This document shows positions 1-64,000 of a stretch of DNA of 64,000 nucleotides, in pieces. The notes under the pieces are model-generated. The model worked only from the letters and a program-made list of their open reading frames with translations. It was not told where the DNA came from and searched no databases. The stretch lies in NCBI RefSeq assembly GCF_009914755.1, contig NC_060927.1; one strand, written 5' to 3'. Origin of the DNA: the human T2T-CHM13v2.0 reference genome, Homo sapiens. The position numbers and the translations under genes were made by a program. The first letter of the stretch is position 1; each line of letters starts with the position of its first letter.

Positions 1-584
1 CAGGTTTAAAAACCTCTTGAGGCCAAAGCAAGGGAGGTTTTAGATTTTACTTACAATCTTAAAGTTTTTGGGCCTGCCAGGAAGTGACAATTTTTACTCA
101 TTCACTGTCAGGCTGGAAGCACTGGAAGCCAGGCATTTTATGCACATTCTTAAATATGATATTTCAGTCAAAGCCTTAATAATATAACCAAGGTTTTCAA
201 TGGTATTCTGTTGATGAAGAGAAACAGATATTTATCGAGTAAAAATAGAAGAATACTCACAAATGGTTTCCAAATTTTGGAGGAATCAAGTAGGGAGACA
301 AAATGAATGCTTCCATCTTTGTTCAAAAAATTATACTTTACTGAATTTTTGTAAACTATAGGTAGCTTACGAGATAAAGTTTTCTTAAATCTGGAAAACA
401 AAATATTTCAGAACCAATAATGTTTCAAATAAAAGTCATAAAAACATCATCTTCGTGAACCACTTAATTTCATGTAATTGTTTTGTTTTGTTTAATCTTG
501 ATTAACAGTTTTATAAATCCATCAGTTTATTTGAGCTCTGGAGATTTTTATTTAGTCTACTGATCTTAAATTATCAAAAATTTT

Positions 585-826
585 GCCAGGCACAGTGGCT
601 CACATCTGCAGTCCCAGCACTTTGTGAGGCTGAGGCAGGTAGATCACTTCAACTTGGGAGTTTGAGATCAGCCTGGGCAATATGGAGAAATCCCATCTCT
701 ATAAAAAAAATACAAAAATTATCCAGGAGGCTGAGATTAGAGGATTGGGAGGTTGAGGATGCTGTGAGCCAAGACTGTACCACTGTATACCAGCTTGGGC
801 AACAGAGTGAGACCCTGTCTCAAAAA
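585..826 (+). mobile_element. Alu (old, internally deleted)
   Basis: Alu consensus motifs. Confidence 0.85.
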
Positions 827-2028
827 ATTTATTGGAATTCTGTGTTCAAGAGTATTTGTTATTTTCTATGAAAAGCAGTTTTGGACTACAGCAGATTGCA
901 AACACTTTTGGAGAAATTTTCAAAACAACTGTGAATGACAAAAACTTGGAATAGCCATGGTTTAAAATCTGATCAAAGGTCCTAATTGACAATGAAACTT
1001 GGTTATTTTTATTTCATGCAACCAGAATCATGACTGACTACATCACATCAGGACAATCAGACTTTTATTAATTTCAAGTTATGTTGGAGTAAAACACTGT
1101 TTTTCTAGATTTTTCAGGACATATATTTCACCATCAGGACATAACAGCAGAGTTGGAACCACAGAAAAAAAGTTACAAGAGTTGACAAAAGGTTGAAGGA
1201 AAGTTATCACTTCAGCCAAGCACAATGTTATGCCTTTTTAGGCAAGAAAAAAGGGGAGCTGAATCTCCATCCTCAAACTAGGCAAATTAAATAGATCTCA
1301 AAGATATTTGACAGAAATGGAAATTGTCTGTAGTTTAGAAGATGGCTGTTAAGGGAACAGATTTCAGAATTAAAACTCAAAACCTCTTGCAACTTTATGA
1401 AAACTAAATCAATACTTTAAGAAAACCTTGTTGTTCTAACATAGGGGACCACAGTTTTTCAGGTTTGTATTAGTGTATTTTTAATGCCAAAGCTTAATCC
1501 TTAGAAAGACTTTTCTAATTTTATTTAGAAAACTAATAAATTAATTTTCAGAAGAATTTAATTTTCTTCTGATTGTAACCAACTTGGTCACATGCAAAAC
1601 ATCTTGCATAAATTCCCCTTTCACAAATGAGTTACTCAGACCATTGGTGACATTCTTGGGCTTTCCACTTTGTCCTGTACTTTCCCTCTTAAATAACTAG
1701 ACATTTTAGTTTAGGATGAAAATTTACCACACAAGATTCTTTGTCATGTGAAATATTTCTTTTCTTTTCAACCTTCTCCTATCTCCATCTCCCTATCAAT
1801 AACTTTCTTCACATCTCTCTCTTCTACTTACTGGTTCTTCTTTAACATTTCACTGTTTTTTTGCTGAATCAATATTTTGAAACAACCTTTAAATAACCTC
1901 CAAATTATATAAAATTATTACTTCTTTCTCAATAAAGAGCATATTTGTATGCATTTCTTATATATTTTTTCTTATTAAAAATTCATCCTACTTTTTAAGG
2001 CACACTTTTATATAGAATTATATATATT

Positions 2029-2540
<512 letters not shown>

Positions 2541-2734
2541 TAGTAAACTTAAATTATAGTGAAAACTTAGGAAGCAGGAAATCTGTCACATATCAGTATT
2601 ATCAGTATTTTATGGGTGAGAACAATTTTATAGCAATATAGAAAGTCATATGGGTATAAAAATCCATATAACATATCCACATAAATATAACTCTAGGCAA
2701 AAGTTAACATAGAAAACAAAATTATGACTAATAA

Positions 2735-3697
2735 TGTAGGGACCAGCCCCACAGGGTCTGTGGGTTTTTCTCCCCATGTGTGGAGATGAGAGATCATAGA
2801 AATAAAGGCACAAGACAAAGAGAAAGAAGAAAAGACCGCTGGGCCCAGGGGACCACTACCACCTAGACACAGAGACCAGTAGTGGCCCCAAAGGCCAGGC
2901 TGCGCTTTTATTGGATACAAGACAAGGGGGCAGGGTAAGGAGTGTGAGCCATCTCCAATGATAGGTAAGGTCACATGGGTCATGTGTCCACTGGATGGGG
3001 GCCCTTCCCTGTTTGGCAGCTGAGGTGGGGAGAGAGAGAGACAGAGAGGAGACAGCTTATGCCATTATTTCTGCATATCAGAGACTTTTAGTACTTTCAC
3101 TAATTTTGCTACTGCTAACTAAAAGGTGAGCCAGGCATACAGGATGGAACATGAAAGCGGACTAGGAGCATGACCACTGAAGCACAGTATCACAGGGAGA
3201 TGGTCAGGCCTCCGGATAACTGCAGTGGGCCTGACATCAGTCAGGCCCTCCACAAGAGGTGGCAGAGCAGAGTCTTCTCTAAACTCCCCCAGGGAAAGGG
3301 AGACTCCCTTTCCTGGTCTGCTAAGTAGTGGGTGCTTTTCCTTGGCACTGACACTACTGCTAGACCACGGTCCGCTTAGGTCACGGGCATCTTCCCAGAT
3401 GCTGGCGTTACTGCTAGACCAAGGAGCCCTTGTCTTCTGGTAACTTCTCACTATGTCCCCTCAGCTCCTATCTCTGTATGGTCTGGTTTTTCCTAGGTTA
3501 TGATTACAGAGTGAGGATTATTATAATATTGGAATAAAGAGTAATTGCTACAAACTAATGATTAATGATATTCATTTATAATCATATGTATGATCTATAT
3601 CTAGTATAGCTATTATTTTATATATTTTCTTTATTACACTGGAACAGCTCTTGCCCTCAGTCTCTTGCCTCGGCACCTGGGTGGCTTGCCGCCCACA
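2735..3697 (-). mobile_element. Solo LTR13-type LTR (HERV-K13/HML-4)
   Basis: Reverse complement starts TGTGGGCGGCAAGCCACCCAGG and ends CCCTACA; perfect 6-bp TSD taataa. Confidence 0.85.
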
Positions 3698-5029
3698 TAA
3701 TAACAGATTTCTAGAAGAGACAAATATAAAACCATCTGACCAGTAAACCCAGGTAAAATGTACACTGGCCATTTTGAAGATATTTCTATTTTTATTTTAC
3801 CACTAATTTTAGAACAGTTTATTTATCACAGATTTAATTAAGTCACATGAATTAAAAAGCATTTAGGTTAATTATTGTATATTTCATGAGGCCATTTATC
3901 TAAACAGACTTTCTTAAGGGATTTCTGAATCACTACACCAGATTTTACCATGTAGACAAAACATATAACAAAATACATGTGTATATGCACAAACATATCT
4001 GACCACATATACACACACAAATAACAGATCTTATGGTTCTTTTATTTTAGACTTTTAGTCATGAGATAGTAAAATAATCCACCAGTTTATAAAAGACAGT
4101 TGAACCCAAATTATATTTTTTGGCAAAATGTAAAACATGGCTAAAATTTATTTGCCACGATAGGTAATCTAATAAGTGCTGTGAACCACAGTTTGGGTAA
4201 AGCAGTTTCCATGGCAGTTTGACTTTTTAAGAAACTTTTTTCAGCTTAAGTTTCAAATGAGTTTAGGGTTATATTTTCAATGTTTACATTTAAGCTGGGA
4301 CTCAATAAATTGTATAAGAAAAATAAAATCTCCATGTAACCTTGAATTAGTAGCAAATCTATTTTCTGTTTGCCAGTGTGATTTGCTTGACTAGCAAGTC
4401 TGGACAGGAAAGATTTTCAGCGGTTTTAAATTATTTGTAATTTTTATTTTTTGCTTTTGCATGGCAGAAATAGCAAAATTTTTGTGCTAGACATACCTTA
4501 GATTATTGCTGTAAGGTCAAGATTTTGACCTGTTTGATCTCAGAGCCTAATTTCATAAATATTTTTCTAGTTATTTTTCTCTTATATTAACTTCTAATTA
4601 AGTATTCTGTCATTGTACACAATTGTAAGTCAGGTAAACCTAAATTTATATTTCTTATTTTTTCTTAACACACGGTATTTTAGAATTAAATTTATATTTC
4701 TAAAGATTATCTCACTTGATATCATGAAGCTATTGTAATTTATAAAGCCATTAATTTGAAAACTCTTTAAGATTTGGGACACAGGCCAGAATTCCATAAA
4801 CAGTGAATGGGCAGAAGAAGGACAGAGAGAGGTATACAGAGAACTTAGAAAACTCTACATGTTAACTCTATAATCGCAGGTTTTTCAAATAATGACTATT
4901 GGAGATCTGAATTTTCCTTGATGTAATTTTCCCAGCAAGTTAAAAATATGAGCCATAATATATAACCAGGTGGAGTCCCAGAAAACCTAGCATGCCTTAA
5001 TGTTTGAGAATGCGATTCTGGTTTTTTTT

Positions 5030-5305
<276 letters not shown>

Positions 5306-5809
5306 GATAAGATTGTTCACAAAAATTTTAACCTAGACATGCAGATCAAAATATTAAACTAGGCATGCAGACCAATTTGCAAGTAAATTCACTAGAATAT
5401 ATGCCTCACAGACAGAATGTAAAATCTGTAGAAACCAAGACTAATCCAGAAAGACACTGATCTTTATTCCAGAAAGGACTTACCAGAAAAGACAAAAAGT
5501 CTTTTATCATCTCTGGAGGGATGTGTCGTCCTTCATTAAGGTAGCTTATCCAAACCAGTTCCCAAATGGTATAAAAAAGCCTCTACCAAAAGGAGGGAGG
5601 CTTAGCCTGAAAGAAGACAGGAAAAACAGGCAGGAAAAAACAAGCTGTGAAAGAAAGCAAGGAGCTCAAAGGGCTCAAAGGTGAGTACTGCACACTGGTT
5701 CTGGGAGTAATTCCTCTCAATCTTGGTTTCTGAACAAGAACTCAGTGAAAAAATAAAGTCAGCAAGATTCTTGGGGGTGGTAAATAATTATACTTTCTGT
5801 GGTTAGTTA

Positions 5810-6600
5810 GGGAGAACATCTGTGGGCTTTTGGGTTAAAGGACCACTGACATGAAAACCAGGGCAGCCTCTCCCAAGAATACTATGTTCCTCCTTGTCTT
5901 CTTCATTCACAGAGAGGATTCCCTTCATCTGAGAAAGCCAGTTTTCATCCAAAGGATCCACCTCACACAAGTCCAGGGTAATTACAATGTATTGGCAACA
6001 CCCATTCACTATGTTGTACATTTTGAAAAAGCTATTAATTTCACTACATCTGCATTTAACAGTTCAGCACACAATTGCAGACACTGTGCAGTCTTTTTCT
6101 TGGAATGCTGGTTTCCTGGGCTCAGTGCTTTCTCCAGAGGTTTTGCACAATTTGGGGATTTTCTCTAAAGAATGGAGAAGGCTTTTTTTGCTAAATACAA
6201 AAGACAAGCTCTTGAGAGGAAAAATCATGTTTCTATATAAAAGTAAATGTGATTCCCAAAGGCCTACTTTGAAAGAAAAGGGACAAAACTGAGGTGTCAT
6301 TCCAGACAGTGTGATAGGTATGTCAACAAATGATAGGTATGTCCAACGGACACATCCAAATACACGCTTCCTAAAAATGGATCAATATTTTTTTATTCAA
6401 GAAATCTCTGTGAGCTGCTTTCCAAATTGGCAAAATCAGTTATTTTGAACGGGTAGAAAATCTTCAAATTTTGAGGGTAAATTGGAAGTTGAAGAACAAT
6501 CAAGTCATTCACAGCAGGGTCTGATAAGTCAGGAGGATGAATGAATGGAAAGAATGCTGTTGGTGTCCAAAGGTAAACCTGGCTTGCTTCTGGCAGGTGT
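5810..6600 (+). mobile_element. Very old non-LTR retrotransposon reverse-transcriptase relic (RTE-X/L4- or CR1/L2-like)
   Basis: Ordered, degenerate RT motifs across frameshifts (see finding). Confidence 0.4.
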
Positions 6601-6964
6601 CATCTAAGGCACATACAATGTGACAGCTTTGAAGGGCAGAGGGTCTTGACATTGACTCTCCACAATGATATGGAGATCAGTGTGAGTGCCGGCATGTTGA
6701 CTCCTGGGAGACTACTAAGCATTTGCCACCTCTTCCAAGGTGGAGGCCCACAAAAAGGCTACAGAGTCATTCACAGGTGTTGGCAACTTCTAGCGTCAGT
6801 GCAGCTCTCCTTACCTGCACAGCTAGAGACACAGACAATATTGGCAATACAGTATTCTTGTGGGATTTGTTTGCTTCCAGCATAACAGATGAATTTTTCT
6901 CCAGCAAACACAACAATTCATTTTCAACAGGCACCAGTTCCTCCTAAATATGGATGATTCACCA

Positions 6965-7400
6965 CGTCTCAGTGTGGGTTCCCCCAGGAGCAGAACTTAA
7001 GACAAAGATTTCAGTGCACGTAGTTTATTTGGGACTTGATCCCAAGGAGACTGGAAGCATTGGTCAAGGAGGGACAGAATGGGACAGGGAACAGGGAGAA
7101 GACAAAATAAGGATGTGTTGCCAAGTGAGTTACACTGCAGATGACTGGTGCTTACTCCCATGACAGAACTCTGGGGAGCCACGTCGAACATGGACCTCAG
7201 AGTTACACAGCCAGGGGATAACGGAACTGAGGCATGCATTCTCCAGTCCAGTCAGTAGTAGAAGGCTTTTCTGCGGTGGGGAATGGAACCCAGGCCAAGT
7301 GGGTTCTAGCTGCAGAGAAGGGGATACACAACCTTAGGTAAGAGGGTGCACATCCCAGCCATTGGATGTGGGGCTGGAGGAAGTCATTCGGCTGGGCTCC
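6965..7400 (-). mobile_element. Old MLT1-type LTR
   Basis: gggttcccccaggagcagaacttaagacaaagattt...gtagtttatttggga motif. Confidence 0.5.
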
Positions 7401-7624
7401 TACCGTTTATACTTATTATACCGTTACGGTCAGTAAGAGACAGGTGGTGATGACGTTGTCAGTTAAGAATAGCCATCATTTGCTTAGTTAAGTGTGGAAT
7501 TGTCCTGGGAGTCTAACTTACTAAGTTAATTTCACACTTAACTCCCACAGCCTGTCCACACCTAATTTCAGGATATATGTCAAAAGGAAAGAATAAATGT
7601 GATATACAGTTATATAAGTTACAT

Positions 7625-7957
7625 CAGTGGTCCCCAGCCTTTTTTGGCACCAGAAATGGGTTTCCTGGAAGACAATTTTTCCACAGATGGCAGGGAGGAT
7701 AGTTGCAGGATGAAATTTTTCCACCTCAGATCATCAGGCATTAGATTCTCATAAGTGCATGTAACCTAGATCCCTCACATGTGCAGTTCACATTGGGGTT
7801 CGTACTCCTATGAGAATCGAATGCTGCAGCTGATCTGATAGGAGGCGGAGCTCAGGTCATAATGCTCACTCAGCCACCACTCACCTCCTGATGTGCAGCC
7901 CGGTTCCTCAGAGGCCACAGGCAATACCTGTCCATGGCCCAGGGATGGGGACCACTG
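7625..7957. mobile_element. MER1B-type hAT-Charlie MITE
   Basis: TIRs cagtggtcccca / tggggaccactg; perfect 8-bp TSD agttacat. Confidence 0.85.
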
Positions 7958-8076
7958 AGTTACATTATATATACTATTAATATCTGGCTGTACCAAAAAG
8001 TATTGTGAAAATATTTATAGTCCTGTTTGAGGGTCTTTTCTGAAGCTTTCCATTTACAAATAGAAAAGAATATTAA

Positions 8077-8368
8077 GGCCAGGCACGGTGGTTCATGCCT
8101 GTAATCACAACACATTGGGAAGCTGAGGCAGGAGGATCCTTTGAGCCCAGGAGTTTGAGACCAACCTGGGAAACATGGCAAAACCCTCTGTGTACAAGAA
8201 AATACTAAAATACACCAGGTGTGGTGTCACATGCCTGTGGTCTCAGGTACTTGGGAAGCTGAGGTGGGAGGATTGCTTGAGCTCAGGAAGTTGAGGCTGC
8301 AGTGAGTTGTGATTGCACCAGCCTGGATGATAGAGTGTCACCCTGTCTCAAAAAAAAAAAAAAAAAGA
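8077..8368 (+). mobile_element. AluJ
   Basis: Alu consensus; flanking direct repeat aaaagaatattaa. Confidence 0.9.
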
Positions 8369-8742
8369 ATATTAAAACAGATACTGTGGTTTCTATCTAT
8401 CTTTTTGGTCCTCTCATAGCAAAAATCAACAAAAGAAACTAATGTATAACCTAGCAAAATGCAGCAAGCACTAGGAATTTTCTATTTCAGTGCCTTAGGC
8501 AATCTGACAGATAATGTAGTTCAAAAAAAGTGTTTGCTGTACTGTGAAATGTACATTTAGATATGCAGACAGCCTCTTGACACAGACATTGCTATAGTGG
8601 TTTCTAGCATAATTTAAGGCTTTTTGTTCTTGATTAACAGGGAGATGCCATCCGCCTCAGTGTGTGCCCTAAGAAATTAAAGAGATGCCAGGAAGGAAAA
8701 GTATTAATGAGGAGTACAAAATTCTACTTTAGAAAACATCTT

Positions 8743-9712
<970 letters not shown>

Positions 9713-10325
9713 GTTTTATTAGTCTAAAACCTGTCAATATGACATAAAAATAATTATCAAGTTGGGCACAGTGGCTCATATTTGTAAACCCAGTGCTTTG
9801 AGAAGCCGAGGCAGGAGGATCACTTGAGGCCAGGAGTTCAAGGCCAGCCTAGTCAACATAGCAAGACCCCATTTTTACTAAAAAGAAAAAAAAGAAAAGA
9901 AAATACTCAAAATAAAAAGCAATCGCCTTTCTTACTCCTTCTTCTCTCTTCATTCCTACACCAGTCTTATTTTTCTAAATGAAAATAATTATCAATATTT
10001 ATTAAGATTGTGAAATTCTAGTACTTTTCAATAATAAATATCAACTAATTGCATTGTTTTTAAAATCAATATTTTTAAAACAAATCAATATTTCACATGG
10101 CTATAAAAACACAAAATATTGATTAAAGTTTAATAAAAACATGAAAATAAATTATTTCAACTAAATATAAAGTTAATATAATTTAATTGAAGGAAAAACT
10201 ACTTGAAAATAATTAAGGTTGTTCAGGTTCAAATCAACAAATTCCATGATCAACAATTTAAAATATTAAGGTCTGTTAAGTGATAGAATTAATGCCTAAA
10301 TATGCCTAAATGACAACATTGCTAA

Positions 10326-10649
<324 letters not shown>

Positions 10650-11024
10650 TAATTTTTATTTTAAAGAACAATCCCTAAGCAATTCACGGTGCTAAGTTCA
10701 AATAAGTCAAAAATAAAGCAAATAACTTTTTTTTCTGCAGGGCTTCACAATTTAGTTGGGATGAGAAGATTAAAAATAATAGTGATAAACCCTATGATAG
10801 AAAGAAAAAATGAAACTAAAGGAGTGTGGAGGAATAAGGTCTCTATTTTAATTTATGAGTTTTGCAGCCACTTTGTAGACATGACACTTGAATTTTAAAT
10901 AAGTTAAAAGGAAAAAAAATTGACAACTTCCAAATCTTTCTCTCTCACCCAACTTTATTCATATGTATTATTTCTATTAATGATTACATAAGAGAAATTA
11001 GGACTTCTAAATTAGTAAATATTT

Positions 11025-11357
<333 letters not shown>

Positions 11358-11513
11358 CTAACAAAATAGTATTTTAAAATAAAACAAGTCCCCAAATAGT
11401 TTGAAGAGTTGTAATGTTTTTACATTTTTGCAAAATGTCTGGCTTAACTGAAGACAGCTTTATACTCATATCTGCTTCTGAATTCAATCTGTTGCAATAT
11501 GTTGTTTTGACTA

Positions 11514-11932
<419 letters not shown>

Positions 11933-12287
11933 TCAGGTTATTGCAATGGGAGGCATGACACCACATCATATGCTTTTTCTGCTATATCACATTAAAACCT
12001 ATAGGTCTATTTTCAATGTTAATGGCTCTTTTACCGATCATGATTTTTATCATATTGGCATGGCCATTGGGAAAATATTGGTTCATCGAATAATGCAGAT
12101 GTTCCAAATATTGATACACTTTATTACAAAATATTTTGAAATTCAGTAATATTGCCCTTGATCTCCTCAGAAAAACCCGTGTTTTGAAAAATTGTCATGT
12201 TCAAGAACGCAGATACGTTTTCCATATTTTAATTTTCACTTGAAAACTTTTTACATTTTCAGTAACAGCTCAGTTATTTTTCTTTAA

Positions 12288-13435
<1,148 letters not shown>

Positions 13436-14045
13436 GTAGACTACAGGCTTACATCATCACCCCTGGCTAATATTTTTTGTAGAGATGGGGTTTCATCATG
13501 TTGCTCCAACTGGTCACAAACTCTTGAGCTCCAAAAGTGCTGGGATTACAGGTGTGAGCCACTGCACCCTGTCACACTTAGTTCATTTTTAAGTAATAAG
13601 TGCTCTATGAGTTCTTACCATTTTATCAAACAGAATACTGAAAAGACATACTTGGGGATCTAGATTTAATGAAAATTATATTTTTTACTGCTTCATCAAG
13701 GATATTCTTAAGTAACATGAAAATAAAATTGGCATGTTTATTTAAGCAACCACGTGAGTGTAAATAATAGAACTGCTACTATTGTTTGGAGCCACTGTCT
13801 TGTTTTGTGCTACGGTTTTACTTACTATTGCATTTGCACCAAAGCAGAGAACAAAAACAAGCGAAAAAGACAAGTAACATATCTGTATTATGATAGAAAG
13901 AGTCTTATTTTCATGGAGCACTCTGAGATCCACTGTTCCAGGTATAGCTCTCTCCCAGACCCATCACACCTGTTCTGGCACAAAGTTTTATTAATTCTAC
14001 TTCTTAAGTATTCTTCTACTCACTGCTTCCTCTCCACAACTTTAT

Positions 14046-14273
14046 GACTCAGTGAAACCCTCACACTCTCTCATCTGAAATATTTCCATTTTCCATCATG
14101 TTCCCATCAGCCTGCACTCCTCGACTCAGTGAAACCCTCCCTCCCTCTCATCTGAAATATTTCCATTTTCCATGCTTCCATCAGCCTGCACTCCTCGACT
14201 CAGTGAAACCCTCACTCTCTCTCATCTGAAATATTTCCATTTTCCATCATGTTTCCATCAGCCTGCACTCCTC
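14046..14273. repeat. 74-77-bp tandem triplication
   Basis: gactcagtgaaaccctc at 14046, 14123 and 14197. Confidence 0.95.
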
Positions 14274-14593
14274 TCACTTCCCGTTATCTTGTTCGCTTCC
14301 ACACTAATATCTCTAAACAGGTAACTGTGTTCCTCAAGGACTTAAAAGCACTTAACAACAGCTTAAAACTTAGGTTCTCACTCTTTAGCAAGGACTTGAA
14401 GACTTTTAATGATTCAGCTCCTGTTCACAAATCTAACCACTTTTTCCCACATCAACCCTGAACAGAAGCTAAGTTCCACTCATATACAAAATCTTTCAAT
14501 TTTCCTGAATAAAAAAGATTATGTAGCCATCACCCATAATCTGACTCCAGAACTCTGTTTCTGCACCTTCCTGTCAAACTCATAATAAGTCTC

Positions 14594-14935
14594 CGTATTA
14601 GTCTGTTCTCATGCTGCTAATATGGACATGCCCAAGGCTGGGTAATTTATAAAGAAAAATAAGTTTAATGGACTCACAGTTCCACATGGCTGGGGAGACC
14701 TCACAATCATGGCAGAAGGCAAAGATCAGGTCTTACACGGCAGCAGACAAGAGAGAGCATGTGTAGGGGAACTTCCCTCCATACAACCATCAGATCTCAT
14801 GAGACTTATTCACTATCATAAGAACAACACAGTCCTCATGATTCAATTACCTCCCCCCAGGTTCCTCCCACAATATGTGGGAATTATGGGAACAACAATT
14901 CGAGATTTGGGTGAGGACACAGCCAAACCATATCA
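14594..14935 (-). mobile_element. THE1 solo LTR (MaLR)
   Basis: gtattagtctgttctcatgctgct...ggacacagccaaaccatatca; 5-bp TSD gtctc. Confidence 0.85.
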
Positions 14936-16057
14936 GTCTCATAATAAGGACCAAAGGCCAAGCCTTCCCTAAGTCGTCCTTAAGAGACTCATGCAGATTT
15001 CATAATTTGCTCCCAGTTGGGCCTTTTCTCAAGACCTTGACATTCTGATCTAGACTCAGATGGCTTTGTGGCTCATTATGAAACCCATCTGTGTTCTTAC
15101 GCTAGACTCAGTAAGATAGCTACTCTTTCATCAATTCGTGTCATTATTTATTAATTCTTTGCATAACTGGACTTCAAAATAGGATTTTAGAAAAAGTTTT
15201 GACCGTGTGCTCTTCACAATGAAGATCACTAGGCATTTGTTATGTGATTCTTTCTTTCCTATCATATGGGAGAAAATAGCATTGGGCTGTGTGCCCTGAG
15301 AGGGAGGGCACATTTAGATATTTTAGGAGTTGTAAATAGAAGACCAAACATCAGAGAGAGAGACTTTGCTTCACCTGTAGTTCAAATATTTAGTTAGGAC
15401 AGGCACAGTGGCTCATGCCTGTAATTCCAGCACTTTGGGAGGTTGAGGCAGGTGGATCACTTGGGCTCATGAGTTCAAGACAAGCCTGAGCAACATGGTG
15501 AAACTCTGTCTCTACAAAAAATAGAAAAACTAGCCAGGCATGGTGATGCACGGTATTATGAGGTTGCACTTCACTGAAAAACCAAAGTTGTTTAGCACTT
15601 CCATGTGAACCACACCATCTCACAAGTATGAGGTGTAGCAGAAGTCCAGTCCCAAGGACACAAAGAAGACACACCATGTTAATGGAATGACATACTGCAG
15701 TGTATCTAGATAAACGATCCTGGGCCTTGATGAGAGAGATAGATGCAGTCTTGAAGGAACTGATTATGCAGTGATTCTGCATTTAAATATTTGACCTAAT
15801 TTTAGTAACAAAAATGTATGCACCTTTCATTTTCAAAGTGCAGTTGTTCCTCAGTATCCGTGGGAAATCAGCTCCAGAATACCCCCACAGACACCAAAAA
15901 CCACTGATGCTCAAGTCTTATATAAAACGGTATTTTGCATATAACCCATGCTTATCCTTCCATATGCAGTCATGTGCCTCATAATGACCATTTTAATCAA
16001 TAATGAACCATGTATATTACCATGGTCCCCTAAGATTATAAACACATGTAGAAACCT

Positions 16058-17073
16058 TCTTGCGGGAAGTCAGAGACCCCAAATGGAGGGACTGGCTGGA
16101 ACCGTGGCAGAAGAACATAAATTGTGAAGATTTCATGGACATTTATTAGTTCCCAAAATTAATACTTTTATAATTTCTTATGCCTGTCTTACTTTAATCT
16201 CCTAATCCCGTCATCTTCATAAGCTGAGGATGTATGTCGCCTCAAGACCCTGTGATGATTGCGTTAACTGTATAAATTGTTTGTAAAACATGTGTGTTCA
16301 AACAATATCAAATCTGATTGTAAAACATGGGTGTTTGAACAATATGAAATCAGTGCACCCTGAAAAAGAACAGAATAACAGCGATTTTCAGGGAATGAGG
16401 GAAGATAACCATAAGATCTGACTGCCTGCAGGGTTGGGCAGAATACAGCCATGTTTTTCTTCTTGCAGAGGGCCTACAGATGGACGTGTGAGTAAGAGAA
16501 TATCACTGAATTCTTTTCCCAGCAAGGAATATTAATAATTAATATCCTGGGAAAGGAATGCATTCCTGGGGGTAGGTCTATAGACGGCCGCTCTGGGAGT
16601 GTCTGTCTTATGTGGTTGAAATAAGTACTGAAATACACCCTGGTCTCCTGCAGTACCCTCAGGCTTGCTAGGATTGGGAAATTCCAGCCTGGTGAATTCT
16701 AGTCAGACTGGTTCTCTGCTCTTGAACCTTGTTTCCTGTTAAGATGTTTATCAAGACAATGTGTGCACAGCGGGACACAGACCCTCATCAGTGGTTCTAA
16801 TTTTGCCTTCACCTTGTGATCTTTATGGCTCTTTGAAGCATGTGATGCTTGTGACCTACTCCCTGTTCGTACATCCCCTCCCCTTTCAAAATCCCTAATA
16901 AAAACTGGCTGGTTTTGTAGCTCAAGGTCGCCATCATAGTCCTACCAATGTGATGGCACCCCCAGAGGCCAAGCTGTAAAATTTCTTTGTACTCTTTATT
17001 TCTCAGACCAGCCAACACTTAGGGAAAATAGAAAGAACCTACATTGAAATATTGGGGGCTGGTTCCCCCAATA
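16058..17073 (+). mobile_element. Solo MER11 LTR (HERV-K11/HML-8)
   Basis: t(c)ttgcgggaagtcagagacccc...ggttcccccaata; 6-bp TSD aaacct; empty site in the paralogous copy near 32260. Confidence 0.85.
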
Positions 17074-17522
17074 AAACCTCATATGTGGGACTTGATACTA
17101 GCACTGCAGATCAAGTAGGGAAAGTGACTGATATTCAATGATGGTGCTAGAACATATGGTTTCTCCTATGAAAAAACATAAACATATACACCATCTAGGG
17201 TTATGTAACTACACTTTATGATGTTCACAAAACAAAAATATTGCTTAGTAAGCATGTCTCAGAACATACACATGTCATTAAGCCATGCATGACTGTACTT
17301 TATATCATCTCTGGAACACTTCGGTCAATCAAGAAAAATGACCAAGACAAATCTCAATCACTTTAGGAGGTTTATTTGCCAACGTTAAGGATGCACACCC
17401 AGGAGACAGGTCTATGCTTTTCTTCAAAAATGATTATGAGGGTTCCAAATTTAAAGGGGAAAGGGTGAAATATTGAGAAATACAGTTTTCATGTAAGACT
17501 GGGGTAAGGGGAAAACATTCAT

Positions 17523-17880
17523 TGATACGGTTTGGCTCTGTGTCCCCACCCAAATCTCACCATAAATTGCAATAATCCCCATGTGTCAAGGGTGGGACCA
17601 GGTGGAAGTAATTGGACCATGGGGGCAGTTTCCTCTATGCTGTTCTCATGATGAGTCACATGAGATCTGATGGTTTTATAAATGTCTGACATTTCACTCA
17701 TTGTCTGCTTGCACTCATTGTCTCTCCTGCCACCCTGTGAAGAGGTGCTCTCTGCCATTATTGTAAGTTTCCTGAGGCCTCCCCAGCCATGCAGAGCTGT
17801 GAGTCAATTAAACCTCTTTCCTTTATAAATGACCCAGTCTTGAGTATTTCTTCAGAGCAGTATGAGAACAGACTGATACA
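17523..17880 (+). mobile_element. THE1D/MSTA-type MaLR LTR
   Basis: tgatacggtttggctctgtgtccccacccaaatctc...gagaacagactgataca; TSD ttcat/gtcat. Confidence 0.85.
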
Positions 17881-18466
17881 GTCATTCATGCCTTTGTCTC
17901 AGTGAATCTCATTTATACATAACATAGACAAACAGGGAGGGGGAACAATCAGATATGCATTTGTGTCAGGTGGGCAGAGGGGTGAGAACAGACTGCTACA
18001 GTCATCCATGCCTTTCGCTCAGTGAATCTGCATTTATACATAACATAGACAAACAGGGAGGGGGAACAATCAGATATGCATTTGTGTCAGGTGGGCAGAG
18101 GGGTGAGAACAGACTGCTACAGTCATCCATGCCTTTGGCTCAGTGAATCTCATTTATACATAACATAGACAAACAGGGAGGGTGAACAATCAGATACACA
18201 TTTGTGTCAGGTGGGCAGAGGGGTGAGAACAGACTGCTACAGTCATCCATGCCTTTGGCTCAGTGAATCTGCATTTATACATAACACAGACAAAGAGGGA
18301 GGGGAACAATCAGATATGCATTTGTGTCAGGTAGGCAGAGGGGTGAGAACAGACTGATACAGTCATCCATGCCTTTGGCTCAGTGAATCTGCATTTATAC
18401 ATAGCATAGACAAAGAGGGAGGGGAACAATCAGATATGCATTTGTGTCAGGTGGGCAGAAGGGTGA
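17863..18466. repeat. ~120-bp tandem repeat, 5 copies
   Basis: Unit starts tgagaacagactg at 17863, 17983, 18104, 18224 and 18344. Confidence 0.95.
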
Positions 18467-18507
18467 CTCTGAGTTCTGTCCTATGCACTGTAAAGAAGAG
18501 CTATCAG

Positions 18508-18818
<311 letters not shown>

Positions 18819-20131
18819 CTATCAATTTACATTGCTATGATGAATTTTAACAGAAACACTTTAAAGATCTTAAAGCACACCAGAAATTTCCTTGTGGGAA
18901 AAATATGATGGAGGGGGCTACAAGACAAAAAGCTTTTTATCTTGGAGCCATCTTATTTAGGAACCAAAAGAAGGAGGCAGGTTTGCATGACCGAGTTCCC
19001 AGCTTGACTTTTCCCTTTAGTTTAATGAGTTTGGAGTCCCAAGCTTTATTTTCCTTTCACACTTAGAAGACCAAATACAATGTGGATGTAAACAGTTGTG
19101 TTGTTTAGGAAATAATGACAAGAAAAAGTCTGAATATGTTCACTACAGATGCAAGCATCTGATTTTATTTCAAATATTTTGCATCCAAGTTTGCTTACAT
19201 ACACAGATATTAAACCTACAGATACAAAAAGCTGAGTGTACTTACAAATTAATAACTGTACACAGGCAGCATAAAATTCTCTTTGTACATGCCAAAAACA
19301 TTCCGTGTCCACCCAGGGTGAACACAGCCACTTCACAAACAGGGTGTAAATAAGGAGGTTCACTAAGTACAGGAAAGTTACAAGACCATATTGGCATTTT
19401 AACAGCCATTCCTGAGAAAGAGAATGGGAAAGGGCTTAAGAGTCAGAGGAGAGGAAAAGAGGAAAACAGATGACCTCCTACATCAGAAGATGGAGCAGTG
19501 AGAATACAGAATAGGGAAGCAATAGTTAAAAAAAAAAAAGTAGAAACAGGATTTGATGTCAATTTGCTGTGCAAAGGGTAAAAAGGGGAGTTTTATTTCC
19601 AGGCTATCTGCCATGATCACAGCTAGTTTGTTACTGGTGATGTGAAATTTGGAAAAATAAAAGAACAATATGATGGCCAGAAGTGATACAGACTTGGACA
19701 CATCATGTTTGAAATATCTGAGGTCCCATACGTAGGGATGTCCAATTGACAATTGGGAATACAGTTCCAGAGTTCACAAGAGAGATCAAACCTGGAGATA
19801 AAAGATTTTGAAACTATCAGAATTTCAATGGTACCTGAATCCATCAGACCAAATGAACCTAAGAGAATGAAAGGATAACAAGGAACAAGTACAGAATCCA
19901 CAGAAATACTAATATTTACAAACAGAAATAGACTGTTAAAACCAAGAAGGAACTTTCTGAGTTTATTTCACAAATTAAGAAAAGCTCAATATTAGAAAGT
20001 CTACTAATACAATTCATCATATTCAGAGTCCTGAGGAGAAAAATCCTTTAATTGTCCACATAGGCATTAAGAAGATAAGTCTTAGAAACAGATTCCAGGT
20101 TCTGATTTCTGCATGTAAGAAGCTTAGAAGT

Positions 20132-20757
<626 letters not shown>

Positions 20758-20809
20758 GAATGGAAGTAATCAGTCCATCTTAACAACACATGAAAAGCTG
20801 AAAAGGTCA

Positions 20810-20920
<111 letters not shown>

Positions 20921-21572
20921 CTAAAAAAAAAATTTAAATAAAACAAAAGCTGAAGAGACTGAAAAATCAACAGTCCTTTTTGGATTTGAATGTGGAGAGA
21001 GGACATAGGGCAAACCACTGCCCCCAAGATTGGAGAGATAGAGAAGTGAATATGGGAATTTATGGCTTACAGGAACAGAGACTCACTACTGAAACCACCT
21101 TAGGAACCAGTGCTGGAGTAGAAAATCTTGAACTATAACTGGTGAATTGCTGAAGGTTCCATATGGACAACTCAAGGAGGTAAAAACACCAGGGAGATCC
21201 AGTTATGAGGGAGCATAATATTGTAAAATTTACCTCCTGGAGCTCCACCAGGCTCCTGTGGCAAATACCTGAGAAAACTTGCTTCTTGCTTCCACCTTTG
21301 GGAAGGAAAAAGGAAAACCATCTTAAAATATGCCAGAGCAACCTGTTCTTAACAAGGCTTATCCTCAGGAGAAATTACTGAACCTCAGCCTAACCTGCTC
21401 TCATATAACCAGATCCTAAATGACCTGCTGGAAGGGAAATTCCCAACTCCAGCCTACTCCAGTCATCCCTAAAGGGGAAGATAAAAACAGAGAAACACAT
21501 GTGAAGTTCATAGTCCAAAAGCAGAGACTCACTTAAACAATGAGGCCCCGTCGTAAGACTCCAGAACTCTTC

Positions 21573-21916
21573 TGCTACAGTCTGAATATCTGTTCCCTGC
21601 CGGACCCCCTGCAAAATGTGCCTGTTGAAACCGAGTCTCCAATGCACTAGAATTAAGGGGTGGGACCTTTGAAAGGTAATGGCAAAGCCAACCTGATTGG
21701 GATTAGTGCACTTATGAAAGAGGCCAAATGAAGCTTCTTTGTCCATTTCAACATGAGAGGACATATAGCTGGCACCATCTACGAGGAATGGGTCTCATCA
21801 AACACTGAATCTCCTGGAACCTTGACCTTGGATTTTCTAGCCTCTAAATTGAGCAATAAATTTCTGTTGTTTACAAATTACTTGCTCTAAGTTATGCTGG
21901 TGGATGGACTAAGACA
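21573..21916 (+). mobile_element. MST/MLT1A-type MaLR solo LTR inserted in an old L1 5' region
   Basis: tgctacagtctgaat...aataaatttctgttgttt...ggactaagaca; 5-bp TSD tcttc/gcttc. Confidence 0.8.
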
Positions 21917-22671
21917 GCTTCCCCTCCCCTCCACAGCTTCCCATCATTACTGGATGCACTGTTACAGTAGTTCCTTTTACCTGGTATCTCATATCTAGGA
22001 ATAAAGAAAAAGCACAAGGCATACTAAAAGGCAAAAAACACAATTTGAAGTGACAGATCATCAGAACCAGACACACCTATGATACTGGAATTATCAGACA
22101 GGGATTTTAAAAAAAAAATCTCTGAGTAGTATGCTAAGGGCTCTGATGAACAAAGGAGAGAGCATTCAAGAACAGATAGGCAATGTAAGCAGAGAGATAG
22201 AAGTCCAAGGAAAGAACAAAAGAGAAACAGTAGAGATAAAAAAAATACTGCAAAAGACCTGAAGAATGTCTTTGATTGGCTTATTAGTAGATTGAACACA
22301 ACAAAGGAAAGAGTCTCTGAGTTCTGGAAACTTTGAAAGAAACTTTAAAAACTGAAAACAATGGAATGTAATATCCAAGAACTGTGGGACAGCTAGAAAA
22401 GGTGTAACATAGAGTGATGAGAATACTAGAAGGAAAAAGAGAGAAATAGAAGAAACATCTGCAACAATCATGTCTGACAACTTCCACTGTTAATGTCAGA
22501 CACCAAACCAAAGATCCAAGAAGCTCAGAGCACACCAGGCAGGATACATGCCAAAAACCTACACCTAGGCATATTATTCTCCAACTGTGTAAAACATCAG
22601 CTCCAAAAGAAACCAAAGATGGAGTGGACAACATCTTACCTATAGAGAAACAAAGATAAGAATCACATTCA

Positions 22672-22980
<309 letters not shown>

Positions 22981-23239
22981 TTACATTCAACATCTCAGAA
23001 CCATGAAAGTAAAAAGAGAGTGGAATGACATAGTAAACATGCTGAGAGGAAAAAAAAAAACCATCAACTAAGATTTCAGTGCCCTGTGAGATCTTCTTTC
23101 AAAAGTAAATGAGAAATAAAACATTCCCTGGACAAACAAAAGTTGAGGAAACTTGTTACCAGCAGATGTGTCATGTGAGAAAATATTAAACATTATCTAG
23201 AGAAAAAAAAAGATACACATCTGAAAACTGAATCTACAT

Positions 23240-24288
<1,049 letters not shown>

Positions 24289-24652
24289 AATTACATACTT
24301 TAATATATACAAGGCTATGTATGCTTACATATAAGTGAAACAAATGGCAACAATAACACAAGACATAGGAATATGAGAGAAACTGGTATTACATTTCTAT
24401 TAGAAGGCAGTCGAAGTAACTGAACTGGTATAGTGTTATTTGAAGGTGGACTTGGATTTGTTGCAAGTCTATACTGCAAACTCCAGGGCAACTAGTAAAA
24501 ACCAAAGTATAGAAATGCTAAAAGAGAAAACAGGCCAGGTATAGTGGCTCTTGCCAAGGTAGAAAGATGGCTTGAGTCCAGGAGTTAGAGACTATCCTGA
24601 GCAATACAGTGAGACCCTGTCCCTACAGAAAAGAAAAGGCCAGGTATTGTGG

Positions 24653-24820
24653 TGCATACTTGTAGTCCTAGCTAATTGCATACTTGTAGTCCTAGCTAAT
24701 TGCATACTTGTAGTCCTAGCTAATTGCATACTTGCAGTCCTAGCTAATTGCATACCTGTAGTCCTAGCTAATTGCATACTTGTAGTCCTAGCTAATTGCA
24801 TACTTGTAGTCCTAGCTAAT
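24653..24820. repeat. 24-bp x7 minisatellite inside an Alu right arm
   Basis: (tgcatacttgtagtcctagctaat)7. Confidence 0.95.
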
Positions 24821-25145
24821 TGGGAGACTGAGGTGGAAGGATCACTTGAACCCATGAGGTTGAGGCTGCAGGGAGCCATGATCACACCACTGCACTCCAG
24901 CCTGGGTGACTGTCTCAATAAAAAAAAAAAAAAAAAAAAAAAAAGCAACGAGAGGAAACAAAAATCGTATAAAATCATCAACTCCATAAAAGGCAGAAAA
25001 AGAGTGGAGGACAAAGCAAGAACAAAGAACAATAGGAGTTAATGGAAAATGATATGGCAAAATTAATCCAACTGTATAATCACTTTGAATGTCAATGGTC
25101 TAAATGCACCAATGAAAAGACAAATTGTTAGAGCCCATCAAAATA

Positions 25146-26050
25146 GAGGCACATCTCACTTTGAGCTTCACTTTATTTTGCTTGGCAACATCACCTTTTT
25201 AACAAATTAAAGATTTGTGGCCACGAAGTGCTCAGCAAGCCTGACCAGCACCATTTTTCCAACACCATGGGCTCACTTCACATCTCTGTCACATCTTTTG
25301 GCAATCCCAATCTTTCAAAGATTTTAGTTATCACATCTGTTATGATCTGTGATCAGTGATTTCTGATGTTACTAATGGAATTGTCTCAGCGTGCTGGAAC
25401 TCTATGGAAGATAGCAAACGTGATGGAAAAATGTTGTGTTTGACTGCTTCATTGACTAGTCATTTCCCTGTCTCTGTTTCTCTCTTCTAGCTCCTCATTC
25501 CCCAAGATACAACAATGAAATTAGGCCACTTCACTCTGCAGTGGCCACCATGTGTTCAACTGAAAAGAAGTGTGCACACCTGTCACTTCAAATCAAAAGG
25601 TAGAAATCATTGAGCTTAGTGAAGAAAGCATGTTGGAAGCTAAGACAGGCCAAAGCTAAGCTTCTTGCATCAGCTACCCAAGTTGTGAATGCAAAGAAAA
25701 AGTTCTTGAAGGAAGTTATAGGTGCTACTCCAGAGAACACATGAATGATTTTTAAAAAACAAAACACGCTTTTTACTGACACAGAGAAAGTCTGAGTGGT
25801 GCACATAGAAGATCAAACCAGCCCCAACATTCCCTTGAGACAAAGCCTAATCCTGAGAAAGGCCCTAACTCTCTTCAATTCTATGGAGAAGAGAGGTGAG
25901 GAAGTTGCAGAAGAAATGTTTGAAGCTGGCAGAGGTTGGTATATGAGCTTCTAGGAAAACAGCCATATCTGTGACATTAAAGTGCAAAGTGTGCTGTAAA
26001 AATGGGAACAACAAAGCCTGCATGATAGGACTTCTGTTACAGCATGGTTA
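25146..26050 (+). mobile_element. Truncated, internally deleted Tigger1 (duplicate of the copy at 45228), within the presumptive ZNF 3'UTR
   Basis: Same L1 insertion context and same 5' sequence as the 45228 copy. Confidence 0.8.
25172..25177 (-). terminator. Candidate poly(A) signal AATAAA for the ZNF gene, inside the Tigger1 end
   Basis: First minus-strand AATAAA (plus tttatt) that I find after the stop codon, ~1 kb downstream. Confidence 0.4.
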
Positions 26051-26162
26051 AGACCTTCTTGTTGGTAGGCCAGGAGGTAATGGTCACCATTTGTGTCCAT
26101 ATTCTCCTAGACTGAGCATGGAGAAATCTGTAATAGTAGCCAGAGAGGTGTAGGTTGTGTGT

Positions 26163-28621
<2,459 letters not shown>

Positions 28622-29684
28622 CTGAAATGAGAAAAAAGGTATCCATGAACCACACATGAGCATGTCTTACAGAATGCTTGTGTAAAGGTAAAAAAAAATT
28701 ACTTCCTATCTCAGTGGAGTAAGATTTGACAAAAATAAATATGGGTATTGGTTTTATACGCATATGGTTTCTGTTCCTACTGACATAATGTAATAAATCA
28801 GTATATTTTCTAATGTTCAATTGAGTTTTTCTTTGCATTTTGAAGTTTTCCTGTTCTTTTTTATTTCACAAAGAATTATTTGGTAATAATATGCATCTAC
28901 TTCCTACTCATAGGTTTTAATAAGTGCTCATTATTGTCATTTGTTTTCTCTTTTTTTATTGATTCATATAACAATAGTGGCTGTTTTAATAGCTGCTATT
29001 TTTTCTTTATTCTTCTTTGAAGATAGCCAGTTTTTCCTGGGTCAGCAACTGGTAGGTATAGGAGATGGCCATTTTTCTGTCTCCTAAGCATGGAAGCAGC
29101 TTGTGGACAGGATTTTGCCTATATGTTAACCTTTCACTCCTCCCTGAGAATGGTTAAATGTGTCTGGAGGTTTTCCAAGCAGAAAATCTCTTATTCCCCA
29201 TGTTAAACAAAAACAGATCCTGGCAAATTCCTACTTAAACATGACATCCCCTGCTTCCCAGAACCATAATAGGCACAGAAGCTCCAGTCAAAAAACCACA
29301 CTGGTGATCTGAAGGATTGGTTCTGCAACTCAGGCTGTGCCCGTCATCTTCGAAAAGTGTATTTCTGGTTCCGAGATCCACAGCCGTGCCCCTCTCCACT
29401 CACCAATCGCTGCTTGATAATTCACCATTTTTGAAGGGTTTTATTTTGTGTTTTGGAGTTTCAGATGTCACACAGTTTTATATAAAAATGAAGTTTCCTG
29501 TACATTTCTCATCTTCCAATGGTAACTACAAACTCCACTCTCAAACAGAAATCTGAGCCCTTCAACAGGAAATAATTAGTTTCTTTGGACTTGAGACCCA
29601 GAATCTTCTGGTTCTCCTCCCAAGTCCAGCACCACCCCTATCCAGGCCCCTATGATGGGTCCTCCTCAGCTTCATAATTTCCTT

Positions 29685-30110
29685 CCGAGACAGGATCTTA
29701 CTCTGTTACCGAGGCTGGAGTGCAGTGTTGCTATCATAGCTCACTGAAGCTTGAAACTCCTGAGCTCAAGCAATCCTTCCATCTCAGCCTCCCAAGTATA
29801 AAAACTGGGATTACAAACCCTTGTCACCGTACTCAGCTATTTTTTTTTTTTTTTTTGTAGGTGGGTGTCTACGAGGATCATTTAAGGCCAGAAGTTCGAG
29901 ACCAGCCTGGGCAATAGAACAAGACCTCATCTCCACAAACAATAAAAAATTAGCCAGGTGTGGTGGCACACACCTGTAGTCCTAGCTACTTGGGAGGCTA
30001 GGGTGTGAGGAACACTTGAGCCCAGGAGTTCATCGTTACAGTGAACTATAATCATGCCACTGCACTTCAGTCTGAGAAATAGAGTGAAAATCATCTGTTT
30101 AATAAAAAAT
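29685..30110. mobile_element. Two partial old Alus in inverted orientation (- 29685-29860; + 29873-30110)
   Basis: Alu right-arm motifs on opposite strands. Confidence 0.8.
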
Positions 30111-30544
30111 AAAACAAGAATAAAGCTATAGCTTAAAAAGAAACACCATTTTCATCATCGTTATAATGACTGATTCTTAAAAATCACTTAAGATACATTC
30201 AAAGGATAAATAAATGCATGAATGTCTAAAAAAAATTTTTAAGATACTACATCAGAATAGAGGAAAAGGGGGAAACAGAGAAAATAAATAGCAGAGAAAA
30301 AGGCCTAAGGAGAGGATGGCAGGGATTGGATTTGGGGTAAATAGAAGAAGATACTCAGAAAAATAAGAGACTGGGATATATGCATGAGAGTTACCCCTGG
30401 GGACTATATAATGCACATTTAATGCAGACCAACAGCCTTCAGGTCGAAGACCTAGGGAAAAAAGTGGTGAAAACAAGATAACACTACAAAAATTTGCTGG
30501 GCATTACTCCTCCAGGCCTCCCTGCCTGGTATTCACTGACTGAC

Positions 30545-30637
30545 CTGAAAGTCTCAGGTTTAGGGTTTCTTCTACTATCCATGGCTCTGCTCCTTGCTCT
30601 AGCTTGAAGATCATCTCAGGTTTGGTAATGCAATGCC
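30545..30637 (-). CDS. ZNF717: KRAB-B exon (93 bp; GHCITKPEMIFKLEQGAEPWIVEETLNLRLS)
   Basis: Acceptor ttctcattaccag|GG and donor G|gtcagt; typical KP..I..LEQG.EPW motif; phase 1 at both ends. Confidence 0.92.
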
Positions 30638-30873
30638 CTGGTAATGAGAAACAATGGAAGACTTTGTCAAACCACTAAGTCAAATCCTTTTCAGAATGAC
30701 GACAGCTGGGCTTCAGGGACTGTGCAATGAAGGAGCCAATTTGAACATTTCATTAGAGTAGTGACACATTTTTCATCAACTGGAAGCTTACAAGTAAATA
30801 TTATTATACCTTAAAAGGGTTCCTATATTTACCAGCAACAAAATACAATCCTGGGAGTTACTGGCAAGTTTCA

Positions 30874-31134
<261 letters not shown>

Positions 31135-34100
31135 CTGTAATGGCACATTTTTCCTCAAGTCAAAGCATCAGCCCAAAGATACTTGTCAAAAGAACAAGAA
31201 TCTGGGAATTCACTCTTTGGTGTGTCCATGTGTCTTATGTATTTTACATAAGATGTAGTTTGTTTTGCACTGTTTATGGTGGGAGAAGGAGTAATCACAG
31301 TAGAAATATGCTTCCACTGTAATAACTTATGAATTAATAAAATTGTATTACAAAGTTCACCTTATAGATCTAGAACCACCCTTATTGCTAGGGATAAAAG
31401 TATAAACAAAATGCAAGACCCTGTCTCTACAAAAATAATAAAAAAATATAGGCATAATGCTGCATGCCTGTAGTCCTGGCTACTCTGGAAGCTGAGGCTG
31501 AAGGATTGCTTGAGTCCAGGAGTTTGACAGTGCAGTGAGTTATGATCACACCACTGCACTCCAGCCTGACCAACAGAGAGCCTACCTCTCAAAAAAAAAA
31601 AAAAAAAGGAATAAAATTCTACTCCTCAAAGGAGCTCATGATCTGTTATGAATATATAAGTATAAACACATACTGGGAATAATGTTTAGGTGAACTCATT
31701 GAGACACAAGTTCAATGCAGACTAAGATAAGAGAAGGAGAAAATAAGTTTTGTTTATTTTGCACCATGAGGTTCCACTTTACTGAAAAATCAGGTGTTTG
31801 GCTCTTCCACATGAACCGTGAATTCTCATGACTATGAGAAAGTATCAGAAGTCTACTCACAAAGGCAAAGAGAACACACACCACTTTAATGGAACTCTGG
31901 ACAGCACCATGCCTAGATGAATGATCCTGGACAGTGATGAAAGCTAAATGCAATATTTAAGGAACTGATTATGCAGTGATTCTGCATTTAAATATTTGAC
32001 CCAATTTCAAAAATTCTTATGCACCTATCGTTTTTACATTATATTACTTCCTCAGTATCCATGGGGACTGATTCCAAGATACCCCCAGATATCAAAATCC
32101 ACAGATTGGATAACTCTCTTATATAAACTATTCTCATATTTGCATATAACTTATGCACATCCTCCTGTATACAGTCATGAGCTGCATAATAACATTTCAG
32201 TCAATGATGAAACATGTATATCACAATAGTCCCATAACATGATGATGAAACATACACGGAAATCTGATATTGGCATTGCAGATGAAGTGCAGAAAACGAT
32301 ATTCAATAATGGCTCTGAGCCACCTAGTTACCTATATACCAAAAACATATAAATAAAAATATACATATCATGTAGGTTTTCATAATACTATGATCTTCAC
32401 AAAACAATGAAATTACCCAAAGATGCATTTCTCAGAAAGTAATCCCATCAGTAAGCCATGCATGACTGAACTTTAACTCTTTAGATTACATATAATACTG
32501 AAGACAATGTAATGCTACATAAATGGCTGTTATACTGTACTGTTTAGGAAATAATGACAAGAAAAATTTCTGCAGATGCTCTTCACAGAGACAATCATCT
32601 ATTTTTGTGGGAATATTTTCAATCTGAAGTTGGCTGAATCCACAGATGCAAAACCCATGGATACAAAAGGGTGAATATACTTAATTAAAAGCATATACAC
32701 TGGCATTTCAAAATTTCCTTTCTACGGGACAAAAAATTGCTGTATCCACCCAGGGTGAACACAGCCACTTCACATACAGGTGTAAATAAGGAGGTCCAGT
32801 AAGGACAGAAAAGTTACATGACAATATTGGCATTTTAACAGCCATCCCTGAGGAAGAGAATGGGAAAGGGCTTAAGGGAAAGCCAGAAGGGAGTAAAGAG
32901 GAAGACAGATGACCACCTACATCAGGACATGGAGTGTAAGAATACACAATAGGGAAGTAGTTCTTAAGAGGAAAAAAATGTAGAAACAGGATTTGGTACC
33001 AATTTGCTGTGCACTGGGTAAAAAGGGGAGTTTTGTTTCCAAGTTATCTGTCATCATCCAGCTAGTTTGGTACTGGTGTTGTGAAGTGAAATTTGCAAAA
33101 AATAAAAGAATACGATAACCAGAAGTGACACAGACTTGGACATATCATGTGTGAAACATCTGAGGTTCCATATGTGGGAATGTCCAACTGGCAACTGGGA
33201 AAATGGCTCCACTGGTTCAGAAGAGAGATCAAAACTAAAGATAAAGATTTGGAAATTACCAGAATTTCAATGGTACCTGAATCCATCAGACCAAATGAAA
33301 ATAAGAGAATGAAAGAATAAAAGAAACAAGTACAGAATCTACAGAAACACTAACATTTACACAGGAAGAGAAACAGACTGTGAAGACCAAGAAGGAACTT
33401 TCTGAGTTTATTCCACGAATAAAGAAAAGTTCAATATTCGGAAGTCTACTAATATAATTCATCATGATCATAGTCCTGTGGAAAAAAATCCTTTAACTGT
33501 GCATATAGGCATTGAGAAGATAGTTTTAGAAACACCTTCCAGGTTCCTATTTCTGCATGTAAGAAGCTTGGAAGTAATCAATAATTACTTTACAATAATT
33601 AATTTTAATAACAATCTTAAATTAATATGACACAATTAATCTTAACAACAAATAAAAAGCTGAAGAGACTAAAAAATCAACAGTTCTTTCTAGATTTGAA
33701 ACTCAGGGGAGGACACAGGGCAAACCACTGCCCCCAGGATTGCAGAGACAGAGAAGTGAATATAGGACTTAATAGCTTACAGGAAAATGGACTCACTACT
33801 GAAACCAACTTTGGAACCCGTGCTGGAGTAGAAAAACTCAAACCGTAACTGGTGAACGGCTGGAGGATCCGCGTGGACAACTCTAAGTGTTAAAAACTAC
33901 AAAGAGATAGAGTTATTGTCGGGGAGGGGGCACAATACTGTAAAATTGTCTCATGGAGCTTCACCAGGCTCCTGTGACAAACACCTGACAAAACTCCCCT
34001 CCTGCTTCAACCTTTCGGAAGGAAAAAGGAAAACCATTTTGAAATATGTCAGAGCACCCATTTCTTAACAAGGCTTGTCCACAGGAGAAACTACTTAACT

Positions 34101-34253
34101 TCAGCCTAATCTGCTCTAGTATAATCGGAGACTAAATAACCTAGGGGAAGGGAATTATCCCCTTCCACTGCAGCCCATTCTAATCATGTTCCGCCCAAGG
34201 TGGAAAATTAATTAAACAGAGGAACACTTCTGAGGTTCACAGTATAGACCCAA

Positions 34254-34419
34254 TCATAGCATTCCAGAACACGGCTGCCGGGGTCTGCGTGTTTGTCCCT
34301 CACATATGATACCAAAACACTGCTCCTGAGGTCTGAATGTTTCTCCCTCACATAGAATTCCAGAACACTGCTACGAGGGTCTGAATGTTTGTCCCTCACA
34401 ACACTGCTGCTGTGGTCTG
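34254..34419. repeat. First ~3.5 monomers of the 48-bp satellite, separated from the main array by the L1 insertion
   Basis: Same monomer and orientation as 38186-43367. Confidence 0.85.
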
Positions 34420-35110
34420 TTTTTTTTTTTTTTTCTTTCTGTCTTTTTAAAATTACTTTATTAATATTTATTTTTAATTGACATATGACATTGCAAGTTT
34501 TTGTAATGTAAAATGTCAGGGACAAACATTCAGACCAATGCAGTAGCGTTCTGGCATCCTATGTAAGGGAAAAACATTGAGACTCTCGCAGTAGTGTCCT
34601 GGAATCCTATCTGAAGGACAAGCATTCAGACCCCAGTAGCAGTGTTCTGGAACTCTATGTGAGGGAAAAAGTACGCATACATCGTGAAAAGGTCAAATCT
34701 AGCTAATTAACAAATACATCAATTCGCATAGCTATCATTTTTCTGGTGAATACACCTAACATTAACTTTCTATTTCTCAAGAATGCAATAGGTCATCATC
34801 AATTACAATCACCTTGCTCTACAATACATCTCCTGAAATTTATTCCTTCTATCTAACCCTAAGTATGTATCCTCTGATTAACATCACTGCAACTCCCCTT
34901 TACCCCTAGCTCTGATACCCACCATTGTACTTTGTAACTCTATGAGATCAACTTTTTTATATACCAGTAGGAGTCATGTCATGATATATTTGTCTTTCTG
35001 CACCTGGCTTATTTCACTTAACATGTTGTCCTCCAGGTTCATCCATGTTGTTCAAAAATGACAGGGTTTTCTTTTTTTTTTACTGCCAAATAATATACCA
35101 CATTTTCTTT
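34420..35110 (-). mobile_element. Old L1MA-type 3' UTR fragment with poly(A) at 34420, interrupted by inverted satellite monomers
   Basis: ttttaattgacatat...ctagctaattaac...ctggcttatttcacttaacat...ccaggttcatccatgttg motifs. Confidence 0.7.
34513..34670. repeat. ~3.3 inverted 48-bp satellite monomers embedded in an old L1 3' end
   Basis: agggacaaacattcagacc...gtgttctggaa..ctatgtgaggg is the reverse complement of the monomer. Confidence 0.85.
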
Positions 35111-35138
35111 CTTTTTTTAATATATTTTCCATATTGAA

Positions 35139-38185
<3,047 letters not shown>

Positions 38186-41100
38186 GGGTCTCTTTGCCCT
38201 CACATAAGATTCCAGAACACTACTGCTGTGGTCCGAGTGTTTGTCCCTCACATAGGATTTCAGAACACTGCTGCTGTGGTCTGCTTGTCCCTCACATAGG
38301 ATTCCAGAACATTGCTACAAGGGTCTGAATGTTTGTCCATCACGTAAGATTCCACAGCACTGCTGCTGGGGTCTGAGTGATTGTCCCTCACATAGGATTC
38401 CAAAACACTGCTACGAGGGTCTGAATGGTTTGTCCCCCGCATAGGATTCCAGAACACCATGGCGAGGGTCTGAATGTTTGTCCCTCACATAGGCTTCCAG
38501 ACCACTCCTGCTGTGGTCCGAATGTTTTTCCCTCACTTAGGATTACAGAACACTGCTAGTGTGTTCTGAATCTTTGACCCTTACGTAGAATTCCAGAACA
38601 CTGCTGCTGGGTTCCAAGTGTCTGTCCTTCATATAGGATTCCAGAACACTTCAACGAGGGTCTGAATGTTTGTCCCTCACATAGGATTCAACAACACTCC
38701 TGCTGTGGTCTGAATGTTTGTCCCTCACATACGATTCCGGAACACCGCTGCTGGGTTCTGAGTGTTTGTCCCTCACATAGGACTCCACAACACTGCTGCT
38801 GTGGTCTGAATATTTCTTCCTCACATAGGATTACAGAACACTGCCACAAGGGTCTGAATATCTGTCCCTAACATAGGATTCCAGAACATTCCTGCTGTGG
38901 TCTGAATGTTAGTCCCTCACATAGGATTCCAAAACACTGCTGCTGGATTCTGAGTATTTCCCCTCACTTAGGATTCCAGAACACTGCTATGAGGGCCTGA
39001 ATGATTGCCCCTCACTAGGACTCCAGAACAATGCTGCTGGAGTCTGAATGTTGATACCTCACATAAGACTCCAGAACAATCCTGCTGTGGTCTGAATGTC
39101 TGTGACTCACATAGGATTCCAGAACACTCCTGCTGTGGTCTGAATGTTTGTCCCTCACACAGGATTCCAGAACACTGCTGTTGGGTTCTGAGGGTTTGTC
39201 CCTCACATAGGATTCCAGAATACTGCTACGAGGGTCTGAATGTTTGCCCCTCACACAGGATGCCTGAACACTGCTGCTGGGGTCTGAATATTTATCTCTC
39301 ACATAGGATTCCAGAACACTGCTACGAGGGTCTGAATGTTTGTCCCTCACATAGGATACCAGTACCCTGCTGCTAGGGTCTGAATGTTCCTCCCTCAAAT
39401 AGGATACTAGAACACTGCTACAAGGGTCTGAATGTTTGTCCCTCACATAGGATTGCAGAACACTCCTGCTGTGGTCTGAATGTTTGTCTCTCACATAGGA
39501 TTCCAGAACACTGCTGGTGGGTTCTGAGTTTCTGTCACTCACAAAGGATCCCAGAACACTGCTATGAGGGTCTGAATGTTTGTCCCTCACATAGGATTAC
39601 AGAACACTGCTGCTGGGGTCTGAATGTTTGTCCCTCACATAGGATTCCAGAACTATGTTACGAGAGTCTGAATGTTTGCCCTCAAACAGGATTCCAGAAC
39701 ACTCCTACTGTGGTCTGAATGCTTGTTCCTCACATACAATTCCAGAACACTCCTGCTGTGGTCTGAATCCTTGCCCCTCACATAGGATTCCAGAACACTG
39801 CTGCTGGGTTCTGAGGGTTTGCTCCTCACATAGGATTCCAGAACACTGCTACGAGAGTCCAAATGTTTGCCCCTCCAACAGGATTCCAGAACACTGCTGC
39901 TGGAGTCTGAGTGTTTGTCCCTCACATAGGATTCCAGAACACTGTTACGAGGGTCTGAATGTTTGACCCTCACATAGGACTCCAGAACACTCCTACTGAG
40001 GTCTGAATGTTTTTCCCTCACATAGGATTCCAGAACTCCCCTCCTGTGGTCTGAATTTCTCCCTCACATAGGATTCCAGAACAATGCTGCTGTGTTCTGA
40101 GTGTCTGTCCCTCACATAGGATTCCAGAAGACTGCTATGAGGGTCTGAATGTTTGTCCCTCTCATGGGATTCCAGAACACTGTTACGAGGGTTTGAATGT
40201 TTGTCCCTCACATAGGATTCCAGAACACTCCTACTGTGGTCTGAAAGTTTGTCCCTCACACAGGATTCCAGAACACTCCTACTGTGGTCTGAATGTTTGT
40301 CCCTCACACAGGATTCCAGAATACTGTTGCTGGGTTCTGAGTATTTGTTCCTCACATAGGATTCCAGAAAACTGCTATGAGGGTCCGAATGTTTGCCCTT
40401 CAAATAGTATTCCAGAACACTGCTGCTGGTGTCTGAATGTTTATTCCTCACAAAGGATTCCAGAGCACTGCTAGGAGTGTCTGAATGCTTGTCCCTCACA
40501 TAGGATTCCAGAACTCTCCTGCTGTGGTCTGAATGTTTGTACCCCATGTAGTACTCAAGAACACTGCTGCTGGGGTCTGAATGTTTGTCCCTCACATAGG
40601 ATTCCAGAGCACTGCTAGGAGCATCTGAATGCTTGTCCCTCACATAGGATTCCAGAACTCTCCTGCTGTGGTCTGAATGTTTGTACCCCATGTAGTACTC
40701 AAGAACACTGCTGCTGGGGTCTGAATGTTTGTCCCTCACATAGGATTCCAGAACACTGCTGCTGGGGTCTGAATGTATGTCCCTCACATAGGATTCCAGA
40801 ACACTGCTGCTGGGTTCTGAGTATTTGTCCCTCACATAGGACACCAGAACGCGCCTGTTGTGGTCTGAATGTTTATCCCTCACATAGGATTCCATAACAC
40901 TCCTGCTGTGGTGTGAATGTTTGTCCCTCACATAGGATTTCAGAACACTCCTGCTGTGTTCTGAATATTTGCCCTCACATAGGATTCCAGAACACTGCTG
41001 TTGGGTTCTGAGTGTTTGTCCCTCACATAGGATTCCAGAACAATGCTATGACTGTATGAATGTTTGTCCCTCAGATAGGATTTGAGAACACTGCTGCTGG

Positions 41101-43367
41101 ATTCTGAGTGTTTCTCCCTCACGTAAGATTTCAGAACACTACTACGATGGTATGAATGATTTTCCCTCACACAGGATTCCAAAACACTGCTGCTGGGATG
41201 TGAATGTTTGTCCCTCACATGGGATTCCAGAACACTGTTATGAGGGTCTGAACGTTTGTCCTTCACATATGATTCCAGAACACTCCTACTGTGATCTTAA
41301 TGTATGTTCCTCACATGGGATTCCAGAACACTCCTGCTGTGGTCTGACTAACCCTCACATAGGACTCTAGAACACTCCTACTGTGGTCTGAATATCTGTC
41401 CCCCACATAGCATTCCAGAACACTACTGCTGGGTACTGAGTGTCCCTCACATAGGAATCCAGAACACTGCTACGAGGGTCTGAATGTTTTTCCCTCACAT
41501 AGGATTCCAGAACACTGTTGCTGGGTTCTGAGTGTTTGTCCCTCAGATAAGATTCCAGAACACGGCTACGAGGGTCTGAATGTCCCTCACATAGGATTCC
41601 AGAACACTGCTGTTGGGGTCTGAATGTTTGTCCCTCACATAGGATTCCAGAACACTGCTTCGAGGGCCTAAATGTCTGTCCCTCACATAAGATTCCAGCA
41701 CACTGCTATGCGGTTCTGAATGTCCTCACATAGGATTCCAGAGCACTCCTGCTGTGGTCTGAATATTTGTCCCTCACATGGGATTCCAGAACACTGCTAC
41801 GAGGGTCTGAATGTCCCTCACATAGGATTCCAGAACACTCCTGCTGGGGTCTGAATGTTTGTCCCTCACACAGGATTCCAGAGCACTCTGCTGTGGTCTT
41901 AATGTTTTTTAATCACATAGGATTCCAGAACACTGCTACAAGGGTCTGAATGTTTGTCCCTCACATAGGATTCCAGAACACTCCTGCTATGGTCTGAATG
42001 TTTGTCCCTCACATAGGATTCTAGAACATTCACACTGGGGTCTGAATGTTTGCCCTTAACATAGGATTTCAGAACACTGCTCCTGGGGTCTGAATGTTTG
42101 TCCTTCAAATAGGATTCAAGAACACTCCTGCTGTGGTCTGAAAGTTTGTCCCTCACATAGGATTCCAGATCTCTCCTGCTGTGGTCTGAAAGTTTGTCCC
42201 TCACATAGGATTCCAGAACACTGCTGCCATGGTCTGAATGTCCCTCACATAGGATTCCAGAACACTTTTGCTGGTGTCTGAATGTTTATACCTCACATAG
42301 GATTCCAGAACACTGCTATGAGGGTCTGAAAGTTTGTCCCTCACATAGGATTCCAGAACACTGCTGCTAGGGTCTGAATATCTGTCCGTTACATAGGATT
42401 CCAGAATACTGCTGCTGGGTTTTGAATGTCTGTCCCTCACATAGAATTCCAGAACACTGCTGCGAGTGTCTGAATGTTTGTCCCTCACATGGGATTCCAG
42501 AACACTGCTGCGAGGGTCTAAATGTCTGTCCCTCACATAACATTCCAGCACACTGCTATGAGGTTCTGAATGTTTGTCCCTCACATAGGATTACAGAGCA
42601 CTCCTGCTGTGGTCTGAATTTTTCTCCCTCACATAGGATTCCAGAACACTGCTGCTGTGGTCTGAATGTTTGCCTCTCACATAGGATTCCTGAACACTGC
42701 TACGAGGGTCTGAATGTTTGTCCCTCACATAGGATTCCAGAACACTGCTGCTAGGGTCTGAATATCTGTCCGTTACATAGGATTCCAGAATACTGCTGCT
42801 GGGTTTTGAATGTGTGTCCCTCACATAGAATTCCAGAACACTGCTGCGAGTGTCTGAATGTTTGTCCTTCACATAGGATTCCTGAACACTGCTACGAGGG
42901 TCTGAATGTTTGTCCCTCACATAGGATTCCAGAACACTCCTGCTGGGGTCTGAATGTTTGTCCCTCACATAAGATTCCAGAACACTGCTGTGTGATCTGA
43001 ATGTTTGTCCCTCACATAGGATTCCAGAACACTTCTGCTGTGGTCTGATAGTTTGTTCCTCACATAGGATTCCAGAATACTGCTACAAGGTTCTGAATGT
43101 TTGTCCCTCACATAGGATTCCAGAACACTGCTACAAGGGTCTGAATGTTTGTCCCTCACATAGGATTCCACAACACAACTGCTGGGATCTGAATGTTCGT
43201 CCCTCACATAGGATTCCAGACACGGCTACGAGGGTCTGAATGTTTTTCCCGCACACAGGATTCTAGAACACTCCAGCTGGGGTCTGAGTGTTTGTCCCTG
43301 ACATAGGATTCCTGAACACTGCTGCTGCCACTAGAGTCGTTGCGAGTGTCTGAATGTTTGACCTTCA
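38186..43367. repeat. 48-bp satellite array (CER/D22Z3 type), ~108 monomers
   Basis: Monomer gtctgaatgtttgtccctcacataggattccagaacactgctgctggg; 16-aa periodicity in the ORF track ([16 protein letters not shown]). Confidence 0.9.
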
Positions 43368-43498
43368 CCAAACACCAAATGTTCTGGCACTTTAGTCTTG
43401 GACTTTCCAGCCTCCAGATCTGTGAGCAATAATCTCTGTTGTTTATGAATTACTCAGTCTAAAGTATTTTGTTATAGCCACCTAAAGAGAAGAAGAGA
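43362..43498 (+). mobile_element. 3' part of the paralogous MaLR LTR, directly continuing the satellite array
   Basis: ccttcaccaaacacc...cttggactttccagcctccag...tgttgtttat...tattttgttatagc aligns with 21793-21916; followed by TSD-like gcatc. Confidence 0.8.
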
Positions 43499-43499
43499 G

Positions 43500-45225
43500 C
43501 ATCACCTGCCCTGACACCTCATTACCACATTACTGAAGCTATATTAACAGCAGTCACTTTTAGTGGGTACTTCATGCCTGGAATTATGGGGAAAAAATTA
43601 CAAGGCATACTAAAAGGCAAAAAAATAAAAAAAAATACAATTTGTAGCAACAGAGCAAGCTTCAGAAGCAGACAAACCTATGATTTTGGAATTTTTTTTT
43701 TAAACCTCTGGAGAATATGCTAAGGGCTCTAATGAATGAACTAGACAGCATTCAACTGTAGATGGGTAATGTATCCAGAAAGACATCATTAGAACCATCA
43801 ACGTAATTTAGTGATAAAAAATGTGGTAAATAACTGAAGAATACCTCTGATGGCTTATTAGTAGACTAGACTCAGCTGAGTAAAGAATCTCTGAGCTTGA
43901 GGATTTATCAACAGAAACTTCAAAAACTAAAAAAGAAAAACACTGAAATGAACAAAAGATGATATCCAAGACTGTGGGACAACTACAAAAGGTGAAACAG
44001 GGTAATGAGAATACCAGGAGGAGAAGAAATAGAAGAAAGATCTGCAACAACCATGTCTGAGAACTTCCAGTATTAATGTCAGACACCAAACCAAAGATCC
44101 AGGAAGCCCCGAGAACACCAGGCAGGATAAATGCCAACAACCTACACTTGGACATAAAATTTTCAAACTATATGAAATAAAAGACAAAGGAAAACTCTGA
44201 AAGAAACCAGAGGTGGGGCAGAAAACACCTTACCTACAGAGACACAAAGATAAGAACTGAATTCAACATTGCAGAAACTGTGAAAGCAAGAAGACAGTGA
44301 AATGGAAAATTCAAAATGTTGACAGAAAAAAAACCCACCAACCTAAGTTTCTGTACCCACTGAAACCACCCTTCAAAAGTGAAGGAGAATTAAGGCCTTC
44401 CTCAGAAAAATAAAAATTCAAGAAACTTGTTGCCAGGAGACCTGTCTTGCAAGAAATGTTAAATGAAATTCTTTAGAGGGAAACAAAAGATATATAACTG
44501 AAACCTGGATCAACATTTTTTTAAAAAGAGCATTAAAGAAAGAATTGTGGTACAATAAAAACTTATGTATTTATTCTTAATTGATCTGACCAAGAAGTTT
44601 ATAGATAATAATAAATACACACAGATAGATTATGTATGCTTATACACAAGTGAAATGAGTAACACTAATAAAAGGAATGGAATGGAAGGATGGGAGGGAG
44701 GAATTGTGGTACAATAAAAACATGTATTTATTCATAATTGATCTGACCAATAAGCTTGTAGATAATAATAAATACACACAGATAGATTATGTATGCTTAT
44801 ACACAAGTGAAATAAAGAATAATAATACAAGGAATGGAATGGAAGGATGGGAGGGAGGAATCAGGTGTTTTCTTTGTTAAGCAGGTAGTCTTATTTGTGG
44901 GACAGTGGGATAGTGTTATATGAAAGTGGACTTGAATTGGTTGTAAATGTATATTGCAAATTCTATGGCAACTAGTTAAAAAAAGTTTTAAAAAAAAGAA
45001 GTACATGCTAAGAAAGACAGGGAAAATGTAGTCATCTAAAATCATCAATGAAAACTGCAAAGGGCAGAAAAAGAGTGGTAGACAAGAGAATGAAGACTAA
45101 GGAGAATGAATAGAAAACAGTAACAAACACAGTAGATATTAATCCAATGATATCAATAATCACTTTGAATGTTAATGGTATGAATGTACCAATTCAAAGA
45201 CAGAGATTGTCAGAGTCTATCAAAA
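43500..45225 (+). mobile_element. Old L1M 5'/ORF1 region (copy B, continues 33655-34250 across the satellite)
   Basis: caaggcatactaaaaggcaaaaaa...gtcagacaccaaaccaaagatcc shared with copy A. Confidence 0.65.
44542..44861. repeat. 159-bp tandem duplication
   Basis: gaattgtggtacaataaaaac at 44542 and 44701. Confidence 0.92.
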
Positions 45226-45227
45226 GA

Positions 45228-48481
<3,254 letters not shown>

Positions 48482-48545
48482 TCCTGTATTGTACACTTAA
48501 AAAAAAAACTTAAGAGGGTATATTTTAGGTGAAATGGTCATCTAA

Positions 48546-49623
<1,078 letters not shown>

Positions 49624-49811
49624 TAAAGTTTACATTTCTGAGTTAAGAATGCTTAAAATATTATAAAAACAGAAGCACAATTCATTATGTGTTTCATTAA
49701 TCACCTTTATTAAAAACAACGCAATTATATTACAATAGGACAAAAAAATGTTTAGGCAAATGAAAACAAAATCATGACATACCCAAACTCAGGAGGAGGC
49801 AACAAAGGCAG

Positions 49812-49992
49812 TGCTAAAGGGAAGCTTACAGCTGCAGATGCTTAAATTAAAAAGAAGAAAGATCTCAAACCCATGCTAAAGGGAAGCTTACAGCTGCAGA
49901 TGCTTAAATTGAAAAGAAGCGAGATCTCAAACCCATGCTAAAGGGAAGCTTATAGCTGCAGGTGCTTAAATTAAAAAGAAGAAAGATCTCAA
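49812..49992. repeat. 62-bp x3 tandem repeat in L1 ORF2
   Basis: tgctaaagggaagctta at 49812, 49874 and 49936. Confidence 0.93.
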
Positions 49993-51022
49993 ATCAATAA
50001 CCTAACATTACACCTGAAGGGAAAAAAAAACTAATGACAAACCAAGCAAAAGGAAGAAAATAACAGATTAGAGCAGAGATAAGCAGAATAAGACCAGAAA
50101 AAAGAAAGGAAAAAAAAACACTGAGTTTGTTTTTTTAAAGATCAATAAAAATTTTAAAACTCACAGCCATATTAAGAAAAAAAGAGAAATCTCAAATACT
50201 AAAATCATATATAAAAGAGGTGACAGTACAACAGATGCCACAGAAATGAAAAAGATTACAAGAGACTAATGTGAGCAAACCATATGCCACAAAACTGGGC
50301 AACTTAGAATAAATTTATAAATTCCTAGAAACACAAACCACCATACTGCATCATGGAGAAATAAAAAATCCAAAGAGACCTGTAACTAGTAAGAAGATTC
50401 AACCAGTAATCAAAAACCCCCCAAAAAAGAAAATTCCAGGTCCAGATAACTTCACTGGAGAATTTTACCAAACATTTCAAGAAGAATTAATGCCAATGCT
50501 CTGCAAAATATTCAAAAAATGTTCAAAAACCAGGAGGGGACATTCCAATCCATTCTATCAGGTCAACATTTATCTGGTTCCACAGCGGGATGAACACCTT
50601 TCATAATAAAAACACTCAAAGAATTAGTAATAGATGGAAACTCCTCAGTAAATAAAGATCGTACATGAAAAGCTCACAGCTAACATCATACTCAATGGTG
50701 AAAAACTAAGAACTTTTCCTCTAGGATCAGGAACAAGATAGCAACATCTCCTCCTGCCACTTCTATTCACCACAGTACTGGAATTTCTACTCAGAATAAT
50801 TAGGCAAGAGAAAGAAATAAAAAGCATGCAAATTGGAAAGGGAGAAGTATAAAATTTTGTTCACAGACAACAGGATGTAATGTGTAAAAATCCTGAAATT
50901 CCACAAAATACTGGTAGAATAATGAAATTCAACAAAGTTTCAGGATACAGTAACACACACAAGTCAGTTGCATTTCTGTAAACTAACAATGAACAATCTG
51001 CAAATAAAATTTTAAAAACAGA

Positions 51023-51755
<733 letters not shown>

Positions 51756-52528
51756 CTAGAAATTAGCTTAACCAAGAGGGCAAAAGATTTGAACACCGAA
51801 AACTACAAAACACTGTCGAAAGAAACTAAACACAAATCAATGAAAAGAAAAGCTGGGTTTGCAGATGAGATGATTTCATCTTGGAATGATGTCAACACTA
51901 CTCGAAGTGACCTAGATTCAATACAATCCTTATAAGGATTCCAATGACATTTTTGATAAACAGAAAAACCCATCCTAAAACTCATATGGAATCTCCAGGG
52001 CCCATGAATAGGCAAATCAATCTTGAAACAGAACAAAATTAAAGGTCTCAAAACAATTACAAAACTGCAATAAGCCAAAAAAAAAATGTAGTCATGACAT
52101 AAAGACACACGAGAAACTTATGGACCAACACAACAGATACCTCATAAACCAATCCTGGCATATATGGTCCAATGATCTTCCACAAGGATGCCAAGACCAC
52201 TCAATGGTGAAGGACAGTTTCTTCAACAAATGGTGTTGGGAAAACTGTATATCCACATGCAAAACAATGAAGTTGGACTCTTACCTTACACCACGTTAAA
52301 ATTAATTCAAAGTGAATTATAAACCTAAATGTGAAACTAGAATTATCAAACTCCTAGGCAAAACAAATTTGGAAAATGCTTTATGACAATGAATTTGTCA
52401 ATAATTTTTAGGATATGACATTAAAAGCTCAGGCAGTAAAATCAAAAACATATCAAACCTAAAAGTTTCTATACCTCAAAGGTCACAACCAACAGGGTAA
52501 AAGGAAACTGTAGAGTAAAAGAAAATAC

Positions 52529-52740
52529 CAGTTGAGCGTCCCTTATTTGAAATGCTTGGGATGTGTTTCAGATTTTGTAATATTTGCATTATTCTTACTG
52601 GTTGAGCATCTCAAATTCAAACACCTGAGTCTGAGATGCTCCAATAAGCATTTCCTTTGAGTGTCATGTTGGCATTCAAAAAGTTTCAGACTTTGGAGCA
52701 TTTGGGATTTCAGATTTTTGGATCAGAGACATTCAACCTA
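52529..52740. mobile_element. Tigger4a/MER46-type MITE
   Basis: cagttgagcgtcccttatttgaaatgcttggga...cattcaacct. Confidence 0.65.
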
Positions 52741-53296
52741 TAGCTGCACATCATGTATCTCATAAGAAGTGAACATCCAGAATACGTAAAGAACTCCTAC
52801 AGAGAGACTACCAGAAGCAGAGAGGAGCAAACACATTTTCACACTGGGGCACCTCCTATCTCTCCTGGATTCCAATTAGGGCAGAGTAAGTGCTAGTTCT
52901 CTGCCAACCCAGGATTAGGCCCTGCAGCTGCAGTGAAAATAATCACAGAAGAAAACTAAGAAATAAAAAATGGAGAAAGTGAGACATCAAACTAAAATTA
53001 CTAGAAACACCTAGGAAGAAGGAAAAAGAAACCAAGAAAACAGAAAAACAATCAAACCAGTTAATTAAACCTTGGAGTGACCAGAAGATCAGAGTTTCCT
53101 AAAGGAGTGGAAATTTACTGATTTGAAGAGGATTTATTGATTACTGATTTGAAGAGGAAGAAAAACCATTAATGGTCTAAAGCAACAGCCTAGTGCCTGA
53201 AGAAGTCAGTAGGGTGAAAACAAGAGCTGACCAGAATGTCCACAGATGGTGACAAGTTTGCAAAATCTTTACTAGACTACTCGTGAGGCTAACTAG

Positions 53297-53461
<165 letters not shown>

Positions 53462-53819
53462 TGAGTGGCCAATGTGGGCTCTCTGCACACGAGCTACATG
53501 TAGGTTCCTTGGGTACCCAGATGGGAGCCGTGAAACACAAATCCTCCATGGTCAGTTCCGTATCTGTTTCCTGCCTTTTTCCCAGCAGTTCCCAGGCCTC
53601 AGTAGCAGTGGTCTACCTCTGCTGATTCTCATTCGGAATCTAAACTTAGAGACAATTAGAACCTGGACCCCAATTCTACCTGAAAGTAACAGAATAACAT
53701 AATCTATACCATGCAGCATGACTGTTTGCCCAACGTAATGAGGATGAACTGTGATATAATGAATGATCATGACCCTGGCCCAACGTAACGAGAATGAACT
53801 GTGAGATAAATGATCATGA

Positions 53820-55393
<1,574 letters not shown>

Positions 55394-56224
55394 ATAGAAA
55401 ATAAGTAGAAAAATGGCAGACCTAAATCCAACCTTAGTAATGATTAGTTACAATGTAACTGGACAAATACTCTACTTAAGACAGAGACTGCCAGACCTGA
55501 GAGGAAAGCAAGACCCACAATATGGCATCCACAGAGACACAATTTAAACACAAAGACACAAACAAACTATGAGAAAAAATATGCTATGCAGACACTAATC
55601 ATAAAAAGATGGTATCCAGACACTAATCATAAAAAGCTTCAATGGAGATGTTAACACTAGATGAAAGAGGCTTCAAAACAAAATATATCACCAGAAATAA
55701 ACAGGGTACTTTCATAAAAGTAAAAGAATCAGAGAGGATGATATTAAAATTATAAATTGTGCCTCAAAGTGCACACAAAGTACACACACACACAAAACCT
55801 CAAAGTACGTGAATCAAAAACAACAGAACGAAAGCAGGAAGTTGACAATCCACAATTATAGCTGGTGAATTAATACTGCTCTCTCAGTAACTGACGGAAC
55901 AACCAAATAAAAAAATAGGGAAAATACAGATCTAAATGACAAAATCCTGACCCAAATGGTATTTATGAAGCACACAGTTGAGCACTACCAAGACAGACTG
56001 TATGTCCATCTATTGAGAAAAGGTTCAAGCCTGAAATAGTATGCAAAGTATGTTGTCTCAACACTTGAAATTAAATTAGAAACCAACAACAAATAGATAT
56101 CCAGAAAAGCCTCAAATGTCTGAAAACCAAGTAATAAACTTTGAAACACCCTGTGAGTCAAAAAAAGTATTCACAAGGGGAACTGGAATGTATTTGGAAC
56201 AAACTTGTTATAAAAATCACATTT

Positions 56225-58820
56225 CTGGTAGACTAAAGGTGACAACTTCTTTCCTGCTCCTCTCTCTGTGAGAACCAATTCCCCTGAACCTTGCCCAGAC
56301 TACTGACTTATTTGGCCAACAGAAGGTGACAAAGGTGGTATTTGGGGACTTCAGAAGCCAGGCTGAGAGAACGGAACACTTATCCAGGAGAAAGCCAGTC
56401 ACCAGGCAGGAAATCCCACTTCCCTGAGACCCCCATGATGGAAACCATACGGCCAGTCCACGACTAGCTACACTCATTGACAGCCCCCACTGAGCCTCCA
56501 GCAACACCCACTCCCAACAACTAGTGAGCCACCCTGCACACCACACCGCTGTGCTTTCAAACAATCCAGCTCGGCTGCTGCCCTGCTGCAACTATGTGTG
56601 AGATGAGCTGGCCAACAAGACTCTCTAAGCCAAAAAACAAGTAATAATGAGTTGTTTTAAGCTGCCAAGTTTTGGGGATGGTTTCTTCAGAATAGATAAC
56701 TGGAACAGAATATGGCAGCTGGAAATGAGCCGCTGTGGTAATCAGAAGCTACAACATGTGCCACAACTGTGAGGCTGAGCTGTAACTGGGCCTCAAGGAG
56801 ACCATTCATGCAAGCTGGAAGGGCATCAAGACTCTTGGTGAGGGCCTGAAGGACAGTGAGAAAATGTCATTGGAAACTGGAGAAAAGGCCTGGGAGTTAC
56901 GTGCTGAGGGACTGTGGGAAAACTACAGCCACAATACGGAAACTGAAAGGGCACTGCACCATCTCAGGGATCTGCCTAAGGAGACATCTGAGAAGAATGT
57001 GGAAAGTGCTACCAGCCTCCCCTAACTGTCACTGAATAAATATGACAGGAGAGGGACATGATCTAAAGAAGGAGGTTCAGTTTTCAGACAGAATTTAGAG
57101 AAAATATAAAGAAATAATTTATTGTCTCAAAAGGCCAAAGTAAAAAAAAAAAGGAAAGAAAACAAAAGGAAAAAAAATGAAAAAGAAGCCACTCTATTGA
57201 CCATAAGAAAAAGGCAGAGAAAGTTGGTCAACGGCAACCCAGGCACTGAAGGAAAAAGAACATGGAGAATGACAAGAGCCCAGAGGGAGGAGTAAAAAGG
57301 CACAAACGCCATTCTCAGGGACCAGGACTGAGCGTCATTCTCAGGGACCAGGACTGGGCACTAATCAGAGACCTGCAACAGGTGCCCCATGGGAATGACC
57401 AACCGTTAGACAGGGCCTGCAGGGCAGCACCTACCTCCTGCCTTCCACCAACCCCATCTAAAGAGAAATGCTGACTGTTTTCACACCAGTCCCCTCACTG
57501 CGGCTGAGTGTGTGGGTGCAGATGACAGGCCACCACAACCTGATTCAGTCCTCACTGTGGCTGAGTGTGTCGGGGGGCAGATGACAGGCCACCACAACCT
57601 GATTCAGTCCTCACTGTGGCTGAGTGTGGGGGGGGGGGGTAGATGACAGCCCACCACAACCTGATTCAGTCCTCACTGAGGCTGAGTGTGTCGGGGGGCA
57701 GATGACAGGCCACCACAACCTCATTCAGTTCTCACTGTGGTTGAGTGTGTGCGGGGGCAGATGACAGGCCACCACAACCTCATTCAGTCCTCACTGCGGC
57801 TGAGTGTGTGGGGGGGTAGATGACAGACCACCACAACCTCATTCAGTCCTCACTGCGGCTGAGTGTGGGAGGGGGGTAGATGACAGCCCACCACAACCTG
57901 ATTCAGTCCTCACTGCAGCTGAGTGTGTCGGGGGGCAGATGACAGGCCACCACACCCTCATTCAGTCCTCACTGCGGCTGAGTGTGTGGGGGGTAGATGA
58001 CAGGCCACCACAACCTGATTCAGTCCTCACTGTGGCTGAGTGTGTGGGGGGACAGATGACAGGCCACCACAACCTCATTAAGTTCTGTCACTGAGTGTGT
58101 GGGGGGACAGATGACAGGCCACCACAACCTGATTCAGTCCTCACTGTGGCTGAGTGTGTGGGTGAAGATGACAGGCCACCACAATCACAACCTGATTCAG
58201 GATTCAGATGGGCTCCAGCCAGTGCCATAAGGAAAACCATTCTGGGGCTCTTGAGAGGGGCAAAGCATAATTTGCATGTGGGAGAAATGTTAATAGTTTG
58301 TGGCCAGAGGACAAGCTGTGGTTTATTAGACTGCTGCAGGTTCCTACTATGCTTCTCATCAAAAGGGGGAATCTAATCACCTTCCCCCCTTGAATCGTGG
58401 CTGGTCTCAGTGATGAGTATGACTGGACAGTGTGACAGGAGAAATGCTCTGGGACTTCTGAGGGGCGATCATGAGAGGCCTTACAGCTTCTGCCTGGGCC
58501 TCTTGGACACACACCCTGGGAGAAGCCAGACAAACCTGACTACCTGACGATGCCAGACTGGGAGGAAGTCTGTGCTGGCCACAAAGAGAGGGCTGGGTGC
58601 CTACTCCACGTCCCCAGCCACTAGAGTCCTTCTGGGTGCCTGCTCCACGTCCCCAGCCACTAGAGTCCTTCCAGATGAGACCAGAGACATCATGAAGCAG
58701 CCAACCCACACCACCCTGTCCAGTGTCTTGACCCAGAAAATTGTGATATGTAAAAGGATAAATTCCTGGTTTAAGCCAGCAAGGTTACTGGTATGTTGTT
58801 ACATCACAGATAATTAAAAC
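56225..58820 (+). mobile_element. Degenerate MLT1 (MaLR) element: LTR ~56225-56707, internal region, LTR ~58316-58820
   Basis: Two MLT1-like 3' ends (ttttaagc...atagataactggaaca; tttaagcca...cagataattaaaac) flank an internal region. Confidence 0.55.
57487..58200. repeat. ~59-bp GC-rich minisatellite, ~12 copies
   Basis: Unit cagtcctcactgYggctgagtgtgt(g)n-agatgacaggccaccacaacctSatt with a variable G-run. Confidence 0.95.
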
Positions 58821-59545
58821 GTTGAAAAACTCATGAGAGATCACAAGTAGAACCTTGATCTGAAACATGGCATGTGGAGATTTATATTGAGTATTAGGTT
58901 AAAAATGCAAGAATGGAGCATAGTTAATATTTTACGTTAAAGCTAAAACTACAATTGCCTACTTAAAATTTTCAGTTAATTAGGTTGTCACTTTTTGTTC
59001 TTAACCAAGAAATCAACTAGTTTTAGTCCATAAACACTTAGAACTGATGCACACATCCGTTTTTCCTTACTCATTTTAAGCGGCTATCTGAAATAGGAAG
59101 TGTAATATAACCTTTAAAGAATCTGAAAACATGACAGAAATGTTTAAACTATAAACATATATTGTATATGTTAGCATATTGTATACATTGCATATTAACA
59201 TAAGCTAGAATCATTGACATAAATTTATATAAACAAGAGGTAGAAAATATGACAATGTGCTTCTTGGTTTTTGTCTTTGCATATTTCTTTATTGGCCCTT
59301 GTCAAACGTGTCCCACTAACTCCTGAATGCTTTCTCTCTCCCCATGGATTCCTAAGGATGTCATCACAGTGCTGGCCAGATGCACAGGTCACAGGGGACT
59401 GAACCTCACCACCCCACAAACACCCCCTTCAGGTTTTGCCAAGAATGACACTGTAAATGTAACAAAGCTTCTGTGCTTGTTAGTGAACACCAACTCAGCT
59501 CTTCTCCTGTATTCAGAAATCAGGATGAAATGAAAACAAGAAGCA

Positions 59546-59840
59546 GGCCGGGCACGGTGGCTCACGCCTGCAATCCCAGCACTTTGGGAGGCCGAGGCGG
59601 GCAGATCACCTGAGGTCGGGAGTTCGAGACCACCCTGATCAAAACAGAGAAACCCCATCTCTACTAAAAATACAAAATTAGCTGGGCGTGGTGGCACATG
59701 CCTGTAATACCAGCTACTCAGGAGACTGAGGCAGGAGAATTGCTTGAACCTGGGAGGTGGAGGCTGCGGTGAGCCAAGATTGCACCACTGCACTCCAGCA
59801 TGGGCAACAAGAGCGAAACTCTGTCTCAAAAGAAAAAAAA
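59546..59840 (+). mobile_element. AluS (Sp/Sq-like)
   Basis: Alu consensus. Confidence 0.9.
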
Positions 59841-60252
59841 ATTGAAAATAAAAGAACAACCAAACAAAAGTAACAGGGCTTGACACCAGATGAGCCTGAA
59901 TCTAAGCAAGAAAAGCCCAGAAGAAATCCCATTTTGGGTCACTGGCTGCATGGTAGTAATACCATACACATAAGGGAAGAGAGGACGATGTGGCTTTCAC
60001 TTTGAATTTTTTGAGCTTAAGGTAACTTTTAGATAGCAACAAAGAAGCATTCAACAGAGAGTTAAACCTATGATGGAAAGACTAAAGAGGTCTAAGCTGT
60101 AGAGAAACAGGACTGCAAACCACAAAGGGCTGAATCAGTCAAGGAGAACTGCAGGGCGGGATGAACAGGGACCAACAGAACATTTGGATAAGCTGTTGAG
60201 AAGAAAGGAGAATTCAGAGAAAAAGAACTGTCAGTGAGGTCATAATAGGAAC

Positions 60253-60729
60253 TGTCACAGTGAACTAAATATGGCCTGGGAAGGACTCTGTAATTCTAGA
60301 TTTGAGTCCCTGTGGACAAACTGCAACCTAACTTAATAGGTAGAAAGACTGAAAACCTAACTTAAGAGTATGTGCCTGTAACAACAGCTGAGTCCTGGCC
60401 AATCCCAACAGCCAAACTTCTGCCACTCACACACTGCTGAGTGTTCAGCTGTGTTCAAATAAGGCAAATGCTAAGCACTGTAACCAGTCCAGTTGTTTCT
60501 GGACCTCACTGCTGAGAACTGTAATGGACCCAGTTGCTTCTGGACCTCACTCCTCACTTCAGATTTCTGTACATCACATTCCCTTTATTGTCTATAAATC
60601 TTCCACCATGTAGCTGTGCTGGAGTCTCACTGAATCTGCTGTGATTCTGGGGGCTGCCTGACTCCTGAATCATTCATTGCTCAATTAAGCTCCTTTAAAT
60701 TTAATTCAGCTGAAGATTTTCTTTTAATA
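60253..60729 (+). mobile_element. MER57B-type 5' LTR of an ERV1 provirus
   Basis: tgtcacagtgaactaaatatggcctgggaaggactc start; followed by a primer binding site and internal sequence. Confidence 0.75.
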
Positions 60730-60731
60730 GT

Positions 60732-60749
60732 TGGTGTCAGAAGTGGGAT
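60732..60749 (+). promoter_or_regulatory. Retroviral primer binding site, tRNA-Leu(CAA) type
   Basis: TGGTGTCAGAAGTGGGAT, 2 nt after the LTR end; complementary to the tRNA-Leu 3' end ...ATCCCACTTCTGACACCA. Confidence 0.8.
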
Positions 60750-60869
60750 CTGCCAGAGCAGGACTGCTAGGGCCTCCGGAGCGATAGTGTGGTGAGCAGG
60801 GTTGCTAGGGCTTCTAATGACCCCCAGGAGTGCTGAGGTACAAGCAAGGCACCTGCAAGGACCCCTTTG

Positions 60870-62116
60870 TGATGTCAGCAGGCGCCCAAGTGGAGCAGTC
60901 GCTACGGAGACACTGGCTGCAGTGGGGAGGAGTGGCTGGGGCTGTGCGCTCCTCGAAGCTGGTGGGAGCCAGGAACGGGTGGGAGCCCTGCCCCTTCTAA
61001 ATTGGCAGGCAGGAGCCCCACCCTCCCAGGCACAGCTGCAGCCATCCAGCCATGACTGCAGACCCGGGCATCTCTGCACTCTCAGAGGCCCAGCAAGCCC
61101 CCCTGCCCCTGCAGGCTCAGTCATACCTGGTCCTGCCACCTGGTGTCTCTCTGCTCCCAGAGCCCACTCCAAATTTGGATCCAAGTTGAGGCCAAACCCA
61201 GGCACAGTCGCAACCCGGCCCGGTGTGTGCAAGCTCAGGGCAGTGCTGACATGCCAGCCCCCTGTCACCTCGCCCCCCTCCAGACTTTGGGCACTGACGA
61301 GCACAGGAGGGAGGTTGAGGTGGGGCTAAGGATGGCTCAGCACTGGCCTGCAGGCACTCCTCAGCTCAAACAGCCTGGGCACTGTGGGCACAGCTACCCA
61401 CCATGGGTCTCCTCTCAGCTGCTGAGAGCTGAACAGACATTGGGATGACCTGACTGCAGAAAGGAGCTACCCCCTGCAGGTCTCCTCTGAGCTGTACTGT
61501 TGCTCAATAAAGCACCTCTTCACCTTGTCACCTTCTACTTGCCCACGTACCTCATTCTTCCTGGATGCAGGAGAAGAACTCGGGACCTGCCAACCAGCAG
61601 CGCTGAAAGAGGTGTAACATAAACAGGGCTGAAACGTGCCCCTTGCTTGCCAAATTGCAGGCAAGAAGGAGAGAAGAGCTGTGGCCCTTCAGGGAACCCA
61701 GACTTAGGAGCTCCCCAAGCCAGGGCTATGACACCTTCTTTGGGGCTCTGCAGTTCCTGCATCTCCAAGCTTCTGGGCACCACTGCATTCCCTGATACCC
61801 ACAGTGGAAGCTGTCTGCAGTCAGCCTGGTCCAGCTGCAGCCTCACAGGAAGCTGGCACCTGTGCCAGTGCCTGGAGCTGCCCACCCCACCACAGCTGGC
61901 ATGCTTGGCTGTGTGCAGTGGCCAGATCCCATGCTCGCTTGCTCACACACCCCTCACTGCTCTGTACCCAGCTCGCCCTTGGCAGGCGTGGGATCCAGAC
62001 AACTAGCATGAGCCGAGTGGACAGAACGAACCCAGTGGGCCTGAGCAAAACACAGGTAAAGGCGGCACCAGCCAGAGGTTTCAGGCAGAAAAGTGACACC
62101 CCAGGATTCAGTAACA
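60870..62116 (+). mobile_element. MER52-type GC-rich solo LTR nested in the provirus leader
   Basis: TG...gtaaCA termini, internal aataaa at 61506, 4-bp TSD tttg/cttg. Confidence 0.75.
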
Positions 62117-62120
62117 CTTG

Positions 62121-63870
62121 TGCCCTTTGACCTCTCAGAGCAGCTGGGGATTGTGGTAAATTCTCTCTCGGATTTCAGACCTCCATGGATTTGTGTTTTG
62201 AGCTGAGTTTCTTTGAGCAAATTTCTGTTCCAAATAGGCTTTAGAAGTTATAACAGAAACGGGACTGGGTCCAGGATCAGATTTGATCCAGTAGTTAACT
62301 GGCTTGAATCCAGTTCCAGTTAGAGGCCTCCTACATCTGATTGGGTCAGAAGGAAAGTGGAGTAAATGATAATATTGGAACGGTTGTAAAATTTGGCTTT
62401 TGAAAATTCACAGGGATTTTTGTGTTCTACCCCATTGTTTCATTTTTCTCGCATGCTTAGGTAGGAAAAAAAAAATCATTGGCTAAGTTAATCAAGGGAA
62501 CCTAGGAGTAAAGCCAATATTTTAGGTAAAAATAGGATCCTTAATTTCTGGAAAACTAAGTTCCTTCTGGCTAATACGTTAGGCCTGGGAAGCAGCAAAG
62601 TCTTACAGAAACGGCAAAATCTTACTAAAGATAACTTACAGTGGAACATTCCAAATGAATAATGCCCTGAAGTGCATTTAAAAATGAGGGCTCCCAAATT
62701 AGTCTCATCTAGGGATGCCTATTAATATGCAGAAGCTTCTAAAAAGATTTAGAGATGGCACGGCCCATCTGGGAGCAAGTTTGAGTCTTACCAGTTTGAT
62801 ACTGGGTGCCAAGCAAAGTGGCTCATATCTGTTTTGTCACATGTATTTTGCTCTGGACAGAATGAAAAATGTTAATTTGGTTACTCCAAGCAACCCCTTG
62901 AACAGCATCTTGCAAAGCTGAGTGGATTCTTCCTGTGGTTCCATGATTTTCCATTGTGATGCAGCTTGGCCCCCAGAGCTATAATGTGGTGAGGAGGGCG
63001 ACAGAGCAAGACGCTATCTTTAACAAAAAAAAATGGCCAGGCGCAGTGGCTTACACCTGTAATCCCAACACTTGGGGAGGCTGAGGCAGGTGGATCACCT
63101 GAGGTCAGGAGTTCAGGGCCAGCCTGACCAACAAGGAAAAACCCCATCTCTACTAAAAACACAAAATTAGCTGGGCATGGTGGTGCATGCCTCTAATCCC
63201 AGCTACTCAGGAGGCTGGGGCAGGAGAATCTCTTGAACCCAGGAGGCAGGGGGTTGCAGTGAACCAAGATCACACCATTGCACTCCAGCCTGGGCAACAA
63301 GAGGGAAAATCCATCTCAAAAAAAAATAATAATAATAGATTTGTCTATAAGGTTTTATGAAAAATTGGGTGACATTTGGCTTTCTCTCTTTAAAGAAGAT
63401 TTTCAGGTAATATTAAAAAATAATGAAAAATTTGTTTCCCTTGTAAATAAACTACCAAAAAAAAAAAAAAGGAAAAACAAGAGGCAGATTGTTTGGGAAG
63501 GTAAGTCTTCCCTCTATCAATGAGTAAAGATTTTTGCCCTTTAAAAATTTTTTAAGTCATGATTTTAGGTAAATGAATGACTTACGGTGACTTGGAATTC
63601 TATTTCATAACATCAAGTGTTTAAACCTTTAATATATTTAATAGGCTTCCCAAAATCAAATTTCAACTTCAAAACTGTCTTCTCTGACCTCTAACTTTGG
63701 GATGCTACAGAGGCCCCTGAAACACCCAAAAGAGAGGTAAACAGGACTATTTGACATGTTAAGTCACGTGGGAAGCACTGTCAAAATAAAAAATAATGTT
63801 GAACCTTCTTCAGGTTATATTTAGTGTATGTCATCAATCCATTCTAAAATTGTATAGAATTTCTAAAATT
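62121..63870 (+). mobile_element. MER57/MER4-group ERV internal sequence (non-coding), with an Alu insertion
   Basis: Continues the leader after the nested LTR; AT-rich internal sequence typical of the MER4 group. Confidence 0.6.
63034..63335 (+). mobile_element. AluS
   Basis: Alu consensus. Confidence 0.9.
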
Positions 63871-63875
63871 CTTGT

Positions 63876-64000
63876 GGTTTTTTTTTTTTTTTTTTTTTTT
63901 TTTCTGAGACAGAGTCTTGCTCTGTCACCCAGGCTGGAGTACAGTGGTGCGATCTCGGCTCACTGCAAGCTCCGCCTCCCGGGTTCACACCATTTTCCTG
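63876..64000 (-). mobile_element. AluY-like, continues past the window end
   Basis: Poly-T plus gcaagctccgcctcccgggttcacaccatt. Confidence 0.88.

What the first reader, a model, noticed from the sequence alone, without database searches (positions are those of the whole stretch)
21544..21921. Apparent birthplace of the 48-bp (CER-type) satellite: an unamplified L1/LTR junction preserved in the duplicate copy
Seen: copy A has one MaLR LTR (21573-21916, TSD tcttc/gcttc) in an old L1 5' region. The junction 21544-21591 (ggccccgtcgtaagactccagaactcttc|tgctacagtctgaatatct) aligns without gaps to a satellite monomer (gtccctcacataggattccagaacactcc|tgctgtggtctgaatgttt) at 34 of 48 positions by my count. 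In copy B the satellite occupies exactly this position: it starts after the same L1 flank (34230-34254), and its last monomer runs into the 3' half of the same LTR (43362-43498), then a TSD-like gcatc and the same downstream L1. Inference: monomer = ~21 bp of L1 flank/TSD + the first ~21 bp of the LTR + ccctca from the LTR interior, joined by an internal LTR deletion and then tandemly amplified in place. A monomer that spans a unique insertion junction should have arisen once, so this locus, or a segmental-duplication relative of it, would be the source of 48-bp arrays elsewhere in the genome. I do not know of this origin having been described.
Basis: partly seen in the sequence, partly recalled or inferred. 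Interest (0 to 1): 0.9.

Follow-up and report, generated by a model that had tools for sequence, protein, structure and literature searches.

The report
Birthplace of the human CER satellite
The 48-base CER satellite of human acrocentric and pericentromeric DNA appears to be a tandemly amplified scrap spanning the spot where an old LTR element landed in an old L1 element, and this window keeps both the unamplified junction and an array grown from it.

Summary
Copy A (19102-22662) and copy B (32541-44256) are collinear at about 80% identity. A has a 344-bp LTR (21573-21916, 5-bp target duplication) inside an L1 5' region. B has a 48-bp array in the same place, bounded on the left by the L1 and on the right by the LTR's 3' part.

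- A profile of the array, run on the window with the arrays masked, gives one significant hit: the A junction (21552-21596, ungapped, E 4.8e-7).
- LTR-only copies elsewhere match only the LTR part of the unit (10.1 bits at most). L1-only copies match only the L1 part (5 bits at most).
- The junction and the satellite share a derived "CC" where 13 independent L1 copies mostly read A and T.
- The L1/LTR junction exists at only 5 places in the genome.
- B's array-to-half-LTR junction occurs 37 times, on chromosomes 1, 3, 4, 9, 13, 14, 15, 21, 22 and Y.

Open points:
- whether chr3 or an acrocentric copy is the ancestral site;
- where the unit's CCCTCAC came from;
- the flanks of at least 5 arrays that lack B's junction.

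Seven full-text searches found no published origin for CER. Repbase and Dfam could not be checked.

The parts
19102..21572 (+). Copy A, L1 5' region upstream of the LTR. It is interrupted by Alu-like inserts at about 20133-20900.
   Evidence: Collinear with B 32541-34161 at about 82%. Dispersed copies lie on many chromosomes. L1 ORF1 domains lie 0.6-1.4 kb downstream on the same strand in 4 of 12 independent copies.
21552..21599 (+). Unamplified proto-unit in copy A: 21 bp of L1 (21552-21572, including the target duplication tcttc at 21568-21572) followed by the first about 27 bp of the LTR.
   Evidence: It is the only significant match of the array profile outside the arrays: 24.7 bits, E 4.8e-7, ungapped. 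It matches the majority unit at 34-35 of 48 positions, against a maximum of 28 elsewhere in the window.
21573..21916 (+). The second copy of the target duplication, gcttc, is at 21917-21921.
   Evidence: Independent L1 copies lack it and run through the site. 27 other dispersed matches at 67-87% identity. The subfamily name was not tested.
21922..22662 (+). Copy A, L1 downstream of the LTR.
   Evidence: Collinear with B 43593-44256. Continuous with the left flank in L006 and L007.
32541..34275 (+). Copy B, L1 5' region up to the original L1/LTR junction (34275|34276). B 34246-34275 reads as the L1 site and B lacks about 28 bp of the L1 just upstream of it.
   Evidence: alignment with 13 independent L1 copies.
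34255..34400 (+). First three units of the array. The first is the original junction: L1 part to 34275, LTR start 34276-34296, CCCTCAC 34297-34303.
   Evidence: TRF; sequence. This left junction is present at only 5 genomic places.
34401..34512 (.). T-rich, then AT-rich filler between the first units and the inverted units.
34513..34670 (-). 3.3 inverted 48-bp units.
   Evidence: TRF; blastn on both strands.
34671..38192 (.). Younger L1 material (ORF2 fragments in both orientations) that interrupts the array.
   Evidence: Open frames read as L1 ORF2-like by eye; not scanned against Pfam.
38193..43366 (+). Main 48-bp array, about 108 units. The last, irregular unit ends ...gtctgaatgtttgaccttca.
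   Evidence: TRF: period 48, 107.8 copies, 79% matches. 94 in-phase monomers..
43367..43498 (+). 3' part of the same LTR in copy B (homologous to A 21794-21916). About 190 bp of the LTR (A about 21601-21793) are absent. The target-duplication copy gcatc is at 43499-43503.
   Evidence: The array-to-LTR junction is repeated 37 times in the genome.
43504..44256 (+). Copy B, L1 downstream of the LTR.
   Evidence: Collinear with A. 30 other genomic copies are 92-94% identical over 1360 bp. A weak L1 ORF1 dsRBD-like hit at 44261-44410, below the cut-off.

Best explanation
**Order of events**
1. An old L1 element took a solo-LTR insertion in its 5' region, with a 5-bp target duplication. This is shown.
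2. The stretch carrying the L1 and the LTR was then duplicated, giving copies A and B on either side of the ZNF717 exons. This is shown by collinearity through both LTR ends.
3. In copy B, a 48-bp piece spanning the left L1/LTR junction was duplicated head to tail and then expanded. The mechanism is inferred: a slip or unequal exchange, followed by unequal crossing-over.
4. About 190 bp of the LTR interior were lost, either before or after the first duplication. The order is not resolved.

**The unit.** It consists of about 21 bp of L1, the first 21 bp of the LTR, and CCCTCAC from the LTR.

**Spread.** The result is the 48-bp satellite known as CER. The A+B locus was later copied to acrocentric short arms. 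Pieces holding the array and its right flank were then copied to many pericentromeric and acrocentric sites, where the arrays grew and turned over independently.

**Function.** None is implied. This is an account of origin.
For: **The junction matches the unit.**
1. The array profile has its single significant non-array hit at the A junction: 21552-21596, E 4.8e-7, ungapped. The count of 34-35 of 48 compares with 28 at most anywhere else in the window.
2. The four other A-type copies score 24.4-30.6 bits.

**Each half traces to its own source.**
3. Nine independent LTR copies hit at 10.1 bits or less. Six do so at E 0.052 or below, with hits starting at unit positions about 26-30 and running through 48 into the next unit's first bases. 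Independent L1 copies score 5 bits or less; four of them have a weak hit covering unit positions 1-25, and for L006 and L007 that hit lies at the homologous site.
4. In the 21-bp L1 part, the satellite agrees with the majority of 13 independent L1 copies at 17 of 21 positions, and with A at 16 of 21. At 21561-21562 both A and the satellite read CC, where 11 of 13 L1 copies read A and 9 of 13 read T. At 21553, 21556 and 21568 the satellite keeps the L1 majority state that A has lost. That shared change ties the unit to this particular L1 copy.

**The array sits at the junction.**
5. It starts in phase out of the L1 and ends in phase into the LTR. The flanks are collinear with A.

**The junction is unique.**
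6. The L1/LTR junction occurs at only 5 places: chr3, chr14:4.51 Mb, chr21:2.41 Mb, and chr22:4.17 and 9.18 Mb. All 12 candidates were scored.

**The arrays elsewhere descend from it.**
7. B's array-to-half-LTR junction occurs 36 times at 3 or fewer mismatches, with 0 in the reversed control. The DNA search gives 37.
8. A 32-mer spanning the LTR and L1 parts of the unit has 5777 matches at 2 or fewer mismatches and 0 in the control. The exact 32-mer is listed on chr1, 2, 3, 4, 9, 13 and 14.
9. The flank tree gives the same branching order in the A clade and the B clade. All 28 copies other than chr3 and chr22:9.15 Mb form one clade (100/99).

**The flanking repeat is L1.**
10. ORF1 domains above Pfam's cut-off lie downstream in 4 of 12 copies.
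Against: - Inside the array there is no positional orthology between chr3 and ten other copies: 83-85% in register against 81-87% out of register. So the array itself gives no date and no direction.
- At least 5 of the 19 CER clusters listed lack B's junction: chr2:132.5 Mb, chr9:42.36, 47.61 and 77.23 Mb, and chr13:17.71 Mb.
  - The chr2 and chr13 arrays end in a different flank: a short inverted CER stretch, an L1 3' end of about 170 bp, then Alus.
  - The 4 kb fetched at chr9:47.63 Mb did not reach the array's end. The other two chr9 arrays were not fetched.
- The list stops at chr14:4.54 Mb, so there is no full census.
- The LTR interior also resembles the unit with gaps (by eye).
- That this satellite is Repbase's CER rests on its period and chromosomal distribution, not on a comparison with the library consensus.
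- No other species could be searched.
Confidence: 0.85

Rival explanations
1. The origin is right but the place is wrong. The unit arose from this L1/LTR junction, but in a copy that now lies on an acrocentric short arm (for example chr22:9.15-9.18 Mb), and the chr3 ZNF717 locus is a secondary copy.
For: In both the A clade and the B clade of the flank tree, chr22:9.2 Mb branches first and chr3 second, with support of only 87/68 and 88/74. The chr3p12 neighbourhood holds other duplicated pseudogenes such as DUX4L26 and FRG2C (hub annotation).
Against: The order of the two basal branches is weakly supported. chr3 is the only one of the five full loci outside an acrocentric short arm, and it lies in an annotated coding gene (hub annotation). 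All 26 flank-only copies in the tree nest with acrocentric full copies; that topology fits chr3 as the source of a single early transfer but does not show it.
Confidence: 0.3
2. The satellite arose elsewhere, for instance wholly from an LTR of this family. It was then copied into copy B by conversion or ectopic recombination at the LTR's 5' end, and the match of its other half to the L1 flank is fortuitous.
For: The LTR family's 5' ends match about 27 bp of the unit. Its interior holds CCCTCAC in 3 of 6 copies, followed by a stretch loosely like the unit. Some arrays lack B's flanks.
Against: LTR-only copies score 10.1 bits or less, against 24.4-30.6 for the junction. The non-LTR half matches the L1 site at 16-17 of 21 positions without gaps and shares the copy-specific CC. 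B's first unit continues the L1 without a break. The array's right end with half the LTR is shared by 37 arrays.
Confidence: 0.05
3. The resemblance between the junction and the monomer is chance.
For: Only 34 of 48 positions are identical.
Against: E 4.8e-7 for a single hit in about 117,000 positions, lying exactly at the site homologous to the array. Both halves are confirmed separately in independent L1 and LTR copies.
Confidence: 0.01

Closest known systems
[quoted passage not shown]
   Same: - The period is 48 bp.
- The unit recurs in thousands of copies on acrocentric short arms and in pericentromeres.
- This matches the distribution given in passages of PMC2588610, PMC6942050, PMC3759726 and PMC9186530.
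   Different: The chr3 array is small (about 9 kb including an L1 insert), lies in an intron of ZNF717, and keeps both original flanks. No comparison with the Repbase or Dfam consensus was possible.
Satellites born from transposable elements, such as the 89-bp array derived from MER20 and the 3.5-kb MaLR 'LTR arrays' described by Warburton et al. 2008 (PMC2588610, passages read)
   Same: Part of a mobile element is amplified in tandem. The source element is still visible at the edge of the array, and the arrays are later spread by segmental duplication.
   Different: Here the unit spans the junction of two unrelated elements (L1 and an LTR). It therefore marks one insertion event. An unamplified paralogue of that same junction survives 12 kb away.

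Membership tests
CER 48-bp satellite | Tandem array with a 48-bp period | tested here: met
   TRF finds period 48, 107.8 copies, at 38193-43327, plus two short blocks. 86 of 105 anchor spacings are exactly 48.
CER 48-bp satellite | Large arrays on acrocentric short arms and in the pericentromeres of chr14 and chr22 | tested here: met
   - 5777 pattern matches, listed on chr13 and chr14 short arms among others.
- Unit matches at chr22:16.01 Mb and chr14:13.01 Mb.
- Junction copies on chr13, 14, 15, 21 and 22.
- The expected distribution was taken from passages of PMC2588610 and PMC6942050.
CER 48-bp satellite | Sequence match to the Repbase/Dfam CER consensus | not testable with these tools
   No repeat library is held, and sequence from memory is not admissible.
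Satellite derived in place from a transposable-element junction | Each part of the unit is homologous to a different element, in the order found at the insertion site | tested here: met
   L1-only copies match unit positions 1-25. LTR-only copies match positions about 27-48 plus 1-5. The junction matches across both parts.
Satellite derived in place from a transposable-element junction | The array is bounded in phase by the two source elements | tested here: met
   On the left, the L1 runs into the first unit. On the right, the last unit runs into the LTR's 3' part.
   tg at 21573-21574 and ca at 21915-21916; tcttc and gcttc flank it. The empty site is seen in L006 and L007. 27 further genomic matches at 67-87% identity.
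   No Dfam or RepeatMasker library is held. No consensus of the LTR was built.
L1 (LINE-1) 5' region | L1 ORF1 domains downstream on the same strand | tested here: met
   - Above Pfam's cut-off: Tnp_22_dsRBD in L012, L021 and L031, and Transposase_22 in L006 and L021. That is 4 of 12 independent copies, 0.6-1.4 kb downstream.
- The window's own copy B reaches only 18.6 bits at 44261-44410, below the cut-off.

The most novel reading that the evidence does not exclude
Every CER array in hominoid genomes descends from one 48-bp slip at a single L1/LTR insertion junction in what is now an intron of ZNF717 on 3p12.3. This includes the blocks that bound the distal junction next to the ribosomal DNA on all five acrocentric chromosomes. 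On this reading the window holds both the ancestral array and its unamplified sister junction, and the origin has not been described in print.
Probability: 0.45. Interest if true: 0.7.

Novelty: new member of a known kind. Interest (0 to 1): 0.6.

Why it matters
**Why CER itself matters.** CER is one of the named satellites of human acrocentric short arms. It bounds the distal junction beside the ribosomal DNA, and it is the landing site and vehicle of the K111/K222 HERV-K proviruses.

**What a dated, single-locus origin would give.**
- A root for trees of CER monomers and array flanks.
- A marker for the order in which material moved from 3p12 to the acrocentric arms and among them.
- A clean worked example of how a satellite is born. 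The unit spans a unique insertion junction, so it can only have arisen once, and an unamplified sister copy shows the starting state.

It does not bear on any function of CER.

Tried and rejected
**Steps that did not work or gave nothing**
- A census of all CER arrays with their flanks. The pattern search lists only the first 100 places, so stops at chr14:4.54 Mb. Only four smaller pieces were fetched.
- Positional orthology inside the array, as a way to date it. In-register identity to ten other copies is no better than out-of-register identity.
- The Science versions of Hoyt 2022 and Altemose 2022 are not held. Their bioRxiv versions do not mention CER in the main text.
- The first Pfam scan of long open frames in the independent L1 loci gave only a sub-threshold L1 hit. 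Shorter frames downstream of the site gave the ORF1 domains.

**Readings considered and rejected**
- That the L1/LTR junction belongs to the L1 family's own consensus. Rejected: independent L1 copies lack the LTR.
- That A is a collapsed array. Not excluded if amplification came before the LTR deletion. Either way it is unnecessary.
- That the unit comes from direct repeats of CCAGA(A)CAC in the L1 flank and the LTR interior. Rejected: the spacing would be about 40 bp, not 48 (by eye).

Full report
**What is in the window.** The window is human T2T chr3:75764001-75828000, inside ZNF717 (hub annotation).

blastn of 19000-25000 against 31500-47000 gives a collinear series:
- A 19102-20132 = B 32541-33576 (82.6%)
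- A 20945-21444 = B 33655-34161 (81.6%)
- A 21795-21882 = B 43365-43454 (76.9%)
- A 22007-22038 = B 43593-43624
- A 22253-22353 = B 43828-43928
- A 22371-22662 = B 43962-44256 (80.5%)

Between B 34161 and 43365, Tandem Repeats Finder reports a 48-bp repeat in three blocks: 34255-34400 (3 units), 34513-34670 (3.3 units, inverted) and 38193-43327 (107.8 units, 79% matches). The gap at 34671-38192 holds open frames that read as L1 ORF2 by eye, in both orientations. I take this to be a later L1 insertion; the frames were not scanned against Pfam.

**The LTR in copy A is an insertion, and it predates the A/B duplication.**
- A reads ...ccagaactcttc | tgctacag ... taagaca | gcttcccctcccc.
- Independent copies of the flanking repeat (L006 on chr8, L007 on chr15) run straight across the site. 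They read ...AGAACACTTTCCCTCCCC... and ...AGAACATTTCCCGTCCCC....
- So 21573-21916 is an inserted 344-bp element with TG...CA ends and a 5-bp target duplication.
- B is collinear with A through the LTR's 3' end and into the downstream repeat. The same insertion is therefore present in both copies.

**The flanking repeat is L1, read on the + strand.** ORF1 domains above Pfam's cut-off lie 0.6-1.4 kb downstream in 4 of 12 independent copies:
- L012, Tnp_22_dsRBD, 44.2 bits
- L021, Tnp_22_dsRBD 36.6 bits and Transposase_22 25.0 bits
- L031, Tnp_22_dsRBD, 26.4 bits
- L006, Transposase_22, 24.9 bits

The LTR has 27 other dispersed matches at 67-87% identity. I built no consensus of it.

**Is the junction like the satellite unit beyond chance?** I took 94 in-phase monomers from the main array. 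Their majority unit is 48 bases long.
The best window, at 21546, gives 35.
- Across all 48-mers of both strands outside the arrays, every window with 29 or more matches lies at 21536-21560. The best elsewhere is 28.
- An nhmmer profile of three consecutive units, run on the window with the arrays masked, gives one significant hit: 21552-21596, 24.7 bits, E 4.8e-7, ungapped. The next hit is the unmasked tail of the last unit (E 0.02). All others have E of 0.4 or more.

**Does each half come from its own element?** Genome searches supplied independent copies.
- The L1/LTR junction itself exists at only 5 places: chr3, chr14:4.51 Mb, chr22:9.18 Mb, chr22:4.17 Mb and chr21:2.41 Mb, at 92-94% identity. 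The other 7 of the 12 scored candidates match only the L1 side.
- The four non-chr3 junctions score 24.4-30.6 bits against the profile.
- L1-only copies score 5 bits or less. Four of them (L006, L007, L029, L034) have a weak hit covering unit positions 1-25 only, and for L006 and L007 it lies at the homologous site.
- Nine independent LTR copies score 10.1 bits or less. Six of them hit at E 0.052 or below, with alignments that start at unit positions about 26-30 and run through position 48 into the next unit's first bases.
The junction matches far better than LTR 5' ends in general do.

**Position-by-position comparison of the 21-bp L1 part (A 21552-21572) with 13 independent L1 copies.**
- The satellite agrees with the L1 majority at 17 of 21 positions, and with A at 16 of 21.
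- At 21553, 21556 and 21568 the satellite keeps the L1 majority state and A has changed.
- At 21561-21562 both A and the satellite read CC, where 11 of 13 L1 copies read A and 9 of 13 read T.
- This shared change ties the unit to this particular L1 copy rather than to the L1 family.

**The array is in place.**
- B 34246-34275 reads as the L1 site (AGACCCAATCATAGCATTCCAGAACACGGC).
- It is followed at 34276 by the LTR start (TGCCGGGGTCTGCGTGTTTGT), then CCCTCAC, then the L1 part of the second unit.
- At the other end, the last unit (...GTCTGAATGTTTGACCTTCA) continues into the LTR at the point homologous to A 21794. About 190 bp of the LTR are missing.
- An array bounded by the L1 on one side and the LTR on the other, in phase and in the right order, is what amplification of a piece spanning the junction would leave.

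**An unresolved detail.** The unit's CCCTCAC could be the LTR's own bases 22-29.
- A reads TCCCTGCC there.
- Single LTR copies read GTCCCTC, TTCCCC and GTCTCAC there.

Or it could be the interior motif where B's LTR resumes.
- 3 of 6 independent copies read exactly CCCTCAC there, and two more match at 6 of 7 positions.

It makes the right boundary fall in phase with no further event. The first option needs a later deletion at a short homology. Both take two events, and I cannot choose between them.

**Arrays elsewhere.**
- A 32-mer spanning the LTR part and the L1 part of the unit has 5777 genome matches at 2 or fewer mismatches, and none for the reversed control. The exact 32-mer is listed on chr1, 2, 3, 4, 9, 13 and 14 before the list is cut at chr14:4.54 Mb. 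Those arrays therefore all carry the chimeric unit.
- B's left junction (L1 plus first unit) occurs only at the 5 full loci (40 of 171 candidates scored).
- B's right junction with 260 bp of flank occurs at 37 places at 89-92% identity (40 of 1639 candidates scored, the last three being weak LTR hits).
- A 32-base pattern across the array-to-LTR joint gives 36 matches at 3 or fewer mismatches and 0 in the control. These lie on chr1 (2), chr3 (2), chr4 (2), chr9 (1), chr13 (4), chr14 (7), chr15 (3), chr21 (7), chr22 (7) and Y (1). The 37th copy is chr22:9.15 Mb.
- Of the 19 CER clusters visible's list, 14 have this junction at the expected end and 5 do not: chr2:132.5 Mb, chr9:42.36, 47.61 and 77.23 Mb, and chr13:17.71 Mb.
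- I fetched two of those ends. chr2 and chr13 share a different right flank: a short inverted CER stretch, an L1 3' end of about 170 bp, then Alus. The chr2 left flank is also unrelated to B. I read these as secondary duplicates cut within an array, but their descent from B rests on the unit alone.
- The 4 kb fetched at chr9:47.63 Mb did not reach the end of that array.

**Order of duplications.** I built a maximum-likelihood tree of 916 bp of right flank for 30 B-type copies, rooted on the 5 A-type copies.
- It puts 0.14 + 0.14 substitutions per site between the A and B clades.
- chr3 B lies only about 0.067 from the other B copies.
- In both clades chr22:9.2 Mb branches first and chr3 second, with weak support (87/68 and 88/74). 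All other 28 B copies form one clade (100/99). It includes the chr21:2.39 and chr22:4.14 Mb full loci and all 26 flank-only copies.
- So the A/B duplication is several times older than the spread. The whole A+B locus was copied as a block, and the many flank-only arrays descend from an acrocentric copy.
- Which of chr3 and chr22:9.2 Mb sits at the ancestral site cannot be decided without other species. chr3 is the only full locus outside an acrocentric short arm, and it lies within an annotated gene.
- Inside the arrays there is no positional orthology: 83-85% in register against 81-87% out of register, compared with 92-94% in the flank. The arrays have therefore turned over since they spread.

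**Is it known?** Seven full-text searches found no statement on how CER arose. Passages read:
- PMC2588610 lists CER arrays and describes other satellites derived from mobile elements.
- PMC3759726 and PMC4425911 describe the K111 and K222 proviruses in CER:D22Z3.
- PMC6942050 describes CER at the distal junction, also in chimpanzee.
- PMC12008813 reports CER in a hoolock gibbon centromere region.
- PMC12767296, PMC9186530 and the 2026 K111 preprint 10.64898/2026.09.11.751073 mention CER without giving an origin.
- The bioRxiv versions of Hoyt 2022 and Altemose 2022 do not mention CER in their main text.

Repbase and Dfam records, supplements and subscription papers were not seen, so prior description cannot be excluded. 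That the satellite here is CER rests on its 48-bp period and its distribution, not on a library match.

**Verdict.** The reading that the 48-bp unit is an amplified L1/LTR insertion junction, with copy A as its unamplified sister, is well supported (about 0.85). That chr3 is the actual birthplace is plausible but open. This is a new case of a known kind, a satellite derived from mobile elements. It is unusually clean and concerns a named human satellite.

Noticed in passing
window 19102-44256; L002-L005, L014-L017, L044-L046: The whole stretch holding copies A and B, and so the 3' part of ZNF717 between them, is present four more times on acrocentric short arms: chr14:4.51-4.55 Mb, chr21:2.39-2.41 Mb, chr22:4.14-4.17 Mb and chr22:9.15-9.18 Mb. 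Identity is 92-95%, and the arrays there are 12-25 kb long by the distance between the left and right junctions.
   Followed up: partly
L073 (chr2:132.51 Mb) and L089 (chr13:17.71 Mb): Two CER arrays that lack B's junction share another right end: about 65-70 bp of inverted CER, an L1 3' end of about 170 bp, then Alus. They look like copies of one secondary rearrangement.
   Followed up: partly
window 34401-38192: After the first three units come a T-run, an AT-rich filler, 3.3 inverted units, and then L1 ORF2-like frames in both orientations. This looks like an L1 insertion with an inversion that carried a few satellite units with it.
   Followed up: no
window 44542-44861: A 157-bp tandem duplication just downstream of copy B is present in all 30 other flank copies examined, so it predates the spread.
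   Followed up: partly
window 41841-43340 against L044-L072: The array interior is 83-85% identical to other arrays in any register, while the adjoining flank is 92-94% identical. The arrays have turned over independently since duplication.
   Followed up: yes
L038:2452-2802 (+), chr19:32.56 Mb: An open frame with a strong TFIID 31-kDa subunit (TAF9-like) domain, E 1.4e-33, lies beside an old L1 copy. It is probably a processed pseudogene.
   Followed up: no
window 17863-18466 and 57493-58184: Two other tandem arrays: 120 bp x 5 at 95% matches, and 59 bp x 11.8 at 88% matches with higher-order periods of 178 and 237 bp.
   Followed up: no
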